In this document: positions 1-64,000 of the stretch, in pieces
Layout of the letters: each line of letters opens with the position of its first letter
Numbering within the stretch: position 1 is the first letter of the stretch
Assembly: GCF_041146345.1 (NCBI RefSeq)
Contig: NW_027191413.1
Span: 2,046,001 to 2,110,000, forward strand
Direction of reading: 5' to 3'
DNA length: 64,000 nucleotides
DNA from: Neodothiora populina
Lineage: Eukaryota
The notes under the pieces: model-generated
Database searches by the model: none
Seen by the model: only the letters and a program-made list of their open reading frames with translations
What the model was told of the DNA's origin: nothing
Made by a program: the position numbers and the translations under genes

Positions 1-1322
1 TCGGAGATAACAATGGGCACGTCGTACTTCCAGCGATATATATTAGCTGTGCACGTGGCACGGTTGACGCTGAAGCTCATGCTGTTCGCGCCAGACTTGA
101 GATTCAGAGAGTGCAGTTGATCGCTGGTCAGACGCAACGTCTTTGCATAATTGCGGTTCGGGTCTCCGGCGGTAGGTGTATCTGCTGATGTAGTGGGAGG
201 CGACGAGCCGAGAGCGCTGTCAGAGTCACGTCGTAGCTGTGAACTCATATAAGGAGCGCTGACCTGGCTTCGAGCATCATCGCTAGCATAACCCGGGTCA
301 GAGAGATTGTCGGCTGAAGTGAAGCCAGCATGCTGCAAGGTGCCCATTGCGTTTGCAGCCTTTGCATTCGCCTTGTCTCGGGCTTCTTCGCTGCCGTATA
401 TCCACAGGTTGCCGTTCTCGTCAGCGCCTATGAGAGAACCAATGTCGTAGTCCCCCTCAAGCTCCTCGGAAAGGATCTTGCGGGCGACGACCTCGGCACG
501 CAAAGCTTCGTCCTCGCTGCTCTTGTATCCCGTCATATCTAGCATTATATCGCCCTTTTCCGTGACTTGAGAGGCGATGTTGGACGTCCAAAGTTTCTTT
601 GACAGGTTGATGGCGCGAGTCATGGCGTCTTCGGAGCTCATGGGAGGCGGACTTGCGGATCGATCCGTCCTCGAGGTCGGAGCAGGTCGAGTTGACATGG
701 CGGCTTCTACGGCAGGATAGTTGCCGCTCGCGGTTATGGACTGTTCGATGGCGGCTTTTGCTGCGGGCAAGACATCGTCGGTGACGGCACGTCCTAGGCG
801 CGCCGGAGGCATGGCTGGATAGCCCATGTCGCTCTGCGCTCGCTGATCGTTGAACGACTGTTCGATGTCGCCCAGCGACTTGCTGTGTTGCTTGTTAGGA
901 TCATCGGGAATGGAGAGGGCATCCGTGTCGGACTGAGGATCCAGCTCGAAAGCCGGTGGTTCATTCAGTGAGGTGGATGACGGGCTCGCGCGGACATGAG
1001 GGCTCGTGGCGGGTGAGACTAAAGGTGAAGTCTGCAGAGCTTCAGGGACGCTGGAAGTGGTTTCGAAGACGAAGAAGGCCTCGCCTCCTTCTCCCAACTT
1101 CATGGGGAAGTCGCGGCGTTCATCATTCACCCTGAACTCGACTTTCTTCTCGTAGGGCCGTAGTAGAGAGAACTTGCCAAAGCGGACATGGAAGGGTGAG
1201 CAAGCGAGCGATCCATCCTCTTGTTCGACGACGATAACGTCGATGGCGCCACTTAAGGTAGCAGGGTTGATCGAATTCCAGGTCTTGGAAACAGAGCCAG
1301 ACAAGGAACGGACGTACTGCAT
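1..1322 (-). CDS. PAH1: Lipin / phosphatidate phosphatase (Pah1/Smp2/Ned1), 5' part; runs off the window start
   Basis: Manual minus-strand translation from ATG 1322: MQYVRSLSGSVSKTWNSINPATLSGAIDVIVVEQEDGSLACSPFHVRFGKFSLLRPYEKKVEFRVN (N-LIP domain). The frame stays open through NYAKTLRLTSDQL...WKYDVPIVIS, immediately before the expected DIDGT catalytic motif. It is absent from the ORF track because there is no stop in the window. Confidence 0.96.
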   Translation of the reverse strand, partial: MQYVRSLSGSVSKTWNSINPATLSGAIDVIVVEQEDGSLACSPFHVRFGKFSLLRPYEKKVEFRVNDERRDFPMKLGEGGEAFFVFETTSSVPEALQTSPLVSPATSPHVRASPSSTSLNEPPAFELDPQSDTDALSIPDDPNKQHSKSLGDIEQSFNDQRAQSDMGYPAMPPARLGRAVTDDVLPAAKAAIEQSITASGNYPAVEAAMSTRPAPTSRTDRSASPPPMSSEDAMTRAINLSKKLWTSNIASQVTEKGDIMLDMTGYKSSEDEALRAEVVARKILSEELEGDYDIGSLIGADENGNLWIYGSEEARDKANAKAANAMGTLQHAGFTSADNLSDPGYASDDARSQVSAPYMSSQLRRDSDSALGSSPPTTSADTPTAGDPNRNYAKTLRLTSDQLHSLNLKSGANSMSFSVNRATCTANIYRWKYDVPIVIS

Positions 1323-1865
1323 TTCGGTGCAGATGGAGGGGTGTTGCTGTTTCTGTCAATCACAGTGTCGTAACCTCCGACGGAGATGAGACTGGTAGCG
1401 TAAAGTACGCTGTCGCTGATGTGCAGTCACAGCGGTTGCATTTCCTTTGAGAGATTTCAGCGATGCACCGAGTATTGGTAGTCTGGTGGTAAAAGCAGAT
1501 CGGACGAGATTGTCGTGTAAGAATAGCTACAGCACGGTGCTAGTGCTGGCAATAAGATAGCGAGATGGCACGATGGAAGGATAAACTAGAACCGAAATGC
1601 GGAGGGGGAAACGTCACGGCTCGGCAGACGCTATTCGGTTTATGTGTAATGGAAGCACGACGAGAGGAGGCAAGCTGAGCTAAGACCGAGGAGCCGACCG
1701 AGCAGAGTCTGTTCCTTGTGACATATGGGACAATATCAAAGAATACGAGTTAGGAGTATGTTTCTAAATTTGGGATGGAGTATTTGCGGTTGCAGGCAAC
1801 AGTTTAAATGGAAAGAACGCTCATCTGGCGATGAACTGTTGAGAAGAGCAGCTGACGGAGGTACA

Positions 1866-1883
1866 GTACCTTGGCCAAGGTAC
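1866..1883. promoter_or_regulatory. Perfect 18-bp palindrome GTACCTTGGCCAAGGTAC in the divergent PAH1 / FnIII-gene promoter
   Basis: Seen directly; a regulatory role is inferred only from position and recurrence of the half-site. Confidence 0.35.
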
Positions 1884-2512
1884 GGTAGCTTGTACAAGGT
1901 ATCGTATGTGTTTTGGGCACCCGGTTGATATCAGCTTCAACAAAGGGAGATACAGCGACGTCGAGTAGTGATACGGCTGCTCCTATCGTACACTGATTGA
2001 CTGCAAGCACCAAACTTTGTACAGCAATAAGTTAAGGTACTGCAGATGCACAAGAACAGAAGAAGACTGCATGACTCGCCATGGGCAAAGAGGGGCTGGT
2101 TTACCGGATGCGGACTAGCAGAAGTGCCGGAAAGGGCGCCATAACCGCAGCGGCTGCATGGTGATGCATAAAGGTAGAGAGAAGGAAGGGATCCATGGAT
2201 CCCAGATGACGGTACCGCACGGAGTACAAGACACACAGAATGTACAACAGAATGTACAACAAAGTCGCGCTAACCCCAGACCGAGAGCAAACGCTGGTTC
2301 CTTCCAAAAAGAAGAAAGGAAATAATTCAGCCCTACGGCGGCTATCACTCTTACTCTCTGCAGTAATTACTTTGTACAATTGTACGGACAGCATTTCGTA
2401 CCTGCCCTACATACACTAATATACACAACTGCGCTATCATTCGGCCTGAGGAGTCTGGCACTTGCTCCAATTCATCCATCCGCATTCGCCTCTCGATGCA
2501 TCTCTCTAGATC

Positions 2513-4501
2513 ATGGCAAGGAGTATGGAAGCCGACAGTCTGAGTCTACTGCGCACGACGGGCATCCTGTCTGCCAGCCTAGGGGCAGGAGCAACAGCAG
2601 CAGGAGCAGCAAGAGACAATTCCGACCCAGGCGCCCGACACACCGCCCTCTCCACTATGCGACTCGTCATGATGCTCGACTCTTTTTCGCTCTTTGCCAC
2701 TTCCTTTTTCAATACTCTGTGTGTTGGCGCCGCACTCGTTTGGTAAGCAGCATCCATGCGTCACGCTACGCGTTCTTGTGTTCACAAAATCACCTGCTGA
2801 CATGAACAAGGCTGACATACCGCGCCTGTCTCGTCCTTAACAAACCACTCGAGGAACTAGTGGGTCTGCTGGGCTTCGAGATCCCTACTGGTCCACAGGT
2901 CGACCTCGCTGGCGTCAAAGCAGACGGTCTCGTGCTGCACTGGAAGGCCACCGACGACCGCAAAATCACCCACAGATATGACATCCAGGTCAACGGCACC
3001 ATTATTGGAGACGTCTCTCATGCCGACACGTCTATTGTAATTGCGAATTTGCGTCCGGAACAGCTATACATTGTTCGCGTAATCACTGTCAATTCATTGG
3101 ATTTCCGGGCGGCCAGCGAAGCCATTCGTGTCTACACCAAACCTGCCTCGTCGCAGGACTTCTTCCACCCCACCGCTGCCAACGCCGATCCCCCGTCTGG
3201 CCCTCCCACTGTCAGGCCCGTCAAACCTCTTGTCGATGCCTCGGCCCTTCCGCCAGCCACGCCGCCTCCGCTGCTGCGAGAGAGCAGCAATGGTCCTGGC
3301 CTGCCCAGGCGCAGCCTGATCTCCCGCAGACCCTCGCCCGCCATCCTTGGCATCGACACCCAGAACCTGGCATACGACGACGATCACGAGGACGATGCCA
3401 TGGAGACACAGCATGCTCTGACGGCGAAACTGGACGAGATCGCCCGCGAGACTGCAGACGTTGACCGCCAGATCCAGGAAGATGACCAGGAGGCTGTCCT
3501 CGCACGCGCAGCTTTGATCAAGGAGAGGGATGAGCTGAGGGCTGACCTGCGCGAGAAGGAAGACACGAGCCGTGATCTGAGAAAGCAAGTCAACACGCTG
3601 GAACGCAACAACCAGTCTGCTCAGAACAAGAAGAATGCCCAGGAGAAGCTGCTTCAACAGAAGATGAACGAGAGGCAGAAGCTCAAGGATGATGCTGTGC
3701 GCTGGGAATCCGATATTACAGACATGCAAGCCGAGATTGCTCGTGCCCACGACTACAAGTCCACTCTGCACCGCGAGACCGAGACCGAAAAGGCCGCACT
3801 CGTCGAAAAGCAGAACTTGGAGCTGCAGGCTCTCAAAGCCATCGAGGACGAGAACCGCGAAGTTGGCAGCCACATCAAGCAGCTGGAGCGCGAAGCCAAC
3901 GACTCTCCCAGCAACGCGGAGCCCAACGAGCACAACGACGTCCTCGCCGCCCAGGAATACGAGCAAGACCGCTACTGGCACGAGCGCCTTCGCGCCATCG
4001 AAGAGCAGTACATCGCTGCCGCACAAGCCATGGAGAACGCGCGAAGATTGTGTTACGAAGCTACAGGAAACCTCGCCGCCGCAAAGCAACGCCATGTAGA
4101 ATTCTCCCAGATCGCCGCTGCCGTGCCGACCTTCGACCAGCCCATGTCTCGTGCCAACAGCCAGCGACACCAAAACATGCGCCCCCCAAGCGGTCCTCTA
4201 CCGACCACTCAGCCGTCTGCGCAGACACCCTTCCCCCCAACCAGCGGACCTTCGTTCATCAACAACATGCCTTCTGTGCCCTCGTCCAATTTCACCAACA
4301 CCGGTTCTAGCTTTTTCAACATCAACAATGGCATGACACTTGACCGTCCTTTGGACGGCATGCATTTGTCTGAGTCCGAAGTCGAAAAACTCACTGGTGG
4401 TGCCCTCATGAGTCCTGGCGCAGGCGTCGAACTCTTACCTGCTGATCTGCTCAGCATCGCCGATGATGAAGAGCAGCAGCAGCAGTACCACCAGCAACAG
4501 C

Positions 4502-4550
<49 letters not shown>

Positions 4551-4560
4551 GCAGCAGCAG

Positions 4561-4595
<35 letters not shown>

Positions 4596-6537
4596 ACAAC
4601 AGCAACAACAACAAGGCTCACGAAGTGCTCTGACTCTTGGGCCCGCAGCTCCCATCAACAGCAGAGGAAGCAGCGATGGCGACTCAGACGGCCGTCAACA
4701 ATCCACCCAGATGCTGCCCGGGCTTGGTGCGCTACCTGGTCTGGGCGTCATCCCCGGCCTGGGTGCATCAAGTCGAAACACTGGACCAGCAAGCCCCGGA
4801 TCTATCGGCAGTCGTTCACCGAGTGTCTTTGCGAGTCCTGGAGCCAGCGCGAGCAACCTCGTCTTCAATTCCCCGGATAATGTCATGGACAGTGACCGTC
4901 GCTCCATTAGATCAAATAGGTCTCACCGAGCCGCGAGTGGCAGCATGGCGCACAGCGGGAGTCGCTTCACCCAGATCCTGGGTCTGGACAAGCTGAACCG
5001 TCAGAGAGGCAAGACCGTCTCCGAGGATGGCCCCGCATTTGGAAGCCTGACCAAGTCGCAAAGTCAATCGATGCCGCGTCAGTCGGAAGAGATGGACGAG
5101 GCCGAAGCTATTCTGGGACGCCGAAGAAATAGCAGTCACTCGGGTAACTTTTTTGGGGGTATGCTCGGTCGCGGCTCCGCGCATAGCAAAAGCACAGGGG
5201 CTGATGCAAGTGCCTCTGCGACTGCTCTGCCAAGCCAGAAGCACATTGCCACCCGTAGACGGCCCTTCAACATGTTCGGCTCCAAGACCGATGGATGGGC
5301 TGCCATACTAGGCCAAGAGAACAGACCCTCCTCTCCGCGACCAGGCTCCACTCACTCTACCGAGTTGCCGCGACCGTCTGGTGACTCGTTGACGGGATGG
5401 GGACTGTGGCCCTCTGCAGTCGAACCCTTCGGTCAGAGGAGCAGCCCGCTGAGCGCAGACTGGGCCGCTCCACCACCTGGTCTGTCTGGAGCTGGTAGCC
5501 TACCATGGGGATCAAGACATCAATCCCGTAGACCGTCGGTACAACACGGCGGAGCGAGTGGGATTCCGGACTATATACTGGAAGACGACGCAGATTACAG
5601 CTCCGAGCCAGACGACGGCCCACAAGGAAGACAACTGCCACCGATAGGCACCCGACCAGCCCCTCGTCCACCCTCGCCGAAGCTTAACCCGGCAGCCAAA
5701 GACTTCAAGTCACTCTTCTCCCGCAGTGACAGACGATCTCGCAACAAGGATGAATTAAGCAACAGGAGAAAAGGAGCCGCTGAAGAAGACGAAGAAGACG
5801 ACGACGACGACGACGACGACTTCGACACTTCGACTCCCCACCTAGCAAGCAAAGAACCTCTCCTCTTCGGCCGCCCCGACGACGACAACGACGACACCTT
5901 CTCCCCCTCGTCGACCTCGCCCTCCCAACGCCGCAACAAATCCCGCGACGACGACGCCTCCTCCCTACTATCCCGCACGGCCTCTCACACGCCCTCAGAA
6001 GGCCTCCTCTCCTCCCAACCCGCCGGCCCCGCATCCCTAGCATCAACAACCTCGACCTCCACAACAAAAGACAAAGAGTCCTTCATGGCAAAACTCACGC
6101 GCAAGTCATCAAGCGGCAAATTCAGCCTGCCGGTCTTCACGCGCTCGAGCGAGCGCCGAGGCCGCGCAGCCACCACTTCCGGCCCATCATCCCAGAACCC
6201 CAACACCAACAACAACCTCCTGTCTCCTCACGACGGCGAGAGCAGCGGCACCGGCTTCTCAGACGACATGGCCCTGGCGTCGAGTCTGGACTCTCTGTCT
6301 GCGGCAGGAGGAGACTACAACAACAAGCGCTCCACCGCGGCGGCGGGCGATGCTGGTGGGAACGGAAACGCAAGCGCCACAGGAAGCGCGAGGAGCTGGA
6401 GCAGTGTCTTTGGCGGCAGCATGAGGTCTTCGAAGCGCGAGAAGGAGAGGATCGCGGCTGCGGCTGCGGCTGCTGCTGCGGCAGCCGCTAGGGATGCTGA
6501 GGACGTCGATGATGATACCGAGGCGCTGAGACCTTGA
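2513..6537 (+). CDS. Membrane-anchored fibronectin type III / coiled-coil protein with polyQ tract (fungal family sometimes labelled AcrB-like)
   Basis: Exon 1 ends ...LCVGAALVW; intron 2743-2810 (GTAAGC...GCTGAC...AAG) joins in frame to LTYRACLVLNKPLEELVGLLGFEIP and the 1225-aa ORF. FnIII-like segment (LVLHWK...YDIQVNG...LRPEQLYIVRVITVN), long coiled coil, low-complexity tail. Start codon uncertain (several ATGs between 2513 and about 2672). Confidence 0.8.
4492..4614 (+). repeat. Coding (CAA/CAG)41 trinucleotide repeat, including a pure (CAA)16 run
   Basis: 41 consecutive Gln codons counted from the DNA. Confidence 0.97.
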
Positions 6538-6960
6538 GGGTAAGGTACTTTTGCTCAATAGCATATAGACTACGCCCGGGCATTCATTCATGGACATTTC
6601 CATTATTCGGATGTTTATAAGAAGAAGAAAATATGCCCGAGTCAGATGTATGTGACGCTCATAATGAAATTGAGAGTGAGGCGCCTCTTGGAAATACCCC
6701 TGAGCCCACTCGACACTCGATAGGGATAAATCATGAATGATCCAAAGTAAATTCCAGACACAAAACATCACAACAAATATAACTTCGAGTGCAATGAACA
6801 AGATCATGAAACAGAAAAAAAGAGCCCCAGAGCACTCGTTGCGTATAATTGCAGCATAAATTGCAGCAGACTTGCATAAATAGTCCAACCAAGGGACACT
6901 AACTAAACTCATATCATTCTGCGATTCCGGAGCTCTAACGTGACATCTCAAATAAACATC

Positions 6961-8699
6961 CTAGTTGTACCACTCGCCAGAGATCCAGCGGTTGACCATC
7001 TCGAGACTGGCAACGGGCTGGTCATAAGGGACCATGTGACCGCCGGCATGTAGTCTGATGAAAGTGAAGTTGCCGGATGTCTTGATGGAGCCAATCTTGG
7101 AGTCGTCCTCGAGGAGGCTGAGGTCCTCATAGGGCGCCTTGTTGTAGTCCTTCTTGCCGGGCCACTCGAGAGCCTTGGTCCATGCGAGGTTACCGAGCCA
7201 CTTTTTATGGTCATTAGTGAATGATTTGGAGATACTGGTAGACAAGCAAAGGCGATACTTACGTTGCAGATGAAGTCGGCATCACCAGCGTAGATGAGGA
7301 CGGGAATTTCCTCGAGAATGCCAGGGACAAGGCGGTGGAAGGGTTGCATCCAGTCACCGGCGAACAGGAAGTTGCGGTTGATGTCAAAGTTGCAGCTGTC
7401 ATACTTGCTGACCTCAGCGCCGAGAGACTTCATGACCTTGTCCTCGTTGAGGTAGGTGCTGATCCACTCGAGCTCGTCGTAGCATAGATCGCCGCCAGAG
7501 CAAGGCTTGCGAACATCGTAGACGTTCTGGCCAGTCTTCTGGTAAGGACCGATCATGGCGTTGTTGCAGTAGATCGAGGCAGGAACACAAGACCAGACGC
7601 TCTCGCTGTTGTAGCAGCTCTCGATCAGGCTCTTGCAACGGGGAAGGGCGTTGTCCATGGCCTGGCATTGCTGCTCGTCAAGAACGGCGGGCCAGCCACC
7701 CTCACCACAAGCCATGGGGCGGTAGTAGTCGTATTGGGTAAGACCATCAGTGAGACCGTTTCCGATCATGACTGACTTGAGGTTGATGTTGCGCTTCTTG
7801 TGAGAAAGGATCTCAGAGGCAAAGACGGGGATGTAGTGGCCAGCGTAGGACTCGCCAGCAATGTGGAAGTCCTGCTTGGCGTACTCGGGGAATTGCTTGA
7901 AGAAGAGGGACATGAGGGCGTAGACATCCTTGCCGGCAGCAACAGTGTTGCTAACGGAGCCACCACTGTAGGAGTAGCCGACGTTGACGGGCTGGTCGAG
8001 GAAGATGACGGAAGCGTTGGCGTTCCACGAAGAAGGGTTGAAGTCGAGGCCGACCTTCTTGTTGACAAACGAGGGACCCAGCTCCATGAAGAGACCGGTG
8101 AGAGACGAGCAGCCTGGGCCGCCGTTCAACCAGAGAATCACAGGATCGTTCTTGGGGTCATTGCGGGACTCAAAGAACCCTACACGGTCGTTAGCTTTTT
8201 GCAATTGGCGTCTGGATGATCATGTTCGCCACTCACAGTAGAACAAGTGCTTGTCCTCCTCGTCATCGTCAAGGTAGCCACTGTACTGCTTAACCTTGTC
8301 GACACCAAGAATGCTAGGATCGACAGCCTTGGTTCTGAGACTGAAGTGCTCGAGGTTGCCCTCGATCTCCCTCTCCTTCTCGCCCTTGGCGTTCTCGACC
8401 CAGACAGCCTGGACATCGGCGCCCTTGATGATGTGGTCCCACGCGCTGTCGTGCTTACGGGTGTGGGGCTTGGGCAGAGAGAAGAAGCTGGCCTGATCCA
8501 TCGCCTCGGGGAACATCATGGCGACCTCATCCCAGACCTGGCGAGCCTCACCAGTCAAGGTCTTGAGAGACTCCTGCAGGTTGTGGAGAGGCTTCCTCCA
8601 TGCCGACGAAGCAGCCTTGGGAGTCTGGAAGACCTGTTGCTGGGGTGCAACAGCCGCAGAAGCTGCTCCAATGAGGAGAGCTGACGCTGCAACCTTCAT
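6961..8699 (-). CDS. PRC1: Carboxypeptidase Y homolog (serine carboxypeptidase S10), 3 exons
   Basis: Signal peptide and propeptide; motifs [35 protein letters not shown]. Exons 8699-8237, 8179-7263, 7200-6961. Confidence 0.97.
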
Positions 8700-8992
8700 A
8701 ATGATATTGTCTGGGAGCTCGAATGTGGTAGCCTAGTTAACGAGAGCTAGCCAAGAGTAGAAGGTGCGGATGAATGCACCGTAGACAAAGTGAAAGATGA
8801 ACAATGCCGACCTCCCACGATATACGATGAGAAGGAAAGCCTAGCAGTGTAATGTAGCAAAGAAGAGATGAGAGAGAAAGGGAGAAGGGCAGGAGTGAGT
8901 CAATAAAGGCTCGAGGCAATGATGGCAGAGGAGGACAGACCAGGCACACTTAGGTCATGTGTCTGTGTGCTTGAGCTTCTGTCTGTTCCTCT

Positions 8993-8996
<4 letters not shown>

Positions 8997-9032
<36 letters not shown>
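8997..9032. repeat. (TC)18 microsatellite in the divergent PRC1 / SDO1 promoter
   Basis: Seen directly. Confidence 0.95.
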
Positions 9033-9035
<3 letters not shown>

Positions 9036-9708
9036 CATCCAGATAAGGTAGCTTGGCTCCTGCACCTCACACACACACACAAGTACGCAATCGGCTTCTG
9101 GGGGCGTCGGCTGGGGTCGGCGTTAAGTTGGTGCCTTGCCCCATTCTGAGCATGAGAACCAATAGCGACCAATGGAACCATGGCAGACCAGTGACCGTTT
9201 CGCCGGCAACATCATGCCTGCCTGCCCCATCGGGCTTAGCCAACCATCATACGGTAGTACAAGTCTGCAAGGTCCGGGTCCAGCACACTCCTCGGGCTTC
9301 CTAAGGTACAGTACGGAGTACCTACCTACCTAGTACCTATTCACAGATAGACTGCAGGCATCGTGGATGAACAGAACACAGCGCAGTACAGCACGTCACG
9401 GGGGTGCACTGACAGATTGTAGTGCTGATCACGGCTATCTCCGCACAATGATCCCAGTCAAGAGTCCCAGTCCCAAGTCTGTTCTGTTCTGTTCTGGTCA
9501 GGTCCTGGTCTTGGCAGATGTGACGCATAGGGTCCGGTCTATCAATAATCAAATCTCCATAATCACGTTTTGGAGGCGGGCGGGCTGGGGCTGCTACACA
9601 TGATTATATAGGATTTCAATAATTACAGCACGTTTTTTTTCTGTTGTAGCCAGACTTCATACTGTACTGAACTATACTGTGTTTGAAAGCTATCGCGGTA
9701 ACGCAGAA

Positions 9709-10766
9709 ATGCCCGTCGGTATCAGTCAGGTGGGTGACTACCGTTGACTGCAAAGATATATACGGAAATAAGAAAGAGAAAAATGTTGGACTGACATGTA
9801 TTGCTAGCCGTCTAATCAAATCAAGTTGACCAATGTGTCACTTGTGCGCATGAAGAAGGGTACGCCTTGTATCTGTCCATCTGCTCCGACTCGCCACCAC
9901 TGACATGCCTCGCAGGCAAGAAGCGCTTCGAAATCGCATGCTACAAGAACAAAGTGCTGGAATGGCGATCGGGCGTCGAGACAGACCTGGACAACGTCCT
10001 TCAGATCCCGAATGTCTTCCTGAACGTATCCAAAGGCGCCACCGCCCCGGCAGCCGATTTGCAAAAAGCCTTTCCCAAGATGTCGACCGACGACATCATC
10101 CTTGAGATCTTGAACAAGGGCGAGTTCCAGGTCGGCGAGAAGGAGCGCAATGCGCAGCTCGAGCGCGTGCACAACGAGGTCATCGATATCGTCGCCGGCA
10201 AGCTCATCGACCCCAAGAGTCAGCGCGTCTACACGACGGGCATGATCGAAAAGGCGCTAGATCAGCTCAGCAGCAAAGGTGGGCAGTCGGCGACAAAGGA
10301 CGCCGGGTTGGGCGCAAGCGGCACTGCGACGCCTGTCGAGGGCGAGAACGGCGAGGAGAAGAAGTCAAAACCTAGCTGGACTGGTGTCGTGACGACGCGT
10401 TCGGCCAAGTCGCAAGCTTTAGAGGCCATGAAGGCTCTCATCGCACATCAACCCATCCCCGTTGCACGAGCAAGGATGAGACTGCGAGTCACCTGCCCCA
10501 CTCCGGTCTTGAAGCAGGGTGTCAAGAGCGCACCGAAAGCCGGCGACGACGATGGAGAAGAAAGAGCAAAGGGCACGGTCAAGGATCGCATCCTCGGTTA
10601 CATCGAGCAGGTCGAGAACCAGGATGTCTTGGGAGAGGAGTGGGAGGTGGTCGGTTTCGTCGAGCCTGGAAGCTTCAAGCAGCTGGGCGACTTTATCAGC
10701 ACACAGACCAAAGGACGGGCGAAAGTCGAGGTGTTAGACATGGCTGTTGTCCACGAGACGGACTGA
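9709..10766 (+). CDS. SDO1: Ribosome maturation factor Sdo1 / SBDS
   Basis: Exons 9709-9729, 9808-9859, 9916-10766 give [38 protein letters not shown]...VFLNVSKG...SAKSQALEAMKAL...ARARMRLRV. Confidence 0.96.
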
Positions 10767-11243
10767 TTTATTCGTCCCAAGGCAACATTTCACTTTCTTT
10801 CACTGCGTTTTAGCGAATACATCGATAGTCAATGTTCTCAGTCATGTGTCAATGAGAGCGAGATCATGAAAACTAAGAAATGATTTTTTTGATTGAACAG
10901 ACTTGGCTGGGAGGCGATGGTGGGCATTGCAAATAGAAAACTAAGCGAATACTTGGATGCGATCCGTTGTAGCTGTTCTTAAGCAATGGTTCATGCAGTG
11001 ACTGGTCATGGAATCCACAAGGACCACAGTCATGAACCACAAGTCTGGCACATCTGGCACATCGGAGACGCTTGCAACCAACAGAAAAAAACCATGACGG
11101 ATAGGGCACATGTGGATGTCATTGAATGTGCATTGAACGTGCAGTACAACCAAGTTTTTTGCGCCATATCCGTAAAGCGAAGCAGCCTCTTAAGCCTAGC
11201 CTGCACCAGCACCCAGCATGTCCCATGCGATCGTGCGTTACGT

Positions 11244-11887
11244 TTAACCCTTCTTCTTGGAGACACCGACGGTTCTGCCACGACGGCCGGTGGTCTTTGT
11301 GTGTTGACCACGGACGCGGAGGCCCCAGTAGTGACGAAGACCTCTGTGTGCGCGGATCTTCTTGAGTCTCTCGAGGTCGTCACGGAGCTTGGAGTCGACA
11401 CCGTTGGCGAGGACCTGGAAGTCCTTGCCGTCGACAATGTCGCGCTGTCTGTTGAGGAACCAGGCGGGGATCTTGTACTGGGTGGGGTTCTGGATGATGG
11501 TGACAATGCGCTCGAGCTCTTCGGAGGTGAGTTCACCAGCGCTGCAAGTCGTGTTAGAATGCAATTCTGAAAAGCTCCAAATTCCTGTCTTCGATCCTTG
11601 ACGCTTTCCGCCATCTATCTCTTTTGCTCTTCTTCATTTCGATGGGATATATCCGTACCGCTTGTTCAAATCGACATCGGCCTTCTTGCAGACCAAGTTG
11701 GAGTAGCGGCGACCGACACCCTTTATCTTGGTCAGGGCGTACATGACCTGCTTGAATGTTAATGATGATTCTTCGGTCGGAAGTGCTGATTCTTTGGGCG
11801 GACGACCTTCTGCTTTCCGTCGACATTAGTGTTCAAAAGACGCAGGATGAACTGGAAGTTCGACTTTTCCCCTGAGACGAGCGACAT
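11244..11887 (-). CDS. RPS18: 40S ribosomal protein S18 (uS13)
   Basis: Exons 11887-11807, 11747-11659, 11541-11244 give [61 protein letters not shown]...[33 protein letters not shown]. Confidence 0.98.
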
Positions 11888-11990
11888 CGTGGCGGTGGTT
11901 GATGGGGTTTACTTCGCAGGCACGACTGAGAAAGTGTTGCTTTGCCAGACTGATGGCCGAGAAGAATCAGTGTGCGATGCACAGACCACG

Positions 11991-12068
11991 GTCACGTGCA
12001 TTTTGCGAAGAGGGTCGCTTGGTCTGAGCTTCCAGGTTTGCTTCACAGCTTCACAGCTTCACAGCTTC
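11991..12068. promoter_or_regulatory. RPS18 promoter elements: GTCACGTG (Cbf1-type E-box) and a (GCTTCACA)3 tandem repeat
   Basis: GTCACGTG at 11991-11998, about 105 bp upstream of the ATG; the 8-mer repeat is at 12040-12068. Function is inferred. Confidence 0.35.
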
Positions 12069-12478
12069 GGCGGGAAACCCACCCACTCTGAGCCGTCCCA
12101 CCTTACTTGTGCTGCTGCAATTATTATAGCTTCGCTAACAACAAGTGCTACTCTGCTGTTATACTATACTACATATATGTCTTGAACAGAGGCAAGTATA
12201 ATACCTTATTTTAATATTTTTGCCCGTGTCTTGTGGTCTTTTTGGGTATTCATGGTTCCTGAGTGACCACTATCTCGCGTGACGTGCAAGGTTCGCTTAA
12301 TTAGGCACCATTTTCACTCCATACCTCCAACGGATCACAAAAGTCTCAAAGGGTCCGCACTTGCCCTGGACACTACTATCAACCAGAACATATGGCACCA
12401 ACACCGTGCAATGCACAGTCTAGCATGCTGACGTGCATGTCTGCGTCCTTCACATTGCTTGTACATCGTGTCTATTGT

Positions 12479-14463
12479 CTAATTTGATCTAAATCTATGC
12501 TCACCACACGAGTGCGGGAATTGGTCTCTACCTTGCGCGTTCTGCTTGACCCAGACGCTCACACTTTTCGACGAGCATGGGAAATTGCCGTATCCGCTCC
12601 CGTTGATGTCGACAGCCTCCTCGCGGTTGCCGAGCACATCTGTCCACTGCTGACCTGCGTGTTCCTCTCCGACAAACATGGTCAACTTTGCGGCGCTCTG
12701 GATACTCATGACGACCGCGCATCCGTCGGTCTTGTCCCACGTGCCCTGGCGAACCCATCCAATACACGATCGGCTGTCAAAGTAGTCGGCTTGTTTGCCA
12801 TATGCGTATAGCTTTCTGCATAATACTAATGCTGGAACCTTGCCATCGCATGCTCGCGGCTCGGCGTGAGGACCTTTGGTACCGTAGACGTCACCGTAGA
12901 AGACTGAGGGCAGCCCTTCTTTCCGCAAAAGCATTATAGCATATGCTAGCATCTTGAAGTACGGCTCTATGCGCGTGGCCATGGTTTGGCCAGGCTGGGT
13001 GTCATGACTTGTAATCATCGTCTGTTTCATTCGGTCAGTCTAGTATGTGTAAGGGCTCCATGAGCAAGAGAACTTACCACCGCATTGTCTGGTCGGGCAG
13101 CTACTAGAGTATCGCGGTACACCCTGCGCAGATCGGCCTCCAGCTTGAACTTCGACTGTGACAGCTTGGAGAAATTCATGTAAAGCGGAGCGTCGATGGC
13201 CTTGACACCCTGTCCCACGTTGTCCACCCACCGAACGATCTTGGCCACGTTGGGCATCCAATACTCGCCCAATATAAGCAGATCACGCCTCTGCTGAACA
13301 GCGGCTTTGATGACTTGACAGACCCAATCTCTCGCAAAGTTCCAGCTGTAATGTGGCACTGCATCGAGTCTGAATCCATCCACCCCTACGTCTCGTACCA
13401 TCCACTGCCCCCACTTCATGAGATCCTCTCTGACTTCCGGGTTTGCATGGTCGATATTAGAGAACATGAGATAGTCCGCGTTGCCATGCAGGTCATCCAC
13501 GTCCGGTGCCCAGCCCTTCGGCCGACGAGTCGTCGATTGGCCTGGTCTCGGGGCTGTTTCAGGAGGGTCGATGATCTTGTAGATGGCATGGCGCTGCGCG
13601 TGCTGATCCCAGTCTGTGCCGTTGAAATGCTGCCAATGCCACTTCATGGGGCTGTACGTGTCGCCTCTGCCAGGGAAGTTGTAATGGATCCACGGCTCGA
13701 TTTTCTTCGGTCGTGATGTCTCCTGTCTGCGATCTGCAATCAGGCAAAGAATCAGTCCCCACTTCTCTATTATGCAACCACCAGCATACAAACGTACCTT
13801 CAGCATCAACCTCCACAGCCCAGCACTCCTCCGTACTATCCCCAGCAGTCTTATGATTCAGCACCGCATCCCAAATAACACCGACGCCCAATCCCTTCGC
13901 CGAAGCAATCAAGTCATCCAACTCCTGCCTCGACCCCCACTTCGTAGCCTTTGTCCATTTCTGATCGAACTCGCCGAGATCCCACAAGTCGTAGCAGTCA
14001 TATCCGTTACCCTTGGGACTATTAGCCTTGCAGCCAGGCGGCAGCCAGATATTAGTGACGCCAATCTCAGCCAGAGACGGTAGTTCGCGCGTCAGGTGCG
14101 TCCAGTGCTGGCCTCCAGAGTGCCATTCGAAGGCTTGGAAGAGGGTTCGGTTCTGCGGTGTTGGCACGCCGTGCTCTTGTTCTGGAGGACCTGCTTATTC
14201 GTAATAATATCACGTCTCGTTAGATATTGTACTATGCCATTGGGTTTGTGTATGGTGAGACCTTTGCGTCATTGTTGTTTCTGAGCGGGACAAGGTATAA
14301 AAAAAAGCATAGGGTGTCATATAGTAATGCACGATGGGTTCTCACGATACGAGCGTGCGGGCGGGACCAGAGCGGGGGTGGAATGTAATATCTTACCGTC
14401 TTTGAAATGCTGCTCGATCTTGCTTTCAGCCTTTAGAAGGCGCTCTTTGAACCAGGAAGACAT
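12479..14463 (-). CDS. Intracellular alpha-amylase, GH13 subfamily 5 type (AmyG/Amy1-like)
   Basis: Exons 14463-14397, 14190-13798, 13733-13078, 13021-12479. Motifs FQAFEW, GYDCYDLWDLGEFDQK, DAVLNH, DGFRLDAVPH (nucleophile D), GEYW (acid/base E), SHDTQPGQ, GLPSVFYGD. No signal peptide. Confidence 0.92.
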
Positions 14464-15135
14464 GTTCTTTACACGTAATATTATTGCATACAAGAAAGAA
14501 TCAAGAAGAAAGAAATGGTTTTGCGAAAGGTTGCTTGTTGATGTGACTTTGCTTGCTCCACCTTATACCCTATTATTATGCCCCCAGCTTGTTCGCTGAG
14601 AAACCCGGTTTATTTACAGGCTTTGTATTAAGTCACACTTGGGATTACGCCGAGAATCTCAAGATACACCGCCCCAATGCCAGCGCTACCTATCTTTGAA
14701 GAGACCCCGCGGTGCATTAGTTATGGTTCATTGTGATATCTCTGGTAAGTTTTTTCAGGATACGTCTCTGTTGTTGCAGAAAAGCTTTCGAGAATATTAA
14801 CATTGACTGTAGCTAATGCGATCTATCGACAACGAAGAACAAAGTTATGATAGAAATCTGTATAAAAGAAAACTGATGGGGATATCTAGAAGAACACGCG
14901 AAAAGAAAAACCCATCTCAAGCATCAAACTGCAGCACCGAACGCCACCGCTAATGTCAGTATCATAACACCTCATCACCGTCACGCGGTAGGGAAGCAAC
15001 GGCGGTGATTCCACCTGGCTCAGATTGTTGACGGATCTAATATTGTATGTACAGCCGTATGTCTATCGAAGAGGTCAGTGATGTTCTCTCGAAACAACGT
15101 CGCTTTTGTCGAGGAAGCTCTACTCACATTGTGGC

Positions 15136-18100
15136 TTAGTAGCGGAACTTGCCCACCATACCAAAAGTGTAGGTGCAGTCTCTCTCGGACTTCATCTGGA
15201 TCATGTAGATCTTCGGCTTGGAGCTCATAACTCCGCCTACCGCGGCCGCATGACCCACTTCGCCGTTCGGACCCATGTTGTCTTCCCACACACTCACGGC
15301 GATGCCTGTTCTTGCGACTCGTTCGAAGCAACTTTCTCCTAGAGTGACGTCTAGTAGTGTTTCTCCGTGCGTCTTGCCTTGGATCAAGATTCGTTTCTCG
15401 AGACCCGTCGTTCGGGGACTCGCAGGGGCGTTCGGAGACGGCCTCGGTGGTAGCATGATGGTCATTCGGGCAGATCCCATATCTCTCCATTTGTTTTGGG
15501 TCTCGCGAAAATGCAATCTGATTTTGGCATTTGTGATCCCTAGAGGAGTGCCTTGACTCGGATCCATGACTATCGGCGTCGATGACCCAGAAGAAAGTGA
15601 CTCGCTTGTGGCAAGGCTTCCATCTTTTGAAGTTATCTTGCTTTTGGCAATGTCGAAGATGCCGTTGGAGCCACTGAATCTTCGAAGCGCCGAGAACGCG
15701 CTGTTCATCGTTCCTACGGATGAATCCGTGTTGACTGATTGAGGCCGCGAGCTTTTGGATCGATAAGTGCTGCTCTTCCGTGATGGCAAACCCCACCAAG
15801 AGTTTTTGGTAGTACGATTGCTATTGCGTCTTTCCATGGCCGCCGCCCATGTGTTCTCGTTGAACGGTCCTCTGGCATTTTGTAGAGCAATGTACGTAGG
15901 ATTGTTAATTCTTGCCATATTGATCATCGAGTACAATTGCTCGCACTCTTCAGCGCTACGCGAACGGAACATGACATTGTTGCTAGAGCGAATGAGTGAC
16001 TTCTCCGTTGGGGGAGAGCGGATTGATATGTCCAGAGCAGTTCCTCGTCTCAGAGGAACAAGTGGTGTCAACTCAAAAGCGACCAACGGCTGATGACCCT
16101 GCGAAGATGGGCTGGTGACTTCACTCCCGTCCGAAGTGGTCGGCGGTGTCGTATCTATATCAAAAGCTTCAATCAATCCAGGTGTAACAACGATATTGCA
16201 CTCCTGCGGATGCAGATTCTCCCAGGCACCCCTGTCTGACCACGAGAATATTGTCGCCACAGCCCTCGAAGCCCCTCCAGCCTGTTGGGGGACGGTCCTG
16301 TACGGAGCTTGGGACGCGGATTGGGACGGCGACAATGTATTGTTGGGTAACGATGGCTCAGAACTTGGTGGTGTTTGTCTTTCGAACTCTCCAATTGGGT
16401 CCAATGCGGGTGGTTTGAGTTCCTCCGCACCGTCGGACTCGTCTGACGACTCGGAGGTTATAGAGTCATCGCTATCGTCTTCGTCGGAGTACATGCTATC
16501 CGACGATGAGCCTGAGATGATCGAGGGCTCATACTGGTGCTTCAATGGCGACGATGACCTTCGGTGTCTCTTCAGGAATGCTGGAGTGAAGGATGGAATC
16601 GAGAAGAGCTTGTGTTTTGCTGGAGGAGGTGTAGGTGAAAGAGGTTTAGGCTTTGTTACCGGTGCCTCGATGGACACGCTCTTCTTCCGCTTTTGCAGCT
16701 TCGCCGGTGCAGACGACGGCTCGTCGATTTCTTCCCCGGGCTTCGTTGGATCTTGAGAAGTCGCACTTGGGCTTCGAACCTTAGGGCTGCTGGGTAGGTC
16801 CATAGAAGGCACAGATGAAGTCCTGCGATGAGAGAGTGGCCGGACTGGTGTTTGTAGAAGCTCGTCTGCATCCCCTCCGTCGGACTCGGATTCATCAGAT
16901 GCTGCAGTAGATGGCGGTAGCCAAACAGTATAGCTCTTCTTTCTGGAGCCAGTAGACGTAGTATCACCAGACATATACGTAGCCTCTGAGTGTGTCCTTG
17001 AATGAGTTGGACGAGTAGTCCTTAGAGGCTGTGGCACATCCATGTAACTGCTTGACGATGCTTCCGACAGAGGAGGAGATCCTGGAGGTGAAAGGGGCGA
17101 TTGGCGGTATTTCTTTGCCTTTGATCGCTTTAGACCCAGAGAGGTAGACAGTCGTGGAGCAGCCGCACTGTCACTCAATGCGTTGTCGATAGAGGTGAAA
17201 AGCTCGCGTAATGGTGACTTAGATGGGCCAGCAGGCTTGTCGCCGCCCGACTTAGACGGGGGAATGGGCTTCCGGTGTACTGTTCCCGATTGTCGCAGCG
17301 GTGATGCCTCCTCGGTATTGTCCAACGAAACATGCGAAGCGTTGTCTTCCCACGTTTTCGACGTGGAACCAGCGACCTCGCCTATCGGCACTTCGATCTC
17401 CTTGATGGATGGAGGTCTGCTCTTGCCCAGGCCTGAATCGACCTTTGATGGGGTGGAGTGGCTGCTGGATGGCCGTGCAGGGGTTGACAAGAAGCTGGGT
17501 CCTCTCTTGAGCGAGGGAGGAACAGGCTCCATGCCCAACATCTGAATCCATTCCGGTGCAGCATCATCCTCATTCGCATGTAGCGAAAGGAGCTCTTGCC
17601 ACTCCCGACCATCAGACTGCACGCCTCGAATCATTACCACAAGATCACCACTGCGACTGCCACTCCTAGCAGACACAAGGTCTAGTCTGGTAGGAGGGAA
17701 CAGCAACCACCGTCCAGTGTCAGAGACTTCGCAGATGAGAATGTCACCCCCATCACCACGATCAGGGGCGTCATCACGCAAGATCATCTCGATCTTGCAA
17801 TCGAGCTGCTGTCCGCTGGAATGCCGAAGCTCCACGTCGAAGTAGTCTCTTGCGTGGACACAACGAGTCGGATCGATACTCACACCGGCCAAGGGGGCCA
17901 GGTTTCGAGGATCGCGAGCTCGCTTGGGGTCGATGCTTGCAGCCGCCTCGTCTTCCAGCCTTGCGCGCTCTTCGTTAGATCGTTTGCGTGCTTCGATAAC
18001 AAGCTGTTGATATCTATCCGCCAGTGTGTTGGCTGTAGGCGAAGGCAGCACGTGATTGAACCCCTTGAATGTTTTTGCTAGATACTTGAGACGCACAAGA

Positions 18101-20103
18101 GGTCGCTTGAGCAGGAATGCCACGTCGACCCGATCGCCATCAGTATTGACGAGGTCTCCTTCTTCATTCTTGAGGAGCCCATCATCCCAGCCAGGCTTAT
18201 CGTTCTTACTGGCAGGAGCGAGGTTGACGACCACGTCTTGGAAGCCTAGCCTCCAGGCTTTGAGGTAGTCAGTATAGATTCGTGTGGCGCCTTGAGCCCA
18301 GGTGTAGAGAGACGTCTCTTCTTTCGCAGGGATTCGTTTGTGGTGTGCCTTGAGACGCTCCAGAGCGATGCCCATGTCCACGATTGGCTTTGTGACCGTA
18401 GCCTCACTCGGTGCTGATCGTCCGAACAGCCCAGCGGCAAGCGGAGAGTCGGCTTTGGATAATACACAGGAGAGCAAGACTGGAATCACGCCGTCGACTA
18501 GCGTGCGGAGTTCGCGTTGGTACTTGGCTTCGTCGACGGAGAGTTCATTCCATAGGTCTTTCGGGGTGATCTTCTCCCTGCGCATGCGACTACTTGTGCG
18601 ATGTGACATTGCATTCTTGGGCTCTGCTCTCGGCATGGAGAGCACAGACATAAGGTCCTCGTGCTTCGTCAATCGGCGTTTCAACCCTGATCCGCTGGTC
18701 GGTCCTCGTCCATGTTCAGGGACGATGGTCAGCTGCTCTGACACTTCGGATAATGCAGGCGATTGAGCGCGGGTTTGGAGTGTTTCCACAGACGCAATGG
18801 TAGATAGACGCTTCCCTGTGCTAGGGAATTGTCTCTTCAGATTCGCCCCTGGGGTATGCTTGTTGAATGTTCTATCCGAAAGGTCAAGTTCGGTTGCTGC
18901 AACGGACGACGTTGCTGAAGATGCATGTGCGCCATCATCAGTGTGTAATGGCACAGGCGGTTTCCTGTCTTCGCGCTCCCGGCTACTCTTCACGCTCTTG
19001 CGCGATACAGATGCGGTTTCGGAGGCGTCATCAGCTTCGCTTGGTGGCCCTTCTGGTGTCGCACTGAGCCAAGCTTCAATTCGATTGCCATGAACCTTGG
19101 GAGGTGTTGCAAGTGGCGCTTTGACAGGGGCGTCGATGAACGGATCAGACTGTTTCTTGGAATGCGACTTTTTCAACTCCGGTGTCTTGTTTCTTGGGCT
19201 CTTCTCTACAGCTTTTGGCGCCTGTCCATGACGTTTACTGATACTGTCATCAGGCGCAATCGAGCTCTCTTGGCCGACTGCTGAGCTGCGTTCCGAAGGT
19301 GATGGAACTCGCCGACTATCTTTGCGCTTCGTGTGGCCTGCACTATGGTCGCTGTCACGATCCGGTCCGCTGTGATGTGGTCTGTCCGAGGCGCCTCTAG
19401 ATACAGGTCTGCTGGAGTCTGGTGTTCTCGGCGAGTGGCGTTTGATCAAGTCGGGCGAGGAGCGATTGCCAGAAACATGTTTCAGAGGCATCGATCTGAC
19501 TCTGATGCCATCGTCGTAAAGGGGTCTTCTTGGCTTCTTGGGATCGTTCTCCGTGTACACTACGGTCCTGTTGATGGTGTAGGGTTTCGACTCGGTCGTG
19601 TCCTTGGGCTTTGGTGATGATCGGTCCTTTCGCCAATGGCCATCACTAATGACACGCTTCTTTGGTGCGCCGGCGAACTTGATCTCCTCCTCGAGCTCCT
19701 TGTTTGGCTTGACTTTAGGCCGGACCCAGCCTCCTCGTCCATCGTCCAGGCCAGTCTTCGCCCGTGCGCGCGGTAATGGTCGCGGAGACTTTGTTGGTGA
19801 GCGCCGACGAGCATAGTCCTCTCTATCTGTTCCTGCATCTTTGTCGACCTTGGGTGTTGATTTCCTAGAGGTGCCACTCTCATGCTTTTGTGCCCTATCG
19901 TCCTCGTCATCGTCGTACTCTACCACGATTTCGTTCTGTGCCTGCGCAACACCTCCGCCCTCGGCCTGCCACTGGCGCACTCTGTGTCTCACATTAGGCG
20001 TGTCAAATTGACCCAGCTGTTTGCCAATGTCCACCTTTGCCTCCTTCGCAGAGGATTCTGCACGGCGTCCGGTTTTCACTGCATTGGCAGGGCCAGGAGG
20101 CAT
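15136..20103 (-). CDS. Large (1655 aa) fungal protein with a Dbl-homology-like region and probable PH-like folds; otherwise Ser/Pro-rich and disordered
   Basis: Single long ORF. ELSVDEAKYQRELRTLVDGVIPVL and FLLKRPLVRLKYL resemble DH conserved regions 1 and 3. Beta-rich segments follow and recur at the C-terminus. Domain calls are by eye. Confidence 0.7.
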   Translation of the reverse strand: MPPGPANAVKTGRRAESSAKEAKVDIGKQLGQFDTPNVRHRVRQWQAEGGGVAQAQNEIVVEYDDDEDDRAQKHESGTSRKSTPKVDKDAGTDREDYARRRSPTKSPRPLPRARAKTGLDDGRGGWVRPKVKPNKELEEEIKFAGAPKKRVISDGHWRKDRSSPKPKDTTESKPYTINRTVVYTENDPKKPRRPLYDDGIRVRSMPLKHVSGNRSSPDLIKRHSPRTPDSSRPVSRGASDRPHHSGPDRDSDHSAGHTKRKDSRRVPSPSERSSAVGQESSIAPDDSISKRHGQAPKAVEKSPRNKTPELKKSHSKKQSDPFIDAPVKAPLATPPKVHGNRIEAWLSATPEGPPSEADDASETASVSRKSVKSSREREDRKPPVPLHTDDGAHASSATSSVAATELDLSDRTFNKHTPGANLKRQFPSTGKRLSTIASVETLQTRAQSPALSEVSEQLTIVPEHGRGPTSGSGLKRRLTKHEDLMSVLSMPRAEPKNAMSHRTSSRMRREKITPKDLWNELSVDEAKYQRELRTLVDGVIPVLLSCVLSKADSPLAAGLFGRSAPSEATVTKPIVDMGIALERLKAHHKRIPAKEETSLYTWAQGATRIYTDYLKAWRLGFQDVVVNLAPASKNDKPGWDDGLLKNEEGDLVNTDGDRVDVAFLLKRPLVRLKYLAKTFKGFNHVLPSPTANTLADRYQQLVIEARKRSNEERARLEDEAAASIDPKRARDPRNLAPLAGVSIDPTRCVHARDYFDVELRHSSGQQLDCKIEMILRDDAPDRGDGGDILICEVSDTGRWLLFPPTRLDLVSARSGSRSGDLVVMIRGVQSDGREWQELLSLHANEDDAAPEWIQMLGMEPVPPSLKRGPSFLSTPARPSSSHSTPSKVDSGLGKSRPPSIKEIEVPIGEVAGSTSKTWEDNASHVSLDNTEEASPLRQSGTVHRKPIPPSKSGGDKPAGPSKSPLRELFTSIDNALSDSAAAPRLSTSLGLKRSKAKKYRQSPLSPPGSPPLSEASSSSYMDVPQPLRTTRPTHSRTHSEATYMSGDTTSTGSRKKSYTVWLPPSTAASDESESDGGDADELLQTPVRPLSHRRTSSVPSMDLPSSPKVRSPSATSQDPTKPGEEIDEPSSAPAKLQKRKKSVSIEAPVTKPKPLSPTPPPAKHKLFSIPSFTPAFLKRHRRSSSPLKHQYEPSIISGSSSDSMYSDEDDSDDSITSESSDESDGAEELKPPALDPIGEFERQTPPSSEPSLPNNTLSPSQSASQAPYRTVPQQAGGASRAVATIFSWSDRGAWENLHPQECNIVVTPGLIEAFDIDTTPPTTSDGSEVTSPSSQGHQPLVAFELTPLVPLRRGTALDISIRSPPTEKSLIRSSNNVMFRSRSAEECEQLYSMINMARINNPTYIALQNARGPFNENTWAAAMERRNSNRTTKNSWWGLPSRKSSTYRSKSSRPQSVNTDSSVGTMNSAFSALRRFSGSNGIFDIAKSKITSKDGSLATSESLSSGSSTPIVMDPSQGTPLGITNAKIRLHFRETQNKWRDMGSARMTIMLPPRPSPNAPASPRTTGLEKRILIQGKTHGETLLDVTLGESCFERVARTGIAVSVWEDNMGPNGEVGHAAAVGGVMSSKPKIYMIQMKSERDCTYTFGMVGKFRY

Positions 20104-20498
20104 TTGTCCGGTGGCTGGCTGCTGCTGCTGACCATAAATATGGAACGTTGTTATCGGGTCGCAACGGTCAGAACTGGATGATGGATTCGCAACGGCCGTT
20201 CAATAGTCTTCTAGAATACAAATTGACTAGATAAGAAAGCAATCCTGACAATGTAACGATTGAATATTCCTGGGGCCTGAGATTCCCTCGTAGGGTTAAG
20301 ACGAGATTGCACAGTCGCAGAGACAGATGAACCGCCAAACAGGTTGCGCTGGCCCCCAGTAGTACAGCAAAGGTTGCTTAGGGTTGGACGAGCTGTAAAC
20401 ACAAGATAACCGTATCACTGGCAACAGGCGAGTCATGACTCCGGTTGCCTTTTGGCTTTGCCTTTCACATGCGGAGCAGCCCAATGTTGATGTTGCCC

Positions 20499-20517
20499 GT
20501 ACCTTATATCAAGGTAC
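20499..20517. promoter_or_regulatory. Interrupted palindrome GTACCTT-ATATC-AAGGTAC in a divergent promoter
   Basis: Same arms as the palindrome at 1866-1883; function inferred. Confidence 0.35.
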
Positions 20518-21197
20518 CTTGCCTTTTGTTCACCGCTGGTGGGTCAGATATCACACTGTTCTGTTGGTGCCTACGATATGTCTCTTGAAGTCACGAGTGC
20601 TTCACACATGGTTCTCCAAATCAAAGCTCCTCTAGGTTACCACAACTCCGTATTCTCACAGCATACGACATGCTTGAACGGTATCCACGCGCACGCACGC
20701 ACGCATCATCGCGATCTGGGTAAAGTCTAACGAGTCATGGAAAGCGCAAAACACCTTAGTGAGCAACTCGAAGAAACAACGACTACCTAGGTTTCTGTAA
20801 ATCTGTATGCATCATGTACTGTACCTTAGAATTGGATAAGTTGGAAAAAACATTCACTTTTTGCTGCTTACCTCCTCATCGCTCCGTTGGTATCGTCCAA
20901 TTGCTTCTCTGGCATGGAACCTCATTTCGTAGGATAGTTGTAATTGATCGTTGAATCCGAGGTCAAGTGGGGGTACCCTGTCCTGTGCGTGGAGTTTAGG
21001 ATAAGGGTAGTACATTCATGACATGAAGTACTGTACACCACTTCATCATTGATATCTCTGCTGCGCGCTGTCAATTTGTCGACTATCTCCTTGGTATCAC
21101 TCGTGTATATTGTCACAAAGGGACCATACCGAGCGATCCTGGGATACACAAGACCAATAAGCTCATGATTCGCCACCATACCTCTCCAACGCCAACC

Positions 21198-22485
21198 ATG
21201 AACAGAGAAATAAGTCCACCGCCAACGAAGCGACGACGCATCGAACCAGACAGGACTGAAATTGTAAAGCACGAAAACGATATTCTTTCCATCTACTCAT
21301 GGAACATCAATGGCATATCCCCCTTCGTCCAACCATCGATCAAATCATTTTTCCAGTCCAAGACCCACGACAAGAAACCCGACGACACAGCCCATGCCTC
21401 ACTGCGTGACTTCCTGCGCAGACAGAACTGGCCCACGGTGCTTTGTCTTCAAGAAGTGAAAATGAACCCAGACGACGAAGCGACCAAACGCGCAGTAGAG
21501 AAAGCAGTGCGACGTCCCCCCTCCTCGTCCTCCTCATCATCAGCATCAACTACACACGTCGACAATAACGACAAAAAAGAACCAGACTACCGCGCCTTCT
21601 TCTGCCTGCCCTCAGATCCCCACAACGCGCGAGGCTTCGGCCGCAAAGTCTACGGCGTATGCACAATCGTGCGCGTCGACTTCCTCGAGGCCACGAATGC
21701 CGTCGTGAGGACCGTGGACTGGGACCTCGAGGGTCGATTCTCGATCATCGAGACTCGGCAGTCTCCTTCTTCTAGCCCAGCAACAACGGCATTCCCAACC
21801 CTCAGTATCTGGAACATCTACGCTGTAAACGGTACTTCGAGCCCCTACAAAGACCCCCGGACCGGCCTCGTGACTGGGACTCGGCACACGCGCAAACTCG
21901 CCGTGCATACTCTCCTGCGGCGCGAATGCAAACAGCTGGAGAGGAAAGGATACGCTGTCGTTCTCGCTGGCGACATGAATATCGCTCGTGAGCGCATCGA
22001 TGGACACCCTGGTTTGCGCACTTTTCCTGAGCAGCATGTGCTGAATCGGGAGGATTTTAATGGTAAGTTTTTTGGGCATGGTCGTGGTGTAGGAAGTGAG
22101 GTGGGAGGGAAGATAGGAGACGATGAGGGACTGGGCGCGATAGACACTTTTAGATTCCTCCATCGTGACAAAAAGGGGTATACTTATTATCCGCGTGGTG
22201 GGACCTTTGGGTCGAGCTGTGACAGGGTATGTGTCCCCCTTTGCATACCCTTCTCGTCTCGTCAAACGTTATGAACATGACTTCAGCTGACGCTTTCGCT
22301 TCTTCCAGGTGGATATGGTCATCTGTTCGGCATCGCTGAGAGAAAACATTGCTTCGGCTGGGATGCTGGAGACGCCTGCGGACAGAGGTCCGAGCGATCA
22401 TTGTCCGTTGTACGCTACTTTTGATTTTGGTCCTGGAAAGAAAAGCCGGGGCGAGGCGAACATCTCGAATGATAGAAAGGAGTAG
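21198..22485 (+). CDS. Exonuclease III / AP endonuclease (EEP superfamily) protein
   Basis: Motifs SWNING, LCLQEVK, DLEGR, NIYAVNG, GDMNIAR, DTFR. Intron 22227-22308 joins DR|VDMV...GPSDHCPL. Basic NLS-like PPPTKRRR. An alternative ATG lies at 21165. Confidence 0.9.
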
Positions 22486-22550
22486 GCTGTGAGGGAATAA
22501 AAGGAAACCGAATATAAGGGGGGATATCTACTCTACGACTGACGCCACGG

Positions 22551-24394
22551 CTAGTCTCTAACAGCAGCTATATCAAGCTGCGACTGCTGCCTAGATAACC
22601 TCCTCCTAAGCGCAGTGTCGTCACTTTCGCCTTTGCCGTTACCGACACCGTCATCAGCAGAGGTTGTCGACTTCTTCTTGGGCCAATCCCGACAAATGTC
22701 AATGTCACGTCTAGGAAACCACAGCTCCAGGAACACAAACAGCAGGTAATCGATGACGACGCAAATGACGAACAACTTGCCAGCCCATATGCCACAGCCA
22801 TAATATCGCTTGAGGCGGTCAATGAGGGCGAACGATTGCGACGAAGGCGACACCTGCTGGCCATAGTGGCGCCATCTCGCGTCCTCGGAATCGTTATAGA
22901 AGCCGCTTTCATCACCTGCTCCATTGCGCTCGAGAGCAGCATCGCTTTCGTTGCCCGTGATGAGATCGTAGACGCGTTCGGTTCGTCTGGCGATGTCGGA
23001 CCAACTGTACATCATGCGCACTTGCTCGTGGAACCGCTCGCGACGCACAGCTCTGCCCTTTTCATCTTTGCCCATCATGAGACCTACCGCTTCGCTCGTC
23101 GCGCGCACGAGGTCGTCTTCTTCGGGTTTAGAGAAGACGGTCATGTGGCCTGGTAGGACCTCAGGGATGCCGCCGACGCGCGTGCAGACGATCAGCAGGT
23201 TACAGCTTGCTGCTTCGACCAAGACGGTGCCGAAGGCTTCAGTGAGACTGGGGTGGAGGTAAATGTGTCCGCGAACCATGACATCTCGAACTTCCTCGTG
23301 GCGGACAGGACCCAGTAATGTCACACGGTCATGCAGTATATGGCGATCTAGCATTTGCTCCAAATCAATGGCCTTGGGACCGGAGCCAGCGATGATGAAG
23401 CGAACATTGGGGTGCTGAGCCAGGATGCGAGGTATGGAGGCAATCAGGAGATCGGTGCCCTTGTTATAGAAAAGTCTCGAGATGACGACGATTGTGATTG
23501 TGTCTTTGGGGCCTAGCGGCTGCGAGGTCATTGGAGGCGGTGGTGGCAGTGCGGAGACATTTGGGCTCGCGTGAGCCTGAGCAAGCTCCGACGGATGCAA
23601 GGGACGGAAGTTCGAGGCCACGACTGCATTCGGGATGACAGAGACCATTAAAGGATCAAGCGAAGCGCGGAGCACTGTGTTCTCCTTACTGCATACGATG
23701 ATCAGCAAGTTGGAAAAAAGCCGATACACATCTGATACGTACCACGTATGGCTCACGCAAATGACATGGTCGACATCGCTCAGAGTAAACTTCAGCAGCT
23801 TATTGGTGAGGATACTAGCAGCATCGGCAAAGCCAAATAGACTGTGATCGGTAAAGACGGTCCTCAGACCCATTGTTCGCGCGTGCAAGATGCCCTCGTG
23901 ACACAGACTGCTCAGACTGGCATGTCCATGAACGATCTGTATGCTCTCCCGGACGACTATATTCCGGAAGATAGGGAAGAAGGAGAAGACGGTGGGAAAG
24001 GTGGTCTCTCGGTATATGACGAAGAAGGGGACGTGGTAGACTTTGAGGCCATTCGTCAGGTAGCGTACGCCGGTCCGACCCTGGTAGGCGTGTGTTATGA
24101 TGATGACTTTGTGGCCCCGGTCTATGAGTTTCTGATAGGGGTTGTCAGCATGAGTGTACACACAAACATGCTTGGAGTTGCGTATAGACGAACGGTTGAC
24201 AATTGGTATATGTGACTTTCCACTCCGCCTAGGCATGTATGTTAACTCAAGGTTGTCGCATTGGCTGGGCTTCTTCGGGGCACGAACCTGGTTGAGGGAA
24301 GAAGAAATCACTGATCATACTGATAGCAAAAGTCAACACCCTGATCTTCGTCACCGACTATAGCCATGTGCGCATACGCAATATTGTAAGGCAT
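22551..24394 (-). CDS. GPI3: GPI-GlcNAc transferase catalytic subunit (Gpi3/Spt14/PIG-A)
   Basis: Exons 24394-24378, 24319-24288, 24228-24194, 24131-23743, 23688-22551 give [37 protein letters not shown]...VFTDHSLFGFAD...SLTEAFG...EAAS, then a C-terminal TM helix. Confidence 0.96.
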
Positions 24395-24752
24395 CTTGTC
24401 TCCGCTCGCCGTCCCCTGGCAACAGCAACAAGTGTCTTCGTATGCGACAGCCTCATGTTGCTCTTGCGCAAGTCATTGGCTTCTACCGTGGCCAATGGGG
24501 GTAGGTCGCAGCAATAGTGAACTATGTATCGTATCGGTCAGGATTAAGTCAATATCATGCTGTGGTGGAGGAAGATACCTCGAGTAGAATATAAATGGCG
24601 TATACCATACCTTACCCCAGACTTGATTGATGGCGCCGGCAGAGGATGAAGCGGGAGCCGGAGGCGGTCAGTCCCAATTGGTACAAGCAGAAGCGCATTA
24701 CCCTCCAACTTTTTGTTGCTGCCATCTGCTACTTTTGCCCATCACCTAAACA

Positions 24753-27333
24753 ATGGCGCCGCTATATACGCGCTATGTGCCCTCGAAGGCTGTGACGCCA
24801 CAGAGCGGCATAGAGACGTCAGTATCGCATGCAGAAAGCCTCGCCGAAAAGGACATGGGAGGATCAGAGGAAGACACAAGCCATGGCAAAAAAAAGAGAA
24901 AGCGCAGTGACGAAGGGAGAAAAGAAAGAAAGGCACCCAAGCATGCCAAATCCACAAAGGATGGACAGCACGAGATAGAGCCTCTTGCCGAGGACGGATC
25001 GGCCAGAAAGAGCAAGAAAGGAAAGAAAGATGCCGAGTCAAAATCGCACTCAGAAAAGACAAGGAAACAGAAGGAAGAACAGGTCAGAGAGGCAGATGCA
25101 GAAGACATGTCTGGAATCGAGCAGGACGGTGTTGATAACGAGGATGACTCGCGACCCGGCAAACACACCGGAGTCTTTTCCAAGTTCGAGAAGGCTGCAC
25201 AACGTTCTGCAAAACTGCAGGAGGCTGCCGCAGACGCTGGAGAGAACTCCGAAGACGACGAGGGTGATATTGAGTTACATGGTCGGTCTCCCCTCCATAT
25301 TTAGTTGTTTTCAGGACTATTGCTGACCCGCCTTGTCCATAGATATCGTACCACTCCCGCAGAAAGAACGCGAAGCGACACCAGAGTACATACCGACATT
25401 CTCTGCTCTCCCCGGTTGGATGACACACCCGGTCACAGTCTCCCAACCTACGACTAAGCCTTTCAGTGACCTATCTTTGAGCTCCAAGACGATCGCTCAA
25501 CTACAGTCCAAAGGCTGGAACGAGGCTTTTGCTGTGCAGGCTGCCTTGCTGCCACTACTCCTACCCCACCCCTACCTCACTCACCTCCCCCCGAACGACA
25601 TATGTGTTAGTGCTCCAACGGGGAGTGGAAAGACTCTGGGCTACGTCTTGCCCATCATCGAAGCACTCAAAAGCAGGACCGAAGTCAAATTGCGAGCCGT
25701 CATTGTAGTGCCAACCCGCGAGCTGGTCCAGCAGGCTCAGGAGGTTGCTTTGGCTTGTGCGACGGGCACGAGACTTCATATCGCTACAGCAGTCGGTAAT
25801 CAGACCCTTGCCGCCGAACAAGAGCTATTGATCAAGAAAGGTCGGAAATACGACCCGGAGGGCTACAAGAAATTGTTGGCCAAAGCCACCCGACGTATGC
25901 GTCACCAAGAAGACTCGGACACCGAGGACGATTCCGACAACACAGCGGCTTCTATCGCGAAGGACACCCTACTGAAGGATGTGGTGCAGATTCTCACCGA
26001 TCACACACCTACCTATACCTCGGCCGTAGACATTTTGATATGTACGCCTGGACGTCTAGTGGAGCATATGAACAGCACTGTCGGCTTCAATCTGGACCAT
26101 GTGGAATGGCTGATCATTGACGAGGCCGATCGCTTGCTGGATCAGAGTTTCCAAGAATGGGTAGCCAAAGTGGTTGGCGCACTGGATTCTACAAAGCCAG
26201 ACCCGAGGCCGGAGATTGTCAACCGGACCCTAGGATTCCCCTTACCACAGGTCAAAGACAGATACGTCAGGAAAGTCATCTTGAGCGCAACCATGACACG
26301 CGACATCGCCAAGCTCAGTGCACTGAAACTACGCAGACCTACCTTGGTTCAGGTCAAGAGCGACAATGCAGAAGCTGATGACGGCGCGCAAGCTGCCGAA
26401 CCCATCAACGGTGAGGTTTATGAGTTGCCTCGTACGCTAAAGGAGTTCGCCGTCCCGGTAGGTGACGGCTCGGACAAACCGCTGTTCCTGTTACAGCTGC
26501 TGAAGACGCGCATCTTGCCCGGGGTTGCTGCATCCCGGAAGAAGCAAGCGTCGTCCGACACGGATACTTCCTCCAGCGACGACAGTGATAGCTCCGAATC
26601 GTCCGACTCGGATTCTGGTTCTGATTCTGATTCCGATTCCGATTCCGACTCTGACTCGGATGAGAGCAGCTCTAGCGAAGGCGACAGCGACTCTAGCAGT
26701 TCCGACGAGTCTTCGGTGTCGTCCACGAAATCTCCAAAGCCTTCGAGTACAGCGGCAACGGCATCTACAAAGACCATGGTCCTCATCTTTGCGGGTAGCA
26801 CAGAAGAGGCTGCTCGTCTGCACCATCTCATCACGCACCTCGAACCTGCATATGCTCCGATGACGACGCTTCTCACCAAAGCTTCAGCAAACCCCAGCTC
26901 TCTGGCGACAAAGATGACCAAGAGTGCGAAATCTGGCGGGGCCTCCATCGTCATCTCCACCGACCGCGCTTCGCGTGGACTTGATCTTCCCCAGTTGACA
27001 CATGTAGTGAACTATCACATGCCGCGATCGGTGGCCACATATGTGCACCGTGTGGGCCGCACAGCTCGCGCGAATAGGCAGGGTGAGGCATGGACACTGT
27101 TCCAAGAGAACCAGGGTCGATGGTTCTGGCGGGATGTGGCGCGTGCGGCGGGCGAGGAGAAAGTCTCCAGGAGCGTGGAAATGGAGCGGATCAATATGAA
27201 GCTTGCAGACGCATATGCTCCGCCAGACGGAAAGATGCGCACCAAGTATGAGAGCGTATTGGGGGCCATGAAGGAGATTGTCAGTCATGTACCAGGAAGC
27301 AAGAGGAACAAGCGCACGGAGGACGGCAAGTAG
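24753..27333 (+). CDS. DBP6: ATP-dependent DEAD-box RNA helicase Dbp6 (60S biogenesis)
   Basis: Starts MAPLYTRYVP; intron 25282-25342. Motifs FAVQ, SAPTGSGKT, VPTRELV, TPGRL, DEADRLL, SATMT, SRGLD, YVHRVGRTAR. Large insertion between motifs Ia and Ib as in Dbp6/DDX51. Confidence 0.9.
26611..26661 (+). repeat. Coding hexamer repeat (GATTCY-like) encoding a Ser-Asp tract inside DBP6
   Basis: GATTCTGGTTCTGATTCTGATTCCGATTCCGATTCCGACTCTGACTCGGAT seen directly. Confidence 0.85.
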
Positions 27334-28459
27334 AGTCGTCGCGTTGGCTCGCGGTCTGATAGGTAATTTTGATAGTAAAACGCATGTCATCGTCATGCGA
27401 CTTTGAGACTTGACGGGACCAAGATGATTGAAGATCCCATACAAGTCATGCAAGCCGAAAAGCTCAAACACTGAATCCGAACCACGGCGATAATTGAGTG
27501 GGGCACTCCACGAGTTCGAGAGTCATTGCTGGCCTTCCGAGCAGATGTGAGCGTCCGAGCGAGAGCCCATGGAGACGACCTCCGGGCCGCCGAGGAGGTG
27601 TTCGTCCGCAACAAGGCAAGAAATCACCTGATAGTACTTTGGCTCATTCAAAGCCGAGAGTCAAAGAGCACGACATGTCATATCGAGTTTGCATCATAGG
27701 GTCGCAGCATTTGAGTCAAGGGACGCAGATGAGTCGTGCTTGTGCGCACATTGGATAGCAATTTGGCATCCATGACCCACCGGGAGACGGAGTCTTTTCC
27801 GGCTCTGTTTGAACCACCGATCGCGTCCGTTAGTACTTGTACAAGTACCCACACGGATGTGGAGTGGCGGAGTGGAGTGGAGATTACTCTTGGGCGAATA
27901 TTCACCTGAGTATTATGCCTTATCACCACCAATTGCAGTGCATTCAAGGTATCCAGATGTTAAGGGAGACGGCAGAAGACCCGATCCTCCGACGTTAGCC
28001 CGTTTGTTTGGAGCTATTACGTCAGGTAAATAAGACCCTGTCGCCTTTAGCTTCAGTTTCTGTGTGCATTCAATGGCAGCTCCAACAAAGCACTAAACAC
28101 TGTTTCGTCCCTCCGGTAAGTTTTTGCCCCGCTGATCGTCGCTTGGGCGAGAAGGAAGCAATCTGATAAATACCTTAGGTATCAAGAACAGAAAGTGAGA
28201 CGGGGTTTGCGTGGGCAAACACAAAACGTTCGATTGTCCTATCGGTTTTAAGGCTCTGCGTTATAATGTGATATCACCCTACCTTCCTTGCTGAGCATCA
28301 AGCCAAAGTTAAATTCAGTATAATAAGGCAAGAGGGAAAAGTTCAAGATTAGTTGAGCCGTCACATATCGTGCCATTACTTTCTCCTTCTGCACCCGATC
28401 GACTGCAAGGACGATTGGAGAAATCCACATAGAATCAAAGTCTCTCACATCTCTGCAAC

Positions 28460-29376
28460 ATGTCGGAATTCATCTCATTCCTGCCTCCGCCTGGCCAGGC
28501 ACTCAACCATTACAATGCCCGGGAACGACATGCCGCGCAGCACAAGGACGTGCCCGAGATCTTTTGTGATGCCATGTCGGTGCGTGAGGAGGTATTTGTC
28601 GAAGAACAAAAGGTGCCTCTGGAGAACGAGTTCGACCTAGACGACCCTCGGTCTTTCCATTGGGTGGCTTATGCGAGCGTGGGCACCCGCAACACGGAAC
28701 AGACGTCCGCCGCCATAGACGGCGCCAAAAAGGAGGACGGGGTCGTCGAGGCGGATGGATCTGGTCGCAAAGGTAGCACCGCCAACAAGTTGGCCGTGGG
28801 CACTATCAGATTGGTGCCACCGCCACATCCACCCCACCCCGAACCGGAGTCTCATCACGCGATTGACAATCATGAGGGAGTGCCTAAGGGCGCAGAGCCT
28901 GAGGCAGGTCCCAACCCAGACGTGATCTACGACGGCAAGGAGCCATATGTCAAGCTTGGCCGGTTGGCCGTTCTTCCACCATTCAGAGGTAAGTACTATG
29001 GACGACAACAGGATCACATAGGCCACGGCATCGATGTTGATACTAATATATGTTCCAAGGCCTTGGACTGTCCCGACTTCTCATTCGAGCAGCACTGTCG
29101 TGGATCTCGCAAAACCACGAGCATGTTGTTCCCCCGCTTTCCCCCGCTGCCGCCGAGCAACGCAGACTCGAGCTTGGCCACGACCCCGAGCATAACGTGT
29201 TCAGAGGTCTGGTGCTCATCCATGCACAGACGACAGTGGAGAAGGTGTACCTGTCCCACGGCTTCGTCAAGGACGAGTCAATGGGAACGTGGTTCGAAGA
29301 GGGTATTGAGCACATCGGCATGTGGAAGCGTGTGGAGCTCCAACCCGAGGGAAGGCGGGGAAGTGTGCAGATGTGA
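28460..29376 (+). CDS. GNAT-family acetyltransferase (ElaA/YjcF-like)
   Basis: VREEVFVEEQKVP, VGTIRL, KLGRLAVLPPFR|GLGLSRLL (intron 28989-29059 restores motif A), HAQ, F-EEGIEHIGM. Confidence 0.9.
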
Positions 29377-29870
29377 GACAATGGCACATTCGGCAAGCGT
29401 GAGTGCTTGACTCGGCGACAAGGGAATTATGGTCTTTTTGTTCTGCTTGTTTAGAGATATCCCAGGGCGTATTGATTGGCACATTATTGGGTAGAAGGCG
29501 CACAGGTCAAGTTATTGTAGACCACACACTGAATCGACCTGTCTCGGCCTCGGGCTTTTTCAGCTCTATGGGTTCACTACTGAGACGCTTGAATTACACT
29601 GGCAGAAGACAGACTATCTTAGTATTCTCTTCATCCGCATTGTCATAGCAGTGATATACTATTGACGATGGATGAGGTATTCTGTGTAAGGTATAATATA
29701 CAAGTATTGTATAAGGTCGGCTTTGAGACCCTCACCCGCACGGGCTTAACCCCGCTGACGTCGGCCGCTGCGGTGCGCTGCGTTCAGATTCATTTCCGTC
29801 GACTCTGTAGCATCATCAAGGTCACTCGTTCACTTGATCTCATCAATCAGGAGCTCACTCACCCACCTCA

Positions 29871-31444
29871 ATGTCTGGGTTCAGCTTGAAAGGTGGCTGG
29901 CATCCCAAGGGAAAAGGTGGTGGAAAGGAGTCGTGGCGGGGCGACTTCAAGGGCATCAACCAGATTGCGAACAAGTTCGGTAAAGGAAGGGACCCGGATG
30001 CAGAGGGCGAACAGGAGCAGCATGTTTCGCGGCCGCTGACTTCGTTGAGAGACCGTAAGTCATTTGTCCTAAAGAGAGAGACTGCAGAGATTGACTCTGG
30101 TCCGCAGCGTCGTCGTTCGGGCCACCACCAAAGCATGTCGGCTACGCTGGAGATGCTGCATCTCCTCGCCCAACCCAAGCCGCCGGCGGACTGGGAGCGT
30201 CTCTGAGACTAGACGAGATAGAAGCACAGCAACACTACCAGCAGAGGATGGCGGAACAGGAGCAGGAAGAGGAGGAAGAGAAGCCGCCGCCTGGTCCATA
30301 CAAGAGAGACACGACGGGGCTGTCGACGTCCCATCTGCCTCCTCCGCCAGTGCGACGAGTCGACGGTGCATCTCCCCCTCCTCCACCTCGTTCAGCTCGT
30401 GCCTCGCCTGCTCCTCCGCCTCGTGCTGCTGTTGCCGCGCCTCCGTCAGCTGGCCCCAGACTGCCGCCTCGTCTTCCACCTCGTCAGAACTCACGTCCTG
30501 ATCTTGACACCCCTCCACCCCCGCCCTCCTACAACGAGGCTGCAGCAGTCCCTGAACCAGACTATGCCGCCATGGGCAGGCTGGGTCAGGCGGGCGTCAG
30601 TGTTCCCGGGCTCGATATCGGTAGAGATGAATCATACAGTGCACCTGCTTCCGCGCACGGGATCCAGGATCGTCACCCGACACCCCCGGGCGCTCCTCAA
30701 GCCATGAGAGTCAACGAGCTGCAAGAGCGCTTTGCCAAGATGAATTTCCCCTCTACACATGGCCAACCTACCGAGACCCAACATGTCGAACAACCTAGTC
30801 AAGGCACTTCCTGGCAGCAGAAACAAGCCGCCGCCGACACGGCTGCCAAGTTCCACAAAGACCCCTCGTCTGTTTCCTTTTCAGATGCTCGCGGCGCCGC
30901 ATCGACAGCGAACAACTTTCGCCAACGCCATGGCGATCAGGTAAAGTCAGGCTGGGCGCAGGCCCGCGAGATGGGGTCCAAGTACGGCGCGCAAGCCAAA
31001 GAAATGAACACCAAGTACGGCATCACGGACAAAGCCAAAGACGCAGGCTCGCGCGCCAGCCAGTCCGCGCAGAATGTCAACACCAAGTACAGCATCACCG
31101 AGCGCGCCGGAAGCTCAAAGTACGGACAGCAGGCCTCACAGATGAACGACAAGTACGGCATCACCAACCGTGCAAAGGGCTACGCCGACACTGCCAAAGA
31201 CAAAGCGGCGAGCTACAGATCTGCCCCCTCGGCACCGTCGCCGTCCGCTGCTGCAGGCCCAGATTCACCGCACCCGCCGGCTTTCTCCCGCGCTTCGTCG
31301 TCTCCGTCTTCGATCCTTCCTGCCCCTTCACTTCCTGGTGCAAAGAAAGCGCCGCCGCCGCCGCCTCCACCAAAGAAGAGGGAGCTGGGTGGTGGTGCGG
31401 CACCGGCTCCGCCTCCCGTTCCACTCTCGAGCAAGCCGAGGTAG
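29871..31444 (+). CDS. Proline-rich Aim3-like protein (probable actin/SH3-ligand adaptor)
   Basis: Intron 30055-30107 joins HVSRPLTSLRD|PSSFGPPPKH in frame with the 398-aa ORF; many PxxP motifs; ends PPPVPLSSKPR. The Aim3 resemblance is from recalled motif only. Confidence 0.75.
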
Positions 31445-32382
31445 ACTATACATGGGCCAGCCCGGACACGAGGTCGACCGAACAGGAGAAAGGTCCCGTA
31501 CAAAGTTCTTGGTTTTCTTCTGGTCTTCAGCACAGTCTCTTCCATCACATCAAGCGAGACAACAAAATCATTCAGGGAAAGGCGGGGCGGGGGGAGGCGT
31601 GTGGGACAATACTAGACAACAATAGGCGTTCTGCAAATATTTATTTTGATTCTTACTTCTTGCTTGGTTCCGCTGGGGCGCATGCATGCACGTCCTTATA
31701 CATATCGACAGCGTCAGCAGCAACAAAGGAAATCGAGATTCTGCACTTTCTTTTTCTTTCTCTTCGTCTTTCTGTGCATACATATGTGCCTCTTGTGTCC
31801 TTTCCTCACTGCTGCTCTCTATGTGTCCTTTTTCTCCACGGACCCCTACACTAAACTCTCGCCTCATCACTCCCCGTCGTCCGCCGGCATGAAGTCCGGA
31901 ACGAGAAGAGGGGACAGACTGACTATCCGCGTGACGGAATCAACCTATATCTTCTGTTTTTCGGAAACTACATCTCACCAACCGATGTTTTCTCCAGCTG
32001 CTGCTGATAAGTAACAGCACTAGAAGGAATTTTTGCACAGCCGAGCAAAGGGAACACGATCAACTTCAGAAGACTCGATTGCGTCCAGCGCAATCGCTGT
32101 ATTTATGGTCTATTTACTACATATCTGTATATGTATGTATTTTTGTATGCAAGTGAAAAGCGAGCGATATCGTTCCGTCTATATCATAGCAAGTCCGCCC
32201 TTTTTTTGGATAAAAGAAGAAACAAAGTACAGTAGGCCAAACGATGGTTTGTTACAAATATCAGAAAAGTGAAGTGAAAGTGAATGTACAAACAGAGAAA
32301 ATACCCGATTAAGATGCAAACGCCATGTGTATGCTGATGAACATATGCGATTCCGGAAGAGAGGCATCATCATCATCTTCAT

Positions 32383-33785
32383 CTAAGAAGAAGGAGGAGC
32401 ATCAGCGCCGTTGCACTCGAGGTACCACTCCTCAAAGTCATCATCGACGCCGATGAGCGAGCTCTGAGAGCCGAAACCAAGCTGAGGAGTAGCACCAGTG
32501 GGAGCAGAGAACACGACGAATTGCGACTTGAGGAAAACGTCTCCGAGGATGGAAAATCCGATGCCGGAGTCGCTCTGCAGGCCGCCGAAGCACATGGTCT
32601 GCGAGACCTGGGCGTAGTTGATATACGACCCTGGCACAGTGAATGCCGAGCCACCGATGATGATGTGAAAGCTGGGAGCATCGGCATTGCAAGGGTAAAT
32701 GTAACCTCCTACCTGGGCGTTGTAGCTTGCGCCGGAGATTGAGTTGTAGTAGGCGTCGACCGAGGCCTGGGGCAGGTACATGAGCGAAGTGCCAGTGTCG
32801 GCGATGGCGGTGAATGAAGTCTTGTTGAACGACTTAGCAGCACCAACAGCCCATCCGTCGGCGGTGAATCGCCAGAAGCCGCCGCTGCTGTCTACGTTCA
32901 CATAGCTGATCTCTCCAGTGTACTTGCTGCTGTCGATGAAACCGAAGTCATAAGAGCCGGCTTGGCCCTTCTTGAGGTCAACGGTGAAGAGAGGCTGTGC
33001 GAGCGAGCTCTTGACCGAGTCGAAGAAAGTGGTTTGCTGGTTGGGACGGACGGTGTTGATGGTGGAAAAGGCAAGACCGAGAAGTCCATCGTTGTGAGTG
33101 TCTGACACAAACTGACTGGAGACTGATGTTGCTGCTTCCACGGCTTGAGAAGTGGCTGTGACTTGTCCAACTACGACTTTGTCGGCGTAGACGATACCTC
33201 TGGCGCTGGAGCCGTCGCCGTAGCCGATGCCCCATTGCTGGCCAGCCATTTGCGTGGCTGAGCTTGTGTTGTAGTAGTCATGAGTTCCTCGATCGGAAGC
33301 TGACAGCTTGTCAGAGAAGACCCATAGATCGGCGCTTCCTGATCAGTTAGTTAGCATCGCACATATCTTGCTGAACTCTATATCACGTACCAGTGTCGAA
33401 GTCCAAGTTGAGGGATTGTCCACCTATCGTTACAGGGCTGAGATATGACATATCGTACTGTAGAGACATGACCAGTCAGCACATTGTGTTGGTGAACGGC
33501 AGGGTTGTATGAGTTCCAACTTACAGCTTGAGGAATTGCCGCGACTGTGCCAGACTGTTGTGACTGCTCTGCGCTCTGGGCAGCCACTTTGACATCCGTC
33601 GGTGGTGCTGCACTGTATCTTGCATATGTTTTGAGCATAGATATTGCTGGCGGGCTCACTTGGACATAGCCTGATTCGACCTGTGGAACAGTGAACGCCT
33701 TGCGCCACGACTGTCGTGGCTCGACCGGCGATGCCACGCTCAACGCTGCGAATGCAACCAAACATCCAGAAGTGTAGTACATCAT
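32383..33785 (-). CDS. Secreted aspartic protease (aspergillopepsin/penicillopepsin-like, family A1)
   Basis: Signal peptide; exons 33785-33525, 33457-33391, 33338-32383; both catalytic motifs present (LDFDTGSADLW, AIADTGTS), plus GLLGLAF and ILGDVFLKSQFVVF. Confidence 0.95.
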
Positions 33786-35579
33786 GATTTGGTAGTGAAT
33801 GTGTAAAGTGAGTGAACAAACCAGGTTCAATCCCTTTTTGATAGTTTTGAATTATTAAAAGAATGCGTTGATGGTTGTGGAAAAAGACCTCCGAAAGCAA
33901 GAGATCTTATACATAGTCATGCTTCAGCAACTACCGATACTGTGTGATAGTCATAACGGGCAATGTCAACGGCTCACCTAGCCGTGTCAGAAGAAAGCCA
34001 TGCGCAAGGCATGGCAATAGACCTGGATGCTACCAGATTACGCCCGTCGTTGGAATGGTCTCACACAGAATTGCAGTAGACGTCTGGAGCAGCATGTCAG
34101 TTTTGCCGCTCACAGCAGGCCGGAGGCTACTGCCAGTCTTGGGACCTTGAAAGACTCGTCACTGGCTTGAAGACATCGACGTTTGCATAACGTTGCGAAA
34201 CATCCAACGGCACCACGAAGCCCGCCATAATGGGTAACTTCTTCGACCGGATCTAGCCCATAAGAACTGTCTTGATGATTACTGTATCTTATGATGAGGT
34301 TTGTGAAACACATTTCGAGTGCTGCATGAAAAGAGTCTCATGGCGGCGCTTGGCTTCATGACCCAGGATATGTGATGCCGTACGCTCATGGAATTGTCAT
34401 CACCACGACCAGCCATAGTTGCTACGCATACACACGTACATCTCGAGTCTCATCTTCAGAACTCGAATCAAAAAAGGAATTTCGACATTCTAGAATATCG
34501 CCTGACTTGTAGAATAGGCATCTGACGAAATCGGTCGGTTGACTTTGCTATTGCTTCATAGTGCTGTCGTACTAATCAGGTCTTTTGGACCGATATGCAT
34601 GTATTCCGATGTTTTCGCTCATAATGTCTACCCCTAATTACAAGTACTATGATGGAGTTGAGGCTCTTTGTCACATGGGGTGAGACAACGCTCGGAGCGG
34701 AGAAACTTCGCCCAACGAAGGTCTTGCAAGACTTGGGGATTACTGTGGGAATGAGCTGCCATATGCCGAGAAAGCATGGCCAAGATGCCGCCAACGCTAT
34801 TGTGCATTCAAGACGGGTATAGCAATGAATCCGTTCACACCAGTATAAGTGATGATATGGGCGAGTACAATCGATGTACGGTTGTCTAGAGACCTTTTTA
34901 TGCATGTCGTCAGGACTGAAGACCTACTGTACCCTTCAAAGAAGAGAGAACAGACCAAGCCACATTCAGTCATCCAGCCATGCTTTCAAACGGTTTCCTG
35001 GGGCTTCTTGACTGGTTTTCACGCCACCGCAGCTTCAACAGTATGCTGTGATGGCAGTATAGGCCCTGACTACAATGGCACTTGCCAGGGATCGGAAAGA
35101 GATTAGGTGTGATATAATCACTATCGGAACAAAGTCCTCACGCCGGAGATATCATAGGCTCAGCGAGACAGGATGTTCCTAACAAAAAGTATAGTGTATC
35201 TCCGCGTGAAAGTTCTTCATGGTCCAGCCAAAGCGTTTAACCAACCAGTAATCCCAATTGAACGGCAACATCAGGGCCGTAACGGCCACTAGTGACCAAT
35301 TTGAGAAAAGAGAATAGGTACGAACGCCTCACGAACATGATAATTATGACGCGTCAGGCTCCCTTTGCTTGAGGATTGCAACGTGTCGGTGGTTGTTATA
35401 GTAGCGAGGCCATGGCCCTCATTTCATTAAACGTCATGACAGAGAAAAAAGCAGCAATAAGCGATTCACATATGCCAAGGACATCACCGCCCTCTGTATC
35501 ATCGTAGCTGCCGAGAACTACATCGAGTCAACCATGTACGGTCAAGGATCACATTTTCCGACCAAGTCTCGAACAGTCG

Positions 35580-37072
35580 TTATAGTTGCTTCTTCAGGAA
35601 GTGTTCAGGTGCATGTGACGTTTCGTAATCGACATGCACATACGCTCTGTCCACCACAGGAAGGCTCTCCAATTTGGTTTGAAGCTCTTCTGCAATGTCG
35701 TGTGTTTCCCTCAGCGACTGGTCAGGATGGAGTACAATGTCGACCTCGACAACAATCCTTGGACCAGAATGCCAAGCACGTACAGTGTCTAAGCTGACGA
35801 TGAGTGGACTGTGTGTCATAGCTTGAGTAAATGTCAGTATGGAAGACAACAACAACACAACAGAGCTGTCGTTATATTCTTACAAATGTATGTTATGAGT
35901 TGGAGGGTCTGTGTGTCGGCGGTAACCCCTATCAATAACTGAAACTCGGAGTATGCGGTCCGAAGCCACAAAGTCGCAATTAATACAGATAGTATGATGG
36001 ATCCCATCGGGTCGATCCACCACGCGAGTTTGCTGCCTCCAACGGAAGTCAACACACCAAAGCCATTGATGAAAAGATCGTTGCGATGGTCTTCCCACAG
36101 AATGCGAATCTGAGAATACTTGTTGCGCAACGCCCAACAATAAAAGAAGAGGCCCAACTTGGTCGTAAATGCGACACAGACTGCAATGACCGAGGGAAGA
36201 TGGAATGTCGTTGTTGCGGTGGTTGAGCCCTCGGCGATGTCGCGAGCAGAGACGACAATCAGAATAAAAGATACGGCACACATGAGGAAGCAGAAACAAA
36301 TGTTTCCTGCCGTCTCGATGCGAGCCTTGCCAGCAGGAAACTTGCGGCCATCTACTCGGTTGACTGCCCGGTTGCAAAGGATCAGAGTGATATTGGAGAG
36401 GGGATCAAACAATGCGTCAGCGCAGGTAGTGAACAGCGACAACGAGCCTGATGCTATAGCACCGTAAAGCTGAAGAGCCGCGAGTACGACGTTGGCCGCA
36501 AAGGAACCGTGAACGGCAATCTTGAACTGAAGCTGCTCTGCACCTGCCTCTTCTTTTGCCTCTCTCCGATGGTCGTCTACAGGTTTCAGCAAGCGCTCAA
36601 TGTTCTCGTTCTGGGTTTCGTAAAAGCCCTGCAGTCTTTTGGCTTGCACGGCATCTTTGCCCTGCGTGATGGGTGCGCATGAGAGGGTACTAGCTGGACC
36701 TCTTTTGCGAGAGCTATTCGCGCGTATAGCTTCAATTTGCTCCGGAGACTTCAGACAGCTAGACAGGTGGTATGGGTCACTCTCGGGAGTGTAACTCGGC
36801 AAACGCTGGTTCTCCACATCATCGCCAACGCTGGATGCATGAGCTGGCCTCGCGACAGGATTGTGGTCTTCCGCTTGTGGATCTTGCGCTTCGTACGATG
36901 AGGTCGTAGCAATGAGCTTTGCCTTGGGCTGGGCTTTTGTGGCAAGCACGGACGAAACGCCATTAGGGGAAAGCTCCTCAGTGTGTATATGCTGCTCTAC
37001 TCTTTCGGGATGAGCGTGCAATGGAGCAGGTCTCATACTAATTGCTCGATGGAGATCAGGATCGAAAGTCAT
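35580..37072 (-). CDS. Cation diffusion facilitator, Mn-CDF (MTP8/11-like) type
   Basis: TM2 DALFD and TM5 WEDHRND (Asp-type site A), WWIDPMG. Intron 35883-35822 joins LITYI|SMTHS and the C-terminal domain (THDIAEELQTKLE...RAYVHVDYE). Confidence 0.93.
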
Positions 37073-38685
37073 GATAACGAAATATATGTCATACTCCGAC
37101 ACGGCATGACCCACTTGTCTGTGTTATGAGTATGTGTGGATGCACTATGAGATGCACATTGAATCGTTCTAGAAAATACAGAGCTGTCGCCACGACATGT
37201 GACGCGTCCCTGACTCGACACAGCAGGCTGCGCCAAGCAGGTGCACTGCCACTCTCCTTTAAAGCGTGGACCCTTTACAGATTACGATATCATGAGCAAC
37301 ATGCACAGATGCGTGATGTACGATGCTTTTGGTGTGCGATGCCAAGTTCTGAATGCCACGAAGTCTTACAGTGATATACGGAGTGTTGCCTTGGTTCTTG
37401 GAGGCCTTGGGGGCCTTGGGAGTTCCGATGCATAAGCGATAATGCAAACCTGGAACGTCGCTCGGAACGCGTGCGGTAGGCCTCTGGTGATATGATGCAA
37501 CATAAACATCCACAATCGAAGGACAGTAGCCTAGTAGCAGCAAAAGTGGCTGTATTTAACGGTGTAGCCAAGACTCATCTCTCTGCGAGCAACGCCTAGC
37601 CGTTACAAGTACCTGTTAAGCGACGTGAAGAGAACTGAGCCGTCGTGCTCGTTGATCAATGTGAATCATCAAGGCTTGAGCGCGATGACAAGCGAGCTAT
37701 AAAGGACAGAGTAGGAAAAGTGGAATGTCTGGGCCTAATCTGCTCGAAATTGAGGGACACGAGAGAGTCTGGTGCCATCTGGAGGGCGTGCGAGATGGGT
37801 GTTTGAGAGATGTGCTTACAGCCAATGACGGCGAGGCGGCGGCTACCGCCAAGTCAGCTAGGCAAGCTAACCGGGACAAACACGCTAGCGCCAGGAGGTG
37901 TGTATTCGGTGCTTGGGGCTGTATGGATATGGTGATTTGGGACTAATAATAATAATAATACTCGAGCCTCCGTTGGCAACGCTTTCAGTGCCTTATGCGA
38001 CCACATAAACCTGCCACTCATTTTCCGGTCTCCCTAACTTTTAAAGTCTGTTACATCTGCCAATCACGCTCTCTTAGTACTTTCTTCTCGCACTATACGA
38101 CACTCGACGATCATTCGATAGGGAACACCTTGCACAGGCATTATCATATTCATAACCCCCTTTGGCCTATTACTGATCAAGCGATTGCAACACGGTCGAC
38201 GCTGCGTTCACTCACATCCCTTGACTCGCAGTGTTTGCAGAAGATATACATCATCTTGCACCTTTCATTTTGTTCTCGAGCCTTGCCATAAAAGGACATC
38301 TTCTGAGAATTAACGCGTCGACATCGCCTATTGTCGTCCTATTGTCCGAAGGAAGACCTGATCTCTGTTATTGTTGACATCAATAGACAACATGTCTCAA
38401 TAACCCCATCACCGAGTCTTGCCGCGGGATCGAATTTCTTTTACACATTCACTTGAAATATCGGCATTGAGTCATCAGACCCAATAGCTTCACAAAACAT
38501 ACTAGAGAATATACCTTGGTTGAGTTCGTTGGACGTGGTTCTGGAAGCACCACCGTACGAATTGCTTTGTTCTCTCAATTATCATCGAGCAGGTCTCTTT
38601 GTTCCAGCAGCATCGCTAATACCCGAACTCGGACGTTCGACTTCGACGCTTGATCCTTTGTTCTTTTGATATTACGCTGGTCGTC

Positions 38686-40626
38686 ATGCATTCTTCTCAC
38701 CACCACTCACATTTCCACTCCCACCTTGGCCGTTCGGAGGAATCGGCTGTCATGGTAGAGCTTTCCAAAAATGTTACGGATTTCGGCATCCTTTCCAATC
38801 TTACAGGATTCAGCGCATCGCCTTTCACTCATGGATTGGCAGGAGTCGACCAAGACACGAATTGGCTTCTCACTGAAGTCCTATGTCTAACGCTTGGCGG
38901 CCTGTGTGTCCTGACTCTGCTCTTCAGATGGCTCGCAATGGGTAACGCACATATGCGCCACCTTCTGACCATGCACAGCCCGGAAAGGCAAACATACTGG
39001 GCACGAAACCATGGTACCTGGTGGCCTGCCATCAAGAAACACTTGCTCTATGCTCCGCTGTTCAAGACCCGCCATAACCGTGAGATGCAACTCACATCAA
39101 GCATCGGTCTTGGTACGCTTCCGTCGCGCTACCATACTCTTCTATTGACTCTCTACATACTATCGAATTTCGCATATTGTTTAGTATTGAGGTGGCACGA
39201 GCCCACTCCCTCCATCCTTGCAGATCTGCGTGGTCGAAGCGGACAGCTCGCGGCCCTCAACATGATCCCCACCATTCTCTTCGCGCTGCGCAACAACCCG
39301 CTGATCCCGCTGCTGCGGGTGTCGTACGATACCTTCAATCTCCTTCACAGATGGTGTGCACGTGTGTGTGTGGCCGAGAGCATCGTCCATACCATTGCAT
39401 GGTTGGTGAACACTGGCAATTCGGGCGGCATGCTATCTATCAAGCTCAGTCTACAGACCAGTGCCAGTTTCTCCTGGGGCATGTTGGGTACGTGTATGTT
39501 CACCGTCCTCGCCATCCAAGCATTCTCGCCGATTCGACACGCCGCCTATGAGGTCTTCATCAACGTTCATCGCCTGCTGGCTCTTTTCGGCATGATCGGT
39601 GTCTATGTCCACTTGGATAAGGCCAACCTGCCTCAGCTTCCGTACGTCAAGCTGACATTTGGACTCTGGATCGCGGAATGGTTCCTTCGCTTTGTACGTC
39701 TTTCTTACTACAACATGAGCCTCAAGACCGGTATGACGAGAGTGGTCGTTGAGGCACTTCCGGCTGAAGCCTGTCGTGTGACCTTTGAGCTCGCCCGTCC
39801 CTGGAAGTTCACACCTGGAGCACATGTCCACGCCTACCTACCTTCCATCGGATTGTGGTCGTCACACCCGTTCTCCGTCGCATGGGCCGAGACTCGGCCG
39901 AGGAGCGCTGCGTTGGATATCGAAATGGAGAAGCTTTCCTCGTTCAAGCACCAATCTGTCGTGGGACAATCCAAGGGCGGGAATGTGACGACGCTGGCGC
40001 GGGACAGCGAAGAACGAAACTCGTCGGTCACATCTGTCAGCCTGATCATGCGCGCAAGAGCAGGTATGACTCGCAAGCTGCTCGACAAGGCGTCCGCGGC
40101 GCCCAACGGTCAGATCGTCATGTACGGTGCCATCGAAGGACCTTATGGAGGACATGAGTCGCTTTCGTCATTCGGCACAGTGATCCTGTTCGCCGGTGGC
40201 GTGGGCATCACGCACTGCGTGGGCTACGTCTACGACCTCCTGAAACAATACAACGAGGGCACGTGTTCAACGAGAAAGATACTGCTGGTATGGTCGGTGC
40301 CCAACACCGAAGCGCTCGAGTGGGCACGTCCCTGGATGGACCATATCCTGAGGATGGAGGGTCGCAAAGATGTCCTCCGTGTGCAGCTGTTTGTCACGAA
40401 ACCTCGGCACCAGAACGAGGTCAACAGCCGAACAGGCACTGTGCAAATGTTCCCCGGTCGTTGCAACCCGACGACCATTATAGAAAAAGAAGTGGCGGAG
40501 CAGGTCGGCGCCATGGGGATCACGGTCTGCGGGCCTGGTGCATTCGCAGACAGCGTGAGAGCTGCGGCGAGGAGAAAGGTGGATGAAAGTTCGTTGGTTT
40601 TTATAGAGGAAGGATTCAGCTACTGA
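38686..40626 (+). CDS. Ferric/cupric reductase (FRE family) transmembrane component
   Basis: LRNNPL, FNLLHRW, VHTIAW and NVHRLL...YVH (heme His pairs), HPFS (FAD), IEGPYG, FAGGVGIT (NADPH), CGPGAF, EEGFSY. Intronless. Confidence 0.94.
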   Translation: MHSSHHHSHFHSHLGRSEESAVMVELSKNVTDFGILSNLTGFSASPFTHGLAGVDQDTNWLLTEVLCLTLGGLCVLTLLFRWLAMGNAHMRHLLTMHSPERQTYWARNHGTWWPAIKKHLLYAPLFKTRHNREMQLTSSIGLGTLPSRYHTLLLTLYILSNFAYCLVLRWHEPTPSILADLRGRSGQLAALNMIPTILFALRNNPLIPLLRVSYDTFNLLHRWCARVCVAESIVHTIAWLVNTGNSGGMLSIKLSLQTSASFSWGMLGTCMFTVLAIQAFSPIRHAAYEVFINVHRLLALFGMIGVYVHLDKANLPQLPYVKLTFGLWIAEWFLRFVRLSYYNMSLKTGMTRVVVEALPAEACRVTFELARPWKFTPGAHVHAYLPSIGLWSSHPFSVAWAETRPRSAALDIEMEKLSSFKHQSVVGQSKGGNVTTLARDSEERNSSVTSVSLIMRARAGMTRKLLDKASAAPNGQIVMYGAIEGPYGGHESLSSFGTVILFAGGVGITHCVGYVYDLLKQYNEGTCSTRKILLVWSVPNTEALEWARPWMDHILRMEGRKDVLRVQLFVTKPRHQNEVNSRTGTVQMFPGRCNPTTIIEKEVAEQVGAMGITVCGPGAFADSVRAAARRKVDESSLVFIEEGFSY

Positions 40627-41531
40627 GCTGTCCTGTACATGACTGTTGTGTCTTTTTCTGAGCGTCTTTTGGCAGGCGATGTTTTTGTATATAGGTACAA
40701 TACCAGTAGCGACGAGCCCGGGAGTTGTGCGAAAGATCATAATATCATCCATTGCCCCTCCGATCATATCACTTCAAGTAGTCGACCAGACGAGTGCCTG
40801 GATGTTTACTATATTGAGTGAGACACGGCAGAGGATCTGCATCTGAAACTGCCTGTACTGTACTTGTAGATGGCACAGCAGTGGATACGAGTGATTGACA
40901 GCAGTGGCTAATGCGGATAGCAATGAGATGTGGCGCTGTCAAGCTGTCGTACATACAGTACCTTGCGAGGTCTGGTGCAACCAAGGACGGGCAAGTAAGG
41001 AAACACGAAGGTAGATAGGTAGTCAAATAAGGTAAAGGCGGAAACGAAAAGGTGTGGGGGACGAAGGTTGAGCGCCAACTCTGTTCGGTTGGACGCGACC
41101 AGCCGGCGGAGATCGTCGTCAGAAATACAGTACTGTAACATGTACAGTAAGTAAGGTAGAGTACAGTTGAGGGAGGGAGAAGTAAGGTACTGTATACGTC
41201 GACTGCTGGATGACCATTCAGCACTCATCAGTCTCGACTCCCGACTTTTAACCTCCAACAACTCACCAACAATTGCCGCTCCTTCCCTTTCCACACATTC
41301 TCTGAACGGCGACGTCTCGAATCAGCCGGTGACATTGTCGTTTCCCTCCCTGTCTGCTATCTTTAAGATCGGCAAGGTAGCATTGGCATTCGCGTTCGCT
41401 ACACACGCACACACGCAATCGCCGGCCACGCAACACACACCCTCGGGCTGGCAGAAGCACAATCTCGACAGACGGAAGAGCAGAGCGCTGTGCAATCGCA
41501 CCAAGACCAGACGTAAGCCCATGTGGCCATC

Positions 41532-44500
41532 ATGGCCGAGCAAGCGCTCCAGGCGAAGCTGAGGGAGCTGGAGCATGAGTTAGAGGTTCGTATAACATGA
41601 CAGAAGACAACAAGAGGCATAAAGAGGGCAAATTCCAAGAGTCGCCAGCCATGGGCGATGCGCATCATCTATACTCTGCTGATAGGAGGCTGACACTCGC
41701 TGACAGGAAGGTGACATTACACAAAAAGGGTACATTGCCATCCACTCTTGACTTTCCCCCATTGACGGCGCACGCGACCTGCTGATATGACACCCTGAGA
41801 ATAGCTACGAGAAACGCCGTACCCTGATTCTATCACAACTCTACGGCGATGCATCCCCGGCAGGCCTCCGCATCCATGCGCCAGACGACACATCGCATCC
41901 ATCCAGCGAAGATGCGCGCGCCGCATCCTTGGCCAGCATCAATGCAGGACCCTATCCAGGCAACCAGAACGGACCGCTACCAGCCCGTTATGGAGAGGAA
42001 CCACCACCCCAAGGCCAGGTCGCACGGTTCCAAGAGCAGCAGTTGGGAATGAGGCCACCATTTCCGCAGCAGCCAACTTTCTCCTACCAGACTTCTCCCT
42101 CCATGCTCTCTGGAAACGGGCAGGAATCTGGGTCCAACACAATGGTGAATTCAGACTATGCCTTCAACCCCGAGACTCAATACACTCCCTCCGGCGACCA
42201 ACAGCGACCCTTGTCCGGATTCCCCTCGCCGGATGGTCAAAGTCGTCTGAGTACGATGCTGGACTCCCAACAGGGCTTCTTCGACGACTTTGCTGGCCAG
42301 CAGATGCAGGAGCAGCCGCGAGAGAGCTACGGTGGACCGCAAAGGTATTCTGCCGGCGAAGCCTTCTCACCGACCGCAGCCATACCACCTCCGCTTCTGA
42401 CCTCTAACGATCTACCGAACGCAGCCGCCCCGGTACATCAACTTCCTCTGGAGCCCCGCGAGGTTCCTTTTGCTGTCTATGACCCCCATGACAAGACTGT
42501 GCCAATGTCCAAATTCGATAGCATCGGCGCCGTGCTACGCCATCGGGGCAAGGCCAACGCCCGCCAGCCGGCTTATTGGGTTCTTGATTCCAAGGGCAAA
42601 GAGACGGCATCGATAACATGGGAAAAGCTGGCCAGCAGGGCGGAAAAGGTTGCCCAAGTCATTCGTGACAAGAGCAATCTCTACCGTGGCGATCGCGTTG
42701 CCTTGGTCTACCGCGACACCGAGATCATCGACTTCGCCGTAGCACTCATGGGTTGCTTTATCGCTGGAGTCGTGGCCGTTCCCATAAACAATGTTGATGA
42801 TTACCAGAAGCTGGGTCTTTTGCTTACAACCACGCAAGCGCATCTGGCTCTGACCACCGACAACAATCTGAAAGCATTCCACCGCGACATCAGTCAGCAG
42901 CGTCTGAAATGGCCTACCGGCGTCGAGTGGTGGAAAACAAATGAGTTTGGAAGTTATCACCCTAAGAAGAAAGACGAGACCCCTGCTTTACAAGTGCCGG
43001 ATCTCGCATACATCGAGTTCTCACGAGCACCGACAGGCGACTTGCGTGGTGTTGTGCTGAGCCACCGGACTATCATGCATCAGATGGCATGCATCAGCGC
43101 CATAGTCTCGACTATCCCCCCGGCCGAAAGTTCGGATCTCGTGCGCACAACCACCGGCGCATTCATGGGTCCCATCTCGAGGAATGCCGAGACCATTCTG
43201 TCTTATCTTGACCCACGAGAAGGCGTTGGCATGATTCTTGGAGTTCTGTTTGGTGTTTACGGAGGCCACACTACAGTCTGGTTGGAATCCAAGACGGTTG
43301 ATACCCCTGGCATGTACGCGCATTTGATCTCCAAATATAGGTCCACAATCATGGTCGCCGATTATCCTGGCTTGAAGCGCACAGCATACAACTACCAACA
43401 GGATCCGATGGCCACGAGGAACTTCAAGAAAAACACAGAGCCCAACTTCTCCAGCGTCAAGATATGCCTCATAGATACCATCACGGTCGACAGCGAGTTT
43501 CACGAGATTCTTGCAGACCGTTGGCTGCGACCTATGCGCAATCCTCGAGCCCGGGAGATCGTTGCCCCCATGCTTTGCCTGCCTGAACATGGAGGCATGA
43601 TTATCTCTGTCCGTGACTGGCTTGGCGGGGAGGAGAGAATGGGATGCGCATTGAGCATTGATGAGGATGACGATTATGACGACAAACGACCAGTCGGCCC
43701 GTCGAGTCCTGGCGGCACAAACGGTTATTCCAGCTTGATTGGTGGCGGAGGAGGATCTAAGAAGCAACACCGGAAAAGCCGGACCGAACTCAGCGAGGCT
43801 CTGCTGGACAAGGAAGCCCTCAAGACCAACGAGGTTGTTGTTCTAGCCATGGGTGAAGAAGCAAGAAGACGCGCCAATGAGCCAGGCACTGTCAGAGCGG
43901 GAGCATTTGGCTACCCGATTCCCGACGCTACACTCGCTCTGGTCGACCCGGAGACTGGCTTGCTCTGCTCCCATTATGCAGTCGGAGAAATCTGGGTCGA
44001 CTCCCCCTCCCTTTCAGGCGGCTTCTGGGCCTTGCCACGACACACCGAGAGTATATTCCATGCGAGACCTTATAGATTTATGGAAGGCAATCCAACACCC
44101 GTCCTGGTCGAGCCCGAGTTCTTGAGAACGGGTTTACTTGGATGCATCATCGAGGGCAAAATCTACGTCCTTGGCCTCTACGAAGATCGCATTCGCCAAA
44201 GGGTGGAGTGGGTCGAAGACGGAGTCCAGGAATTGGAACATCGCTATTTCTTCGTGCAACACCTCGTGGTGAGCATCATGAAGACGGTACCCAAGATCTA
44301 CGATTGCTCGGCATTCGACGCTCATGTTAACGGAGAGTATTTACCATTCGTCCTCATAGAGACCCAAGCTGCGTCTACCGCTCCGACAACAGCTGGAGGT
44401 CCGCCGAGACAACTTGACATACCGTTCCTCGACTCCCTATCGGAGCGCGTTATGGAAGTCTTGTACCAGGAGCACCATCTCCGAGTGTACTGCGTTATGA

Positions 44501-47386
44501 TGACAGCGCCAAATACCCTACCCCGAGTCATCAAAAACGGACGGCGGGATATCGGTAACATGCTCTGCCGCAAAGACTTTGACAATGGCGCACTGCCTTG
44601 TGTGCACGTCAAGTTTGGCATTGAGCGTTCCGTGCAAAATCTGCCACTGGGCGATGATCCAGGTGGCGGTATCTGGTCTCCACTGGCATCACAGGTCCGG
44701 CAAGATATTTTGATGATGCAAGACAAGCAGTATTCTGGTGTTGACCACCGAGAAGTCGTCATCGATGACAGAACTTCCACTCCTCTGAACCAATTTTCGA
44801 ATATCCATGACCTGATGCAATGGAGAGTCTCTCGACAGCCCGAGGAGCTGTCGTACTGCACAGTAGACGGTCGCGGTAGGGAAGGCAAAGGCGTTAATTG
44901 GAAAAAGTTTGATCTCAAAGTAGCTGCTGTGGCGGTCTATTTGCGCAACAAAGTCAAAGTGCAGGCTGGCGACCATCTGTTATTGATGTACACTCACTCG
45001 GAAGACTTTGTCTATGCCCTACATGCTTGCATGGCACTCGGAGCTATAGCAGTTCCCATGGCACCTGTTGATTCCAATCGACTCAACGAAGACTCCCCTG
45101 CGCTATTGCATGTCATCTCAGACTATCGGATCAAGGCCGTCATTGTCAATGCTGACGTCGACTCACTGCTTAGACAGAAGGTCGTTTCTCAGCACTTGAA
45201 ACAATCGGCTCTGATTCTCAAGGTCAACCTTCCTGGTATCTACAACACTACAAAGCCCTCGAAGCAGTCGCATGGCTGTCGAGAGCTCGGCTTCACGATG
45301 CGTCCAGCTTGGGTTGCGCCTGGATATCCCGTCGTGATTTGGACCTACTGGACGCCGGATCAAAGACGTGTTGCCGTGCAGCTTGGTCATGACACCATCA
45401 TGGCTTTGTGTAAGGTCCAGAAGGAAACTTGCCAGATGACGTCTACGCGACCAATCCTAGGATGCGTGAGATCTACAGTGGGCATTGGATTCTTACATAC
45501 ATGCATGATGGGTATCTTCTTGGCTGCTCCGACCTACCTCGTGTCACCAGTGGACTTTGCCGCAAACCCAAACATCCTCTTCCAGACACTGTCACGGTAC
45601 AAGATCAAAGACACCTATGCCACCGCGCAGATGCTTGAGCACGCAATAGCACACTCGGCGGGCAAGGCATCATCATTGATGGAACTCAAGAACCTCATGA
45701 TTGCCACTGATCAGAGACCTCGAGCCGACGTCTACTCGAAAGTCAGAGTCGCTTTTGCGTCAGCCGGATTGGACAGGACTGCCATCAACACTATATACAG
45801 TCATGTGCTCAACCCAATGATTGCGAGCCGGAGTTATATGTGTATTGAGCCAATAGAGCTGTACCTTGACTTGCACTCCTTGCGCCGTGGCCTGGTTGTG
45901 CCAGTCGATCCTGATACCGAGCCCTTTGCCTTGTTGGTACAAGACTCGGGCATGGTACCAGTCAGCACTCAGATCAGCATTGTCAATCCTGAAACCAATC
46001 AACTCTGCCTTGTCGGAGAATATGGAGAAATCTGGGTGCAGAGTGAAGCATCCGCATACTCTTTCTACGGGTCCAAGGACGCCTTCGACGCGGAAAGATT
46101 CAACGGTCGCACAGTTGATGGCGATCCTGGTGTGCGATATGTACGAACAGGAGACCTGGGCTTCTTGCACAATGTCAGCAGGCCTATCGGTCCTGGTGGC
46201 AGCATGGTCGAGATGCAAGTGCTGTTCGTACTTGGTGGTATCGGTGAGACATTCGAAGTGAATGGCCTGCAACACTTTCCGATCGACGTTGAAAATAGCG
46301 TTGAGCGATGCCATCGAGCTTTGCTACCAGGTGGATGGTGAGTTTCCTGATTGCGTCACAAGTGACTGTTTTCTTTGGCTGACTGATCGTTCTAGCGCAA
46401 TCTTCCAAGCAGGCTCCTTGCTCGTGCTCATTGCCGAATCTCGCACAAGAGCTTATCTTGCATCGATTGTCCCCGTCATTGTCAACACTGTTCTGAACGA
46501 GCACCAACTTGTCCTCGACATTGTTGCGTTTGTCCAAAAGGGCGATTTCCCACGATCACGTCTTGGTGAGAAGCAGCGAGGCAAGATCCTCGCGACCTGG
46601 GTGTCCCGCAAGATGCGCACAATAGCTCAATTCAGCATCCGCGACCCTGATGCTGAAGGCACCGTAGCACCTCAAGTACCAGACGACATGATGATGTCAA
46701 GTCAATATCGCGGCAGCATACAGTCCATGAGCAGAACCAACACAGGCACCTTCAATCGTGCCGCAACAGGCTCGGGAAGCATAAGCCGCAACCCAGGAAC
46801 AGCAGGCAGCTCGCTCCGCAACGTCGAAAGCATCTCACAAATGCCCATGAGAGAGGAAGACGAGTACTCGCGTCACCACAGCGTCAGCGACGGCGGCGAA
46901 GGCCTCACTCTCCAAATCGCCGACGCCTACCGCGACGATGATGACGACAACGACGATGACAGCGACCACGATCCTCTCGACGCACCGCCCATGATCCACG
47001 AAGAAGGTCTGTACATGGACGACGGCCGCAGCGACCGCACGCCGACAAACGAGCACCCGCACCAACGACGTCCGTTACAGCTCAACACCACCCTCGACTA
47101 CTCGCCCATTGACGGCCAACGGATGTTCTACGAGAGTCCCAACCCGTCGATGCCCATGTTCGAACAACAACAACACCTCGACCCCTCATCGTCGCAACAA
47201 CAGCAGTATCAACGCCAACAACAAGCAGAAAGCATCCATAACGCAGGCAGTGGCTACGAAGCGCATCAGGAACCCTATCTGCTCTATCGCCCGGCCTCGC
47301 CGATCCAGTTCCCGATGGACGACGAGCCGGAGCCAAGAAGAGGTGGGTTGCGCATCGCTAATCGCACCGAGTCGGATAGTGATTGA
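41532..47386 (+). CDS. CPS1: CPS1 / DIP2-family protein (DMAP1-binding domain plus two fatty acyl-AMP ligase-like domains)
   Basis: Exons 41532-41585, 41707-41729, 41805-46337, 46396-47386. N-terminal LRELEHELEEGDITQKGYEKRR; two adenylate-forming domains (LAYIEFS, VGEIWV, FLRTGLLG; GEIWV, YVRTGDLGF); FPRSRLGEKQRGKIL. Confidence 0.94.
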
Positions 47387-48879
47387 TCGACGACGTCTTT
47401 TTTCTCCTCTCTTTCTCCATCAGGGGGCCATGACGAAGGAGGAAAAGAGCATATACCTTCTTGTCCTCCTTGCCATCTCACGTCGGAAAGGGACTGTAGA
47501 CATGGGGCGTTTACACCTCTTCTCCAATCCCCGCCCATCATCTGAAAAAATACAGCTTCTTTTTGATCATGTTCACTTCCTTTTCCCTACCGTATGTATG
47601 TCATGTATACTGTACCGTCTGTACGTAGCCATACATACAATACATAGTTTGTCAGTTCTGTTTGAATAGAACGAAGATGAAAATGAAAACGGTAGAACAA
47701 AGACAGAAATGGCATACATTATACATTATACATTATTACACATATATCGCGCATATCACATATCATATTTTCCTCATGTCTGACACTAGCCAACAACTTG
47801 CATGATCGAGTGGCGTCTTGTCTCGTCTTGACTCGTCTCGTCCTTAGTCCTCTCGAATCACGCCGCGTGGTTGGTTTGGCCCTTTCTTTGTGATTAAACA
47901 TGGCGTTTATCCATCTGACATGGAGGGATGGAAACAAAAAAAGTCTGCCTTGCCTTTCCTTGCGTGATTGATTCACATCCTCCTCCTGACAGGAGCATAT
48001 GTTACTGTATCTCTACTCGGCTACCCAATGGAAGAAGAAGAAGAGCAAGTACATCAGACAAGGACTACCTGATAATAAGACGAAGACTGACACACAATAA
48101 TCAAAATACTAGACCTGTACAGATGCATCACGAGATGGGAACGGCAACTGCAATGTCACAGAGGCAGAGAGACAGTCAATTGTAGAGTGTGGAAAAAAAG
48201 GCGTAGAATTTAGATAAAATCACATTATTCTAAGAAGAGCCCTCGATAGTGATAATGATCTGATCAGAAAATAGAAAACCAAACATGCATGGGCTTTACA
48301 GATTGAAGCAAATACCATAATAAGTTTGAGATTGAAGGAGAGAGGAAGACAGAAAAAAAAGGTGAGAAGGTAGAAATAGAGTCATGAAGACTGAACGAAG
48401 ATGCACGCTGGTCAAGCGCAAAACGAGGATGAGTATAAGCAGTACAAACAAAAAGAGGAGAAAAAAATCAATCGTTGGTAGACATTCTTGTCCCCTTCTC
48501 ATTAATCTTCCGAATCGCAAGAGGCTTGTTTAACCCTAGTCCACTTTTGTCTTGAGAAATGCTGGATGCTTTTTTTTGGTCTGTAAGCATAGAACTCTAT
48601 GCTACGATGTGACAGGGAAATGGATTAGACGGTCGTAAGTTTTTCCGATGCAATAATTTGCTTTGGCTATATCCCCCATTCGTAGATAGGATTTCAGTAG
48701 TAGCGAAGAATCATTAAGAGCGCTTTTCTTTTTCTTTGTGTCTTTCTAATCGTGTCTGGTCATGGCTCAGATCTTTTTCTTGTTGATGAAAGAGTTATTC
48801 ATTATCAATCGTCAGCAAATGCCTCTTTGGCATTTTCTTATTTTTCGTGCTTCGTCGGAGACATAAGACAGTCTCCATA

Positions 48880-51383
48880 TCAAATGCCGGCAAGGCCCCA
48901 GCCAGCATAAGCCTGGGCCGAATTTGGGGCAAGCATGTTGGCAGAGTTTGTACAGATATTGCAGATGTAAGATGGTGGCATGTTATGAGGATCTATTCCC
49001 AGACACGCTGCATGGAGAAACATGTTACAGAAGCCACAGGCTATCGCACCACGACCGTCGTCAAAGGGGAGGTTGCAAACACAACGGAACATGGGGCCTT
49101 GTACATGATTCATGGGAGGGGGAACAGGGTATGACACCTGCATGGGCGCGCAGTCGACGGGGTACTGCGGGCGGTTGTATTGATACGTCGGTATCGGAGC
49201 TGCAAGACTCTGAGACTTTTGGTGGAACTTGCGTTGCTCGAAGATCGGTGGCGGTGGAGGAGGAGGCTGACGCGCAATAACCGGGATCGCCTCTGTCAGT
49301 TCGGGGCCCTCGGGTTTGTTAGGTCCGCGGCTGGATCTCATCTGCCTCAGCGCAGAACCGGCGTCGCTCTGTTGTGATGCAGAAAGATCGCTTGAACTAG
49401 ATTCAAAAGACGCAAGACTCTCAAAAGAGCTATTGAGCGAGGCCAACGTATTACGCCTGCTGTGCGCATATCCTCTGGGCTTTTGGGTACTGCTTTGGCG
49501 TCGCAGCTGTGTGATAGAGGAATAGCTTGATTTCGAGGGTGTCTTGAGTGAAGCAAGTGAGGCAGAAGAATTCGAGCGAGGCAAGTGAAGGTTCTCCAAG
49601 TCTTCCAAAGGAGGATCGAGCTTAGCAACTTTCGCATGTCTCTCATCTCTTGCTTGCGAAAGAGAGCTGTTCCGACTTGGCCATTGTGTTGTAGAGTTCA
49701 CTACAGGTGTTTCGGACTCACTATCAGACTCATCCCACAACGAAGGATACTTCTCCCTTGCAGATTTAGTAGGACTGGTGTCAACCACCCGCGTCTCGGT
49801 TCTGGCCCTTCCATTCGAATCGACAGTCAACACAATCGATGTCCGTACACTGGGCTTTGGGGTCTCTGATATAGATGACAGGGAGACGTGGCTCATGCGA
49901 TCTCGCTTCAGTGGAGACATGCGTCGAGGCAAGTTGACAGCGGAGTTGCTTCTCGTGAGCATGTTTGACTGTCCCATGTCTGGAGCGGCATGTGCTGGAT
50001 TGGATCTCAAGCTAGTAAGGGTATTACTTCGCTGTAGTTCCGGTCTGCCGGATGCAGCCTGTGAGTTCGGTCTCGAACCACTACTTGCCGTCGAGGATCT
50101 GAAGCGATTAGCACGAGGAGTGTCAAGCTCTTGCCGCGGATCGGTCAAAGTGTGCTGATAGGGGACACGGTTAGCACCAGCAGAAGGAGATGATCGATTT
50201 GACGAGGTCGTCTTCGAGCTGTCTGTTGTGGAAGGCCTGCTCGGTGAACTGTAGACCAGGCTCGGGTCAACGCTAGCAGGGCCGAGCCTTTTCTTCTCTG
50301 GACTTTGACGAGGCCCATAGAGATGACCACCGTAGTTAGGATTGCGAGTTCCATCCGATGTGGAGGGACGGGATCTATGAGCACCAGTATTTCGTAGACC
50401 ACTTGCTGCCGAATAACTGCGTGTCAACGACCCGCTGCTTTCAGGTTGTGGGAAGGGTGCAGAGCCAACAACGAACGGGTCATCAAGAGTAGCCCAAGGC
50501 TGGTTGTTGTTTGTGTTGCTCATAGGTCGGGGTTGGGGGGCGAAGACCATAGTCGACTGAGAGGACTGCAATTGTGATTGAGGAGGCTGGTAAGGAAACT
50601 GGTATTGTGTCTGAGGCATGTTGGCTTGAATAATTTTGGAGGGTGAGGCATCACGATGAGACATCTGGTTGGGCTGGAAGAAGTTGTGGTGGTCCGGGAC
50701 CCCAGGTTTGTTGTCAGCCAATGACAAAGGCGTCCCGAAAGCTGCTGGTTCGTTGCGGCCGGTGCGATTTTTGATAGATGAGCCTCGAGTCGGGGGAGGT
50801 GTGTTCATTTGATACATATCAGGAGGGGTTGGGTATATGTTCTGGCTTTGAGGGGGAACGGCATCTTGAAGTTCCTTCCCGATCGGTGCAGCTGGAGCTA
50901 ACGTTGGTCGGCCTTGTGGAGCGAATGCTTGCTGTAAAGTTGGAGGTTGCTGTTGCTGTTGTTGGAGTTGATGCTGCTGCTGCTGCTGCTGCTGCTGTTG
51001 GGGAAAGGTTTGGGCATATGCATGTTGCAGCATGTGAGTGTTTTGTTGGGGGTAAAATGAGCCATCGCCAAAGTCCAATGTCGAGCCACCAATTTGGGCG
51101 GGAGCAGGCTGGTCCCGTTGGAGCTGCTGGTGCTGGTGCTGTTGCTGTTGTTGCTGATGAGACTCGAGATAAGGTGAAAAAGCATCCTGAAAATGAGCGT
51201 TCAGTGCAGGCGTCTGCAGCGTGTTACACTCAAATGAGGCAGTCGTCGGAGTGGAAGACGGCGTGAGGAATTGCCAATCCCTTGTCTCGAGTATCAGCAA
51301 GCTTGTTCCTTCTTTCTCTCGACATCTGCCACTATTGCAAGCAACATATGTCGAAGGGGAAATTCATGTAATTACCAGTCCAT
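48880..51383 (-). CDS. Gln/Ser-rich disordered protein with a C-terminal PHD finger
   Basis: 806-codon open frame ending RCVCNLPFDDGRGAIACGFCNMFLHAACLGIDPHNMPPSYICNIC (C4HC3). The start is inferred as an 8-nt first exon (ATGGACTG, 51383-51376) plus intron 51375-51281, giving MDWDWQFLTP. Confidence 0.82.
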
Positions 51384-53827
51384 ATTTGCGGGGTAGTGCC
51401 TTGTGCACACCGAGACACCTTTTTCTCCTCACTGTAAACTCCAGATACTTGGACCCCGAGTCGAGTGTGCGCGAAGACGAAGTGGTTGAGACAAAAGAGA
51501 GTCAAGAAAGTCGCACTGTGTAGCAGCAGAGTGATCGTTTCGAGAGGAATGAGGTCCGACAAGCACCAGACTTCCCCTTGCAGACCAGACCCGCACAGTC
51601 GTAGATTGACATGCCACGATCTTGGTTCCGGCCCCTACCATAGGTACGTTTGTCTAAAGTTTATGGCTTAGATTGACGGCTGCTAGCTTGGAACACGCAA
51701 TTGCCCCGGCGGCCGGTTTGTGGATTGGCAGAGCGTAATGCTCAAAGGAGTCGACGAGAGCACCTTACACACTTTAGCCAAACTGCTGCAACCCTCTCAT
51801 GCGTATTCGCTGTGCCGCCCGTTTACAACAGACGAGTAACCATGGTGCAGGCTGTAGCACCGTTGTATCCCTTTCATACCATCGCCCGAGTGGTTATAAA
51901 GTGGATCATCAATGTTCCTCGGAACCCTCGCTACTATTTGCTTTGGTCAGGGAAGTCTCGAGGAGAAAGCTGTGTAGCTCGACTCCGCTCCACACGAAAA
52001 GTGGGTGCGTGAGTTGAAACATCTTCTGGTCGGCTGAACCATCACAGCATGCAGGCACCAATATCAAGCCAAGCAATGCTTCATGAGGGGACACTTTGAT
52101 ATACGACAAATGCCTTACGATTCAGCGCCACTCCTTCGTATCGCCACATGGTACATGATAACAAGTCTCGACTTGCCTACTACGTTTTCTTCCCTTTGTC
52201 ATACTCATTTCTTTAATTTCGCTATATCGTTGAAAGCACGTTTTTGACCTTCCCCTTCGGTTGAACTTATCCAAAGTTGGGCCAAACGCTTAATCTTATC
52301 GGGCTTTTTCGCTTAATGAGAAAATTGAACCTCCTTGGAATCCCCAGGAAAACAAATCATGCAACGTCTCCACCACTTTCGCTGTCGATACCTTAGACTT
52401 AGAAACAGAGGCTGGCAGAATCCATCATTATCGGTGACTCCGCTGTGAGCAAGTCAAGATAGCTGTGACTTGTCAATGCATATTGTAACTTTACTCTTGC
52501 TAGTCGTCCCAGTAGATCGACCTCGCTAGAAGCTCATCTCTAGATTGATTACCCATTCCAGACACGATCAACAAGGGCTTGGCCGAGTCGACGATCACCC
52601 GTGGTGCCGCGATGCCCTCCCCAACCTCTTCCGGTCATATGGGACGAAGGAAAAGGCCGTTAATGGATAGCAAGCGCCATTCCCGCTTTCTCAAATATCT
52701 CATGATCAACGCTGCATGCATGCCTAAGGTAACCATTAAAACTGCCGGGTAACCCGTCCGCTGGAACTTGATATGGCAATCACTTGTCACAGGCGTTTAC
52801 CCACTTTCTCATGCTGCGAACACCACTTCTTTCTATGCGGTTTCACATTTCCACACTCGAATATGATATGCCGCTTTACATTCCGCTGAATTTATGGGCA
52901 GCCACAAAATACAAGCCCTGCTCTGCACGTGCCTTGGTGCCGGCGGCCGCGAATACAAAATGCTTGCGCGAGTCGATATCACAGACTATGCAAACAAGCT
53001 ACAGCATTAGCCGCATATTCATCCCCTAGTTAGCGCGCCTTTTGTCTTTCCTCACCTTGTGATGTGCCCTCGATCACAGGTACAATGCGGCTAGACACGC
53101 TGTCTGTTGGAGGTACGTCAGTACAAGTCACAGCACTTTGGTTGCTCTTGTCGAGCCCTGCAGGAGCAAAGGAAGCCAACCATGTGATTGATGGGATTCC
53201 CGAGACGTCATGATCCCTAATCAGCAAAGTGTATCACATGTACGTCTGCATTAGTCTTGCTACACGGTGATCGTTTCGTGGGGGAATGCTACATGATGCT
53301 CGTAGCAGTGCCTAGACGACTCGAACAGTAGAGAGGCAGATATAATTGGATATGGCATGGTGGGGGTAGACCGATCCGAAGAACACACGATTGCGAGAGT
53401 TGCAGGTTTATCCGACAGTATTTACTTGCTGATAAAGGAGTTGTTATGGTTATATGGTCCGTGGCTGGGTGTTACTGTCGATGCTACTATCATGTATTCC
53501 ATCTTGTACAGTAGGTACGATGAAGCAAGATAAGGTAGTATGTATGAGCCTTCGGGTCGAAATCAATTGCAGAGTGTACAGAGGTAGCATTAAGCGATCA
53601 ATTAAGCATATCTGTTTATGTTTCTCCTATTCGGCCTTCCCGGTATTGTCTTTCCTATGCTATGGGTTCTCGGAAGCGCAATCTTTCCGATGAGACTGTG
53701 GAGAAGCTGAACCGACAATTAAGCGAATTTACTTTATGCAAAGCACCATCCCTGCAAATAGATATGATCGATGCGAGTTCCGTTCTTATCTCCCGTGTGG
53801 GCATCGCGCCGAGACATCAGTTACTAC

Positions 53828-56800
53828 CTACTCCTCCCACAATGGAGCAACTACCTCGGCGGCCCTTTCAACCACAGCTTTGATTCTCTCTCTTAAGCTC
53901 TTGGTGCTACACTCGACTTCCAACGTCTCTAGCCAAATCTTAGCGCTGAACTTCTCATCCAAGGTGATTTCAAGTCCCGGTACAGGGATACCCGCTGCGT
54001 GCAAGCGCTCCAGCTCAGCCAACTCGCGCTGCGCTCGGACCTTCTCTGCCGCCATGTCATCGCCTTCTGTAGCCTCTTCAGATGCAGTGCCATTCTCTTG
54101 CAGCGAAGGTGGAAGTTTGGGTTTTTCGATGGGCTTGATGGCATCCTCGCCGAACTGAGCTTCGAGAAACATGCATAGCCTGGACAACCGTTCCTGTGGG
54201 TCCATGCTTGCATGAGGATTGCGCTTCGGCAGGTCTTCGTCTTGATCATGAGAGTGGGAGTGTGAGTGTGGTCTCGACGATTGCTTGACGGCGGCCGGAC
54301 TGCTTTCGACGGTAAAGAGAACAGCGAGAACGGCATCTGCAATTCCATCGTTGCTCATGTTGCCCTCCCACTCTACCTCAACTTCACCCTGAGCAAGGCA
54401 AGCGATTGTAACTGCATTCATGACTTGGAGAATCATGGGTGCTTCGCGGTTGATCTCCTCATCGGCGTCCTCTTCCTCTTGTTTAGTGCTATCGCCGTTG
54501 CTAGCACTATTCTTGCCGGCCTTGGGTGGGGCAGAGACGGTCTTGATCGAGCCAAAAGTACCTTCTAGGGCCCATTTAATTAGATCCACTCCCGCTGCCG
54601 ATAGCGTCAACCGTTGGCGGCATACGATCGTGGTTGTAGTCAACCCGGCATATTCTTTGAGGTCTTCTGCGGCCATGAGACTCAGCTTGAAGTCGTTTTG
54701 TACCAGTACGCCTGTGACGATCTGACCATCAGATGGCTGCACCTTGACCTTCTTATCGGTAGGTCCGCCAGCCTCATCTTCGGACGAAGGCGGTGACGGG
54801 AGTGCTTTTGGGACCTGGATCTCGTTCGCCAAGCGTCCGACAACCTTTGCGATCTTGTCTTGACGAAAAGGGATGCGAAGCTCCTCACAGTTGGCTGGCG
54901 AGAAGATCTTTGTCGGGACCGCTTTGCTGGCGTTTAGTGATAGAAGCTTGGACTTCAAGCGCATCATGTTTGTCTTCTCGCCGTGCACGAGAATGACGAC
55001 CGGCGCCTGGACTTCCTCGATGAATTCCCTGTTCTCTGTTCCGTCGACGTGAGCTGCGAACGAGTATTCGTCTACTGTGCACCTTCGAGGTATCATGACT
55101 TTTTCGCCGTCCGCTCCTGGCCTACCTCTGCCGCCGACGCCTTGCACGCGGCCTCCCACACCACGAGAGGTGACAGCAGGAATGCTTTCTGGCTCGGTCA
55201 TGATCATCTTGGCCATGGTACCTTCGACACTGTAACCAGTAATGACGACTCCATTCTTTGGATCAGGAGCCCAACGTTCAAGCAAAGCACGTGACACACC
55301 GTTCTGGAGCATACCAGGAGAGGCAAGCATTACACAGCCACCAACATCGTCGAAGCGGTCAAGAGACTTCAGACTTCGAATCCATCGGAAGTCCCAAGGT
55401 CCTCCGGTGCCAGAGCCCTCCTTGTCACTGCTTGCATCGTTGCTTGCTTCGGCAAGGCGGTTCTGAAATATGGATCTGATGTTGTCGTTCATGGCATCGA
55501 TGTAAGTTTGGTAGACCAGCATGCACTTCTTCGCGAGATTGCTTGCATAGTAAATGGGGTATCTTCGGAAGTCTGGGTGACGATTCCAATAGTCCTCAAG
55601 GATCAGCAAAAGCTCTTGAGCTCTACCGATAGCAAACACAGGCATGAGCACGCGACCGCCCCGGTTCAGAATATTCGTGACCGTCCTCATCAATTTCGTC
55701 TCGCGCTCCAAGCGAGGAATGTGTGAAGCAACGCCGAAGGTTGACTCGGTGATGAGCACGTCAACTTTGACGTTCTTGGGCACTGCTGCAGGGATAAGAT
55801 GCCTGTCGTGCTCCCGGGAGTAATCTCCTGTGAAAAGGATGTTGAGACCGGCGATTTCAATGAGAAACATTGCGGCACCCAGAACGTGACCAGCTGGGTA
55901 TGGCGTTATGCGCACAGATGAGTGTGTATGCGTGGTATGAAAGGCAACTGTCTGAATCAGAGGGAGGGTGGACAGGACGTCTTGTTCGGTGAAAAGCTGG
56001 TTCAAGTTCTCGGATGAAGCGTGAGTATTCCTGTATTAGGTCAGACGATGTCCAGTCGGGTCAGAATGTGGACGATTGAACTTACTGCACACGAACCGAG
56101 TCCTGCATAAGCCATTTGTAGATGGCTTTAGTAGGATGTGTCATGAAGACTCTTCCTTTGAAATTCGTCTTTGCTAGAACGTATGGAAGAGAGGCGGCAT
56201 GGTCCATGTGAAAGCTGTGGTGCTTGGTCAGCTCTCGAGCTCAACGGAGAGCCTTCTGGCGATAGGCAAACTGGAACAAAACTTCGGGAACACAGGAGTT
56301 GGATGCGGTCACAGACACAGCGGTGGTTAAAAGCAAATTTATATTTCGTTATGTACATAGTATACACGGATATACCCATGCCGACTCGAGGTGGGCAGAG
56401 GGAGAATCTGAAGTGCGTAGTGTGCTGGATGTAGGGCTATGCTGTGACCGCACTCTTGAACTCATGATACCAAGCGGAAAGAAAGGAAATAGAGTAATGG
56501 TAGTCGAGATACGTTACTTGACTTACTGGGTGATGAGTAGGATGTCTACGGTACTTAGATCAAACTCGTCGTAGAATGGTAATGAAGCCAGTCCATCGTA
56601 CGCGGGATGGACACCAGCATCGAGCTGTCGTATGGTCAGTACGAGCATTGTATGCTAAGGACAGGGGCCTCTTCTTTCCGGTCATACCATGATGGTCTTG
56701 CCCTTGTATTGAATGATGTGACATGATCTTCCGACTTCGTTACCACCACCAAGACAGATAAATGTAAGTTCATCTGAGGGGTCTACGGGCTCCTCTTGCT

Positions 56801-56837
56801 CTGGCGTAGCGGTGTCTAGCTTACGCTTGGTAGCCAT
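53828..56837 (-). CDS. YSH1: Pre-mRNA 3'-end endoribonuclease Ysh1 / CPSF73 (metallo-beta-lactamase, beta-CASP)
   Basis: Exons 56837-56688, 56624-56527, 56214-56086, 56030-53828. Motifs [82 protein letters not shown]. Confidence 0.97.
56304..56452 (-). promoter_or_regulatory. Long-range RNA stem in YSH1 intron 2 enclosing a poly(A)-signal-like block
   Basis: Transcript arms UGCGGUCACAG-CAUAGC (56452-56436) and GCUGUG-U-CUGUGACCGCA (56321-56304): 11 perfect bp plus 6 more with one G-U. The loop holds UGUA x2, AAAUAUAAA and UUUGCUUUU. Confidence 0.6.
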
Positions 56838-57726
56838 TGTGTATATTGTGTGGATGTCGGACGATCTGGCAGCGAAGTGTCGTTTAAGTGGCAGGCGCGC
56901 AACAGTGTTCAGGGCGTGTCAAGGTACGGACTGTTTCCTCTTTGGTGACAGACTGGCTTTATAGCATCGTCTCGGCGGCACTGAGAGCTCTAAAAGTTCT
57001 ATTTTAAGACAGCAGGACGTCAAGCTGTTTTGTGAGTATATCGTCAACAACAGGATCAGTGTCAGACCGTCGATTCAGGGTAGACAGGGTAGACAACAGG
57101 ACTGGAGTGAGCGTCGAAAGGTAGCGCAAGGAAGCACGGAAGTTACCGCCAAGCCAAGCGGCTCTTTCGTGAAAGGTGAAAGCGTCCAGCAACCAAAGGA
57201 TTGATGCTACTGGATGACACTGTCTATACAGGTAATCTTTGTATACCTTACCTTTGGTCCCTTTCAGTTGGGTTCTTCATTACTAAAGGTCATCTACGCG
57301 CATAATTTGCTCATATTGTCGCATCGACCACAGTCATATTATTGATACACGATCTGTCTCGCCTATACAACGTTGGCAGACAATTTATTCATTGCGCTCC
57401 AAGCGACCTTGCTAGGCTACCACGCGAGATCACGCATACACGACCTGAATACCGTCATCCAGCACCCAGAGTTATAGCAATAACTCAGATTGACGATTTA
57501 CAAAAACAAACACTTTTACTCATTACATCTCCATCTCTGACCCATATTCCTAGGAGGCAAGAGCATGGACTGAGTGTGCGCGCGCATTGAGGAAGTCGCT
57601 GCGCCGCAGCTACGTCTTCTTGCAGAAAGTGTGCGCAACACCGCTCACAACATTGAGCTTTGGTCTCGGATAAGGAAGGCACGCGTGGTAGTGTAAGGTG
57701 GAGAGGATCACCTTCGACATTTAGTC

Positions 57727-59888
57727 ATGTCGCAACAACCATCACCATCGCCTCACGGCCAGCAGCAGCCATACCAGCAGCAGCCACAGATCACACAGCA
57801 ATCTCCGCAGCAGTCACCGCAGCCATTGCAGCAACCTTTGCCGCAAGCGCCACAGGTCCAGGTCCACCAAACGCAGCAGGTGCAGCAAACACAGCAGCCA
57901 CATGTACCGCAGCTACCACCACAACCTCAACAACAGCAGCAGCAGCAGCAGCAGCAGATGCAACCTGTCCATCCTCCTGCGTCTTTCCCTGTCTCTGCAA
58001 CTACTCCTGCCGTGCCACATGTTCAACCACCGGTCAACAGGCCCTACTCTCCCTACCAAAGCGCGCCCTCACCTGGACCTGGTATCGCGGTGCCGCCAAA
58101 CAAGAGACAGCGCCTGTCGCCCAATCCTTCATCACCACAGACAGTGCAGTATGCTTCGCCTGATGCTCCCTACCAGACAACGCCATACCCGAACACCCCG
58201 ACTCCGTACGCGCAGAACACGCCATACAACTCCTATTCTCCTGTCGCTGCCCCCAGCCCTCCACCGTTCAATACGCCTCAGCCATATGCTGCGTCACCTG
58301 TCGCTGGAGGCGCCATGGGTCCTCCTCCACGTCCCAATGCAGACAAGCCCGAAAAGGAAGAAAAGGACAAGATTCACGACATCAACGATGTGACCGACGT
58401 GTTTCACGGCTCAGGCATTGATTTGCGAGAGGAGGAAAACTACATGAGCAGTACCTTTCGCAACACACATGCCACCGGCTCGTACAATAACTCCTTTGGA
58501 TCCACCTCGACTGTGCCCTCACCCAATAGTAGTTTTGGTTATCTGAGCCAGGGTAACCTGGGTTCTCAGACAGCTTTTGCAGGCAACGGCCCCGTCTCGC
58601 AAGCCCCTGCGACTCAAGAGGACATACAGAAGGAGGTTGAGCGCAAACACGCAGCCGCAGCCCGCGAGCTGGCCATCAGTCGGCAGCAGCACCTTAAGGA
58701 CTCATTCCTCGTATCCAACAGAATCCGCCACCGCATGCATCAGGTCGCCTACGAACAAGGTGTTGCTTTAAACGTCGAAGGACTATTCGACAAGATTGAT
58801 CCAACCCCGAATACTCAGACCATGACCGGCCCGAATGGTCAAGGTATTGCTGCGATCCAGGACAAGGACAAGCGGGGCCTGCAGGAGAAACCCAAAGATG
58901 GTTACCTTCAGGAGACAGCTCCACTTGCTGATATTCTCACTCTCGTCTCCGTCGCGGCTAACGAACGCCTGAGAGCTATGCTCGACGATGCGTATCGCCT
59001 GGCTCGTGCTCGGCGTTATGGCAGTCATGGCCTGGTGCCGCCAGACTTGGCCGACCTCGCAACCGGGGATGATCCTCAGCCGACCACTGCTGTTCCGGAT
59101 CCCATAATCGACCCGGAGTGGGAGAATCGCAAGAGGGGGTCGGATGGGAACATCAAAGGTGAGTTCCGACTATGATTATGATCTTGAGTCTGTACTGACA
59201 TATATATAAAGCCAAGGACTCCGCCAGCCCTGCGCCTACGATATCCTTTTCCGATACATTGTCGAAGCACCTTATCAATCTGGCCATACAAGATCGCGAT
59301 GCCGAGAAAGAGCGTGTCAGGAAACGGCAGGAGCGTGCAAGACGTCTGGCAGCGAAAAACGACGACGGTGCGATGGATCTCAAGCCGGACATCAGCACAC
59401 CAAGCGCAACACCAGCGCCTGAGACCTCTCAAGTCGCGCCGGAGAAGCCGATGACCAAAAAGGAGCGTGAGAGGCAGGCTAAGCTGGGACAGACGGAAGA
59501 TGTCCTGCACAAGAACGCCAATGTGACGGCAGCAATGGCATTGGGATTAGGCAAGAAGAAGAAATACAATTGGATGAGTGGTGGTGCATCGGCAGTACCA
59601 TCTAATCCTTTCAAGGCAGCCAAGCCTGCTCCAAGTCCCATGGCGAACGGCACACCGTCCGGGAAAAGTCCTGCAGGCAGTGCCGAGCCCAAGATCGACA
59701 AGGCTCTGCAAGTGCGAGAACGGAAATGGGGTGGCTGGCGCGAAGACGGCATCGAAGGGCGGGGGATTCAGATCCGGGACTGGGTCCAAGTCCTCGAGCG
59801 CGATGGAAGGGAAAAGAAGGCTCTCCAAAAGGCGTTGTTGCGGCTCGACAGCCCTAGTCCCGCACCGTCTGGCACTCCAGGCCCGTAG
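57727..59888 (+). CDS. TAF4: TFIID subunit Taf4 family protein
   Basis: Q/P-rich N-terminus, GSGIDLREEE, histone-fold-like LVSVAANERLRAML. Intron 59159-59211, then ANVTAAMALGLGKKKKYNWM and IQIRDWVQVLERD. Confidence 0.88.
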
Positions 59889-60136
59889 GACAGACCTTAT
59901 AGACGAGGAGCGCGGCGACGATGAGCTGATAGAAGACGACTTGGACTTCCATATCACACCGGGCAGTGACATACTCCTACGCCTGGGGCATACTTTGCAT
60001 TAGCTAATCCTAGCCGCTTGGGCGGGACCTTACAAATGCTATAGAGAGAGCCAATTACATTCAGAGTATACTCAATCTTCTTCGAGACGCAGAGCAAATT
60101 AACAGTAAGGTCCTATAGGCCACTGACGAAGCCGCA

Positions 60137-60946
60137 TCAGCTCTTCGCGAGTCCTCCACCTTGTTTTCTACCGAATGTCACGGATTTTGGCACAAAGTTG
60201 AGAGCTGCGAGCGACCCTGTGATACTATTGATCACTGCGTCATCCGCTTGCTGGTCGATTGATTCAGTTTGCGTAGTTTGCGTAGTTTGATCCTCATCTG
60301 CCTGTGTCATAGGTACAGTACCCTCATCACCACAGATGTCCATCTTGACCGCATCGTGCCCATGACCGCGGCCCTTGTTGTTATCAACTGCTTCCGCAGT
60401 ACCTGTAGCAGCAGAAGAACGTCCTCGACCGCGATAGCTGCTCTCTGGCCTCAACATCGAAGTCCTGTTATCAATCCCATCATTGACAATGAAGAAGTCA
60501 TACTCGGGCGGAAACATGTGTTTCGCCACCAGGTGCATTCGCCGTTTCTGCCACGTGCTGCATACTTTGTCGCAACCCTCGACGAAACACTCATATGTCT
60601 TCTCGCCACGTTGCTCACGTCTCGCTGCGCGCAATGGGTCGTGGTTCTCAGCTATATGAAGATCCAAGAAGTGCTCAGTGGGGAAGTTGCGGTTGCACTC
60701 GAGACACCTGTTCACATGCGTCTTTTGGTAGTGCACCTCGTAATCGGAGTAACGCTCAAAGAGCAAGGGCTTATGAGGTGGCAAGGCGCACTGAATGGTC
60801 TGGCTGCTGCTTCCCTTGGTGGTTTCTGCGGGAGTTGCATCTAGATGGGTATACTTGCCGGGATGGACGATTTCTTGTGCGGCGGCAGATGATAAGTCTT
60901 GCTCATGCAGCGATACGTTGGAGTCCTGTCGCTGTCGCTTGGCCAT
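60137..60946 (-). CDS. C2H2 zinc-finger protein (ZNF511-like)
   Basis: CALPPH...YEVHYQKTHVNRCLECNRNFPTEHFLDLHIAENHD...YECFVEGCDKVCSTWQKRRMHLVAKHMFP; C-terminal FVPKSVTFGR. Start taken at MAKRQR. Confidence 0.85.
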   Translation of the reverse strand: MAKRQRQDSNVSLHEQDLSSAAAQEIVHPGKYTHLDATPAETTKGSSSQTIQCALPPHKPLLFERYSDYEVHYQKTHVNRCLECNRNFPTEHFLDLHIAENHDPLRAARREQRGEKTYECFVEGCDKVCSTWQKRRMHLVAKHMFPPEYDFFIVNDGIDNRTSMLRPESSYRGRGRSSAATGTAEAVDNNKGRGHGHDAVKMDICGDEGTVPMTQADEDQTTQTTQTESIDQQADDAVINSITGSLAALNFVPKSVTFGRKQGGGLAKS

Positions 60947-61457
60947 GATTGCACTCTGCTTGGCTTGACTGGAGACTGGCAGAACCGTAAATCGTTCTCT
61001 TGGCTTAGAATTGCGTGGAACAAAAGGGCGAGGCTTGGTGGTTAGTGCTGATATAGTGGTGGTAGTGTTACATTGGATAAACGGAAGATTGTATAGCCGA
61101 CCCCCGGCGGTCCATGACTTTCTCGCTCCTCTATTATTGTAATTAATATACTGGTGAATCTCCAGACACCTCGGTGGATCGTCAGCCTCTCGACCTTTCC
61201 ACATCACATTTGCCTTCACCTTCCGTGTATCAATCTGTCAACCACCACTCCCACATTACAGCGCCCAAGCCGCAAGCATCGACTTGTCGCGCTTACTTGC
61301 TTGTAATTCGCAATAATTCCTCTTTGCCCTCCATGGATCGCATCGGAACCTCCGCAATCTCCGGATACCATTGCTACATCTGACCTCGACACCGCGGGGT
61401 CGCAGAAACAACTGCGCGCTCAATGAAGAGCGTCAGCCCGCCGACATATTCGATACC

Positions 61458-64000
61458 ATGGATTCCCACCTCGCACGAGCCGTGACGTGCGTATCAAATG
61501 TCATGCTCGACTTCCTCCTCGGTTCATCATAGCTCATGTCAAGCAGGAAGGCGCGTTCTATGGAAAAGCAGTTTGAACAAAAACTCGCAGACACCGCTAC
61601 ACCCCTCGAGGAAGTCATTGTTGCGCTTAAAGAGTGCGTCATGTAGTCTTTCGAATTTAAGTCCACTGTATTGATGTAATCAGTGTTCGCGCGGCAACAG
61701 ACGAAGCCCTCACACGCGACTTTCTCGAAGCCCGTACCGCTGGTGTGGAAACACTCCTATGGTTCGCTCACAGTCAATTGAATGCTCGTTTACGCAAGCA
61801 GTTGAACAAGGTCAGAACACTCTCGCCGAGCTGTGAGGAAGCAAAAGGAACACTTGCGCTGACACAGGCGTAGCTGCGCAAGGAGCGATCTAGCAAACCC
61901 GTAGAAACTCGCAAACTCACCAAGTTCTACCTCGAATTTCTCAAGGACAGCCTGCGCTATTATCGCGGATACATCCAGAAGCTGAATGCTCGCTTTGGCG
62001 GAATCGCCGAGCTGCAGCGCATTGCTCGTCAGGTCAAGTCAGAGCGTAAGCAGTCACGCGCTGTTCTCCTTTTCAGACGCATACACACATACTAACGCAT
62101 CTCAAAAGCTGTCCAACCAAATCTCCAGTCCGGGTTTCCTGCCAATGTCCAAGAACAGGTCATTCTGTCCTGCTATCAGACTCTGATCTACCTTGGAGAT
62201 CTGTTCAGGTATCGCGCAGCTGAGAGGCTTGACAAAGTGCCTGATTGGGGTCCGGCAATCGGCTACTACGCGCTTGCCGCTTCCTTGCGGGCCACGTCTG
62301 GAGTGGCCTTCCATCAGCAGTCTGTCGTCGCTTTCGAACAAGGCGACTATCTTCGCTCTACCTATCACCTCTATCGTGCAATAGTTGTCGAGGAACCCCA
62401 TCCGAACGCCGTTGCTAATCTTGAACTACAATTCAAGAAGATTATCGCAGGATGGAACAAGGGTGATCTTGTCCCGAAGAACCTCCCTCACGACAAGACA
62501 GCTTCGCGCAAGGCCTTGGTGGCGTGGTTCATCCGCTTCCACAGCATGTGCTATCGCGGCAAGCAGTTTTCTCAGTACGAGGAGCTGGAGAAGGAAGTTT
62601 TGAGCAGGACCGAATCAGAGCTGAAGAATGGTACTCTCGATGGGGTGTTGCCAAAGATCATGTTCATTAATTTCGCCGCCCAAGCTTGTGCTGCAACTCG
62701 ACTCCAGCAGGCCCCGGATCGCGAAGAGTACATGCAAGCTTACTTTTTCTTCCTCCGCCTGAACGTTAGATTTTTCATCACTTTGCTCGACAGCTACACC
62801 TCTGATCTGGACAAAGTCGGCACACGAGATCAAGGACCGAAAGGTGCAAGAGAACTTTCGCAAGCAATCACCGATCAGGCACGACACGTGTTGCCATGCC
62901 TCCGCCTTTACAGTGCATGGCTCCTCGGCAATGCGCATCTGGTCGCTGCAGGTGTAGGGGACGACGATCTACTGAAAAGTGTGGACCAATTCTGGATGAA
63001 ATACGCTTCTACCCTATCAGCTGTCGCCATCGCCTTCCCGTATACACAACTTCCAGAGGCAGGCTATCAGCTCGAGGAGGATGTCGATGCGTATGGCTTC
63101 TTGCCATTAATTTCAGAGCACACTCAAAGCCTATGGCGGACCCCTGGATCCACCGAAAACAAGCCCAAATTCAACGACATGGGTCTGCCGCGGTTGGCTG
63201 TCGACATCGAAATGCTTGCCAGGCTGCGAGATCTCCAATACGATGCCATGCGCTTAGCTGTGGACGATGTAAGTTCTTTTTGGTTACTGCTACATCAGGC
63301 AAATCTAATGTTGTAGGATGTTCCTATCACGTACGACGGCACAAGGTTCGTCGTCCAGGAGAAGCCTCCGGCCGAGGTCACGCAATCACCCATCAAGATC
63401 AAACCTCAATTAGAACAGATGCGACTCACACCACCAGCACCGGAGCAACAGACATCTTCAGAGAGGGTTCCTGAGACCGTCAGAGCACCGCCCAAGACTT
63501 ACACCATGGAAGCAAATCTGAGAAACATGGTCGATGATCTCGTTGGACCTGAAGATGATGACGAGAACCTCCCGCCAACGCCTCCAATGCAACAACAATC
63601 GGCAGCGATGCCCATGCTGAATGCTGCGACGGGAACTTACTTCGAGACTGATGTCAAGTACGGATCTTACAGCAAAGGCAGCTCTCCTCGACCAATTCCG
63701 CCGATCCGAACACCAGAGATCGGGCCGAACGTTGGTGGCTGGCAAACTAGAAGCTCGCAACGCATCCATTCGGTTTCCAGTGTCTGGAACGACATTCCTC
63801 ACAACACTAGTCCACTGACTCCTAATCCTCATACCGGTTTCGCAACGCGTCGCGTGTCTTCGAACGCGTCGATGTATCCTGTGCCAAGTGGTCGCGCAGG
63901 CCACACTCGTGTCAATTCAGCAACATCACTGAAGAGCTCACTCCCGAATCCAGATGGCTGGGATTCCTTTGAACCAACGCCGCAGCCCTTGATCGGAGGA
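61458..64000 (+). CDS. Est1/Ebs1 (SMG5/6/7-like) 14-3-3-like TPR-domain protein; runs off the window end
   Basis: Introns 61487-61546, 61634-61683, 61811-61873, 62046-62108 and 63269-63316 give one open frame with LLWFAH, SCYQTLIYLGDLFRYR, AIGYYALA, GVAFHQ, YHLYRA, PHPNAVANL, LEEDVDAYGFLPL. Confidence 0.88.

Follow-up and report, generated by a model that had tools for sequence, protein, structure and literature searches.

The window, that is, the whole 64-kb stretch of Neodothiora populina DNA analysed here, carries a YSH1/CPSF73 gene (Table 1) that starts with an ATG at 56837 on the minus strand and contains three introns of 63, 312 and 55 nt. The predicted product is identical to the N. 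populina protein P0001 (NCBI naming), and its homologues carry the name endoribonuclease ysh1. A phmmer search against the PDB returned human CPSF3 (7.5e-110) and yeast Ysh1 (5.1e-107) as the best relatives of solved structure, and these matches identify the host gene of intron 2 as one encoding a core cleavage/polyadenylation factor, the CPF endonuclease. The one sequencing run compared with the gene yielded two short contig pieces, both in exon 4 and neither in intron 2.

Table 1. Coordinates of the YSH1 gene and of the features of its second intron in the window.
Feature	Positions	Strand	Basis or remark
YSH1/CPSF73 gene, 4 exons, 859 aa	53828..56837	minus	stop codon counted in
YSH1 exons 1-4	56837-56688, 56624-56527, 56214-56086, 56030-53828	minus	gene model
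Intron 2, 312 nt, phase 2	56215..56526	minus	within first His codon of HxHxDH
Intron 2 5′ splice site GUAAGU	56521-56526	minus	gene model, sequence
Helix 5′ arm, C/A-rich, conserved GGUCAC core at 56444-56449	56436..56463	minus	fold, inverted repeat
UAUGUACAUAA with conserved UAYAUAR core at 56349-56355	56349..56359	minus	efficiency-element-like, 10-nt palindrome
A-rich tract including AAUAUA	56337..56348	minus	composition
U-rich tract then AACCACC, putative cleavage zone	56322..56336	minus	composition; zone placed by analogy with poly(A) signals of A. oryzae and F. graminearum
Helix 3′ arm, G/U-rich, conserved GUGACC core at 56307-56312	56296..56321	minus	fold, inverted repeat
Branch-point-like GCUGACC	56226..56232	minus	14 nt 5′ of the 3′ splice site; read from sequence
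Intron 2 3′ end CACAG	ends 56215	minus	gene model, sequence

A sequence-only reading of this DNA had drawn attention to intron 2 on the grounds that its 312 nt split the first histidine codon (CA|C) of the catalytic motif HFHMDH, and the gene model agrees. Read-through into the intron leads, as had also been pointed out, at once to CAG UAA, so that retention of the intron leaves an ORF of 83 aa made of 82 native residues plus a glutamine. Any phase-2 intron that begins with GUAAGU after CA would stop in this way, and the observation is in that sense trivial. The intron lies upstream of the essential catalytic residues, and the product of a 3′ end formed inside it is predicted to be inactive.

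Intron 2 was compared among 14 metagenomic orthologous loci, which represent 13 distinct introns and were assigned through their nearest named relatives to Dothideales-like and Mycosphaerellales-like lineages and one Leotiomycete-like lineage; only about five to six independent lineages stand behind the comparison. The intron occupies the same codon and phase in 14/14 loci. It measures 247-345 nt, and the possibility, raised with the first description, that the orthologous introns might be short is contradicted by all 13. Its neighbours are far less constant: 8/13 orthologs have no intron 1, and at least 5/13 have no intron 3. The 5′ splice site of intron 2 reads GUAAGU in 11/13 introns, with GUGAGU and GUAAGC once each; given this consensus, splicing of intron 2 should be efficient. 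CURAY-type branch sites are found at the matching place in the ortholog introns. A further peculiarity of the intron is that it appears to defeat gene callers. Among the homologue models listed, 14/120 begin just 3′ of intron 2, one of them labelled ‘variant 2’, and many database YSH1 models begin at M86 or M107. It follows that many YSH1 proteins in the databases are without their first 80-106 residues, a point of practical consequence.

The structure that had been proposed for the intron, a stem of 11 perfect bp with further pairs and a GAGUU/AACUC extension, was borne out. The perfect 11-nt inverted repeat is present at 56304-56314 and 56442-56452. In the minimum free energy fold the stem grows to some 17 bp, interrupted by a single bulge, and the outer GAGUU/AACUC pairs are added. 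Folding of the whole intron gave a z-score of -3.32, none of 100 shuffles being equally stable, and a second set of 100 shuffles gave -2.75. The two arms pair across about 140-190 nt in YSH1 intron 2. Comparison of the orthologs showed that the helix is subject to covariation. When RNAalifold was applied to a plain MAFFT alignment of nine cores, made without structural guidance, it yielded a single 10-bp helix in which 92.2% of the cells pair and four pairs show double-sided changes (14 cells). The covariation score was 0.411 against 0.190 in shuffles, a value reached by 0/500 of them, and slid controls of the alignment paired at 21-40%. By our own count the helix has undergone at least eight independent compensatory events, with G-U intermediates on the sense strand; G-U pairs make up 6/90 cells.

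The helix, built on the GGUCAC/GUGACC core, is present in 9/13 orthologs and was not found as modelled in the other four (L008, L010, L011 and L015), so that the stem conservation that had been called for stood, with covariation, in nine introns and failed in four. A short covariance model built from the nine helix-bearing introns recovered only its own nine training sequences and matched none of the other four at E<=10, and a three-sequence alifold produced only a weak 6-bp alternative. Thermodynamic measures were also uneven: whole-intron z-scores fall clearly below zero only for the window intron (WIN), L014 and L012, and lie near or above zero in 6/13. RNAduplex energies of the arms were reached by 0/40 shuffles in five orthologs and by 7-21/40 in five others, a statistic that long interior loops make uninformative. 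In an arm swap, cognate arms averaged -16.1 kcal/mol and non-cognate arms -12.0 kcal/mol, a difference that is not clean, the inner arms sharing GCACA/UGUGC-type words.

No second copy of the intron element was found in the 64-kb window or in the 130,849 bases formed by window and loci together. A miniature inverted-repeat transposon was considered; the lack of a further copy in these sequences and the orthologous conservation speak against it.

The second conserved part of the intron lies in the loop of the helix, where the UA-rich/A-rich/U-rich sequence quoted in the sequence-only reading was found as described. The UAYAUAR core is followed by an A-rich and then a U-rich tract that ends a few nt 5′ of the 3′ arm. 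UAYAUAR is present in the middle of the intron in 13/13 orthologs, at position 136-198 in the 12 Dothideomycete-like introns. Its chance occurrence is 0.016-0.166 per dinucleotide-shuffled intron, which gives a product of about 5e-8 over six lineage groups for a motif that was picked post hoc. The word occurs 12 times in 128 kb (both strands of the window), a census too sparse to decide. Outside the motif and the helix the intron cannot be aligned (34-51% pairwise identity), and the roughly 100 nt that separate the 5′ arm from the motif are without conservation. The A-rich then U-rich succession after UAYAUAR is found in 9/13 orthologs; in nine, the A content of the first tract is 28-56%, against 19-25% across the intron, and the tract is missing in three Mycosphaerellales-like orthologs (22% A). 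The U content of the second tract is 33-57% in 13/13, with a run of at least five U in only 3/13. The first description had emphasised UGUA, the proposed CFIm site, together with the A-rich block. What is conserved in sequence is the UAYAUAR core, of the yeast efficiency-element type, in all 13 introns, and the A-rich to U-rich order in nine, while UGUA is missing in 3/13. A Pumilio (PUF) site, UGUANAUA, is ruled out as a conserved feature, UGUA being absent from L001, L012 and L017. A poison cassette in the loop, offered as an alternative by the earlier reading, fared no better: by eye, its internal splice sites are not conserved in the intron alignment.

The order of these tracts recalls that of fungal poly(A) signals. 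In Aspergillus oryzae, poly(A) sites have an A-rich region at -29 to -14, U-rich flanks and cleavage at CA; in Fusarium graminearum, AATWVA is reported as a position-specific positioning hexamer and HGTGAH to peak 3′ of poly(A) sites. The layout of the cassette, A-rich and then U-rich, agrees with both in 9/13 introns. At the level of individual words the agreement is uneven. All 13 introns contain a UAUAUA or UACAUA of the yeast type, the rows of the comparison being anchored on that motif, and 6/13 contain the F. graminearum TAKMTA motif. One of the top five A. oryzae positioning hexamers (AAUGAA and kin) is present in only 2/13, and AATWVA in 0/13. On the downstream side, UGUGAC of the 3′ arm fits HGTGAH, and a GUGA core is present at +43 to +73 in 9/13 orthologs, with HGTGAH in 3/13. 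Among the nine helix-bearing orthologs, the 3′ arm contains GUGA in eight and the full HGTGAH in three.

The cassette was also set against other sites in the same DNA. Of 41 TAYATA sites in the window (both strands), that of intron 2 alone has A-rich and T-rich tracts after it, and no gene end of the window passes the same composite scan; the scan is therefore no proof that poly(A) signals in this DNA look like the cassette. In surveys too sparse to decide, no such cassette was found in the YSH1 3′ flanks of the orthologs, and an efficiency-element-like hexamer was present at only 6 of about 21 ORF ends of the window, so that the cassette does not seem to resemble the everyday poly(A) signal of the lineage. 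The UGUA/UACAUA-rich block that had been noticed at 47591-47647 does exist, about 205-260 nt past the stop codon 47384-47386 of a stop-to-stop ORF (46262-47386), which the sequence-only reading called CPS1.

Taken together, the stem and the poly(A)-signal-like motif kept in related fungi indicate that intron 2 probably regulates YSH1. The reading that is preferred here, with a probability of roughly 0.4, is that the intron holds a poly(A) cassette gated by RNA structure, whose use would compete with splicing and keep the level of Ysh1 down, in the manner of CstF-77 and PCF11. The C/A-rich 5′ arm (GGUCAC) would pair with the G/U-rich 3′ arm (GUGACC) and enclose the cassette, which would act as a weak poly(A) site within the intron; its G/U-rich element on the 3′ side would be hidden upon helix formation. 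The same helix would cut the effective distance between 5′ splice site and branch point and so favour splicing. At high cleavage/polyadenylation activity, cutting of the nascent RNA would precede or replace folding of the helix; the cut transcript would encode the 83-aa fragment, which is without the entire catalytic centre, and Ysh1 output would fall, a negative feedback in which the loop would sense the level of Ysh1 or CPF. The sequence-only reading had proposed such a feedback with the stem ‘presenting’ the signal; the geometry suggests rather that the helix masks a GU-rich element 3′ of the cassette. Of that earlier proposal, the long intron, the UA-rich core, the covarying stem and the absence of an Rfam match stand, and against it are the missing UGUA (3/13), the lack of AATWVA in all 13 introns, the missing helix (4/13) and the strong 5′ splice site. 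The more far-reaching version, in which the mRNA 3′-end endonuclease is restrained across the Dothideomycetes by cutting its own pre-mRNA at a cassette masked by a covarying helix, and open to use whenever CPF/CF I acts faster than the RNA folds and is spliced, is put forward tentatively and has to be considered somewhat unlikely. The truncated gene models and the one Leotiomycete-like locus hint that the feedback may extend to much of the Pezizomycotina.

A rather unlikely explanation, though the most serious competitor, is that the element controls splicing without any cleavage. Here the helix would act as a ‘zipper’ that allows an over-long intron to be spliced, and the single-stranded UAYAUAR/A-rich tract would bind an hnRNP (Hrp1-like or another UA-binding protein) that tunes retention, the retained form being unproductive at CAG UAA. 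The geometry suits this view, since with the helix formed the branch point would lie about 125 nt from the 5′ splice site instead of about 290 nt. In 10/13 predicted ensembles, pairing is lower around the motif than elsewhere in the intron (L014 and L001 show hardly any difference, and L012 shows more pairing at the motif), and the lack of a canonical positioning hexamer in 13/13 is easily accommodated. According to a preprint, deletion of HRP1, RNA15 or FIP1 in F. graminearum raises intron retention. The homologue models that begin after intron 2 would fit frequent retention or mis-splicing, but they may be mere gene-caller errors. What splicing control leaves unexplained is the persistent great length of the intron, the A-rich, U-rich, G/U-rich order and the conservation of GUGAC in the 3′ arm.

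It is improbable that the intron has no function and is simply old, long and slowly decaying, with a GC-rich inverted repeat and a UA-rich word kept by chance or descent. The small number of independent lineages, the post hoc choice of UAYAUAR, the four helix-less orthologs and the unremarkable thermodynamic z-scores in half of the orthologs all point that way; against this, motif and helix persist, and covary, amid an otherwise unalignable intron, and the neighbouring introns have been lost repeatedly while intron 2 never has. Very improbable, too, is that the intron gives rise to a stable non-coding RNA belonging to a class not yet described, with the helix at its ends and freed after splicing. 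RNAs hosted by introns do typically combine a covarying closing helix with a single conserved unpaired motif, and intronic snoRNAs are common in Pezizomycotina. An intronic snoRNA had accordingly been named as something to exclude, and Rfam 15 gave no match in intron 2 at E<=10, nor, for 10 of the loci, in the corresponding ortholog introns at E<=1. Inspection by eye showed neither C/D boxes nor an H/ACA arrangement for which the 3′ arm would be required, the unconserved stretch between 5′ arm and motif speaks against such an RNA, and the element appears neither in the main text of the fungal structured-RNA screens nor in the literature searched. The least likely explanation is a DNA element, which might be an enhancer or else an internal promoter from which an isoform lacking the N terminus is made, with GGTCAC/GTGACC as inverted protein-binding half-sites: the hexamer cores are conserved beyond what pairing alone needs and many database models start just 3′ of the intron, but the pairs flanking the cores covary and the G-U pairs point to RNA pairing on the sense strand (an antisense reading pairs about 88% of cells against 92%, by our own count from the pair table), and a product begun after the intron would be without the first His of the catalytic motif.

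How the level of the cleavage/polyadenylation machinery is controlled is only partly understood, and no report of premature-polyadenylation feedback was found in the literature searched for the catalytic subunit or for fungi. If the proposed cassette is real, a conserved, helix-gated poly(A) site would bring the kinetics of RNA folding into the contest of splicing with polyadenylation. Aureobasidium and other tractable black yeasts would make its study easy.

Several known systems can be compared with the YSH1 element. Long introns of budding yeast contain long-range ‘zipper’ stems that pair sequences lying 3′ of the 5′ splice site and 5′ of the branch point, and the YSH1 helix, which would likewise shorten the effective intron, can be counted among them by its geometry only; these stems are not known to enclose a conserved poly(A)-like cassette. 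The CstF-77 host intron has a weak 5′ splice site, whereas that of YSH1 intron 2 is strong (GUAAGU in 11/13). The YSH1 case would also differ from CstF-77/su(f) in that the host encodes the endonuclease itself, the organisms are fungi and the candidate cassette is enclosed by a covarying long-range helix. There are likenesses as well: CstF-77/su(f) and PCF11 are established cases of genes that regulate themselves through polyadenylation that is intronic or premature, and CstF-77/su(f) shares with YSH1 a host gene for a core 3′-end-processing factor, a poly(A) cassette (a candidate one in YSH1) in an early intron, a truncated inactive product that use of the site would give and conservation of the element among species. 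The yeast termination factors NRD1 and HRP1 are also held in check when transcription of their own genes ends early, through the Nrd1-Nab3-Sen1 pathway and in 5′ regions, with neither intron nor helix. In Saccharomyces cerevisiae RPL9B, as described in a review, a 3′-UTR stem-loop to which the ribosomal protein binds brings about a switch to non-poly(A) termination, whereas the YSH1 element is intronic. In RPL9B a fungal RNA structure beside a poly(A) site chooses between productive and unproductive 3′-end formation in a feedback, as the YSH1 helix would. Vertebrate PCF11 is another subunit in another clade, and an RNA helix is not reported in the accessible sections of that work; it nonetheless provides the precedent of a cleavage/polyadenylation factor that limits its own level by premature termination within its own gene, as is proposed here for YSH1.

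Strand reading and exon assembly placed YSH1, which encodes the mRNA 3′-end endonuclease Ysh1/CPSF73, on the minus strand as a gene of four exons, with introns of 63, 312 and 55 nt. At 859 aa, its product has the same sequence as a protein of Neodothiora populina that NCBI names hypothetical, and its closest solved structures are human CPSF3 (7.5e-110) and yeast Ysh1 (5.1e-107). A divergent neighbour (57697-59175, plus strand), whose protein is rich in Gln and Pro and includes a poly-Q run, has an 860-nt promoter region in common with YSH1. Intron 2 splits the first His codon of the catalytic motif HFHMDH between bases 2 and 3. Read-through gives CAG UAA, as the sequence-only reading had claimed, and this outcome is automatic because the intron is a phase-2 intron beginning with GUAAGU. 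The stem and loop block described in that reading were recovered by inverted-repeat search, by folding and in the sequence itself. In the minimum-energy fold the repeat becomes a stem of about 17 pairs, interrupted by one bulge, besides an outer GAGUU/AACUC helix; the z score is −3.32, more stable than 100 of 100 dinucleotide shuffles, and −2.75 with a second set of 100 shuffles. Within the loop, UAUGUACAUA (56349-56358, minus strand) forms a perfect 10-nt palindrome, the motif being identical on both strands, and part of it lies inside a small local hairpin of the minimum-energy fold. No second copy of intron 2 was found within the 64-kb window.

Features of YSH1 and its intron 2 in the window, with orthologous loci (L numbers, metagenome contigs)
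Feature	Position	Strand	Remark
YSH1 start/stop	ATG 56837; stop 53828-53830	minus	exon assembly
Intron 2	56526-56215	minus	5′ GUAAGU, 3′ CACAG
Branch-like site GCUGACC	14 nt before 3′ end of intron 2	minus	sequence reading
Perfect 11-nt inverted repeat	56304-56314 / 56442-56452		intron 2
UAUGUACAUAA	56359-56349	minus	loop of intron 2, RNA order
A-rich tract	56348-56337	minus	loop, after UAUGUACAUAA
U-rich tract + AACCACC	56336-56322	minus	loop
G/U-rich 3′ arm	directly after 56322	minus	no gap to U-rich tract/AACCACC
L014			groups next to the window, 89%
L003, L004, L009			group with Aureobasidium, 89-96%
L001			Aureobasidium-like, 79%
L008, L010, L011			group with 'Dothideomycetes sp. NU457', 87-91%
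L012, L013			group with Meristemomyces, 70-75%
L017			groups with Hortaea, 88%
L015	L015:1895-2214		Leotiomycete-like (groups with Amorphotheca, 81%); 320-nt intron at same position

With the first 330 residues encoded by exon 4 as query, a scan of metagenome contigs yielded 18 YSH1 loci, 14 of them with the N-terminal exons, and the lineage of each was judged by its nearest named proteins. An intron of 247-345 nt occupies the identical codon position and phase in 14/14 loci. Since L004, L005 and L006 do not differ, the set comes to 13 distinct introns, that of the window included. The neighbouring introns are variable, intron 1 being missing in 8 of the 13 and intron 3 in at least 5. Intron 2 sequences are 34-51% pairwise identical to that of the window and are barely alignable except at the splice signals. 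The Leotiomycete-like intron (L015) carries UACAUAG towards its 3′ part, inside a different 10-bp helix (GGCAGGUGCA/UGCAUCUGCC), as well as a separate UGUAUAC with an A-rich stretch upstream, and its 3′ splice site is apparently AAG. Among the 120 listed YSH1 homologue models, 14 have their first residue aligned to positions 81-107 of the window protein, shortly past intron 2 (P0021, P0023, P0027, P0029, P0035, P0036, P0039, P0051, P0058, P0064, P0080, P0082, P0096 and P0103, including Sarocladium, Macrophomina, Remersonia and Fusarium solani ('variant 2')/F. falciforme names); they reflect either gene-caller failure on intron 2 in other classes too or annotated retained or alternative transcripts. 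Downstream of YSH1 at L001:5064-5174, a hairpin-like inverted repeat matched two miRNA-precursor families on both strands below threshold (37.8 bits, gathering score 90) and is in all likelihood no more than a long palindrome.

GGUCAC-like and GUGACC-like cores stand 137-188 nt apart in nine introns, which were aligned with plain MAFFT; L008, L010, L011 and L015, having no such cores, were left out. RNAalifold returned one consensus helix of 10 pairs, with pairing in 92.2% of 90 cells and double-sided changes at 4 pairs (14 cells). The covariation score was 0.411 versus 0.190 ± 0.040 after shuffling (0 of 500 shuffles as high), and sliding the partner by 1-3 columns as a control gave 21-40% paired. 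Read against the lineages, the pair table holds at least eight independent compensatory events, and G-U intermediates are present: one pair, for example, varies between G-C, G-U and A-U among the window, L003 and L004/L009. Inward of the core, the helix is extended in every lineage by a lineage-specific sequence. When a covariance model was trained on the nine introns, it matched only these nine in 130,849 bases and did not find the four introns left out, and RNAalifold on the three NU457-like ones gave only a weak 6-bp enclosing helix. Clearly negative z scores for the whole intron are seen in the window, L014 and L012; L004, L009 and L017 show modest ones, and another six introns lie near zero or above.

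The heptamer UAYAUAR is shared by 13 of 13 introns; in L015 it lies at position 245, in the other twelve, which are Dothideomycete-like, between 136 and 198. It appears in only 1.6-16.6% of dinucleotide shuffles per intron; the chance product, with each lineage group represented by its highest value, is about 5e-8 for a motif picked after looking. In the window it is rare (12 occurrences, both strands summed, two being the palindromic intron 2 site). An A-rich and then a U-rich stretch follow it in 9/13 introns, the former with 28-56% A versus 19-25% intron-wide; the three Mycosphaerellales-like introns and L015 are without the A-rich part.

Poly(A) sites of Aspergillus oryzae show enrichment in A from −29 to −14, AAUGAA as top hexamer, U-rich flanks and CA at cleavage, and yeast efficiency elements are UAUAUA, UAUGUA and UACAUA (available text of PMC3111234). 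For Fusarium graminearum, four motifs are given: TAKMTA as efficiency element, AATWVA for positioning, TTTTTT upstream and HGTGAH downstream (available text of the preprint 10.1101/2021.11.08.467853). The order and spacing of the window cassette appear to agree with both layouts: a CA is preceded by UACAUA at a distance of about 30 nt, by the A-rich tract at about −23 to −13 and, most closely, by the U-rich tract, and UGUGAC within the 3′ arm matches HGTGAH. Exact-word matches are poor across the 13 introns, with TAKMTA in 6, AATWVA in none, an A. oryzae top-5 hexamer in 2, a run of at least 5 U in 3, and HGTGAH in 3 (GUGA core at +43 to +73 in 9). Because the layout fits but the words do not, the cassette resembles a poly(A) signal in its order and composition and lacks a canonical positioning word. 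This agrees with a deliberately weak, regulated site and equally well with a site that binds a protein and escapes cleavage altogether. A composite scan (TAYATA, A-rich, T-rich) passed the intron 2 site alone among 41 TAYATA sites in the window and no real gene end there, and a similar cassette was not found in the YSH1 3′ flanks of the orthologs. Elsewhere in the window, a UGUA/UACAUA-rich block (47591-47700, plus strand) has UACAUAG at 47641, then U-rich and then A-rich sequence (AAAAUGAAAA); lying about 205-300 nt past the stop codon 47384-47386, it is probably that gene's 3′ end region. Of three other UGUAYAUA sites, 40686 (plus) and 15053 (minus) sit 60 and 83 nt past same-strand long-ORF stops, and the third is antisense within an ORF.

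A gated poly(A) site within the intron is the reading preferred here, tentatively and with a probability of about 0.38. The 5′ arm, transcribed about 140 nt earlier, is the C/A-rich complement of the G/U-rich 3′ arm, which starts directly after the putative cleavage zone. Once formed, the helix would mask the element downstream, and the 5′ splice site would come to lie about 125 nt from the branch point instead of about 290 nt, favouring splicing. High activity of the cleavage/polyadenylation machinery (CPF/CF I) would win the race and the RNA would be cut; the mRNA so produced would encode just 83 aa, with the catalytic centre missing. All steps past conservation are ones that we infer. The main rival, a splicing/retention switch with no cleavage, is somewhat less probable; in its favour, deletion of HRP1, RNA15 or FIP1 leads to more intron retention in F. 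graminearum, according to a preprint. The lesser rivals are an intron-hosted RNA of unknown kind (Rfam had no match in intron 2 even at E ≤ 10, and two sub-threshold matches in the scanned stretch lie outside it on the opposite strand), a DNA element or internal promoter (the six G-U cells speak rather for pairing of the sense-strand RNA) and no function.

The sequence-only observation is confirmed. The position, length, UA-rich core and covarying helix of intron 2 are conserved across Dothideomycete-like lineages, which is support beyond what the sequence-only reading could have had. In the preferred reading, masking would take the place of its picture of a stem presenting the poly(A) signal. 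As a functional account, a gated poly(A) site is plausible, and support for it is only partial. In the literature searched, a regulatory intron of fungal YSH1 was nowhere described. The words YSH1, CPSF and polyadenylation are absent from the main text of two systematic fungal screens (PMC8216456, PMC5640933), the former with A. fumigatus, N. crassa, S. cerevisiae, C. albicans and S. pombe as queries and no Dothideomycetes; 'intronic' and 'autoregulat' are absent from a 2025 review of fungal alternative polyadenylation (PMC12667328), and two YSH1-rich papers have autoregulation in reference lists only. Among known systems, the available texts describe intronic or premature-termination feedback for CstF-77/su(f) and PCF11 (PMC5869017, PMC7471841) and, for RPL9B, a fungal stem-loop that switches termination mode (PMC8047918).
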